From assembly GCA_050575255.1 (NCBI GenBank), contig JBNZDD010013534.1:994328-1058327 (forward strand): 64,000 nucleotides of DNA. Reading direction: 5' to 3'. The notes below the pieces were generated by a model. The model worked only from the letters and a program-made list of their open reading frames with translations. It was not told where the DNA came from and did no database searches. The DNA comes from Harriotta raleighana (Eukaryota). Numbering within the stretch: position 1 is the stretch's first letter; each line of letters begins with the position of its first letter. Shown in pieces: positions 1-64,000 of this stretch. Position numbers and translations under genes: made by a program.

Positions 1-10705: not shown

Positions 10706-12089
10706 ACCTTCTGACTCAGGTGAAATGACTACGAGCTGGCATCTGATCTATTCCATATGCCCTTCAATTAATAAATTTTTCTTCAAACAACTATCAATTT
10801 TATTCTTAGCTTGAAATTTTCACATCTCCGCTGCCACTAAGCTGGGATCAGCCTATTCAGCACTTACCTGGTCTGTGTGGCTCAGTTTCTCATCTCAAAG
10901 CAACTGAGATAGAAATTTTAACTGCTTTCTGAAATGATTTATTAAAATATGCTATTTATAGTTTTTTTGGGGGAGGAACAGATAAAGAATTGACTATTCA
11001 ATTGAATGAAATTATGATTCAATACAAAAATGTATTCAGAAGACTATAGAAGTTGCGCAACCTGTATAGCATATAATAAACCATAAAGTGACTTTAATCC
11101 AATCTTGGTTTTCAGAGGGTGCTTTCAAGATGTGAGTTTATATTATCTGAACCTTTCAAATGGATTACAGGCTTTCAGCCTCCTCACTGTTATCCATTAT
11201 TCTCTAGTTTATATTTGCTTCCTGTTGAATAGCTTCTCTTTGTATTAAAATAACTTACAATTCAAATTTTAAACAAATGTTCCATATTGTGGTTTTGAGG
11301 AGAGGGTTTAACCCATTCAAAATAGTCAGAATACTTTAAACAAAGGTTGAAAGGACTATTCAAATCCCCACGTTATCATTTCAGGCCAACTCACTACTGT
11401 TTCAGCTGAACAAAACATCCAACAAATGCCTTGTGCAAAGCTTCTTTGTATGAGATTTCATCTCTGACGTTATCTCATTCCTGATGTAATCTTGCTTGAA
11501 GTCATTAATGTCATTTTTTACTCGGCATATGAATTTACTTTCGAGTTGAATTATCTGCTCAGTACATCGATGAAAAAAGGGAAGGACACGAATGGAAATT
11601 TAAATTGTAAAATCTTATCTTATCCCATCCTCTGCCAGTTCTTTCCTCCACTTCTAGAAGTTTCACAACTGAACCGATATGTCAATTCGCATTGACTAAT
11701 TTATAAGGGGACTGCTCATATTTAAAGGGTCAGTTGGTGGTAGGTGTGGGAGCTGCTTGAACAGGGGACTATCCGGGAAAGGTGTGTGGTTTTACTTATC
11801 ACTGATTTATAACCTATATAGAGAGATGACATTACAGCAGTAAAGGTGATAGGCTGCTAAATCATCCCTATCGTAATGCCACACACGCTAGATCATCTTG
11901 GTTTATACATTGCACTTCCTGTCATGACAGTAGCTATGATGACATATGGTGTGTGGGTCATTCATAAGAATTTGCTCTTTTTGCTCCTAGAAAGTAGAAA
12001 AAACATTTGTGAAGTGCCTTGCTTGTGCTCTGAGTGCTTCAATATGGTATATGAATGCAAGTTGTAGTTGTTATTCAAAGAGTACACTC

Positions 12090-12303
12090 ATTGATAAAGA
12101 AACTGGCACCATCGATAGAGAAACTGGTACTGTTGTTGATAGAGAAATAGAGAAACTGGCACCATTGATAGGCCAGCACCATTGACGGAGATACCAGAAT
12201 TATTAACTGAGACATCAGCACCATTGACCGAGTTATTGGCACAATTGCAAGTTACTAGCATCATTGAGAGAGTCACTGGCACCTTTGAGAGAGGTACTGG
12301 CAT
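12090..12303. repeat. Degenerate ~21-bp minisatellite, about 10 units (consensus attgatagagaaactggcacc)
   Basis: attgataaagaaactggcacc / atcgatagagaaactggtact / .. / attgagagagtcactggcacc / tttgagagaggtactggcatc. Confidence 0.75.
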
Positions 12304-12395
12304 CATACAAAGATATATTATCTTTCAGTGTTTCTTTTTTAGAATAAAAAAGCTTACCTTTCATATTTCCTATTTTCAAAAGAATATTGATAGAA

Positions 12396-12605
12396 TAATA
12401 ATCTTTGTATTTGTTAGAGCGCCTTATCACATTGTTGAGATGTCTCAAAGCACTTCACAGAATATACAGTAAAATGAATTGACTACATATTTTGTGGAGG
12501 CAAAACACAGCAACCAATTGCTTACAGCAACATCCCACAAGCAGTTGCGGTTTGAGAAAGCAAATTATTAGTTTTTTGTTTGTGAAATTACTATCCCTGG
12601 AAAGC
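12396..12605 (-). mobile_element. tRNA-SINE family, 3' part
   Basis: Reverse complement of the tail and core of the 6533 element. Confidence 0.7.
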
Positions 12606-13228
12606 AAGCCTCCAAATCGACCAACATTGATTTTAAGAAGCTTCAGTGAAGAGCAGCAAGGATGATTTGAAGACGGAATGTTTTAGGGATACTTGGATAT
12701 CCATTTCCCACCTCCATCATTCCTATTTTGTACCTCTCCTTGGTAAGAAATCTGGGTGAGGGTGGCAGGTGTATTAGACCTCACTCCCTAGATACAGGTG
12801 CTCAGTGGTTACTTGAGCAGGGCAGATGGTGAAGCTTCATAGAGATATTATGGATAGATAAGGAGGTGTGATCAGATTTCAAATGCTACAGTTGTTCATT
12901 TTGTTGCTTGTTTTAAAGCCACAAATATATTTAGAAATGCTACAGCTGCATAACCACCAACTCCTTTTTTAAGCTCCTATCAAACACGCCCACAGTGGCA
13001 ACATTGTATAGCAGTTTTAATGTGTTTAATTAAAAATTGAGCTAAACTGGTATTCTCTATACTGGTATTGAAATGCTGGGATCCGCATTATGACAGCTTC
13101 AGAATTGCCTCTGGCTTAATGGCTACTGCAATGGGCTGTGGGCACAACCATTTGGGAATGGATGGGTGAGTAGGTGCGGTGTGGGGAAGGTGGTCATCTC
13201 TAGGAGCAGAAGATCCCATAATGTACTC

Positions 13229-13530
13229 ATAATAATAATAACTCTTGCATTTGATATAGCGCTTTTTACATTTTATCGACGTCTCAAAGCGCTTTGCGGA
13301 ATATTGAATTGAATTGACTGTATTTGTGGGCAAAAGACGGCAGCCAATTGCACACAGCAGTGACCCACAAGCAGTCATGAACTGAAATGACCAATTAAGA
13401 ATATTTTTTTTTTTTGAGGGATTATTGTCAGGTTTATGGAGTAAGGAAACTTGCCCAAGGTTTCGACCTGCTGGAAATCGAACCCAGGTTTCTTGGTTTT
13501 GCAAGGTGAGTGCTCTAACCATTGAGCTAC
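13229..13530 (-). mobile_element. Full-length tRNA-derived SINE with L2-type tail
   Basis: aataataa..ttgcatttgatatagcgc..ggagtaaggaaacttgcccaagg..ggaaatcgaacccagg..gtgctctaaccattgagctac; A and B boxes are recognisable on the minus strand. Confidence 0.85.
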
Positions 13531-14954
13531 ACTCTCGTTTTTATGCCTCAATTAATTTGTACTCATCCATGTTGAATTGCATTTGCCAAACATTGGACCA
13601 GCATCACATTTCTCACAGCATTTTTCATCCCAATAATTCACAAGTCAAAATAACTGAACACCACAATATTTCTCTGATTCTGGACCTTCAGAGAGCCGGG
13701 GACAATGATCATAAAGGAAATTATTTCAGAACTAACTACTTCTAGTCTTGTGATTCAAATCTCTCAATAACTAATCCATGCAATTGACCTGAATACTGAG
13801 AGAACTACTGAGACTGGGGATGTCACAGGAGAGGGCCAGAGTGATAATTTAGTCTGACAGCTTTCTTTGCACCCAATGTGATGCTCGGTAAATTAGACTA
13901 GCAAATGACCCGCTGAAAACAGGTGCGGAACCAACTTTGTGCCTTCCAGGGAAAGACATTGAACACTGTAGAAAGATGCACCTGTGCTATTGTTACCCTG
14001 AAAGAGGGAAGCTTTTAAGTGCAAATGCACTGACATCTGAATAAGCTGATAAAGAACTGGAGTGAATTCTATATCCTTACATCTTCACTTTCCAATCATT
14101 CAGCCTTTATACTAAATTTGCAAATGGGAAATGCTAGGGTCGTTGCACAGATTTAACTTTCTTCGATCCCGATCAATGTATATTCATGGGACACTTAGCA
14201 CATTGCTATTGTACTTCTTTTTCTTTGTTTTATTTTTAGAGGGGGGTGTGCTTCCCCACAGAAAGGATAGGACTCAGCGACAGTGATGGCAACAGCGTAC
14301 ATCACCTTGTAGACTGTTACCGTTGAGACAGTAGTGTAGGCTGTGTGCAATGAAGCATGACAGGGGTAATGTCAGACCATTGGCAGCGTTTCCCATTGAA
14401 GAGAGGTTCAGAGAACGTTTTAGAATGCTGTCCGCACTTTAAAGCTTTTAGCACATCTTTCCAGCGCTCTGATATTATCTTTTGATGAAAGAAAATGTGA
14501 TGGACTTGCATTTTCATCAGTTTCTTTGATAACATAAATTGACTACTCTTCTTCTAAACACAAATTTATACCTTGTAAACCAAAAATGTTCAATTATACA
14601 GCCTTCTGGAAATCAAATACATTGCGATTCCAGTTCATGATAGGTGACTAGGAGGATTTCCAATACAGACTGGAGGTGTTTTCTTCCAACGATTTTTCTC
14701 CTCTTCTGAAGTGTACTTTATATTTCGCCAAAACAATATACAGTCAAATCACTTTACAATTTATTCTGTGAAATGCTTTGAGATGTCTCGAAGAAATGAT
14801 GAGGTGCTATATCAAATGCAAGGATTATTATATTTATTACTATTATTTACTTCAGGTACTTTTACCTTCACACATGTATGATTATTTTCTGAAATCAACA
14901 TGATACAGTACTTAAGCTAGTTTATGCAGTTGGTAATACCATAGCAGTCTTATC

Positions 14955-15262
14955 ATAAAAATATGGAATTATATAGCACAGAAGGAGGCCATTCGGCCCA
15001 TTGTGTCTGTGCTTGCTCTTTGAAAAGAACTGTCCAAATCAATCCCACTCCCCCGTTTATTCTCCACAGCCCTGCAATCTTGTCCTCCCAAATAATTATC
15101 TACTTCTCTTTTAAAAGTTATTATTGAATCAGGCTCCGCCAATGCATTCTAGATCCGAAACAAATCATGGTGAAGTTGTTTTCTTCACTCTTCACTTCCA
15201 CCCTCCTTCTTTCAACAACTATTTTACTCGTATCCCCGAGTTACCGACCCACTTGCCAGTTA
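14955..15262 (-). mobile_element. CR1 LINE 3' end
   Basis: tagcacagaaggaggccattcggcccattgtgtctgtgc..aatcccactcccc..tctcttttaaaag; closely paralleled at 58900-59160. Confidence 0.75.
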
Positions 15263-17267
15263 TAATAACCCTTATAATAATAATAATGATTTGATATACC
15301 GCCTTATTGAGATGTCTCAAAGCACTTTACAGAATATATTCAAGGAAAGTGTGCAGAATGGTAAGTTGCCTAAGGTTTCGCTCTACCTGGAAATTAAACC
15401 CAGGTCCTCTCGCTTGCGGTAACCACTATGCTTATGGAATTCCACAAGAGAATGAAGAGAATGGGATCCAAAGGCAGTGAATCCACAACAGACCATTTGC
15501 CTCTCTGAGGGTTGCCATGTTTGCAGGGTTAGCCAAAAATAAAGTAATCTCCTATGGGTGAGGGCCCATTTTCACTGGCAGTATCTTAATCAGACGGCAC
15601 TTGTTGAGGGGAAATTCAAGTTCACATTACTTGTCCAATGTATCATGAGGTATGGTGTCAGCAGGATTAGTGATAAATGCATTTACAAATTAATGATTGT
15701 TGTCTTGTTTAAGTCAATAATAATAATGATGATTCTTCCATTTGACAGAGAACCTTTTGCATCGGGGATGTCTTAAATTACTTAAAGGGATACAGTATAA
15801 AGTGTAGTAACTGGATATTGAGCAGTAAAAAATTCAGATCTGAACTTGCACTTCAAATCCTTGAGTTAAGGGTTAAGGCATCCAGTGGAACAGTATGCCT
15901 GTAAAGCTGTCAACAAACACGAGCAGAGAAGGCACTGTCCTGGTATTGTGTGGAGAAACTAGTTACCAAGTGGTGGCTATTTTTAAATAGCAATGATTAA
16001 TTTATTGTTGAGGATTATTGGGCCAGAACACTGACAGAAACTCCCTTCTCTTTGAATAGTGTCATGGGATCTTTAACATGCAACTGAACAAGCAGATGGG
16101 ACATCGGTTTGACAACACATCCAAACACGCTTCCAGCTCTGCAAAGGGTATCAACGTAGGCCAATTGTTCAAAGTCCTGATGAGAGATATGATCCCACAA
16201 ACATTAATGTTCATGGCTAAGACCATAAGTATTTTCAGGCATCCGTGCTTTGATTTCGTTGAAACTGAACCTCAAAAGACATTGAAATTTCTCCATCAGT
16301 AACCAGCTATGGGTTAGCACAAACAAGCAGCACCAAGCACACTTTATTTCAACACATTTGCTGCAGGAAAAGTAAAAAAAAAAGCATACCCTTTTCCTAG
16401 GCAGATGTACTGTAGCTTGCAAATAACTGAGATAACATCTAATGGTAACACTAGGCAGACCACAGTCTAATTTTAGCACCACATAGTTTTAAACAGTTTT
16501 CATAGCTGAGCTCCATTTTTAAACTTTTCTACAGTATTTAAATTATGAGCTGATTCCAGCCAAGTGGCCAGCGTTGCCTGAAAGGCTTTTCCTCTTTATT
16601 GAAGGATATGGACAGAGGCTAGCACTGGAATCAGAGTCTCAGAAACTGACTGGCATTTCCATCTGTACATGAGGCTGGTAATTAACAGGAAGATCTGCCT
16701 GCAGCACAGCACCATCTGCTAGGGAAATGGTTGAATTAGGTGCAAGTTGCATATTGCATCTCTATAGCGACTCCGTCGGGTTTGGACATGAGACCTTGCA
16801 TCTGCTAGATGAGAAGATGAGCTTTTAAAGTGCTATTTAGGCAACCCGGCTGGGAAAATATATAAAGGAGCAGATTGGCTTCAGAGAAATCTGCAGTTGT
16901 TGTGTTGTTCTGACCCTGTCCGCAGGGAATTGTAAGCAACTAATGTGGTTCATTTTCTTTTTGATATAAAAAAAAACCTACTTCTTTCCCTTCTGTGTTA
17001 GTGAGTTATTTTTCACCCGTCTCCTTTGGTTCCTTCTGCACTCACCACATGCTACACTCCAATGAGTAGCCTGTTCCCAGGAATATTTTCAATGCTGCTA
17101 ATGGATGCAATGGAGGTGCCTTAAGGTAAGTTTCACACTAGCTTTCCCCCACCCTTTCCTCCCAAGATCTCGCTTGCACCGTTCGTGTAGAAACTAGTCA
17201 TTAGTGCAATGTATCACAGTGAACAAATCTACCACAACATTGGGCTACATTATTCTCACTCTATAAA

Positions 17268-17430
17268 ATAGAAACAGGAGTCGGACATTCAGCCCCTCAA
17301 ACCCATTCCTCCACTATAAGATCATGGCTGATCTGTACTTCAAGTCCAATTACCCACCCTTGGCCCATGTCCTTTAATTCCAAGACCTAACAAATATCTA
17401 TCCACCTCAGTCTTGAAGATATCAAAATGC
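17268..17430 (-). mobile_element. CR1 LINE 3' end
   Basis: acaggagtcggacattcagcccctcaaaccc..gatcatggctgatctgtac; minus strand reads FKTEVDRYL. Confidence 0.75.
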
Positions 17431-18204
17431 CAAAGGTATCCGGGCCGCTTTGCAGAGCTAAAAATAAGCACTTGGCTGAGTGCAAAGATCTTCCCATTCC
17501 AGGCAGTCTTTAAAGTGGCACTTACATAAGGCGTTTGAAGATGCTTTACAATGCAGAGTTTCACAGTTACATCCTCCTCCACCTTGTCTTAATTCCAGGT
17601 GCTTTACACAAGCCAAACAACAGCATTGCAAACCTGAAGCCTGTGTGCTTGCTTTGCTAACCAGATGCAAATAGCTAGATGAACCATGAAAGATTAGCTT
17701 TTAATTATCACTAGGTATCAGGTATTAGCTGCCAACAAGCCAATTACTTTCCTGTAAGCAGGAGGGTTGTGTTGCTACAGATAAGTTATCTGAATGAACA
17801 CCTACTTAACAGCAGGGCCAAACAGTAATGGTGTCTGCGTTGCAAATCGATTTTCTGTCCTTTGCGGTTACCACAACATCTTTATATATCTGAAACAGGA
17901 TTATCCTGTTAGACTTGCAAACGTACCTTTTACTGTTCAGGAAAGAAAATTCCTTATCAGCACTCCGGAGCTCACATTGCTGTGCCATGATAAGTATCAA
18001 ACAGCTGCTTCATATGGACAATATACAATAGTAATGAAACGGTTGGAACTTTGCATTTACAAGCCAAGCGCAGGACCTAAGGCACCGGGAGCCTGAATTT
18101 GTTTGCATTTTCCCAATAAGGTCTCTTTCAGTGCTTTATGGTATCCATCATATGTTCCATTGTCTGTCTTTACATCAGATCAGCAAACAATGACCTGCAT
18201 GAAC

Positions 18205-18570
18205 CCCTACAATCCAGTTACCCACAGTACTGAGACTGCCCTGGTCAAAGGCACCAATGATATTCTCTCCATCTATCACCAGGTCCTCCTCCCTTCTTGA
18301 CCTCTCTGCTACCTTCAAAACTGTCACCATTCTATTCTTCTCCACTGCCTTTCCCCTCCGCTCTCTTTTACATAGTTCTGTCCTTTGAATCCATCCCTCC
18401 TCTTCGACCTTCTTAAATGCTGCCAATCTGCCCACTCTCAACCCACAGCTTCCAGCCTATTAACTTCCACTTTCTGGAACTCCATTTAGCGTCTCTTCAT
18501 CTCCCTTCTTCCTTTAGCTCCTTCTAGATCCACCTCAAGACCTACCACTTTGACCACCCATACGGTCATA
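18205..18570 (+). mobile_element. Internally deleted L2 fragment
   Basis: HSTETALVKGTNDIL (L2 RT motif), ccttcttgacctctctgctaccttc, then a 3' UTR-like cacctcaagacctaccactttgacca. Confidence 0.75.
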
Positions 18571-20592
18571 AATACAAGTTACTTTTAGAGAGGAAGTAAA
18601 AAATAAGAAGCACATGCACTGGAGATGGGATAGAACCCATCTAAGGTAAATGCTGAAAGAGATATTAGGGTGTTAGGTGACTCCAGATTCATAATGTCAG
18701 AACAGTGTGAGGTGACAATATTGGGCTAACTGCATGCTGGGCTCTATTGCCTTATCAGTTTAGCACGGATTGACAGAAGTGATGCTGTATTACATAAAGC
18801 ACCAGTATAAGCCCAGAGGTGGTTTAGAGGAGAGCAATGAGCTTTGGACAATAACAATATGTACAACAAAACAACAAACAAAATTACATTTATAGAGCGC
18901 CTTTAACGTCGGGAGCACGTCCCAGACCCGAGCTGCCCCTCGCTCAAAAAAATGTAGAAAGGCAAGATAAAAACATATTTTAATAACCTTCCTTAACTGT
19001 GGAATGGATTGTAATAATACTGAAACTTTCACCTCTGCGTTAAAGCCGAGCTCAGCCATTTATTAGGACAGGAAGCTAAAATATTTGACTTCCTGATCAT
19101 CAGGTCTACACAATGTCACTTCCTGTTTCATGTGTGGATTCAGGGAAGCAGGAAGCGATGTTGCCTACTTTAGCCAAAAAATAACATCCAGGGCACAGTT
19201 TGGCTGTGTTCATGCACAATGAATGAAGTTCAGAGTGCAACTGAGTTATAAGCAAATTTGTGCTAAAGTGAACTGCATTATAAGAAGATTAAAGTCGTTT
19301 TTCTAGTTAAGAGGAAAAAAAAGAGTCACTTTAATTGATTCCGGATACACATTGATTTCAAAACAGGATAATATAAGAGGTGAAAGCAGTCATAGTTGGT
19401 CAGTGCAGAATTCTGAAAATAGATCAGCAAGTTATAGTTCTAATACTTTTGACCTCAATATCTGTGCTTGCACAAAGGCAGAAACACTGCAAAACCACAT
19501 GGCCTTGGCAAAGGATGTATTTGAAAACTGAAAGGCACAAATGCCTTCAATGTGCTTCATATAAACCACAAAAGGCACCATGGCCAGTATCATCCTTCCC
19601 AGTGTATTCTGAGACGTGAAATTGCATGATAAGGCGCTGTAACCAAATACAAGGATTGTACTGTATTATTATATCCTTCTGAAAATCAAGGCCATTCTCA
19701 CACAGTAATGCCCAATTTATGAGCTCCTCCTGAATAGGAATCACTAGGGAATATTTCAAAGAGATTCACATTTACTTTATTTATATAGCACTTTGGAGCT
19801 TCCAAAATTCAACAAAATGTTGAATTCAGTTTTAACTTTGAAGAGAAGAAATGTTTTCTAATTTCACTTTTAACTACTTTTGCTGTAATTTTAAAACCCA
19901 CTATTTTATATGTGGCCTCAGCACTCCAGCTTCGAGCTCTTCTCAACACTCATCTCAATATCCTGGCAGCTGAGTAAGATATTCTAATGCAATAGCATTC
20001 AGAAATTGTTTCCTTAACTGTTATTATAAAATGTGTTCTACAGATTGTTTAAAAAATTGAAGTTGGTCAGTAAGTCTGGATGCTCACTATTTTTACACGT
20101 TTTCAGTGCACACATTTGAAATTACATTCACATAGTATTATCACAACTCAAACATCAAGTATACTTTTATAACTGGAATTTTAGGCTCTAATTTGCAACA
20201 CTGGATTTGGAAAAGGCATTGGAAGCACTAATTACAAAATATATAAAACAAAATCTGATTGAATTGCAAACAATGTGCTGACAGCCCCACACTAGGTTGT
20301 AATTGAAGGCAATGATTTGAGTGATAGACTTGAACTGCCCAATTCAACTGCCTGTCCTCAGTTACAGACTACTGTATCCTGCATGTCCAGTACAGTTTAT
20401 TTAAAGCATGGGAACCGCACTGTTCACACAATCTCACTCTCAACATAACTGATGCAGCATTCACATCCACGCCTTTTTCACCCCCAGATTCAACTTCTCC
20501 ATTGCCCTGTTAACTGCCCTCCCTATTTCCACAAGTTCCAGATCATGCAAAATTCTGCAGGCTGAATACATTCTCTCATACACTGGGCCCTT

Positions 20593-21900
20593 CAACAACA
20601 ATAACAAAATTACATTTCTATAATGCCTTTCATATCGGAAGGACATCCTAAGGTGCTGGACAGTCAATGTTTCAGACCCGAGGCTGGGGTCAGGATCAGG
20701 GAGGATGGAAGGAAAGCGGGGGGTTTGGGGTGACCAATGGGACTGTCGAAGAGGATGGTTGTGAAGCGGGACTTGAAGGAGGCTAGGGAGGGGGCTAGGT
20801 AGAGCGAATTCCAGAGGTTAGGTCAGGCTCACCCAACAAAGATGGGGCAGGTGAGTCGGGGGACAAGGAGCAGGCCGGAGCCTGCTGAGCTGAGGGAAAG
20901 GGCGGGGTAGAAGTGGTTGAATGAATCCCTTCAATTTTAGGGGGATTAGAAGGTTGCAGAGCTAGGGTGGGGCAAGGCTATGGAGGGCTTTAAAGGTGAG
21001 GACCAGGATCTTGAATTGAATCCTCTGAGTAACAGGGAGCCAATGGAGTCAGGCGACAATGAGGGAGATTTGGTCATGAAGCTTGGAGATGTACAGGACA
21101 TGGGCTGCAGAGTTCTGGATGATCTGCAGCCTTTGGAGGGAGGAGTTGGGAAGGCCGACAAGCCTGGATGTGATGAACGCATGTATGTGAGTTTCAGCGG
21201 CCTGAAGGGTAATGTAGTGGTGGAGTCAAGGAGAAAAAGGAGGCACAAAGAGCCCTGATCACTGATGTTTAAAATGTGTTAGAGACAACATTTGTCTCTG
21301 TTATATGGGCAGCATGAAAGCTGGATTGTAGGGATTCAAAGAGGAAATGGCGAGAAAAAAAGGAGTGAAATTGGGACACAACAACTTGTTCCAGGGCCTT
21401 GGAGAGGAATGGAAGGTTGGAACTGGGGTGGAAACTAGAGAGGAGGGATAGGTTCAGGGAAGATTTTTCCCAGATGGAGGTGATGACAGCTGTTTTTAGA
21501 GGGGTAGGAAGAGTGCTGGTAGATAAGGAGAGGTTGATAATGTCAGTTAGGAGGGGGGCTAGGAGCTGGAGCTGAGAGATGAGAGCAGAGAGGGCAGAGG
21601 GAGAGATTGGGACAAAGGTGCATAATGGGGAGTGGATGGGGTAGTGGATCCTGACAGAGAGGTAACAGGGGATATTGGTAGAAGGGATAGAAGTGGTTGA
21701 ATGAATCCCCTCAATTTTAGATTCGAGTAAGTCCAGCATCTCCTCACAGTTGGAATTGGAGGAGAGGATGGGTGAGGTGTGGGAAGGTGGACGGGTGAGA
21801 CGGTTAATTGTGGAGAATAGTACCCTATTCTCTATGACCTCCAAGATTAACAAGGTGTAGAAGGAGATGCAAGGTGGAGTTGTAGATCTTAGTGTGATCC
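20593..21900 (-). mobile_element. Largest L2 LINE remnant: ORF2 RT N-terminal part, C-terminal part and 3' tail, internally deleted
   Basis: ORF 21269-21922: LFSTINRL..LAPLLTDIINLSLSTSTLPTPLKTAVITS..PSSNLPFLSKALEQVVVSQ..FESLQSSFHAAHITET; tail cttaggatgtccttccgatatgaaaggcattatagaaatgtaattttgtt. Confidence 0.9.
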
Positions 21901-21906
21901 AGCCAA

Positions 21907-22212
21907 ATAATAATCCGTGCATTTGATATAGCTCTTTTCATTCTTCTAGATTTCTCAAAGCACTTCACAGAATAGACTGTAAAGTGAATTGACGGTCTAT
22001 TTATGGGTGAAATACTGCAGCCAAATGGGCACAGCAGTGTTCCACAAACAGATGTGGATTGAAATGACCAATTTATTATTGTTTTTTTTTAGGGATTATT
22101 ATTAGGCGTGTAGCTAGGAAGCTTGCACAAGCTTTCTCCCTGACCTGCCTGGAATCAAACCCAAATCTCATGTTTGTGAGGTGAGTGCTCTAACCATTGA
22201 GCTACAGGACCC
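21907..22212 (-). mobile_element. Full-length tRNA-derived SINE
   Basis: Reverse complement of the 6533 element, from tail to head (gtgctctaaccattgagctacaggac). Confidence 0.85.
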
Positions 22213-22216
22213 CACA

Positions 22217-23580
22217 TAGGATCACACTAAAGCTTACCACCCTCTGCCACGTCTTCCTTCTACTCCAAGTTAATCTTGGAGGCCAAGGATAACCATTGGC
22301 TCCTCTTCTCCACCAACAACCATCTCCACTGTCCATCTTCCCACACCACCTGCCTCAACCCTATAACCCCATCCTTACTCCCTCACCACTATCCCACCTC
22401 CCTCCTTTGTCTCTCTGTGCCTCAATGGATTGAGTATAAGATCTCCACCCAAATCTCCAAATCTCCAGGGCCTTGTACAATCTTACCTCTGCAAACTCCT
22501 ATGATCCTACTCCCCTGCCAACTTTGGTTTCCTTCATGTCTTGGGAGCTGACACCATCGCCATCCAAGGATACATACTCCATCTCACTGAGCCAATCCAG
22601 AACCTTGGCATCTTGTTTGACCCTCAAATATTCTTTGCACCCCACATCTGTATCATAACCTGCTCCGCTTTCCCCACCATAACATTGCCTGGCTTCACCA
22701 GTGTCTCACACATGGGTCATCCAGATCACCATACACACCTTCATAACATCCAGACTTGACTAGAACAAACTCCCTGCTTGCTGGCCTCCCCAACTCCTCC
22801 CTCCACAGGCTGCAGACCATCCAGAACACAGTCCTCTCCAGCCCCAGACTCCGCGACCCTATCACCCCCACCCTTACCCAATTCCACTGGCTTCCCATCA
22901 TACAGATGATACGATTGATCTTGCTCCTTTCTCCCCCTCTACCTCTGTGACCTCCTAGCCCTCTACCAACCCATCCGCTAACTCCACTCAACAGATTCCA
23001 GCTAACTTCACGTCCGTCGCCTTGCCCGCTCTACCATTGGTGAGCGGGCCTTCAGCCACTCTGCCCCCACCGTCCACAACTCCATCTGGCAGTCTCTCTA
23101 CTTCACCTCCTCCCTTGCCTCCTTCGAGACCCTCCTTTTCTACCATGCCTTCAACCACCCTCTTTCACCCTGCTCTCCACCCTCCACGATCCTGTCGCCC
23201 CAACCCATGCCCTAAACACTGAATATCCATTGCATTGGCATGTCTTCCAAGTCTTGTTGTTGTTGTTGTCCACTGCTCATTCTATCCAACTATTGACGAA
23301 TGAGCTTTCAGCCACTTCAGTCACTGGCCTCTGAAACTCTCTACTGAAATCCCTTTAGGTCCTCCACGGCATTCCCCCACCTCTCCCTCCCCCCACCACT
23401 GTACTCGCCCCCACAACTCTTTCTGCTTTCAAAACTCTACAAAAAACATACTGCTTTGACTGTGCTTTCTTCCACCCTCTCTCCCATCTAACCTTTTCTG
23501 GGCTCCTACTCAGTGCTTGAGAAGCTTTTTCGTAAGTTTGCCCAATGTGAGAAACACGCAATATGAAGGAAATAATTGTG
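22217..23580 (+). mobile_element. Two or more L2 fragments (ORF2 C-terminus and 3' ends)
   Basis: IQNLGILFDP and TNSLLAGLPNSSLHRLQTIQNT..DPITPTLTQFHWLPI; tails ending gttgttgttg (~23268) and at ~23580. Confidence 0.85.
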
Positions 23581-24734
23581 AGTCACTGGCGCTTTGGGTC
23601 AGGAATAAAAGTTGTGTGTGCATTAAGAGACTTTTTATTTCAGAACTTTCTTCTAGAGTTTCAGCATCGGTTAGCCAGTAAAATGTCAGTTTGAATAACT
23701 CGGTTTCCTTATTTCACTATTAGGGAGAAATTCCACCAGGGTGAGGATTTCTTGGTATTTCAGAGCAATGAGCATTTAGTAAATTATTGAATTCAGTCTA
23801 AAACTTTCAAAAAAAATTCCGACAGTTTTTAAAAAGACCTGCAGAAAACTGGCTCCAAAATTAACGCTGCATTTAACAATTTACCAAATTCTGATTGCTT
23901 TAAAATAATACATAAATAGAGTAACTCCAGTTCCAGATGGCATCTGTACCCCAGTTCTATTCATGGTGTTTCTTTGCTTTGCAAGTTTCACAAAAGGATT
24001 CATTAGATGCTGATATTTCTGAGAATCAGTACGTGAGCAGAATCAAAGGTCGACATTTTGTGAATCCCACAAACTAAATGCCTGATGATAGTCATAAACA
24101 GGAAGTCAGAACTAATGTACCAGATCTGGTTTGTAAATAACACAAAAGCGGACCCAAATGTGTGCAGTCCAGATCTTCCATGTTCCTGTACTTACTAACT
24201 TTTTTAGTCCACAAGCAAAAGCAATTGTCACGTGGAATCTTTATCAATCACATGCTTCCTCCAGTGACTCGCTGGCCGCTTATTTCAGTAAATAAAGCTT
24301 TGTAAAAAGAAGTGTCATGCTTGCAATTACAGTTTCATTGCTGCAAGTGTCCCACAGATGTGGAGAACTCAGTGAAATGTGTCAGAATAAGCACCAGAAT
24401 CTGCAAATTGTCACATCCATCAGAGTCATTATATCCTGTGAATGCTTGTTGTCACTTTTTTCACTTACATTCCTCTGGAACACTATCTTATCATGTTTTC
24501 CACTGGTTGCGTACTTTTTTTTAAAAAGCGGGGGTGTCGTTACCATGGCAATGTGGCGTGCCGCGATAATTTCTAATATAGCACAGAGGTGGGTGCTGTG
24601 AGTGATCACATCAGCACATCGCTGACCACATCTGCTGCCTCGAATGCATTTTTCCACATCTTAATTGTAACAAAAACTCAAGGAGAAGCTACAAAAATAA
24701 TACGCAGAACAAGTTCACAGATGTGCAGCAGACA

Positions 24735-25200
24735 GACTGGCTGAGTCGGTAGCGCTTTTTGTCTGTGAGTCAGAATGTTGTGGGTTCAAGCATCAAAAAC
24801 GGGGCTTTTAGAATCAAATTGTCAAATGTGACACTCCAACGCAGTGCTGAGTCTGCGCTGAGTTGATAGAAAGATGTTGCCCTTCAGATGAGAAGTTAAA
24901 CCAAGGTGCCTGTTCAGGTGGATGTTAAAAAGCCCATGGCACTTTTCAAAAAGAGAAGGGAGTTTCCTCTGATGTTCTGGCCGAGAATTAAATAGATCAT
25001 TCACTTTCCTGATGTTTCTGAGACATATATGTGCATTAGTTGGTTACTACAACAACAACAACAAAATTAGATTTACAGTGCGCCTTTCATGTCAGGAGGA
25101 CGTCCCAAGACGCAATAATCACCTACTTAAAGTTACTCCATTTTACAGCTTTGAGACATCCCCCTAATGCCAAGTGCTGTATGAAACGTAAGAATTATTA
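24735..25200 (+). mobile_element. Deu-domain SINE (SacSINE/AmnSINE1-type core) interrupted by a minus-strand L2 tail (25048-25112)
   Basis: Head ctggctgagtcggtagcgc..gagtcagaatgttgtgggttcaagc; core cccttcagatgagaagttaaaccaaggtgcctgttcaggtggatgttaaaaagcccatggcact..gatgttctggcc. Confidence 0.8.
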
Positions 25201-28200
25201 ATATATTTACATATAGCTCCAGGCATCCATCATGGAACAATGCAGAACTGAGCCAGGCCCGATTAGCCACAATACAGTAATACCCCGCATTAACTCCCAA
25301 GAGTAAGGATTATTATTATTACGAATAACTCTCGCCTTTGGAATGGAGCAATGGAGTGGTGCAAAAAATGCATCTGGCTGTGTGAGAAGCCAGTGCCCCC
25401 TGTGTCAGATGTGTGATACTGCAACCATTAAACTCTCAGTGCCTTTGAGCTGCTGATCAAGAAGCATCTGTTTCGTATTTGTAATTCGCAAAAAAGGAAC
25501 TAGCTGTGGCAATGCGTTCACGTGGAGGAAGAAGCTATTTCTATTGTGCTTCTAGATAAATGGCTACACAGAGGAGGCTTTGCTACATTTTAATGCCCTC
25601 TGCATGCACTCGCGAGCAAACACTAGTAATAATGGGTTGCTACATTGTCATTATGTCTCTCTCTGCAATTAAAGAACAGCTGATTGCTTTCTTACAGTCT
25701 TTGTCCGTTGGTTAGAAGTCACGGATGTCGCAGGGAGGAAAAAAACACAGCAATTCAGCTGAGTGGCTCGTACCTCGATGCCACATCTGCAGCGAGTGCT
25801 CACAAACCATCTTCTTGGTAGCTTCACGGCGGCGTTTATAAGATTTTTTTTTAGCGGCCAACTTACTAATCGCCAGGCAAGTTTCCTGAATCATTTCGAG
25901 TAGTTTTCAGGANTTGTCATGATCCACGGCGGCGTTTATAAGATTTTTTTTTAGCGGCCAATTTACTAATCGCCAGGCAAGTTTCCTGAATCATTTCGAG
26001 TAGTTTTCAGGAAGATTATCAACTTTAGCATGTAAGTTTACAGCATTGTAAATAATCTTTTCAAAACTGGGGGTTTGTGTGTTGGGGTTAATCACCTTTT
26101 GAGGGTAAAGTTACCGCATTTTGGTATTATTCTCCAAGTTTTGGTAAATAGTCCACTTTCTAGCCATGAACTAACTCAAACGTCAATGAATTTCACTCCT
26201 GCGAGGGAAGGAACAGTCATACCTTTGTGTAATGTCACTTCCCTAAGCTATTGAGAAATTACCTGAAGCAAGACTGTGTTATATGGGCCCTTCTTATCTT
26301 GGGAATGTGACCTTGTAATCTCTTCCCCTCTCCATTTCACTTGCTTCTGTCTTGCAGGATATGAACCACCTATGGCTATGAAGTCTGGCACCAATTCCTA
26401 GGCCTCCCTACACCAATGTCACTCTGATCAGGTTGAACCGGAGGTGTACCCAGGAGGTTGGAAGGTTAATGGGAGATACATAATAGGATCTCGAAGATGA
26501 TTATTTCCCCAAACCTCACTCCTTGATGTTAATCTTGCTCCACTTGAGAGAGATACAGATTGGGATCTGAAGTAAATAGTGAAATGAAACTACACCTCAC
26601 CCTTCCATGATGCATATGATTGGTGCCAAACTTGTCTCTTTTTTTAAAAGGCAAAAGGACTTGTGGGGAAAATCAAGGATGTATGGACACCCTATTATAA
26701 ATCAAAATGGATAAATAGTGGAAGAACAATATAAAGGGCATAAGGTAGACCAGGAAATTGGGAGTAGAGTAAGTGAAGTAGGATTTACTTAAGTAGTCCA
26801 GGATAATTTCACCATTCAATCTCTTGCTAAATGCTACAATTTCTCTTTGCTTCTCTTATTGCCTCCTCCTCCCCCACCATACCTGTCAGGGGGAAAAACA
26901 GCACTCTATAAAATTCTTCCTGAAGGCAATCAAGTGAGCTCCAAAGGTGAGTTGAGACCCCAGCAATCAGCATTTTAACTAATTGAACCTGTAAGAACCA
27001 TACAACTAATACCAATGGTAGTGAGTATGGTACGGTTAGGCTCCTTGTTTATAGGTTCCAATTGAATCCAGCTGAAAAATCTGCCCAGACCTCTCTTGGA
27101 TGAGTGAATGCTAATGGCATGGCAAGTATCACTTGGAAGCCTGTTGCAGATGTCAGCCACTCTCTGTCTGTGGTAATAAAATTGGGAAGGATTTAATCAG
27201 ACCACAGAGTTAGTTCACTTCACCTTTCTTGCTCAAATATTGATTTAATACTGATTTTCAAATTTTTTAAGTTGAGAACACTTCGAAGACCCGAAAGTCA
27301 ATATTTTGTCTCTCGTTAAATTTTAAAAATTGGTGTCAGTCAAATTTCCCAGTTCAGGCCTGAAGGAGAAACCACTCTCCCTAGTTAGTCCCAAAGCAGT
27401 CAGTAAGCATTAAAGAAAGTTTCCAATAGATAAAGCAGTGAAATATAAGGAAAGGAATGAAGGTTGGACCCAATGCAATCTTGACCTGTCTGAGGGTGAC
27501 CTGAATAAGACTTCAAAATGTAATCCTACATGAAGGGAGGGCGCTGTCTATGTACACAAAGTTGTTGTTCTGTTTGAAGTTGGTATTTGCTACCAATAGC
27601 TTGCTCCACATGTGTTGCTTTTGCTTCAGGCAAAGAGATATTTTACTTTGATTTTTTTTATTACAATACAAAATGACATTTGTATAGCAGCATCTTTCGC
27701 TTTGGGAGGACGTCCCAAAGTATGTAATTGGGTACATTGATGTTTAGTGCATTTGTGCTTTAAAGCAGAAGGTGTGATGTAACCTACTACAGTACAAAGT
27801 GCGAGCAGTGTCAGCCTATTCAGCTCTACAACTCCATTTGTGTTGCCAGGTAGTGACCCGAGGGAACTTCCACTTGGCCAGTGTCTTGTCACCATCATGA
27901 TTAGTTTGGAGTATCAGCATATAATGGAAACTACTGAGTGCTGAACCACTTCCTCTTTCACAACACTTCAGAAATCTGTAATACCTGGGATCATTGTGTG
28001 ACTTGCTGGACTCTTACACCAGTAGCAATGATTGATATTAGTTTAGTACAACTGGACATTGTGTATTAATGCACTCTCTCACACTGTCAGGTCCCATCAA
28101 TACCATCGCTAAATAATATAATCAGCAGTTTTTTAAAATTATACTTGATTTTGTGCCTTTCACACTGGGAGGACATCTGTAGGATTTACTAGTAAAGTGT

Positions 28201-29714
28201 AGTGACTGTGTATTTTGTAAGTGAAAGCAGCAAACAACCGTGAAAGCAAATCGTTTCCAGGAAATAAAACAACAGAAATAGAAATAGTCAAAAGGGGTTG
28301 GTTAATTGTTTGAGTTTTGGGTCCTGATGATATCACCCCATTAGTAAGAGTATTCTGTAATTTTTATTTCAAAGCACAGCTAAGGGANAAATGGGTCCTG
28401 ATGATATCACCCCATTAGTAAGAGTATTCTGTAATTTTTATTTCAAAGCACAGCTAAGGGACAAGCAGCAGGAGAGGCTTAAGGCATCTTTAGAACCCTG
28501 TAATCAGTTCAGAGACAGGATCCTCCCCAGTGGAAGCCATTTTGAGGCACTTAAATGACAATGCTATGTCAGAGACGTGTCGTTTGCTTTTTTCCCCCGC
28601 ACTCTCTCTGTCCGTGTGTTCTTTTCTTTAAATTGGTTTCCAAATTAACTACAGCTGCAAAAGCCAGGTGCTGCTCTCCCTTCAGAAAGAACAGGAAATT
28701 ATGAAATACAGATTCGGAGAATGTGATGGGTGTCAGCCCTAGCACTGTGTGTGAGGTCAGTCCATCCACCTGGTGCACAATTGATCAGCAGAAACAGATT
28801 GTGAGCAAAGTATTAGAATACAAAGATGGCACTTTGTCTCAAACAATAGCAATTTCAGTACTGACTGCACCAAACATAAGAAAAGGGAAACAGCTATTTT
28901 AATATAAAGCTTTTGTCGTCAGTCAAAAGAGATTAATCCTATGAGCAACAGTTTCTAATTAATTCTGTTCTTCAGGCACTTTCCTCCCTTGGCCTTGAAT
29001 TTACTCCTATGTTTGTTCGTCTGCTGCGATTTTTTTTTTAGAAACAATTATTTTCCACGCCGAAAGGTTTCTCTTTAGCACAAATTACTTTTTTAAAAAA
29101 AANACAAATTACTTTTTTTTAAAAAAAGAAAGTCCCCCCAGAACAAAATTAAACGGTTCTGTATTTCCAGCAATTCAAAATCAGCAAAATATTTTGGTGA
29201 AATGCAAAAGGCCCACAGTAATGAATTACCATTGAGACAGCACACAGTTCTCAACACTTGTAGTTAATTCAAATGTTACACACACATTATTAACAATTAT
29301 AATAATAAACTGTTTCAAATGCTTTCACAACTTTGGTTCAAAAATGCATAGCTCTTATTCCCCAGCACATAGAGCACACATGGCTCCAGCATAAATACCA
29401 ATCTGTTTGCAAAAAATAAAGCAACCTTTTTTTTTTTCTCTAGCGTTTGACTTTATGCAGGTGAAAACCCCAAATAAAACTACATTTTTACTTGATGCAA
29501 ATGGTTTTGATCCTTTTTATCTTCAGTTGTTAGTAACTTGTGATGAATCGGGATGGAAATGAATTTTTGAGATGTGGGGCAAAGACATTGAGATGAAACA
29601 CCGATCAGATTTTTCGCGACTTTGGTTTGTTTTAAAGATTTTTTTTCACAACAGAGTGCGCATAGGACTCCACCACATGTACGGATCTATTTGAAATTAA
29701 TACGACAACAGCTT

Positions 29715-30257
29715 TATGGAATGTATCTCGATCTGTGGCCAGGGCTCTCTCTGTCTCCTCGTTCTTCTTGATCTCTCTGCTGCCTTTGACATTGTTGATT
29801 ACTCCACACTTGTCCACGGCTTTACCTCTCAGCTCCCCCATCTCTGTCCTTGTTTCATTCTTACCTTTCTCACGGTATTCACTTTGTCTCTTCAAACGGC
29901 TCCTCCTCCCTCCCTGCACTATCACGTGCAGCATTCCATAGGGTTCTTCTCTTTAACATCCACACACTCCTACTCTTTGATGTCATCCGTAGGAATGCTG
30001 TTAACTTCCACATGTATGCAGGTGACACTCTGCCTCCAGCTAGGACCACTGCTGTTCCCACTAATTATCTGTCAGACATCAAGTCCTGCATGAGGGCTAA
30101 CTTTCTGCAGTTGAATGTCAACAAGACAGAGGCCCTCCAACTTGGTTCTCGTCAGCATCTTCCCACCTCAGACACTGAGAACATCACTGTACATGGATGC
30201 ACACTCCACCTCACCAGACGAGTGCGGAAGCTCAGTGTTTTGTTCGACTCTCAACTG
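29715..30257 (+). mobile_element. L2 ORF2 RT fragment
   Basis: LLVLLDLSAAFDIVDYSTL; VNFHMYAGDT (decayed YADD); LSDIKSCMRANFLQLNVNKTEAL; VRKLSVLFDSQL. Confidence 0.9.
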
Positions 30258-30594
30258 TAAAAATTTGCTAGGCGAAAGAATAGCAAACAATATATTGTAG
30301 CGCAAGATATTATTTCCTAACAGAAATGTATCTCATGATCTTTTAAAGAATCAACACTTTCTGCTTCCACCGTTTCTATAGGATGCATATTCCATACAAC
30401 AACAAAATTACATTTGTATAATTCTTATATTTGATAGCACCTTTCACGTTGAAAGGATGCACCATATCTTTTCTACTCAATCACTGAAGTAGTGTTTCCA
30501 CTGATTTGTTCTGAATCTAACCTCTCTCAATCAGTCCTTTGGTTCTACTGTTCATTACAAGATAAAGCAGCTTATCATGGTCTACATTCTCTAT

Positions 30595-30933
30595 AAAAAT
30601 CCTTATATTTGATATAGCGCCTCATCACGTTATCAAGCCTCTCAAAGCGCTTCAAAGCTATAAAATGAATTGACTGTATATTTGTGGATGAAACCGGGCA
30701 GTCAATTATGCACAGCAGCGTCCCTAAAATAATCGTGATCAAATTTTTTTCAAAACTTTTTTTGAAGGAATTCTTATCCCTGGAAAAGCAATCTGCCAAT
30801 CAACTAATAACTGGCTTCCTACTAAACAGGCATTTGGTGTAAGAAAACTTGCCTAAGGTTTCACCCGGCCCAGGAATCAAACACAAGTTCTGTCACTTGC
30901 AAGGCAAGTGCTCTAACCACTAAGTAACAGGCC
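30595..30933 (-). mobile_element. Full-length tRNA-derived SINE
   Basis: tttgatatagcgcc..aaacttgcctaagg..ggaatcaaac..gtgctctaaccact. Confidence 0.8.
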
Positions 30934-30949
30934 ATAATCACATCCCTCC

Positions 30950-31790
30950 TCAACGACATATAAACTCAACATCCATGACTCTCAGTTTTTCACACCATCC
31001 ACAGTACCTCTACGCTCAGGCTGCCACATTCAGCACATCCACGATAGAATATGCTAACTATCTGCTTTCCAGACTACCCACTTCTTCCTTCACAAGCATC
31101 AGATTATCCAGAATTCTGCATATTGTGTTGTTTCCCTCACCAGGCTCTTTCAGCCTATTGCCTCCATCCTCACCTGGTTCCACTGGTCCCTCAGCAGATC
31201 CTAACCTCTAAGTCCCTCCCTAGCTGTTGTCCCACACTAGCTGTGCAACCTGTGCAATCTGCTGAAACCCTACAAACCTGGCTGTTCCTTCCACGCAGTG
31301 GGCACTCGCCTGTTTCAAGTCCCCCGCCCTACCCACTCCACCATCAGGAGTCTGGCTCCCGCTCTTTGGCATTTCATCCAGAGTCCCTTCCCCTCACCCC
31401 TTTTTTACTCTCCTACAATGTCCACCTCAAGACATGCCTCTTTGACTGCGCTATCTTTTCCCTCAATCCCCACCCCCAGCCTGGGTCCAAACTCTGGACG
31501 ACCCAGCACCTTGGGGCATTCTCCTTATGTGAAACCTGCCATATATTTGTAAATTTGTATTGTGTAATTTTATTGAGAGCTTTCAGCCATCCCTTGTTCT
31601 CTGCAACTCCATTCCGAGTCTCCACACCTTGCTCCTATCTTGCCTCCTCCAAAACCTTTTCTCTATTTGTTTCTCCCACTCCCCTCTATCAGCTGCCCCT
31701 CCCCTTTCGTGCCCATCTTAGTCTCAGAGTCAATTGTTGAAGTACTTTAACATGTCCTCCTGAAATGAAAGGTGCTATGATAACCTCAAG
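30950..31790 (+). mobile_element. L2 C-terminal and 3' fragments (two tails)
   Basis: ANYLLSRLP.. region, HLKTCLFDCAI, tails near 31500-31565 and 31735-31790. Confidence 0.7.
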
Positions 31791-32669
31791 TCCATCATTC
31801 TGACCTATGAGAATCTACAACCTGCATATGGAGCAGGGCTCCTGTGGATTGACATGAATTCTAAAAAGGATGTCTTATTAAGGAATTTCCATGGAGAAAG
31901 ACCACAAATCATACTGTATAATTCCCATATCTGTGGATTTGTCCTTCAAACAGAATCAACCATTGCTCTGAAATTATACAGCGTTTTAGGAAAGCAATAG
32001 AAGAAAATAAGCCCAAAAGACAGTACTGTCAGAATTTTTTTCAAAAAATTAAAGTGTGTTGTACCAAAACCCCCAATGTCGTATTAATAGCAGAATTTTT
32101 AAAAAGTTGTTGTGTGCTAAGTGTGATAAGTTGTTACTTTTTAAAAAAAAACTGTTTTAATTTGCATTAAAAATGTTCCATTTACTTATCAGTGATACCA
32201 CAGCCTGGGTATGAAATTTTAAGATAAAGGTATGCTGTCCAAATCAGTTATCTATCACGGGAACTCACTCGCAATTTCCATGGTTTCTGCTCTGCTATGT
32301 TTTTCAATGGAGCAGAAGTAAAGACAATAACCTTATCATGTTAGAGACAGAGTTCTAGCAAGAGCTAATCTTTTCTATTGCTTAAAGGAGAAAGATTAAA
32401 AGAAACCATTTTTAAATTCTGTGGCAAGAGTGCATATATTAAACACTGTACAAGATGATGGTAATTAAAGAATACAGGTAGTGCGGAGGCATTGGAAATA
32501 GCCAGGCAGCTGCAAAGCTCTGCACTTCAGTTAGAGTTAGAAAAATTAAACAGAGGGATATTAATGAATACAAGTCCATAAATGCACAGACACGTTCAGT
32601 CTCTGAATAATGTGTATTTGTTTGTTGAGAAAGCCAGTCTGGTTTAATAAGGAGATTAACCACAAGGGA

Positions 32670-32780
32670 TATGGGGCAATGGCGGGTAATTGGAGATGAG
32701 GTACAGATCAGCCATGATCTAATAGAATGGCGGAACAGACTTATGGGCTGAATTACCGGCTCCTGTTTCCTATATTCCAT
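32670..32780 (+). mobile_element. CR1 3' end
   Basis: gtacagatcagccatgatctaatagaatggcggaacag..gggctgaatt..ctcctgtttcctat. Confidence 0.75.
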
Positions 32781-32982
32781 TTTTAAACCATTTTTTTTAT
32801 CTCTGAAATGTTCTTGACAAGTATTTAGGGCAATTCCTCATTGGTTTCAATTGACCAGCTCAATTGATACCGAGGCAGAGAGGGATACCAGCTCGATCAA
32901 GTGGGGAGAGATCTGAAACAATTTGACAGTCAACCAGGAAAATCGATGTGTAAAGGAGTGCTAAGATTTCTAGTGCCTAAAA

Positions 32983-33157
32983 AATAATAAATTGGTCATT
33001 TCAATCCATGACTGTTTGTGGGACACAACTGTGCTCAATTGGCTGCCACATTTCGCCCACATATGTACAGTCAATTCACTTTATTCTGTGAAGCGCTTTG
33101 AGACGTCTGGCAGACGTGAAGAGTGATATCTCAAACACAATGATTATTATTATTATT
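32983..33157 (+). mobile_element. tRNA-SINE family, 3' half
   Basis: ttggtcatttcaatccatgactgtttgtgggacac..gtgaagcgctttgagacgtc..gattattattatt. Confidence 0.8.
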
Positions 33158-35214
33158 TAACAACTATTTAAAATCGGTGTCCTGTGGTTACCGACCCACT
33201 CATCGGTGTAAATAGTTTTTCCAGGTTCACCCTATCCAATCCCTGATCAATTTGAAAATTCCTATTAAGTCTTCTCTAATCCTAGCTTCTCTAGCCTTGC
33301 CTGAAAAGCGCTATATCAAATGCAAATATTATTATTATTCAGTCTCAGTTATCCATCATTATCCAGCATTACTCAAGTTTGCTTTAGTTATTTGCCTTAA
33401 TGAATTCCACCTTGGAGTCCCTCCGACTTTCTCTCTCTAACCTCTCTTTCGAGGCACATCTCCCAACATATTTCTTTGAGCTTCTGGTCATCTTTCATCT
33501 TCCCACCCCGTATCTATCCTATCCTACCCTAGCTTGTGTACCCATACAGATCTGTGAATGTGCTTTGGGATGTGCTCCCAATGTGAAAGGCACTTTATAA
33601 ATGTAAATTGCATTGTATTACATTGTATTGCCTGGTTTTCACTGAGGTCATTATATGGTTGGCTTCACTGTGGCAGGGCATTTCATCCTTGTGAGAGAGA
33701 GAATGCAAAGAGTTGCAAGCGATCTCTACAGAAGGTATTTTTCCTATTAACCGATGAATGAATGTTATTAGCAATAGCTGCAGAGACCTCCAAAGAATGT
33801 CCCATCCTCCATTACAGGAAGACTTGAAATTCTACCTGTGAGACTACTTTACTTTTAAAGTGGAAACTGTGCAGAATTCTTAGATTCAGTCCTAATTTGG
33901 AAGCTAGTTTTCCAGAGTTCTTAGATGGAACAGCTTCTAAATTAAGGCTGAATTTAAATTTTTGATCATCATTTTTAAGTCAAAATGGTTTAACAGACTA
34001 AGACAAGGTGCAATTTCGAGCCTTAGCGAGGTGTTGCTAAGCACTGGTGAGGTCCACGGAGTGATAGAAGAGCAGTCAAGTGCCTCACTAAAGTGAAAAC
34101 ATGAAACTAAGTGCAGATTATCAGACACATTCAGTTACTCAGTTCTGCATTTTTGGTGAGAAGTGACCACATGACAAAGCTGCACCATCAAAAACTAGGC
34201 TTGAAAATTTTAACATTTTGCCTTTGCTGTGGTTAATTTCAAAGAAACAAAATAAAGAATAGTCTGTCACAGCTCAGCTCCCTCCAATAATGGTTTATCA
34301 GTGACTATTGGCTTATTATCTGCTTCTGGTGATAAGTGATAGTGAGAGAAGCTGCTTCTTCCTGATTCCGAACAGAGTAAAATCCCACTGTTTTCATGCT
34401 GTCAACATGCACTAATTGCAATCCAATTGTTTGCAATACCTAACCAATACACTTGACATGTCACATCATACATTCTCCTAGCTCTTATGCTGGAAAGCAG
34501 CCCAGCACTAGTACAATTGCTGAGCCACATGTAAATTATATATCCATTAGTTTAGCCATTGCTGGAATACGTATTGTGGCTGCAGCTGTCATACAGGCTT
34601 TCTGCTTGCAAGACTGGGGGTGGGGAAACAACATAAAGGAAACACATGCTTATATTGGAGCCAGCTCTATTCTTTACACACACTGTGAAGAAGGTACTGT
34701 CACACTTGCTATTGTCAAAGGTCATTTCTCCCCCGCATTAGCATGTCCTTTCATGCAGAAGGAGACCCAGCTGCAAGACCAGATGTTGCTCAGGGCATTT
34801 TCTTTGAAGGTCAGTGAAAGGGTCACTGGGTAGTCACTGGGCATCCTGGGCAGAGGCAATAGGTAGTCGAGTTGGTAAATACACAGAATGAAAAGAGAAT
34901 ACTGTCTTTCAAAGACGTTGGGTTGATGGCAAGTGCTGAAGAGCTGTTACAGAATGATACATTGAAAGCCATGAAAGGCTACAAAGCTAGGCAATTGTTA
35001 CACCCACAAGTTACATCTCACAGAAGTGCATTTTCCCTTACATGCATCTTGAACTACTCCGAATTTGTAATTCTTGCAGTGATTTGTAATTTATGGAACA
35101 AGAAGCCAACATGTAGCCAGGGGCAACATTTACTGTCAAACTTCATCAGCAAATTGAAATATTTGGCCAGGTTCAAATTTTCCTTAATTTTCATTAAAAA
35201 AAACTTAACCTTCC

Positions 35215-35330
35215 CTGCTCCAAAGAAACTAATTCTAGCTTCTCTCACCTCTCCTGATTCCATTCCTGGTACTATCCTGGTAAATCTCCTTTGCACCCTC
35301 TCCAATGCCTTGACATCCTTCCGAAAGTCC
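35215..35330 (-). mobile_element. CR1 ORF2 fragment
   Basis: Minus strand reads KDVKALERVQRRFTRIVPGM. Confidence 0.8.
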
Positions 35331-35686
35331 TTGACTCAAGATTCAGTGCAAGACATAATTGTTTTTAGTAACTGTGTTGCTAAAGATGGTAAACAATGAA
35401 ATATTTGCAGAAACAAACACAATCAATAAGGTATATGAAGAGAAAAAATACTCTTAAATTATAGAGCGTAAGTAGATCAGACATTTGACTTTCTTAATTT
35501 TATACCATGTACATCCACCTAGGCAGGCAAATGGAACTTTTGTTAATAGCCCCAGCATTGTACCATAATGTCTGCCTAGACTGCATGATTTCCAATACCT
35601 GACATGAGGTTTAAACCCACAACCTTCTCTCTCAGAGATGAGAATGCTGCCAACTGAACCTGGCTGACACACAAAACACATTTACT

Positions 35687-36365
35687 AACAACAAAAACAA
35701 CAACAACTTGCATTTATATAGTGCCCTGCACCCAAGCGCTTAACAGTGGGAGAACCTGAGGCTAAGCCCAGAGGATGAAAGAGGTGACTGTCAAGATAGT
35801 CAAAGGGGAAGGTCTTCAGTTATGATCTAAAAGAGGATGCAAGGCAGAAGGATTGGAGGAGAGAGGCACAACGCTTTGCAGCATACTGGTGATGATGCAG
35901 CTGATGATGCGGCTGCTGATGGTGGAGAGAAGAGAATGAAGGACAAGCAGGAGGTCAGAGATGGCCGAACAGAGGTAGTTGGTAGTGGGGAGAAAGCGGG
36001 TCAGAAAAATAGGGCGGTATCAGGACTGGAAGCAATTTGTAGACAAGTGAAAGGATCTTGTAATTGATCTTTTTTGTGAGAGAGTCAGTGGAACCTGGTG
36101 AGCACTGGTGTGATGGGGATACAGATTTTAGTGTGGGTGAGAATACATTTGGGTGACGGAATTCAGAATCAGTTGTAGTTTGTGGTGAGTGGAGCTGGGG
36201 TGACTGGTGAGGAGGGCATTGGAATAATCAAACAACAAGGTTGTGGTTGAGGGTAGTGGCTGTGTTGGGGGTGAGGTACAGTCGGAGGCGAGCAATGTGA
36301 CAGAGGTGGAGCAAAGTGGTCTTTGTTAGGGACCAGATGTGGAAGAGGAAGGACAGCTGGAGGTA
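35687..36365 (-). mobile_element. L2 3' fragment
   Basis: caacaacttgcatttatatagtgcc tail, followed by purine-rich antisense L2 ORF2 C-terminal sequence. Confidence 0.7.
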
Positions 36366-38886
36366 TGCTATAAACAAATACTGTATCTAGTTTATCAAAA
36401 CTATTTCACTTGGATCAGTATTACATTTCGATTAAGAATTTTGCAAATTGTACATGAAAGATAATTCAATCTCAAAAATACCTGAGGCAAATATCTACCT
36501 GGTAACTGTTGTAAGATGAGTAAACCATGCACAATTTCACCCATCCTCAGATTTTGTTATTGTTTTGTATCAAAGTTACTGTTGTGAAATCAGGATCACA
36601 GAGAAAATGAAATGGAAAATGAATGGAAATATACAGCAAAGGCAGATTAGAGTGCTTTATCTAGGATTTCCAGCAAGCTCAACAATCTCAGCGCTTGGCA
36701 TCTGCTTATGCTACAACAAACTCTGCTTGTATTAAAACTTGCAATAAATGTAAAACGTCTTTCATTATCATTTATGTGCGTACCAGCACATTTATTTATC
36801 CCTTCCGCTGTTTAATCTCACTCTTGCACCAGATGACTTTTAAGCATTCAACAGACACTAATTCATGAGGCACTTAATCAGTGTGGAGTCCCGTAGCATA
36901 GTCTTTAGCTTACTTGCCTCGTAAGCAAGGGTACCTGGGTTTGATTCCTACATAATTCCTACATCAATGCTACACCATTAAAGTAAAGTAAATAATAGAG
37001 AATCTAGACCCAGGTGGGATTTCTGTCCACTGGAGGCAATGGTCAAACAATGATTACCACTTGTCCTCCACTATAATAATAACCATAATTCTTGCATTTG
37101 AAAGTAAAGTGAATTGACTGCATATTTTGTTCACCAAACGCAGCAGCCAATTGCGCACAGCAGTGTCCCACAAGCAGTTGTGGAATGAGTTACCAATTTA
37201 TTTATTTTTTTGTAGCAGTTCCCTGTTAGATAAACAGAGGCTTGTAGAGTAAGGGAAATTAACTACGAAGCAAGCGCTCTAACCATCAAACCATAGGATT
37301 TCATGTCAAATGTCACAATGATGTTCCTCATAACTCTACTTTGTCACAAAACTCTCGCACAGCGCCTCCTTATCAAAATGGTGCACAGTATTCTAGCTGC
37401 ACATCTCATCTATATGTCTTTATTCCAAAGCGACCATAATGTAGAAGGAGGAAGTGAGAAGGAGCAACATCTTGCACAGTATTGAAACTCTGGACAGCTC
37501 CGAAATTAGAATAGCAAGAGTAGAATTGTAGTTCAGATTGNCAAAATGGTGCACAGAATTCTAGCTGCACATCTCATCTATATGTCTTTATTCCAAAGTG
37601 ACCATAATGTAGAAGGAGGAAGTGAGAAGGAGCAACATCTTGCACAGTANGGTGCACAGTATTCTAGCTGCACATCTCATCTATATGTCTTTATTCCAAA
37701 GCGACCATAATGTAGAAGGAGGAAGTGAGAAGGAGCAACATCTTGCACAGTATTGAAACTCTGGACAGCTCCGAAATTAGAATAGCAAGAGTAGAATTGT
37801 AGTTCAGATTGTAGCGAAATGCAGGCACAGTCAATAGAAAATGTAAAAAAAACTATTATTTTGATTCTCTGATGCAGCAATTGTGAAAATAGTAAAAAGC
37901 AATAATATTCCTTGTCAAACGTTCTCAACATGTTTCAGATGTGATTGTGGTCAAGTGCAATGACTGTGTGTTTGTAAACCAAAGTAGCAATGTTTTTGCA
38001 CAGCTATGAATTGAGTAATCTGTGTACATCTGTAATAACAACAACTTGTGTTTATATAGCAGCCTTCAAGTGGGGTAACGTACTGGAGTGCTATTCATAT
38101 ATAAGTCGTAAAAAATGCATATGTAAATTGTACTGTATTATATTTTATCTAAGTTTTAAAAACCTGACAAGCCCATCAAAGCATTCAAAGTTGAACCTTT
38201 ATTTACAAACTTTACATTTTGCTTTCCTACAGTTATACAATACATTCCATCTTCCAAAGAATGACTGACAATAGCGGTCAAACCTTGAAAGAAATTCCCT
38301 GTGGTGGAAATTTTCTATTCAGGAGTGAGACAGAAATGTACCAAAAAATGATTGATATTCAAGATCTTAGCAGAACTGATCCAGATAGAGACTAACACAT
38401 AGACCTCACTGCAAATGGTACCCTGACAATTTGGTTGCTTGCCCACACTGTGATAAGCCTACTCTATGATGAATGTTCCCTTACCCACACTATCTCCTGG
38501 GATTCAGTATTGTATAGTTACCCTGTATCCCAAAGGTATTCAAGCAAAACCTCCCACATTTTTTTCCATCTGCACAAATCATATCAAACAGCAGTCTGCC
38601 CTCCACACACTCCACTACCCTTCTCATTGCAGCCCTCCTCAACATATATCATTTATTTAACCCCCATCTCTAGAAATTCTGATATTTTTCCTGAGCAGAT
38701 CCTTCTCAAGTTATTTGTTTGTGATTATTCATTGATGCAAAGTCAGTTATTTTTGTTGAGAACCTGTTCACATATTCACAGTGTGGGGAGAATAAATCTT
38801 CCAATTTCTCCTTCAGATATTCAACTTTAACCCTATACTTTAAAAAATATTGAAGAGTGAGAGTGTGGTATTAGACTAGGTACAAT

Positions 38887-39070
38887 ACCAACAACAAAAT
38901 TACATAGGTATAGCGCCTTTCACGTCGGGAGGATGTCCCAAAGAGCTGAGCAGTCAGGTAGGGACCCGAGCAGGTGGGGAAGTCAGGGGTAGGGAGAGGG
39001 GAAAGGAGAATGGGAGAGGGGGAAGAGTTAGGCGGGGAGCCAAAGGCGCGATCGAAAAGATAGGTAGGTC
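38887..39070 (-). mobile_element. L2 3' end
   Basis: caacaacaaaattacataggtatagcgcctttcacgtcgggaggatgtccca..gcgcgatcgaaaagatagg. Confidence 0.75.
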
Positions 39071-40229
39071 AGTTGGAGAAAAATACCAGCACAGACCTGA
39101 TATTCTGATTCTTTGGTTCTCCTCTCACAGTCTTGTCAACAAATAATTTACATCTACATCATCACTTTGCCCATATCTATACAGTTCATTCACTTTGCAG
39201 CATGTTGTGTGAAGTGCTTTGAGACGTCTAGAAGACATGAAAAGCACTACATCAATTGTAATTATTGTTATTATCAATAAGTCACATAATTTTAAAGACT
39301 TTCATGTCCTTGTTTCTCATGAGACCACATTTGGCTCTGCTCAGCACTTACAACTTACAGTAACTCCTCTCCCCTTAAACCAGGTATCAGCCTTGAATTA
39401 GGTATCAGCCTGGCTGAGTTGGTGGCACTTTCACCTCTTGAGTCAGTCATTTTGTGGGTTCAAGCCCCATTTTGAATTCACATAGTCAAGGCTGGGACTA
39501 TGCTACATTGTTGGAGATGGGTTGAGTGGCTTTTTTGTAAAGGAGCTTCAGATTGACAGAAAACTATTGTTTCAGAGTGAACATTAATCACAGCCAATTT
39601 CTTCTCCACTTCTTCCTCCTCCGTTTTTCTTTAACACATGAAGCTGTTTCCTCTGACCCACAATATTAACGTGTATTCAGATAGTGTCTTTCACCCAGAA
39701 AAAAATGGCTCAAACGCTATACCAATTCATTGCTGTATGTTATGGTGTCAACAGGATGTAAGTTTGTGTGTGACATATTTCTCCTGCATGACACTTCACA
39801 TTAATGTGCTCTGTTGTGAACTCCAGTTACCAGTTTACTGCATCAAAATGCACTGCCATCCACCACAGAATAATTCAATTTGCATCAGTGGGATGTGAGA
39901 TGCTACTGTGCCTGCAAGCTATAAGGCTGGTTGTTGGGATAATCTCCACTGAAAGACTCTTACACGATATGAAGGAAACTTGCTTTCCTCTGATTTATTT
40001 TCCGAGAGCAAACTTTGAAGCTTTTTTAACTTTCTGTTCTCTGTAACCGCCTTCCTGAATCCTTCTGTCCTGTGTCATTCACCCCGTCTTTAAAAACCTG
40101 CTATAACAACAACAAAAAACAACTGATTACAGTGCTTTTGGGAATACAACACAAGAAATTGGATAGTCGAGGGTTTGCAACCGAACAGGGCATATTGATT
40201 TGGTAGAGGTGGGGGCCAAGGGTGCTAGG

Positions 40230-40272
40230 GTGTGTGTGTTTGTGTGTGTGTGTTTGTGTGTGTGTATGTATG
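40230..40272. repeat. Imperfect (GT)n microsatellite
   Basis: Read directly from the sequence. Confidence 0.9.
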
Positions 40273-40304
40273 GGAGGGGGTGGGGAGAGAAGATGACCAA
40301 AGTT

Positions 40305-40552
40305 GTCCTGGTTGCCTGTTCAGGTGAACGTTAAAGCTCCCATGGCACTAATCAAAAAGAGATGTCATGGTCTCATTGCCAACAATCCCCTAATAAAATT
40401 GTTCATTCACTTCATGCTGTTTGTGGGATCTTACTGTGCATACCTGGCTGGCGAGTTCACCTACAAAAACCCATAGTCACTACACTTAATAGTATATCCT
40501 GTGCTTTGGACCTAACATGAAAGGCGTTACACCAAATTTAAGAATTTATCAT
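40305..40552 (+). mobile_element. Deu-domain SINE, 3' half
   Basis: gcctgttcaggtgaacgttaaagctcccatggcact..gtttgtgggatcttactgtgc..tail. Confidence 0.7.
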
Positions 40553-41379
40553 TGTGAATTTCTCCCCCAACAGTTATTCTCATGCAAAAAAAGAATATCT
40601 CCAAATGCATGACATGCGAACCTCTGTAATGAGGCCGACTCTGCTTCAAGGATGGCTTGCAGCGGAAAATCCCATATTCCAATCTTTAAACATTCTCTTT
40701 TTGTAAACTTTTACAGTTAAGGGAGTGGGGGTGGTTAGGGGAAGGGGCAGATCTAGCAAAAATACCCAGCTAATTGCAATTACTACAAAAGTAATACAAA
40801 AAAATTGTACACTGTGCCAAAAATACCGATTGCGTATGCATTTCTACTACAGTAAACCAAAAAGTAGTCAGTCACCCACACGACCACTGCTTGCCAGACA
40901 AATGACAGTGAGGCAGGAACCTGTGGGCATTATGTGGGCTGCTCAGCACAGCGTTGGCATGTAGTTAGGGAGTTGGAACAGTGGGAGTCTACACATAGGC
41001 CAGTGGAAACTGTTTTGGGTTTGCATCTTAGTCGGACTAGTTTAGAATTCTGGATATCCAGTAAGCCAGAGGTTTACTGTGATTACTCTTGTGATTATCT
41101 GAAAGTGATTCATGAAGAATAATACACTCAGATTGAATTGATGCCTCCATGCTTTACTGGTCAAAAATGTAGCAATTCCAGGAGATGAAGGTTTAAGAAA
41201 CCATCTTTGATGTGACCAAGAATTGAATTGAAGTCAACAGCAGTGGTTGGGATGCAAAACACGTACAGTCAATGGAAGCAAATTTTTAAAAAATCTTTGC
41301 AAAGTAGAAATGTTTCTGGTTAAATGGTACAGGACTGATGAGTGAATTTTATATGGCTGTAACAAGCTGCTTTAGACTA

Positions 41380-41990
41380 ATTTGAAAGAAGTGGACCATT
41401 TTGGCATGTGCAAATTGCACGGTTAGCTATAATACCGTATGTGATATGCAACCATGTTTTGATTTCAGAAAATCTACTTTTATAGGCCTTTGATGAAATA
41501 AAATTGTAAATTCAAGCGTACCCAGGACTGTGAGACTAGAATAGAATGAAACAAAACAGCTTTAAGAAGACTTCAAAGTCTGGACGCATAGAGTTGAGTA
41601 CTTCAAACAATTAAGAATATTCAGTGTTTATATATATATTTATGTATATACAGGACATGAGTGTGTTTAGGATTTTTGAGAACGTTGGCTGAAGTGGAAG
41701 ACAGAAACTTCCTACAAGTCAAAGATAAAGGTTTTTCATAATCTAGTAAACAAGGGATTTGAGGTTATTCAAAATCCAAGAAAATTCCTAACTGAGAGAG
41801 TTGCTTTTGGTGGAACAATTGAAGAGAGAATCATATTGGCTTGCAGAAAAGAACTAGATAAACATCTAAAAAGAGTCACTGTAGAAAGGGCAGTTAAATA
41901 AGATCAACAGGATTGCTCTTAAAGCAGCCAACAAGGACATAATGGGCTAAATAGCCCTTTTTCTGTCCTGTAAATTTTTATGGTTTTATA
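41380..41990 (+). mobile_element. Highly decayed CR1 3' region
   Basis: actgagagagttg..tggaaca..gaactagataaacatct..aatgggctaaatagccc..tctgtcctgtaaattttta, resembling a CR1 3' UTR. Confidence 0.5.
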
Positions 41991-42078
41991 TCTTTAGGTC
42001 AACCCTGATGTATCTGTTATCAGCTGGTATTATAATGGCAATAACTTGTGCCTACCCATCTTGCCACTCCATGAGGAT

Positions 42079-42325
42079 AATAATAATCCTTTCATTTGAT
42101 ACAGCGCTTTTCACATCATCTAGACTTCTCAAAGCACTTCATAGAATATATTGTGAAGTGAATTGACTGTATATTTGTGGGCGAAATGTAGCAGTGTCCT
42201 ACAAACAGTTGTGGGTTGAAATGACCAATTTTTATTATTGTGTTTTTTTTAATGGATTATTATTAGGTATGTGTGGAGTAAGGAAACTTGCCCAAGGTTT
42301 CGCCCTGATCTGCCTGGATTCGAAC
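42079..42325 (-). mobile_element. tRNA-derived SINE, 5' truncated within the head
   Basis: Reverse complement of the 6533 family, ending at ggattcgaac (B box). Confidence 0.8.
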
Positions 42326-43919
42326 AATATTAATTAATATCAATATTAATGATCATCTTCAGAATTGTGCATTTGTCATAACATCTCAGGTGTTTCTCAA
42401 CTGGAATGAGCTGTACACATGTGGCTCTCTTTGAGATGGCTTCAACATTGCAAGCTGAAAAAAACACAGCCTAGATAGAGGAGCAAAAATCTGCTGTAAG
42501 CCTATACACAACAATTCAATTTTGACATCACAATAAAATCTTTCAGCAGTCCCTAGCATTCTCTGCAGAAAGCACTGCTGCATTGTACACTGTAGATTCT
42601 ATCTCTCAGACTGTCACAATAGACAAACGCTCACAAAACACCTGCGACTGCGTTGGTGTTGCTGTTTACACTCCAATTGATGTTGTTAGCCACAGTGCTT
42701 TCATGAAGGCCACTTCCTTTCACCTCACTACACACAATAATGCTTATTTAAAGCACAATACAACGAAAAGCAGCTGTGATCGATTTGGAGGCAGAGTGTA
42801 TTTGTTTCTTTTTAAAAATAAATTTATTAACCCTTTAGATCTGTGCAAAGTTACTTTTACCAAAAGGAAACTCACAAACTGCAAATTGCTTATCTCTGTG
42901 CAATGTCAGTTTCTATGATTCGCCAACATTGCTGCACAATGTAATACCGACAAACTAAACACACCAAAATCTGCTGCAATGACAGAACCACTGTATATAC
43001 TGCAGCTGTGAAAATCACACCATCAAGATTTGAGTCTGGGTGTAAAGAAAGGTTTTGTTTGAATTTTATTCGAAATGTTTGCAGAAGCAGATGCAGGAAT
43101 ATATAAAGCAAACAGTTCTGGCCGGGCTGCTGTGAGTTTTAAGTGTGTCCTTTATTCCAAACACCCTGTTAACCAGCCACCAGAATGTGTTGTGGATAAC
43201 TCGATGCCTCTGAGGAAGTGTTTCCGCTAACATCATGGCTGTTAATTGACATGCGCTTTGTTTGTAGACTGTTACAGAGAACAAAAACATATCAATTAGC
43301 CATACTTTACCGAGATGCAAAAGCACGGACTCTGATACTGTGAACCAGGGCCCAGTTGCAAAATGAGTATAGGGCCCAGTTGCAAAATGAAAAGAATAAA
43401 GAAAAAATATCAGTAACATGGTGAGTAATGTCAACCAGGATTAGTGCAGGGCTAATGCAAAGTCATCTGCTTAAAATAATCTTCAAGTTCATTACTCACT
43501 AGTGGAAAACACTATTCGATGATTTATTACTCCTTGGAAGATCAATGAATAATCACAATGTTAAACGCACGCAGCAAGCGAAAACCAAAATCCCATTGTA
43601 AGTGCACATTGTCAAAGACACTATATTTAATGGAAGAAAAGAATCCTACCCCTGCCGGCAGCTAACCACAGCAAGAATGAATGTCCCTTGTCAGGTTTCT
43701 TTGAATTAAATTTATCATTTCTTCAGAGATTACCCCCCCACCACCATTTTCCTCTAGATAGTAGTATTGCTTACTGTTGAACACACAGTGGCTTTGCTAT
43801 ACTCGTTTAATGTGAGTCTGGTCAGGAAGAGTGAATGGGTTATTCAATAGAATATTTGCAATTGCCACCCCCGCCCCACCCCCACACCACACACACAAAA
43901 AACACTTGATTCTGACCTC

Positions 43920-44105
43920 AACCAACATGTGTGTCTACATTTCCTTGCAGTGTTCAATTGATATTGGGATCCCCAGCTGATTTTTTCCCCTTGTTAGTAG
44001 AGTGGAGCAGGAGCCAATTGTTGTAACTTTAATGCTGACTAGAAGGGATCAGTCAACTCAGTACATAGGACACAGAATGAACCAGGGAATTTCTTGGGGT
44101 GTATA
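43920..44105 (-). mobile_element. Ancient SINE-like element (AmnSINE2-like by recollection)
   Basis: cagctgatttttcccc..gagccaattgt..gggatcagtcaactcagtaca..tgaaccagggaatttcttgg; related to 10825-10892, 51528-51765 and 53540-53700. Confidence 0.45.
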
Positions 44106-45649
44106 CTGTATATCCATCTATAAATGTAATTTTGTTGTTGTTGTTGTATATCACACAACTCTGTGCACAATTGGCTACTGCATTTTGCCCACAAAATACG
44201 CAAAATAATAAATTATTATTATCTACAAATTTTTTCCAGAATAAAAAATTAAAATGATAAAGGAGATTACAGTTTCTAATGCAGTGACTGTACCAGACTT
44301 GCCTGCACCTAGATAGAAAATTGGTTAAGCAAAAAAAAAATCTCAAAGACAAAGAAATGAAAGGTTAAAACACTGCTGTCATCCGTTTAGAAAAGCTAGG
44401 CAAAGAATAATCAAATCCAAAGAAGAATGTTTCCCTTTGAATAACAATTCACTTATCGAAATGCCAGATGAGGATTCATAGTCCCCACCTTTAACTTTAC
44501 AATAAGGCTCTATAGGGCTGGCTAAAGGTTTCTGAATGTATGAAAAGGTGGCATTGACCTGTGAAATTGAATGTCCTTTATAAGACAGGGATGAGATCAG
44601 CACTTTCATTTTTTCCAGGTGCTGTTGCCATTGCAACGTAATTGACTCAATTGCAGCATCTCCATCTACTCCACCAGCTTGCAGAACAAATGACATTTCT
44701 GCTGTCCCATAAGTGTCAGCAGCAGTGACATTGGCGCCTCACTCCCGTGCAAAGCTGATTGTTCTAAAGTGAAAGCCGCATGTGTGCAGATAATGATAAG
44801 AACCTTGTGAAGCTCAGCTGACACCGAGAGTTCAGGTTTTAGGAGGAAGGTGACATTTCTCTGGCTCCTCTTGCATCTGTTGACTTGTTAAGCTGTAGGG
44901 CGCTGCTAATACTGTAATTTTCAACTGCTTATTTGTTCAGCAAATGAACTGAACTTCTAGTTTTCTAAATTTACACAGATCATTATTAACAGTGCGTGAT
45001 ACAGACAGATACATAAATAATAGACCAAGTCACTATTCTGAGATTTTGACAGTAAAAACTTAGTCCTCTTTCATCATGACTAAAATGGTAAACTAGCGAT
45101 TTGATTTAGTTTTGAAAATACATTAATATTTTAATATAAATTGTACAATTTGTACAATTTTACATATCAATTGCAATTTATTTTCTATTCTGTTTCAGCC
45201 TTAGAATGGTTTAGGCAACTGGGAACCTTTTGGTATTTATTGATCAGTTTTCAATGTCATTGTCTTGATTGGAACAATGTATTGTTCAATAAACTAAAGA
45301 GTTCTGCAAACTGTGAGCTCACTCTGTGAAAATCCATATAGCTGGAATACGTTCTGCATAAGATAGCTGCAGAGAATGACTGTTGGAGACAAATGATTAG
45401 TATGGATTTCATATCTTCTTTTCGGAGGAAGATTTAATTTTGTATGGCCAGGGATGAAAACAAACTAAACATGGCAAGGTTTTCATTGCTTTGCATTGTT
45501 TTTCTTGACCTGCGATTTAGATCACAATAATTCTGGATTTTTCAAGTAACCGTTATGGTCCACACCAAAATTGTGTAATATGGGAACCAATGTTTTCATT
45601 AGTAATAGGATTTCATTTATAATAGGATCCTATTATATTAGTATAATGA

Positions 45650-45945
45650 GAATAATGAATGCATTTGGTGCAGGACTTATCACATTGTTGAGATGTCTCA
45701 AAGCACTTCCCAGAATATATTGTAAAGTGGATTGACTGTGTATTTTGTGGGGACAACATGTCAGCCAATTGTGCACAACAGTTTTGCACAAACAAAATTA
45801 AGCGACATCATTCTTTTTGGGGGTAAGGATTATTACCCACATTAAAGCGATCTATCAATCAACCAACAATCAGGTTTCTACTTATTGCTTGGGAAACAGA
45901 GGTGTAAGGAGTAAGGAAACTCTTGTTCGCAAGGCCACTATGGTA
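45650..45945 (-). mobile_element. tRNA-derived SINE, degraded
   Basis: gagatgtctcaaagcacttc..gccaattgtgcacaac..ggagtaaggaaac. Confidence 0.75.
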
Positions 45946-46739
45946 CAAGACTCCATGGTATCGAGGGGGGTGGGCGGGGTAGGGAGTCGGGGGTTGGAGA
46001 GTAGAGGATTCTACACTATTGATTGCGGAGGCCCAGTTAAACACACCGCTATAAGAGGGTCTCAGAATCTCATGGAACAAAATGCTTTTGTCTCATTTGC
46101 TTCATAGATATCCCTCCAAAGTCAGGGCTGCAGCTCGCATGAGGTATGTCAAATAAATGCAGCATTTGTTACTTTATTTGTGTATCACAGCCACTCAAAG
46201 GGAAGTATGAGATGCAAGCCTTCAGCTCATCCCTAAATTCAGCCACACAGACCACAGGCAATAGTTCCACCTCAGAAAGACACTCTCTCTTTGAAAATAA
46301 ACTGCTGAATGCTGGAACTGGAAAATAAAACATACACGCATTACTAACAGACCCCATGACAGGGAACTGATAACTTTGTGAATAAGAAACCCCTTGTGAT
46401 ATGAGCAGCAGAATTCACTTGTGCCTGTATGTTGCAACCTTGCGCTCCTTTCTATCACTCATTGGGTTAGTAAAACAATTGCTCCCTGTCATGGATCCTC
46501 TCCACAGAAATACATCTTTATCTATTTCACTTGCATGTATTCCTTATCAGTTTTTACAGGTTGCTTCTTTAGACAATAAATAAATTGCAAGCCGGGGTTT
46601 AAAAAATGAAAATGGTTTAACTCCAAGATAAGGTAAGAACAAAAATTTAATTCAGACTTGACCATGAAATATGTAGTTAATAGAAGCCACATTCCTTGTA
46701 CCCCACATGGTAACCAGATTTTAGCTAGGTTACCCAAGA

Positions 46740-47200
46740 ACAAAAACAAAATTACATTTATATAGTGCTTTCTGAAATGGAGGGCCTGTGAGATGGAATT
46801 CCAGATGGTGTGGGCAGAGTGGCTGAAGGCCCTCCTGCTAATGGTGGGGTGGGGCGAGGGAGGGGATATGAAGCAGGCTCAGCCTGCTAAGCAGAGGGAA
46901 TAGCCTAGTTGATAGGGGGTGAGGAGGTCACAGATGCAGGATGGGGTAAGACCATGGAGGGCTTTGAAAATCAGGACCAGGATCTTTAACTCTGTCCTCT
47001 GTGTGATGGGAAGCCAGTGGAATATGAGAGAGATAGTGGTCGCAGAACTTCATGCAGGATAGGACACGGGCTGCAGAGTTCTGGATGATCTGCAACCTAT
47101 GGAGAGAGGGGTTGGAGGGGTTTGTATAATCGAGCCTGGATGTTATGAATGTACATATGAGGGTCTTGGCGGTGTGAGAAGGTAGAGAAAATCTGGCAAT
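46740..47200 (-). mobile_element. L2 3' fragment
   Basis: Minus strand reads TAKTLICTFITSRLDYTN..SLHRLQIIQNSAARVL; tail at 46740. Confidence 0.85.
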
Positions 47201-47264
47201 GATATCCACAGCTCCACATTCATGCACCTTTTAACATCTAACATATAGCAACATGGGTGAATGC

Positions 47265-47538
47265 GTTTCTGTAGCTCAGTGATTAGAGCACTCAACCAGC
47301 AAACCAGAGTACCCCGGTTTGATTCCGGGCAGGACAAAACATTGGGCAAGTTTCTTTACTCACATGATTCTGTTTAGTTGTTAAGTCGATTGGCAGATCG
47401 CTTTTCCGGGGGGTAATACTGTAATACCTTTAAAATAAAGTTTCGGGTCACTCGATCCACATTATTCTGTGAAGCACTTTGAGATGTCTCAAAAATGTAA
47501 TAAGGCACTATATCAAATGCAAGGATTATTATTATATT
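47265..47538 (+). mobile_element. tRNA-derived SINE
   Basis: ctgtagctcagtgattagagcac..ggtttgattccggg..ttgggcaagtttc..ctatatcaaatgcaaggattattatt. Confidence 0.85.
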
Positions 47539-48558
47539 ACATTAGCTGTACCCATTGCAGCTCCGCTTAGTTTGATCGTCCTTCTTTTGTTTGGCATTTT
47601 TATTTGTCCTTGAAAGGCTTGACTTTAGTTTCTTAGATACCTTTATCCCTGAAGATTAAGAAAATGTGCTTTTGAAAAAGCATTTCTTGTCCACATATTT
47701 CCACACATATTCTTTTGGGAGGACTCTTGTGAGAGGACTCCTGGTTGGGAGGTCGCCTAGAGATACATCTACACTTATTAGAAGGATGTGTGACCTTTGT
47801 TGCTATTTTGTTGCAGAATACCATGCATGCAGCTTAATTATTGTATTTTCTAATATTTTTAAATATAGATTATCAACAATAGGAGATCCTCGAAAACAAA
47901 TACTATACATCCATGGTGCTCCCTTATGGAAGACCTTTCCGATGAGGTCTAAATTGTGTCTCTACATCAATCGGTTATTAATTTCTTGGCAGACAGACTG
48001 GCACCGATATCCACAAATCAGTTTTTATTAATATTTATTAGTATGGATGTCTGGGTGACTCTCAGGATACAGATGACTGTGAGGACAGTGTTCAATCAGG
48101 GAATGGAGAGTGACCCTGAAGACCTAAACAGGAGAAGCGGAATCAAAATAAGAGGAACCAGATACACAAAGAAATGGTGAAGTTATGCTAAATTACTTTA
48201 GTGGTGATAAACTGTCATATTGAAAGAGAAGCTTGAGAGGAAGACCAGAAAACTCCCAGCCTGAGGTGGTATGTGGGTAGCCCACATGATATAGCCCGAG
48301 ATTCCTGTTCCCATGTCTTGTCACTGAAGACTCTATCCACTGAGTGCAAGATTCACTGTTTATTCACTATAGACACAATGGGCCAAATAGCCTTCTGCTA
48401 CACTATAACTTTAAAGTGATAAAGTGCTCTATTAAAAAATGAGGAAACAATTATCAGAGAAATGTGCCCTAGCCTAATGGCAGCTTGGCTCAGTGGTAGC
48501 ATTGTAGCCACTGAGACAGAAGGTTGTGGATCAAACTGCACTTCAGGATTTGGAATTA

Positions 48559-48966
48559 CAGTAAAAGTATTTTAATCCGACGCCTGTTAATCCAGAATGC
48601 TTTGTAATCCGGCATCTGCAATGGTCCATCTTTTTCCAATATGTGCATCTCTATGCGCATCTCTTCCCAGAGAGCCTTCACACAACTCATTGGATTTCCC
48701 TTGAGGGGCTCATCAGTGACGTTTAATAAGTGCGTGCACAATTTTTTTAAATTAACTTTCGGAGAGTGCTATGCCTGTTTAGGCAGACTGCCTGCTCCGC
48801 CGGGATGGGGAGAGCTCTGATTTTCGTTATACAGGTATGTAACATAGATAAGAGCACAGCACACTCAAATCCTCCCATCCCTAAGAGTAACGTCCAATAA
48901 TCCGGCATATTTGCTAATTCAGAACCGCCTAGGTCCTGAACATGCCAGTTTATCGGAATTTTACTG
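48559..48966. mobile_element. Tigger/pogo-like (Tc1/mariner) MITE with TA target-site duplication
   Basis: TA|CAGTAAAA..TTTTACTG|TA termini and internal taatccg(g/a) subterminal repeats; it directly follows a SINE tRNA head (48480-48556). Confidence 0.7.
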
Positions 48967-51527
48967 TACATTGTGGTCACCTGCATTTTTGACCCTAATG
49001 ATTTACTGGCCTCTCTAAATCGATTCCCTTTGTCCCACCTCGCTCCCAATCTCTTTGTGCTGCCTCTATGCTAGACTGCCAAACATTGGATTTATAATAA
49101 TTTGAACTACAATTCAAATATGAATTCTCAAAAGAGAAACCAGGTTGGTGGTATAGAGTGGGGAGATTTCTCCCAGAAGTGATGGACTGTCTTTCACTTC
49201 TTCCTATCGCTGTATGTTTGTGTGTAACTGAATATTGAGCCAGGCTAGTATCTGCTATTCTGATTGTGTCATCAAGAGATACTCCCTCCTCTTTTCAAAT
49301 AGTGCAATGGGTTCTTCAACAGACGGACAAGATAGCACCTCCAACAGACCAGGCAATCCCAGCAATGTTTTCCACAGTCACTTACACTTCACTGTAAAAC
49401 AATACAGTGAAGTGCTTTAGGATGCCTTGATGCTATGTTAAGGTACTATATCAAACGCAAGGATTATTATTATTATTGACGGAGTGTCAGCCAAGACTAT
49501 GAATTTAGTCAGTATGGGACTTGAATCTGCAACCTTCTGACTTAGAGGTGAAAGTGCTATCAACTGAGCCAGGGTAGCATCTGTCGTGCTTAATGTTGGC
49601 AGTCATGAGAACATGAAATATTTCCACATGCCAAAGTCAAGGACAAATTTCTATTTGCATCTTAGTTTAAAAAAGTAGGAATAGAAGCTTCACCATCCAG
49701 CATCAAGCATTAATAATTACAGCCCCTCATTGTGTGATAATGTAAGACACTGTATTTGACAACCCCATTTAATCTTTTGATTAATGTGTCTTTGAATGTA
49801 TGAAGAATACATACTGAATTTCAAAATTCTGGTTCATGCATAAATTTGTACAAGGTCAATATTTCATGCACTGACCTTTGACAACTTCCTTTAGCATCTG
49901 TTCCAAAACGTGTCACTTCAGCTATCGTTCAAATAATTCTATGAGTCAATTTTCATTCAAAACATACCTGTTTCATGGTCAATCTGATGAGAATATGAAA
50001 AGCCAAATGCCTTTGGTAAGTCTGTAACCCTATGAGTGTTCCATTTGATAATGATTTACATAATATAGGCCTCCTTTCCCCTAGCTTACAGCTACAAGGA
50101 AGATATGCTTAAGCAAAGCTTTCATCTGAAGGTGAATCTGAATAAGGAGGGAGGGGGTGGGGAACAGCGGTACGAACATACACAGCAATGGTCTGTGGTT
50201 ACCATTACGATTTTCAGTCACTGCGTACCAATGCACTGCATAAAAGGTAACAACACAACAGGAAGTGTTTCACCTGAAATGTTTCCATATGAGTTACGTG
50301 TGTGAAAAAATGGGCCTTTGATAAATGACATTTCACTGCAAAAATACCATATGCCAGGTTTCACCCGACAACCAGGCTGTGAACTTTATAAAATAAAACT
50401 TCTGTCATTTTATAAATGGTTTAAAGTAAAATGGAGCAATTTAACTCAGGAGTGACTATGCGTGGTAAAAGCCAATGTGTTTTTTTGAAAACAAACTCTG
50501 TTGGTCTCCTGCTTTCACCTGGATGTGTTGTAATTGACCTTACCCCACACAGTGACAAAAAAACACCAAGTAATGAATGAGCTGGGGAGCCAGAATGGCT
50601 GAATTACTGCATTGTGTTTGATAAATTCACTTAATAATAGTCCTGTCATTCATGGTATCTGATAGTGATGACCCTGCAGATTTGAAGCCTGCAGTAAAAT
50701 AGATGCTGAAAGCTTCTGCTTTCCAATAGCTGCTGTTGTTTTACTGATAAAAGCATTGTGCAGCTGGCATATGTGTTACCATCGACAAAGCAGTAATAAG
50801 CACAATCTGTTTGATTTTCCACTTGCCTTATGGAATCACTTTGAACAGACCTCAGCTACCGGCAAGATTAAAATAGTCCAGGTTGTGTGGCCCTTCCCCT
50901 ATTGAGTCTTTTGTTCAGGTTTGCTCCAGTTGGCTCATTGTGTAAATGCAAAGCATTTTGCTGGAAAACTTCTTGGGGGCTTGATGTTCTCAGGCTTAAA
51001 ACATTTCAATATCTTAAAATTTAAATTGCATACTCTCAAAAAATGGTCTTAAATTCAGTCTGGATTTTCTGCAGTTCTTGTTATGGTATTTTGAAACATC
51101 AGCTTCCAATTGCAAATGAACTTAACAATCCTTTCCAAAATTTGGTATGATTTATAATTTGAAGTCTTCAAGCATGAAACATTTCAGGCCCCTGAACGCT
51201 TACGTCGGTTAAAGCATAGGAGTATTAGAACCTGGTTCTCTCTGCGTAGGGATGGGCAGGAGGACTATTAAGGCTTTGGTGAATCAAATACAGGATGATC
51301 AGACACCATCTGGTTCATGCTAAGCTACCACACACTATCAAACAGCATTTATTTCACAATGGAGGAGAGAAAAAGTCAGAGCCGAACAGCCTGTCTTTCA
51401 CTCATAGAAACTAAAAACTTGGGCTATATCAAAATACTAAGTCATGTGGTCAATTTAATATAATACAGTAGTACAATTTAGAAGGGCTGCATTATGACAG
51501 AACATAATCTTGCTTTCTAGTTAGACA

Positions 51528-51765
51528 GGGGCTAGTCTCTCAATGGCTCAAGGCAAATGAACTATATGGTACATTACTGAACTACTTCTTTAGCGCAGCA
51601 CAGTATGGCGGTAGTGTGTTACTATTTGGTTCAGTGACCCTGGTCAGTAACCAGCTGAAGTATTTGTGCAGCATTGATGTGTGCGGAAACGTTTGGCCTC
51701 AGCTGCGATGCTCCCACAACCAATTAGTCCAGGTGGCCACTAAGCCAAGGTATCAGACTGCTGCT
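51528..51765 (+). mobile_element. Ancient SINE-like element (AmnSINE2-like by recollection)
   Basis: ggggctagtctc..tggctcaaggcaaatg..tactgaac..cagtgaccc..ctcagctgcgatgctcccac..ggccact..aaggta. Confidence 0.45.
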
Positions 51766-52266
51766 TCCAATGAGCTATATTAATAATCACCATAATCCTT
51801 ACATTTTACGTGCCTTTTGATGTCAAGAGAAAGTCTCAAAGCTCAAAGATTTTATTGAAATTGTAGTGACTGTGGAATATGTAGATAAACTTGGTAGCAC
51901 GTTTTGCAAACATCAATGTCCAACAAATAGCATGAAGCAAATAACCAATTTTATTTGGGGGATTATCGGCCAAGACAGCACGAGAAATTTCCTTTTCTTT
52001 TCGAATAGTTTCTTGCGACATCCTGAACAGTCAGACGGGAACTTCAATCAATCAATCAAAACTTGATTTAACATTGCATTCAAAGAGCGATACCTCTAAC
52101 AATGCAGCACACACCAAGCACACTATTCTGTCAGCCAACATGTTGAGTTAAGAGTCCCAATTTGGGACTTCAACCCGTGGACTTTCTGACTCAGCTGCGA
52201 TGCTCCCACAAACAATTAGTCCAGGGACTAATTGGTTGTGGGAGCATGGACTTTCTGACTGAGCCA

Positions 52267-52645
52267 AAAACAGAGAGCTGGGAAAACTCAGCAGGTCAGG
52301 CAGCATCTATGGAGAAAGGAAAGTGAGTCAACATTTTGGTTCACGACCTTTCGTCAGAACTCACACATAATCAAACACAAGGAGGAAAACAGATAGTGGG
52401 GAGGGGGAGCAGGGCAGAAGGGAGGAACAAAAGTTATGTCGAAAAAAACAGAACTTCTTCGGGGTAGGTATTCCTAGAAGAGAAGTGGCAGTGAGTCAAA
52501 CATAAACAAAACACAAAATACTGCAGATGCTGGAAATCTGAAACAAAAACAGAAGTTGCTGGGAAAACTCAGCAGGTCAGACAGCATCTATGGAGAAAGG
52601 AAAGTGAGTCAATGTTTCGGGTCCACGACCCTTCGTCAGAACTGG
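52267..52645 (-). mobile_element. Non-autonomous mini-Penelope: two direct terminal repeats, each with a hammerhead motif, and an 8-bp TSD
   Basis: Direct repeats at 52267-52341 and 52508-52645 (ctgggaaaactcagcaggtcag..ggagaaaggaaagtgagtcaa..cacgacc..tcgtcagaact); ctgagcca at 52259-52266 and 52646-52653. Confidence 0.8.
52604..52645 (-). ncRNA. Minimal type-I hammerhead ribozyme motif
   Basis: Minus strand: AGTT CTGACGA A GGGTC GTG GACCC GAAA CATT GACT. Core intact, perfect 5-bp stem II, stem I AGUU/GACU; stem III palindrome altered (CGTT to CATT, consistent with CpG decay). Confidence 0.65.
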
Positions 52646-53539
52646 CTGAGCCAGGCTGATATCTGACACCTGATGCCCAGCACAAGTCAACACGTACAAG
52701 AGAGTGAGGGAGGAACTTGGGCAAAAATTTAAAAATGCACAACGGTTGCTTCATTCCTTCCAGCAGAACTGAAGTAGTGTGTGCAATCCTGTGACACATC
52801 ATTACAATAAACTTCAAGCTACCCTCTTCCCTGAAATGACAGTAAGAACACACAACTCTGGAGACACAAATACAGAAAGTTTGCATTTTACTCTGAGAAC
52901 TTGCAAACACATTTTGTATGTAACCCTTACTTTCCATTTTGTGCACATTCTCCAGAGGACAGCAGGGCATTGGGCATCGCATGTGAATCAATGGATGGAA
53001 TCATTCGCGCAAATCACCTTTAAAAGCATCAAAACAGAAATACTGTAGTATGATGATCCTCTGGGAGTTTTTCTATTTTCCAACATTCGGGGGCCTAAGT
53101 GGAATGAAGGCCATTGATGGGTGGAAGTGGGAGAGAGAGTAAGGAGCAAGGGCATGTAGGAAAATGTCACAGATGTATGGCTAACACATAGATTTCTACT
53201 ACATGAACATTGAGACCTTCACATCCCGATGACTGTGTAGTCTGTATTCCAGCTCCAATGTAGTCTAGTGGCACAATGGGATCAGGTTCGTAACACATGT
53301 AAGGAGACCTGGGAAGAGCAATGGAGTTGCTACAGGAGACAATGCTGTTGGTTGTTAGGGACATCTACATGAATAGTGTTACCTGGTGCTCAAGATAAGC
53401 CTATTGAAACATATAGACTTTGCCACTTATTAACTCAAGCATTTTTTTCATAAACAGATAAACACCTTTGACAAACTGCACATTCACGTCTCTCACCATG
53501 GCTTGAGGATTATAGCTAGTGAGTACTCGAACTCTACAG

Positions 53540-53700
53540 ATTCTGTATGAGCTGATCTCAGCCCCAGAGTCTATCCCCCGGCTGGATGGTGCCTGTGTGT
53601 GGTCGGATGAACACTCAGCTGTGATGTCCCAACAGTCAAATCACCTGTCAATGTCCACTTGTGAAGGGTCACACACGAAAAATAGTACCGAATGCCTTCA
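53540..53700 (+). mobile_element. Ancient SINE-like element (AmnSINE2-like by recollection), internally deleted
   Basis: gagctgatctcagc..gctggatggtgcctgtgtgtggtcggatga..ctcagctgtgatgtcc..cagtcaaat..gggtcacacacgaaaaat. Confidence 0.45.
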
Positions 53701-55674
53701 GGAGGAGAAGAGAAGAGAGGAGGAGGAGGAAGGGAGAGAATAAAAACAGCTCGGTCTTGTCTAAAGTCACCATTTGTAATGAATCCAAGCTCTGTAACAA
53801 CAAGCTGCACAGCTGTACTTGTTTTTGGTGCTTTACAGGAAGTGGCCTGTACCATCAGAATGTCCCAGATGCAATTCTAGTGTATGTGTACGATCTATGT
53901 GTTGTGGATTTTTTTTTAGCCATTCGTGGTTAAGGAGTAGAGTCGGGAGAGGAACTTGAACTTAAATAAAATAATTCCCCCCCCCCATCCCCTTCCACAA
54001 ATACAAGATAAACTTTGCTGGTTGTTACAAGGTTAGAGTCATGAGGCTTAAATCTACATGAATTAAAAAGGGGACAATTTGCTCACTGCTGGAGCCAGTC
54101 AGTGTCTTAACATGACAGCAATGCAGAACAATGGGCTGTCACTGCCTGGCCCCAGAGTCAGAGGTGAAGAGAAACGTTTTCATTTTGCAGGATTCCGGTT
54201 TGAGTTTCACTCCAGAGGTGCTAGAGTCGAAGTGTTTGGAAACGGTAATATCAAAAAGGCCAAAACAGCAGAAACAATTCAAACTGAAAGAAAGCACAAA
54301 ATGACAGGAAGGGGGAGAATCCTGTGAAGTGCTTTGAGACGTTTCTAAAACATGAGCTATATATCAAAGACAACGGCTGTTATTATTATTATTTTTATTA
54401 TTATTTTGTAACAGGCACCAAATCACACCTTGCTCAGTCAGACCAAGACTAGGCTGCCTCAGGGGAAGTGCTATGGAGCTCCTTTTCCATTTCCATTTGC
54501 AGCCAAGGAAATTCAACCCAAACCAATGTGCGGTGCTCCACGTGGCACGGCTTTAAAAATAAATTGTAAGCCGTTTTTGAGACATATGTAACTGCTCATT
54601 ATGTTGGGGTGAGTGGTCCTATTTAACTAGCAGCAGGTTGTGTGGGTGTTCACTCCCTTCTGCAGTTGCGCTCTGGTGCCAAAATGCCAGCAGCATCTTG
54701 AAAGCATGCCAACGTGACCCAAGGTTCGCAGACCACATATTAATCCGTATAACTCCACTTTTCATAAATGCCTCAGCACTGCTGTGCACACAGTTCTATC
54801 AGCAATGAGGTGATGCTAGCAGGAGAAAGAGAATCATAAGCATTGCTTGCGTGTGTTTGTGAATTGGCTTTTTCACTCTTTGTATTGTAGGGATATTTTC
54901 CATGTTTAAATTTCCTTACCCTCCCCACAGGGTTTATGGCAAGTAATAAATGATGGCACTTGTTTTTCAATGGGAAGCTGAATGTTTTATTATTGCCTCT
55001 TGGAGTATTCCTCCCCCACTCCCCCCAACCACACCCTCAACCCCCTGCCTCCCCTGCCTGTATAAGCAAGAAGATTTGGTACACGAAAACCTGCTGGGAA
55101 TTTGCAGTTTTCAAAGAAATAAACCACTGAGGGATTTTTATCACATAACTAACAAGAGCCAGGGGAGCAGGTAAGTTATGTTGGTGGTGACACAAGTTGC
55201 TTGTTTTCCATAAGCTGCCCATCCCTTGTGTGATTGCTGTTTACACAACAGGCGTGCATCTGGAGAAGCAGGATAGGAAATTTTTCAGTGTTAGTTTATA
55301 GCAACTTTCAGGTTCAATTATTGTATAGTGAGCATCCTCCTGAGGGAGAGGTAGTGATGGGAGTTAAGTGGGTAAGTCTCCTTGGTGCATGGAAAATGGA
55401 ATATCAGAATCGAGCCAACTCTGCTGATCTCGAATCTCAGTTTAATGGTTTGTCATTTGATCAGGCACATGGCATCTCCAACAATGCAGCACTCACCCAG
55501 AACTGTACTGGAGTATCAGCTGAGATTACGAGTTGAAAGATCTGACATGGAGCTTGAACCCATAACCAATTCAGAGACATGAGTGCAGACAACTGAGGAA
55601 GCCTGAAATTATCTAGAAAAAAAGATATTGACCAAGACCTGGTATAAATAAAGAATAAATCTTAAATGCAATAG

Positions 55675-55980
55675 TATTAATAATAATCCTTGCATTTGAT
55701 ATAGTACTTTTCACATCTTCTATAAGTCTCAAAATGCTTCACAGAATATACTGGAGAGTGAATTGACTATATAAATAGTGGGCGAAACGTGGCAGCTAAT
55801 TGCTCACAGTACTGTCCCACAAACAGTTGTGGGTTGAAAAAAACAGTTTATTACATTTTTTGATGGATTTTTATCAGGCATATGGAGTAGGGAAACTTGC
55901 TCAAGGTTCCACCCTAAATGAAATCGAACCTGATCTCTCGCTTGTAAAGCAAGTGGTCTAACCACTGAACTACAGGACTC
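55675..55980 (-). mobile_element. Full-length tRNA-derived SINE inserted within a Deu-SINE cluster (55440-56090)
   Basis: taataatccttgcatttgatatag..ggagtagggaaacttgc..atcgaacc..tctaaccactgaactacaggactc. Confidence 0.85.
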
Positions 55981-56235
55981 AACTCATCTGAAGTATCTCT
56001 GACAATGCAGCATACTGTACTGCAATGTCAGCCTAAGCCAAAGACTATGAGTTCAAAGTCCTGATGTGGGTTTTGGGGCATGTAGTGCATCAATACACCT
56101 GAGCAAGTTGTGAAGCATTTCTACCATCTTCAAGAATTTTTGTTTGCAAACACCTTTTGACTTCTCAATTGCAAGATTCACTTAAGATTGTTTTGTTTTT
56201 TCTTCAGCATTTTATATGTGTTCTCTGTTGTATGG

Positions 56236-56468
56236 TTCCACACTCTGGAGCTCCACCCCGCAGTCCCTTCGCCTCACTTCCTCCCTTGCCTCCTTCAAGG
56301 TCGATCTCAAGACTCTCCTCTTTGATCGTGCCTTCTGCCACTCTCCCAACTCTCTTCCTCCCCTCCCTCCTACCTTGCTCCTCCCCTTTGCTCGGGTCTC
56401 TAACTAACTTTTCAATGCCTTGGGACGTCTTCCCGACATGAAATGTAATTTTTGTTGTTTTTGTTATT
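56236..56468 (+). mobile_element. L2 3' end
   Basis: LWSSTPQSLRLTSSLASFKVDLKTLLFDRAF (L2 ORF2 C-terminus) plus tail gccttgggacgtcttcccgacatgaaatgtaatttttgttg. Confidence 0.85.
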
Positions 56469-56837
56469 GATGGCCTTTAGTTTAATTGCTCTATTCTGTA
56501 AATAAATGTGCATTGTTTTAATTGGAAAAGCCCTATGTCACCTTGTGAAATGTGTGTCTGTCCACCAAGACTCTGTGTAGCAGGAGGCTCTGCAGAATGT
56601 ATAAATATATTAAATGCAGAGGGCAAGTTGTTAAGTCCTTAAACATGATCCTATCAAAATGTTAAGTGTTTCGAGACACAGTTCTAGTTAATCGGAGGCA
56701 AAAATCTGCTTACATGAATTGAGAAATGCTTTAAAATAAATAATACATAATTAGTAAGTCCTAACAGACTTTTCAAGTTGTAACATGAGGGGAATGCATG
56801 AGTTGAGTGATCGATAACACTTTATAAAAAATATATA

Positions 56838-57416
56838 CAGTCAACCCTTGCTGAACGCGATTTTCTCGACTGCGGATTCGCCTATACGCGAAGAAATAAA
56901 TGTGGCACTTTTTTGCGTAACCCAAGTAAAATTTGTGTACATGTGCTGGCTGGCCCCGCGTGCATGTGCATTTCGGAGGACGCTGACCCCATTCTCAATG
57001 CACATTTGGGAGGACGCCACCGGCCCCGCCTAAATCCGATGATTCATTGGCCTCGGAGCAACCTGGTGGCATTGCATGGTAAATAGAAGAGACAGAGCAT
57101 CTCCTAACACTTCCAGGACCAAAGGTAAAATAATTTAGCCAAGCTGTGGTAGTGTAAGGTGCTGTTTTATTGTCTCCAGTGAGTCAGTGAGAGCGGGGAG
57201 AGTGACGAGCGGGCAGAGCGGGCCAGCCGGCTGTAGCCGGCCTCAGTACAAACCTTGCGTTGGCATGGTTGTGCTTGGAGGCTTGAGGATGGATAGCCTG
57301 TGCATGGATTCCCTTAACCCCTTTTTTCTCATTACTTATTAAGCTTACCGAACGCGATTTTACCAAGAGCGCTGTTTTCCAGGAACGTAATTCTCGCATT
57401 CGGTGAGGGGCAACTG
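56838..57416. mobile_element. Tigger/pogo-like MITE (~580 bp) with TA target-site duplication
   Basis: TA|CAGTCAACCCTTGCTGAACGCGA..TCGCATTCGGTGAGGGGCAACTG|TA: imperfect ~23-bp TIRs, subterminal gaacgcgatttt repeats, CpG-rich, no transposase ORF. Confidence 0.75.
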
Positions 57417-57924
57417 TATTTCATGGCTTTTTGAAGTGCTGCATGCTGCAGTTTCTTCAAAGAAAAACTATCCAATAGTTACCTCAACCCTATCATAGGG
57501 CAGTTTTCTCACTGCACAAGCGCAGACTCCACCGTTAAAACATTGTTTGAAAGAGTAGTCAACTTCCAGCTAGTTAGGACGCTGCTGATATCATTAGTTC
57601 CTGTGATTATCTGCAGAAACACCACTGACAAGACTTCCTTTCCTTCCAATGCACCAGGAACACATGTAGCAATCAGACATGACATCAGCATTGAGTTGCT
57701 GTCTCAGAAGACAGCATTTTTTAGTATGGAGAAGTTCAATAATCTGGGGCTAGAAGCCTTAATGTACTGCAGACATTCTCAGAACATACTTGGTATTAGT
57801 GAAATCATGCTCCTCGCGATATGTCTAATAATGGAGGCCATGTACAGTACTAGGAACTTTAAACCACTCATCTTAATTATGTCAATAATCAGAAAGGAAG
57901 TGAAAAATTACTTATATAATTCCG

Positions 57925-58039
57925 CTCATAAATACACAGTTAATTCACTTTGCAGTATATTCTGTGAAGCGCTTTGGGACGTCGATAAGATGTGAAAAGC
58001 GCTATATCAAATGCAAGGATTATTATTATTTATTATTAT
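57925..58039 (+). mobile_element. tRNA-SINE 3' tail, well conserved
   Basis: ttctgtgaagcgctttgggacgtcgataagatgtgaaaagcgctatatcaaatgcaaggattattatt. Confidence 0.85.
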
Positions 58040-58249
58040 AAAAATAATCTAACTATTGACAGCCAAACCGAATTCAGAATAATAGCTCCTGTCTGAACAA
58101 ACGTAGACTTTTTCTGGAGGTGACCAAATTGACAGTGCAAGCCGTTTCAGCAACAACAACAAAATTACATTTGTATGGCATGCAGTGTATCTGTATCTAG
58201 ACTTCCAAAGGAACCATATATTGTAGTATATCTAGATTTACAAAGTACT

Positions 58250-59210
58250 ACAGTACATGAAAGACTCCCCCACAAACTGTGGTCACTGGATATCAAGGAC
58301 GAGACAAGGACATGGATTCAGAATTAGCTGAAGGGAAGAAAGCAGATTGTATTTGTTAAGGGAGCTGGATCAAAATGATGAGAAATATTAAGCAGAGTGT
58401 CTCATGTTCCTCATATATATTAATGACCTGGATTTGTAGAACCCGTGAAGATGCTTAAAATTGCAGTTGACATAAGTTGGGGGAATTGTGGAATCAGAGG
58501 AAGCAGTAAATGAGTAGAATATGCACACGGGCCAATCGCTGGCAAATGAAGTTTAATATTGATAAATATAAATATTACATATAGGATCCAAGAATAGGAA
58601 ACATAAGTACTCAATGAATGAGATTGAGCTTGCCAAGAGGGAAGCTAAAAGAGATCTGGGGATGTTAGTTGACTCTTTGCTCACTGTGCCAAAACAATAA
58701 ACAAGGGAAGCAGGATATTGGGCTACATTGCTAAATTCATTGAGTTTTACAAATGCATTATCGAAATGTAATTTTGCTGTTGTTGTTTAGATCCCGACAT
58801 CATACTCTGCTTGTACTCCAATCAGACCACACCTGGAATACTGCATACAGTTCACCACAACATAAGATCCTAGAGAGAGATTTTCTGGAGGGATGTAGTC
58901 ATAGAATCATAGAATCTTACAGTACAAATAAATCTGTGCTGGCTCTTTAAAAAGAGCAATTCAATCCCACTCCCCAGTTCTTTCCCCATAACCTCGCACA
59001 CCTGTCCTCTCCAAATAAATGTCTACCTCTCTTTTAAAAGTTGTTATCGAATCGGCCTCCACCACCTTTTCAGGCAATGCATTCCAGATTCGAACAACTC
59101 ACTGAGTGAAAAAATTTCTCCTCACGTCCTCCCTGCTTCTTTTTGAAATTATTTTAAATCTTTGACCAGTCAGGTGGGTCAAAGGGCTTTCATCCAAACC
59201 AATCTTTTAA
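58250..59210. mobile_element. Plus-strand CR1 ORF2 fragment (58250-58900) abutting a minus-strand CR1 3' end (58900-59210)
   Basis: IYINDLDL, KIAVD, WQM..FN, RDLGMLVD and RPHLEYC motifs; then catagaatcatagaatcttacagtaca terminal repeat on the minus strand. Confidence 0.75.
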
Positions 59211-60445
59211 TCTTATGTATCAATGTGTATATGTACATACTGTATATCTTATGTACCAGAGACCTATCAATGAACAGTAGTGTACTAAAATCTCCAGATA
59301 GTGCAGAGAGCATGAGAAAGAGTGCAAAATTCTATTGCGGTAATACAGCATCATTTTGCAAGTCATGCAGCTCATAGTGTGGAATTGACTTTGTACTTAA
59401 GCAATTACTGGAACCTGCAAGTAACTGTGCTCTTGTGTCTGGTTCAGCTACACCATTTCTCAGACACTAACAGCCGTGGGACTTTACTTGCCCCTTCTCT
59501 ATCCCTCTTTCCAGAAAAAAACGCAGATACGCAACTGTTAATTTCAGATCATATCTATAGTTAGCTGGAAAAAGAAAAATATTATGATGCATCAGATGAA
59601 ATAGTTTCATTTATTCAGCAGGCGAATTATTTGATGAAATCCCCTTTGCACTTATTTATATTATAGTACATTTGCAGGCATTGAGCAATGCAAAATGCAG
59701 TAAATGCCTAAGGGCCTGATTTCATACATTATTCATTCAGCATTCCTGTTACTGGTGTCTTGAATTTGTGATTGCGTCAAGGAAATAATATGCAGCAGAA
59801 CTCTCATGAAAGTTGAACCTTTACAGGTCAAGAAATCGATAGTGAAAATATCTCTCCATATATTGTATTTGAGGAAGTGTTGTATATATTGCAAATTAGA
59901 CAGCACATGATACCACACTATACTTACAACCCTTTCACCTTCCTCAAGACTTGGCTTCTCTAAGTGGCCAACTGAATTTATCGAAAATGTGTTTAGCAAC
60001 TGTTTCTTTCTGTGCCAAAACATTCTGATGAAATGTGACCTATCAATAGGAATTTCAAATGTACGACATGAAATAACAGTAAAATACCGTCTCCTGCTAC
60101 ATTTCCATCGATCTTTCCACTCGATTTTCTAATATTTTAAGAAAAGGATAAAAATAATTAGATGCATTAAGGGTAAACTACCAACATGGTGCATTAAAAT
60201 AATGCTTGCATTTGATATAGCAATTTTCACGTCTTCACGGAATATACTATAAGTGTGGTGACACGTACATGTAAGTTACACGTATGTAAGCTACAGGTAA
60301 AGTAATTGACGGATGATGGTAAATTACAGATAGGATAATTTACATGTATGAACACTTCTAAATACTGCACCCTTATTCACCCTTTCACCCTATATGTGAA
60401 TCTATGTCATGTACAAAAACACTTGCCAATTATTGTTGACATTTG

Positions 60446-60449
<4 letters not shown>

Positions 60450-60483
<34 letters not shown>

Positions 60484-60485
60484 AT
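60450..60485. repeat. (CA)n microsatellite
   Basis: Read directly from the sequence. Confidence 0.95.
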
Positions 60486-60759
60486 ATATATGTTGATGTC
60501 CGGCAGATAGCTGATAAGGAAACTCTAAGGCTCAGGGGTTCAGCTGCCACAAGGCGTTATTTGGAATCCGAGTTTGTCAACGCACCTCCATATGTTCAGC
60601 ACCTGGAATCCACCTTGAATGGCTCGCAGAGAGACAAGCAAATGCTGCTTAAACTCCGCACCTCCAACTGGTGGAACCATTGTTCTGTGGGAAGGGAAGT
60701 CTGACCGAACTGTAGATGAGGTGGCATTACTCATCACACTATGTTGTGTTGCCCTCTCG

Positions 60760-60903
60760 AGTCTCTACCCCCTCCTTGCTCCCACCCTCGCCCTGAACAT
60801 TTTCCCTTGCTCGGGTCCTGAACCAATCTGTCCAGCGCCTTGGGACGTCCTCCTGACGTGAAACGCGCTCTATAAGTGTAATTTTGTTGTTGTTGTTGTT
60901 GTT
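60760..60903 (+). mobile_element. L2 3' tail with (GTT)n terminus
   Basis: tccagcgccttgggacgtcctcctgacgtgaaacgcgctctataagtgtaattttgttgttgttgttg. Confidence 0.85.
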
Positions 60904-62754
60904 GCCCACCAGTAGCTCGTAGGGAGTTCCTGGTATCTATCATCCAACTAGTGAGGGCTCAAGCCCTCATGTGTCAGATGTCGAACAACAAACTAGTGAC
61001 TATCCTCCCTGGTGTGGTAGGTAAGTGCAGTCTCTTTCAAGCTGAATGGTGACATGCTTTTATTGAAAGATGAAAAGATGTATCTCTCTTTCTCTCTCTC
61101 TATATATATAATTTCTATATTTTTTAAATTCAGCCTAAATTGGAATGCATTCTAATGCAGCGCTTTAATTTAATATGATCCATGCAGCATCACATAACTC
61201 CCTTGGTATCTTTAATTTAATCTGTCTGAGAGCTGTGCAAATCCATATCAATCTTCTCATAAATCTCTGCCGAACACTGGAGACTAATATTCCGTTTAAC
61301 CTAATAACAATAAGGCATCTCTGCTGAAGTGAAAAATGGTTTGGTGACCTTATTGAAAACATAATTCAGAGAAGAGGTTGTTTTTCACGTATCGACCTGC
61401 CTTGAAAACAAATCCGACTGAGTAACCTCTAAAGGACTTGCCACACAGTGCGCAAAACCACTTCATATCTGCTTTGATAAAGAGTTTGCTGAACATAGAA
61501 AAGCACTTTAAATTTTATACTAAATCTGAGTGCCAGATATGTTTTACTGACTGGTTTTGTGCAGCAGTACATGGATTCAAGTATGGACTGAAAGAGAATA
61601 ATACACAATGATAACAAGATAGCTGAATAGCTGGATGTAGAGATCACTAAATATATACACATTCTACATGTCACGTTCTGGGGTGGAGGGTTAAGATTCA
61701 TGTCAATGTGTACCCCTCCCCCTCCAATCATTGAACTAAAATCCCTGCTGCTACCTGGCAATGGCAATACTCCACATTCTGCTTTATAAATTACTTTATT
61801 GAACTTTTGATTTACCGGATATAGGCACTATATCAAATGCACTATATCGATCCAACAATGATTATTAGTTTCCCTTTGGTGAGTCTGGTATCCAACACAT
61901 CCCAGAAACCCATCACCATGCTTAAGCATATCAAACAGAGAGTTTCACATACGATAGATATAACATTTACACATGGCAATGTCACTATGTCTGAAATGGT
62001 ACACACTCTCCCTATAAACCCCAAGTATTAAGTGGAAGTTAGCGACAGTCGAGGCTTGGGGATCACAGAGTGTGTGTTGGGAATCTGCTGTTGTTGAACC
62101 AATTAAATTCCCACAGTTTGCCTTGAAGCGTATTGTCTTGCAAGCTGTCCATTGCTTCCCTAGCTAGCACCACCCTACTCACTATGGCTTTGGCTGGCAG
62201 GCTTAACAAGAGATGAGTGGAAAAATCCTTGTTCCCAGTAACCGGTTTGCCCTTCCAAATCCAGGTTGGCTGGTTTGTTATCAGCAATGCCCTGGAGTAC
62301 TGGGACTTTCTTAACTCACAAACCAGAGTACTACAGATGGTTGACACAAACTTTAATTCTGTTGCCAAGCACATCACCTTGGAGCCAGCTCTACTCCAAG
62401 GAGATCTCACTTACCTCCTCCTGCCCTATCCCAAGGAGATATTTACTAGTTGGTATGATTATCTTAGCACCATGAGTGTGGATTCTCAAAATAGCATTGA
62501 AATGGGGGACAGAATTTATAGAAAAGAAATGAGCATGTCTGTGAATTGTGTTTTTGATTGTACAGATTAATTCTCATCACTGAAAAGAAGATTGAGAGAA
62601 AGTACAATACAGGCCTTTAAAATAATGGNGAATGAGCATGTCTGTGAATTGTGTTTTTGATTGTAGAGATTAATTCTCATTACTGAAAAGAAGATTGAGA
62701 GAAAGTACAATACAGGCCTTTAAAATAATGGGAGACCACGTGATCATTGCGGGA

Positions 62755-63395
62755 CTGTTGTTAATTGTTGTTGTTGTTGCTTTTGCTGTTGTTTTTGTTG
62801 TTGTTTATTGTTGTTGATTTTGATGTTTAATCCCCGCCACCTCCTAACCTTTCCCCCCCTTTTTCTTCTTCTTCCCTCCCTCCCTTTCCCCCTTTCTCTC
62901 CCCCTTTTCCCCTTTCCCTCCCTCTTCCCTCTTACCAAACCTTTCTCCCAATTTCTTCCTGTTTTTGCCACCTTTCCCTCCCTCCCTTTGCCCCCCTTTC
63001 TTCCCCCTCTTCCTCCTTGACTTTGCCCAACCCCATCTTTCCCCCCTCTCCCCCGGCCCCACTTCCACAACTGTTTGTGGGACAATGCTGTGTGCAATTT
63101 GGCTGCCGCGTTTCGCCCACAAATACACAGTTGGTTTTTCCTGCTCTCCTTCCCCCTACTCCGTCCCCTCCCCTTGCCATCTTTTCCCCCATTTCTTCCC
63201 TGACCCCTCTTTCATGATAGTTTGTGGGACATTGCTGTGCGCAATTTGGCTGCCACAATTCGCCCACAAATATACAGTGAATTTTCCTACTTTCCTTCCC
63301 CCGACGACTCCCCCCTGCTCTGATCCCTACTTGTCTGTTCAGCGCCTTGGGACGTCCTCCCGACGTGAAAGGCGCTATATAAATTTAATTATTGA
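62755..63395 (+). repeat. Low-complexity (GTT)n and polypyrimidine tract with two embedded SINE-core segments, ending in an L2 tail
   Basis: SINE core at 63065-63131 and 63220-63279; tail cagcgccttgggacgtcctcccgacgtgaaaggcgctatataaat at about 63340-63385. Confidence 0.7.
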
Positions 63396-63654
63396 TTGAT
63401 CAAAATCGTAATAATAATCCTTGCATTTGATATAATGCTTTTCAGGTCTTCTCGACTTCTCAAAGCACTTCACAGAATATACTGTAAAGTGAATGTATAA
63501 ATGTCAGCAAATTAATTTTACTTGGCCATTAAGTTCAGAACTGGAGGGGACAAATACACAAATAATAACTACTGGAGCTGAGATTATCTGAGATTGAGAA
63601 ATAATAAAAATAATAAATATTCCTTAACCTCACTGCACTATTCATGTGCACTGT

Positions 63655-64000
63655 ATGATAACAATCCTTGCATTTGACATACCAGCTTATCGTGTCATTG
63701 AGACATCTCAAAACGCTAACAGATTTTACTATAAAGCATAGTTACTATATATTTGTAAGAAAATGTAGCAACCAATTTGGATACAGCAATGTCCTACAAA
63801 CATCTATGAAGTGAATGGCCAATTTTAACTTAGAGTTGATGGACACCAGGAGAAATTCCCTTCTCTTTTTGAGTAGTGCCATGAAATCTTTAACGTCTAC
63901 CTGAGCAGACAGAAAGGACCCTGGTTTAACGCTTCTTCCTAAGGACTATATTTCCAACAATGCAGAAATCTCCATGCACTATATTCGAGTGACAGCCTAG
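63655..64000 (-). mobile_element. Deu-domain SINE, running off the window end
   Basis: ggacaccaggagaaattccc..gtagtgccatgaaatctttaacgtctacctgagcagacag..ggtttaacg. Confidence 0.75.

What the first reader, a model, noticed from the sequence alone, without database searches (positions are those of the whole stretch)
52267..52645. Retrozyme-like mini-Penelope with two tandem hammerhead-bearing terminal repeats about 281 nt apart
Seen: a ~380 bp non-coding insertion with an exact 8-bp TSD (ctgagcca) and two direct repeats. On the minus strand the upstream repeat reads AGTT-CTGACGA-A-GGGTCGTGGACCC-GAAA-CATT-GACT, an intact hammerhead core. The second reads GTGAGTT-CTGACGA-AAGGTCGTGAACC-AAAATGTT-GACTCAC, with a 7-bp stem I but the G of GAAA lost. 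Established: Penelope-like elements carry minimal type-I hammerheads that work as dimers through a palindromic stem III, and metazoan non-LTR retrozymes are short tandem hammerhead units that release circular RNAs. Inference: this is an internally deleted Penelope that moved as a small ribozyme-bounded unit, and the ancestral form would have released a ~281-nt monomer. I am not aware of such a family being described in chondrichthyans.
Basis: partly seen in the sequence, partly recalled or inferred. Interest (0 to 1): 0.7.

Follow-up and report, generated by a model that had tools for sequence, protein, structure and literature searches.

The report
One-off short Penelope double-end insertion
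The two hammerhead ribozyme motifs are real but decayed end repeats of a very common Penelope-type jumping gene, likely stitched together once during copying, and nothing found shows a multiplying circular-RNA element.

Summary
In detail: a 379-bp insertion, an 8-bp duplication, and two hammerhead-bearing repeats whose cut sites lie 281 nt apart. The retrozyme reading does not.

The insert is the front 283 nt of a Neptune/Nematis-type Penelope element (pLTR, tail, 5'UTR, about 36 codons), one extra G, then a second pLTR piece. Its junction 17-mer has 2 exact matches in the genome, and the other is an inverted arm; the pLTR has 1,807 exact 29-mer matches. Loci with nearby breaks have other junction letters and form no clade. 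32 same-strand pLTR pairs are 50-1,230 nt apart, with no equal-unit array.

In 86 unbiased pLTR copies the 5' ends pile up at the hammerhead's first base and none begins at the first base after the cut. So the template was probably uncleaved RNA, with a likely capped start behind a TATA/Inr-like motif. The downstream core has lost G12, so no monomer can be released today.

Most likely: reverse transcriptase ran off the RNA 5' end and re-primed on element RNA, once. This scan found the same kind of thing before in other shark-like genomes, and a 2026 preprint already lists retrozymes in one chondrichthyan.

The parts
52646..52653 (.). Target-site duplication at the element's 5' side (ctgagcca); possibly 12 bp with one mismatch (52642-52653)
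   Evidence: D19
52503..52645 (-). First pLTR with tail: family positions about -2 to +141; +1 (A of AGTTCTG) = 52643
52607..52643 (-). Upstream minimal type-I hammerhead: 4-bp stem I, intact CUGACGA and GAAA, 5-bp stem II, stem III palindrome decayed to ACAU; predicted cut between 52611 and 52610
52363..52502 (-). Contiguous 5'UTR and start of the parent ORF (likely start codon at 52471-52469, now ATA; about 36 codons); no internal junction
52362..52362 (-). Junction: one G absent from most parent copies, between parent position ~+283 and the second +1
   Evidence: one parent copy, L014, has G here
52267..52361 (-). Second pLTR piece, +1 to about +99, ending at the first of the family's two 3' end clusters (no tail)
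52323..52364 (-). Downstream hammerhead: G12 changed to A, stem II shortened, stem III AUGU, stem I lengthened to 7 bp by the junction; predicted cut between 52330 and 52329
52259..52266 (.). Target-site duplication at the element's 3' side; its first two bases on the minus strand (TG) also fit the element's TTTTTG end

Best explanation
This is one old, decayed insertion of an abundant Neptune/Nematis-type Penelope-like element, made of two pieces of the element's 5' region that were likely joined once by a reverse-transcriptase jump. Inferred steps: (1) RNA starts at the hammerhead's first base, behind a TATA/Inr-like motif, and stays uncleaved. (2) The element's RT primes on nicked target DNA at the internal start site near +99 and copies to the RNA 5' end. 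(3) The cDNA end, carrying an extra C or CA, re-primes at a UG-rich spot near +283 of element RNA and again copies to the 5' end. (4) Repair leaves the target duplication. Shown: the two-piece anatomy, the junction not shared by other loci found, the family end clusters and the decayed downstream core. Today the locus could at most be cut once and cannot release a monomer.
For: The spacer is contiguous parent sequence that runs on into an RT + GIY-YIG ORF in other copies. Unbiased set of 86 pLTR copies (94 anchors, 8 copies of one segmental duplicate dropped): 40 simple, 34 with an inverted arm, 11 running into the parent 3'UTR, 1 same-strand tandem. 26 of 40 simple copies start at -4..+6, 0 of 86 at +34, 0 between -6 and -38. 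3' ends of 84 cluster at about +91..109 and +129..146, none past +151. Where the body breaks and rejoins element sequence, 15 of 24 other loci rejoin at -3..+2 (hand tally; window and the two loci found by a junction query left out). Base before AGTTCTGACGAAGGGTC genome-wide: C 954, G 188, A/T 158. G is 54% of non-parent bases against 25% expected, and 39 of 47 simple G-class copies have T before it. G lies outside the duplication in 7 of 10 resolved cases. The two halves are 95% alike at non-CpG sites against 86.5 +/- 5.5% for random pairs. Internal RT starts and cleavage-independent insertion were shown in vitro for a lizard PLE (PMC11167929).
Against: No cap or start site was measured; +1 as the transcription start rests on motif likeness and the G excess. 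The same -38..+2 stretch also reads as branch point, pyrimidine tract and CAG. About 5 of the 15 rejoins at +1 sit at a CCC(AG) microhomology near +400, which plain deletion explains too. The loci in that tally were picked for holding the spacer or ORF start, so they are not a random sample. L014 has G at the junction base, so the G may be inherited. Two of the 10 resolved duplications look doubtful. Genome searches score only top candidates and skip common words.
Confidence: 0.65

Rival explanations
1. Ordinary internal deletion: a full-length pLTR-ORF-pLTR insertion lost about 3 kb, by an RT skip or by later microhomology-mediated repair, bringing its two normal pLTRs together.
For: The anatomy (tail on the first pLTR only, duplication around both) is that of a partial tandem (PMC8557442). 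Such deletions are reported in Penelope copies (PMC3846280). 9 of 24 loci rejoin elsewhere: 3'UTR 6, inside the hammerhead 2, mid-ORF 1.
Against: Random deletion does not explain 15 of 24 rejoins within 5 nt of the point where simple copies also begin. The parent has CCCC before +1 and TGTGT at the break, so the window junction has no parent microhomology.
Confidence: 0.22
2. One reading: a non-autonomous mini-Penelope or retrozyme family; dimer cleavage releases a 281-nt monomer that circularises and is reinserted.
For: The size fits retrozyme monomers of 170-400 nt (PMC7229834). Four other loci break within +282..+289 and rejoin near +1 (L005, L024, L297, L298). L297 and L298 share a similar junction. 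The circle folds at z = -1.9.
Against: Exact junction 17-mer: 2 hits, the second an inverted arm. Loose pattern: 1 hit, L005; that pattern does not fit the window copy itself. The +289 junction: 2 hits, 1 in the control. These loci form no clade; the window copy sits with undeleted L016 (84/72, weak), across a 94/96 branch from the rest. No equal-unit array of three or more in 363 loci. Only 52% of the circle is paired, against 49% in shuffles. G12 is lost.
Confidence: 0.04
3. Splicing made the junction: the stretch before +3 is a 3' splice site, as the Drosophila Penelope intron ends at helix I, and a spliced RNA was copied.
For: The parent reads CTAAT, a pyrimidine tract, then CAG before TTCTG. 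The intron end at helix I in D. virilis is stated in PMC4209133.
Against: The breaks checked by eye (window, L010, L013) do not read as exon end plus GT donor. The window keeps the AG that splicing would remove. 17 of 27 simple copies keep +1 and +2.
Confidence: 0.04
4. Two independent insertions, a short pLTR landing next to an older piece.
For: pLTR stubs are very common: 4 loci in this window, 4 in 160 kb of random stretches.
Against: One duplication brackets both pieces and there is none at the junction. The halves share subfamily letters and are closer than about 95% of random pairs.
Confidence: 0.03

Closest known systems
Endonuclease-bearing Penelope-like elements, Neptune/Nematis type, with pLTRs, 30-40-bp tail, partial tandems and inverted 5' copies (PMC8557442, PMC3846280; passages read)
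   Same: RT followed by GIY-YIG with a CX4CxxC linker in the parent; pLTR with hammerhead; ~35-nt tail on one repeat only; 8-12-bp duplication; inverted arms in 34 of 86 copies; TATA/Inr-like motifs at the pLTR.
   Different: Here almost the whole ORF is missing, and both repeats start at the hammerhead's first base. Neptune versus Nematis was not resolved by a tree.
Minimal hammerheads of metazoan PLEs (Cervera and De la Pena 2014, PMC4209133; parts 1-2 of 4 read)
   Same: Short stem I, a bulged base after the CUGANGA box, palindromic 15.2-16.2 positions, mostly single truncated copies.
   Different: Stem II is 5 bp (7-8 bp in the Schistosoma examples); both window copies are decayed.
Metazoan non-LTR retrozymes (PMC7229834, parts 2-3 of 6 and passages; bioRxiv 10.64898/2026.07.22.740005, parts 1-3 of 5)
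   Same: Two type-I hammerheads in tandem about 280 nt apart; pLTR origin.
   Different: Not a repeated fixed monomer, no multimers found, 1.3 units only, second core incomplete, not highly self-paired, no RNA evidence.
Poseidon element of Anolis in vitro (PMC11167929; parts 1-2 of 4 read)
   Same: Two internal RT start sites that bound the tail; hammerhead cleavage not needed for insertion.
   Different: Different clade. The sections read do not describe a fixed 5' end with extra (T)G, or re-priming.

Membership tests
EN+ Penelope-like element (Neptune/Nematis type) | Parent ORF with RT and C-terminal GIY-YIG | tested here: met
   L032 runs from pLTR through RT motifs to the EN piece. GIY-YIG Pfam E 4e-4 and 4e-3 in family copies, below the curated cut-off. 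426 relatives, most listed ones with PF00078, best 66% to a bamboo shark protein.
EN+ Penelope-like element (Neptune/Nematis type) | CX2-5CxxC linker between RT and EN | tested here: met
   CX4CxxC in L032, L252, L255; definition
EN+ Penelope-like element (Neptune/Nematis type) | pLTR with hammerhead and optional 30-40-bp tail | tested here: met
   3' end clusters near +99..105 and +136; tail on the first window repeat only
EN+ Penelope-like element (Neptune/Nematis type) | Clade placement by RT phylogeny | not tested
   no reference set of named clades in hand
Minimal type-I hammerhead | Core CUGANGA...GAAA...NUH with stems I and II | tested here: met
   met by the upstream copy; the downstream copy lacks G12
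Minimal type-I hammerhead | Self-cleavage as a dimer | not testable with these tools
   The only arrangement with an intact core (upstream core on the downstream site) is 9.9 kcal/mol above the minimum-energy fold.
Non-LTR retrozyme | [quoted passage not shown] | tested here: not met
   1.3 units; second core incomplete
Non-LTR retrozyme | Multi-copy family of one monomer, in dimers and multimers | tested here: not met
   searches are lower bounds
Non-LTR retrozyme | Highly self-paired monomer | tested here: not met
   52% paired against 49% in shuffles, z -1.9
Non-LTR retrozyme | Expressed as circular RNA | not testable with these tools
   no suitable raw reads were offered

The most novel reading that the evidence does not exclude
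Penelope RT routinely runs off the capped 5' end of uncleaved RNA, gains a C(A) overhang and re-primes on UG in element RNA. This makes short two-hammerhead units of many lengths, sometimes with a lengthened stem I (7 bp here against 4 bp). That would be the birth step of non-LTR retrozymes, and this locus a newborn unit that could have released a 281-nt RNA when young but never multiplied.
Probability: 0.3. Interest if true: 0.5.

Novelty: new member of a known kind. Interest (0 to 1): 0.2.

Why it matters
The locus itself is a dead footprint. The family statistics are the useful part. Ends pile up at the hammerhead's first base, not at its cut site, and carry an excess of (T)G. That is genomic support, in a second clade, for the in vitro finding that Penelope elements start reverse transcription internally on uncleaved RNA. 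It also offers a testable route by which tandem hammerhead units could arise from pLTRs.

Tried and rejected
Rfam scan: no hammerhead hit.

Pfam on 7 short broken ORF pieces: one hit far below cut-off, no PLE domain. The RT pieces also missed.

Intact parent ORF: none in the 3 loci scanned for long ORFs (two carry runs of N). Many EN matches carry stops. The search was not exhaustive.

RNA: no RNA holder listed. Four runs of contigs with a small share were laid. They cover family pLTR sequence, and no listed piece spans the junction. This says nothing on expression.

Fold-back on stem I as the source of the extra G: considered because some inverted copies join there (L052, L175, L182). It is disfavoured because the third base is G in only 3 of 47 and T in 27 of 47, and the cDNA fold does not predict it.

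The two decayed stem III halves (ACAU, AUGU) are complementary to each other. This was rejected as compensation because both variants are common CpG decay products (7 and 12 of 54).

A +400 mini-family: 7 loci, with differing junction letters and no clade (weak tree).

Empty site: the flanks matched nothing else in the fetched loci.

Literature: a search for Penelope + hammerhead + shark gave 4 irrelevant papers; Penelope + Neptune + cartilaginous + retrotransposon gave 1, seen as a listing only. Searches listed no paper on an extra G at PLE 5' ends; the library is partial. The preprint's supplements, which name its chondrichthyan families, could not be seen and may already hold this family.

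Full report
Observation. The insertion at 52267-52645 is bracketed by ctgagcca and holds two direct repeats, 87.7% alike over 106 nt. Both hammerhead readings are as quoted. The upstream core is complete but its stem III palindrome has decayed to ACAU. The downstream copy has lost G12 and one stem II base. In 54 family copies the changes fall mainly on CpG sites, G12 is A in 9, and 20 keep the whole core, so this is ordinary neutral decay. The duplication may be 12 bp with one mismatch.

What the spacer is. The 141-nt spacer query gave 41 matches among the 40 candidates scored of 114, many over its whole length. So there is no junction inside it. [quoted passage not shown] That marks the Neptune or Nematis type (PMC8557442). 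The best protein relative is from a bamboo shark at 66%, which fits a cartilaginous fish. No intact ORF was seen. The insert is therefore pLTR, tail, 5'UTR and about 36 codons, then one G, then a second pLTR piece that stops at the family's first 3' end cluster.

Is the junction a family? The exact junction 17-mer has 2 matches in 1.1 Gb; the second is an inverted arm. A looser pattern found L005 only, and did not fit the window copy itself. A junction-spanning DNA search gave 5 matches, two of them (L297, L298) crossing a nearby junction. With L024 and L005, four loci break within +282..+289, none with the window's junction letters. They form no clade, and the window copy groups weakly with an undeleted copy. 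For scale, the undeleted read-through 22-mer has 16 matches and an internal pLTR 29-mer 1,807. Among all 363 loci held, 32 distinct same-strand pLTR pairs lie 50-1,230 nt apart, with no array of equal units; some of the shortest pairs contain an N and may be assembly artefacts. These searches are lower bounds.

What sets the ends. I numbered from the A of AGTTCTG (+1); the hammerhead cut follows +33. The unbiased set was 94 anchors picked on the internal 29-mer, less 8 copies of one segmental duplicate. Of the 86, 40 are simple, 34 carry an inverted arm, 11 run into the parent 3'UTR and 1 is a same-strand tandem. 26 of the 40 simple copies start at -4..+6. None of 86 starts at +34 (one at +33, two at +32), and none between -6 and -38. 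Parent bases are kept in 17 of 27 simple copies at +1, 12 at -1 and 6 at -2. The 3' ends of 84 copies cluster near +99..105 and +136, the classic tail, and none passes +151. The template thus kept the hammerhead's 5' half and was probably uncleaved. This agrees with PMC11167929, where RT started at two internal sites and ribozyme mutants inserted normally.

Why +1. The parent has TTAAAA about 29-30 nt before +1 and CCCAGT across it; the TATA and initiator consensus are recalled, and such motifs are described in rotifer pLTRs (PMC3846280). Genome-wide the base before +1 is C in 954, G in 188 and A/T in 158. G is twice as common as chance among non-parent bases, and T precedes it in 39 of 47 simple copies. 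An extra G from the mRNA cap is stated for full-length L1 insertions (PMC11702581, passage). A cap alone does not explain the T; added A residues or re-priming on the UUUG start site would. I could not tell these apart.

Mechanism. Where the body breaks and rejoins element sequence, 15 of 24 other loci rejoin at -3..+2 (hand tally). The window's two halves share subfamily letters and are 95% alike at non-CpG sites, so they came from one source in one event. The simplest account: RT primed near +99, ran off the RNA 5' end, re-primed near +283 and ran off again. The anatomy, the unshared junction and the end clusters are shown; the start site, the cap and the jump are inferred. Against it: about 5 of the 15 rejoins use a CCC(AG) microhomology, 9 of 24 rejoin elsewhere, the sample is biased, and L014 has G at the junction base. 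Plain deletion of a full-length copy remains the main rival.

Could it cut today? The only arrangement with a complete core pairs the upstream core with the downstream site. All 13 pairs form, but the fold costs 9.9 kcal/mol over the minimum and gives one cut, not a monomer. The 7-bp stem I of the second copy comes from the junction letters. The 281-nt circle is 52% paired against 49% in shuffles.

Comparison. It is a member of the PLE insertions with pLTR, tail and tandem arrangement (PMC8557442, PMC3846280) and carries the minimal hammerhead of PMC4209133. It resembles a retrozyme in layout but fails the tests of complete units, a repeated monomer and high self-pairing (PMC7229834). A 2026 preprint already reports pLTR-derived retrozymes in one chondrichthyan, mean consensus 363 bp, and only 1 of 9 Xenopus dimers cleaved; its supplements were not seen. 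Earlier notes of this scan reach similar readings for other loci; I read them after stating my own reading and they are not independent support.

Verdict. Real, ordinary and decayed: a new member of a known kind, interest 0.2. The one forward-looking point is the (T)G-before-+1 signature and the +1 rejoin hot spot, which give a testable route from pLTRs to tandem hammerhead units.

Noticed in passing
window 331-447, 4412-4608, 9982-10171: Three more loci of the same pLTR family: one with the upstream TATA-like stretch, two inverted head-to-head pairs.
   Followed up: partly
window 52178-52264 and 51689-51733: The left flank holds a near-perfect 23-bp hairpin (52200-52247) between short direct repeats, with one arm repeated 492 nt upstream; a local duplication-inversion with no other copy in the fetched loci.
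   Followed up: partly
L057, L059-L061, L067-L069, L075, L091: An inverted pLTR pair amplified within a multi-kb segmental duplicate, 97-99% alike in most copies; three of the loci carry 84-bp zinc-finger-like tandem repeats nearby.
   Followed up: partly
L007, L013, L015, L023, L028, L277, L283: A second cluster of body breaks near +400 that rejoin the hammerhead start, with differing junction letters and no clade.
   Followed up: partly
L297 1530-1545; L298 1530-1545: Two loci share a similar junction at +289; no third exact copy was found.
   Followed up: yes
parent 3'UTR, e.g. window 421-447 (partial) and L103: The 38 nt before the hammerhead read both as TATA plus initiator and as branch point, pyrimidine tract and CAG.
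   Followed up: partly
window 6533-6848, 13227-13531, 21905-22210, 42077-42325, 55675-55980: An unrelated dispersed repeat of about 310 bp, roughly 75% identical, present in many copies in the window.
   Followed up: no
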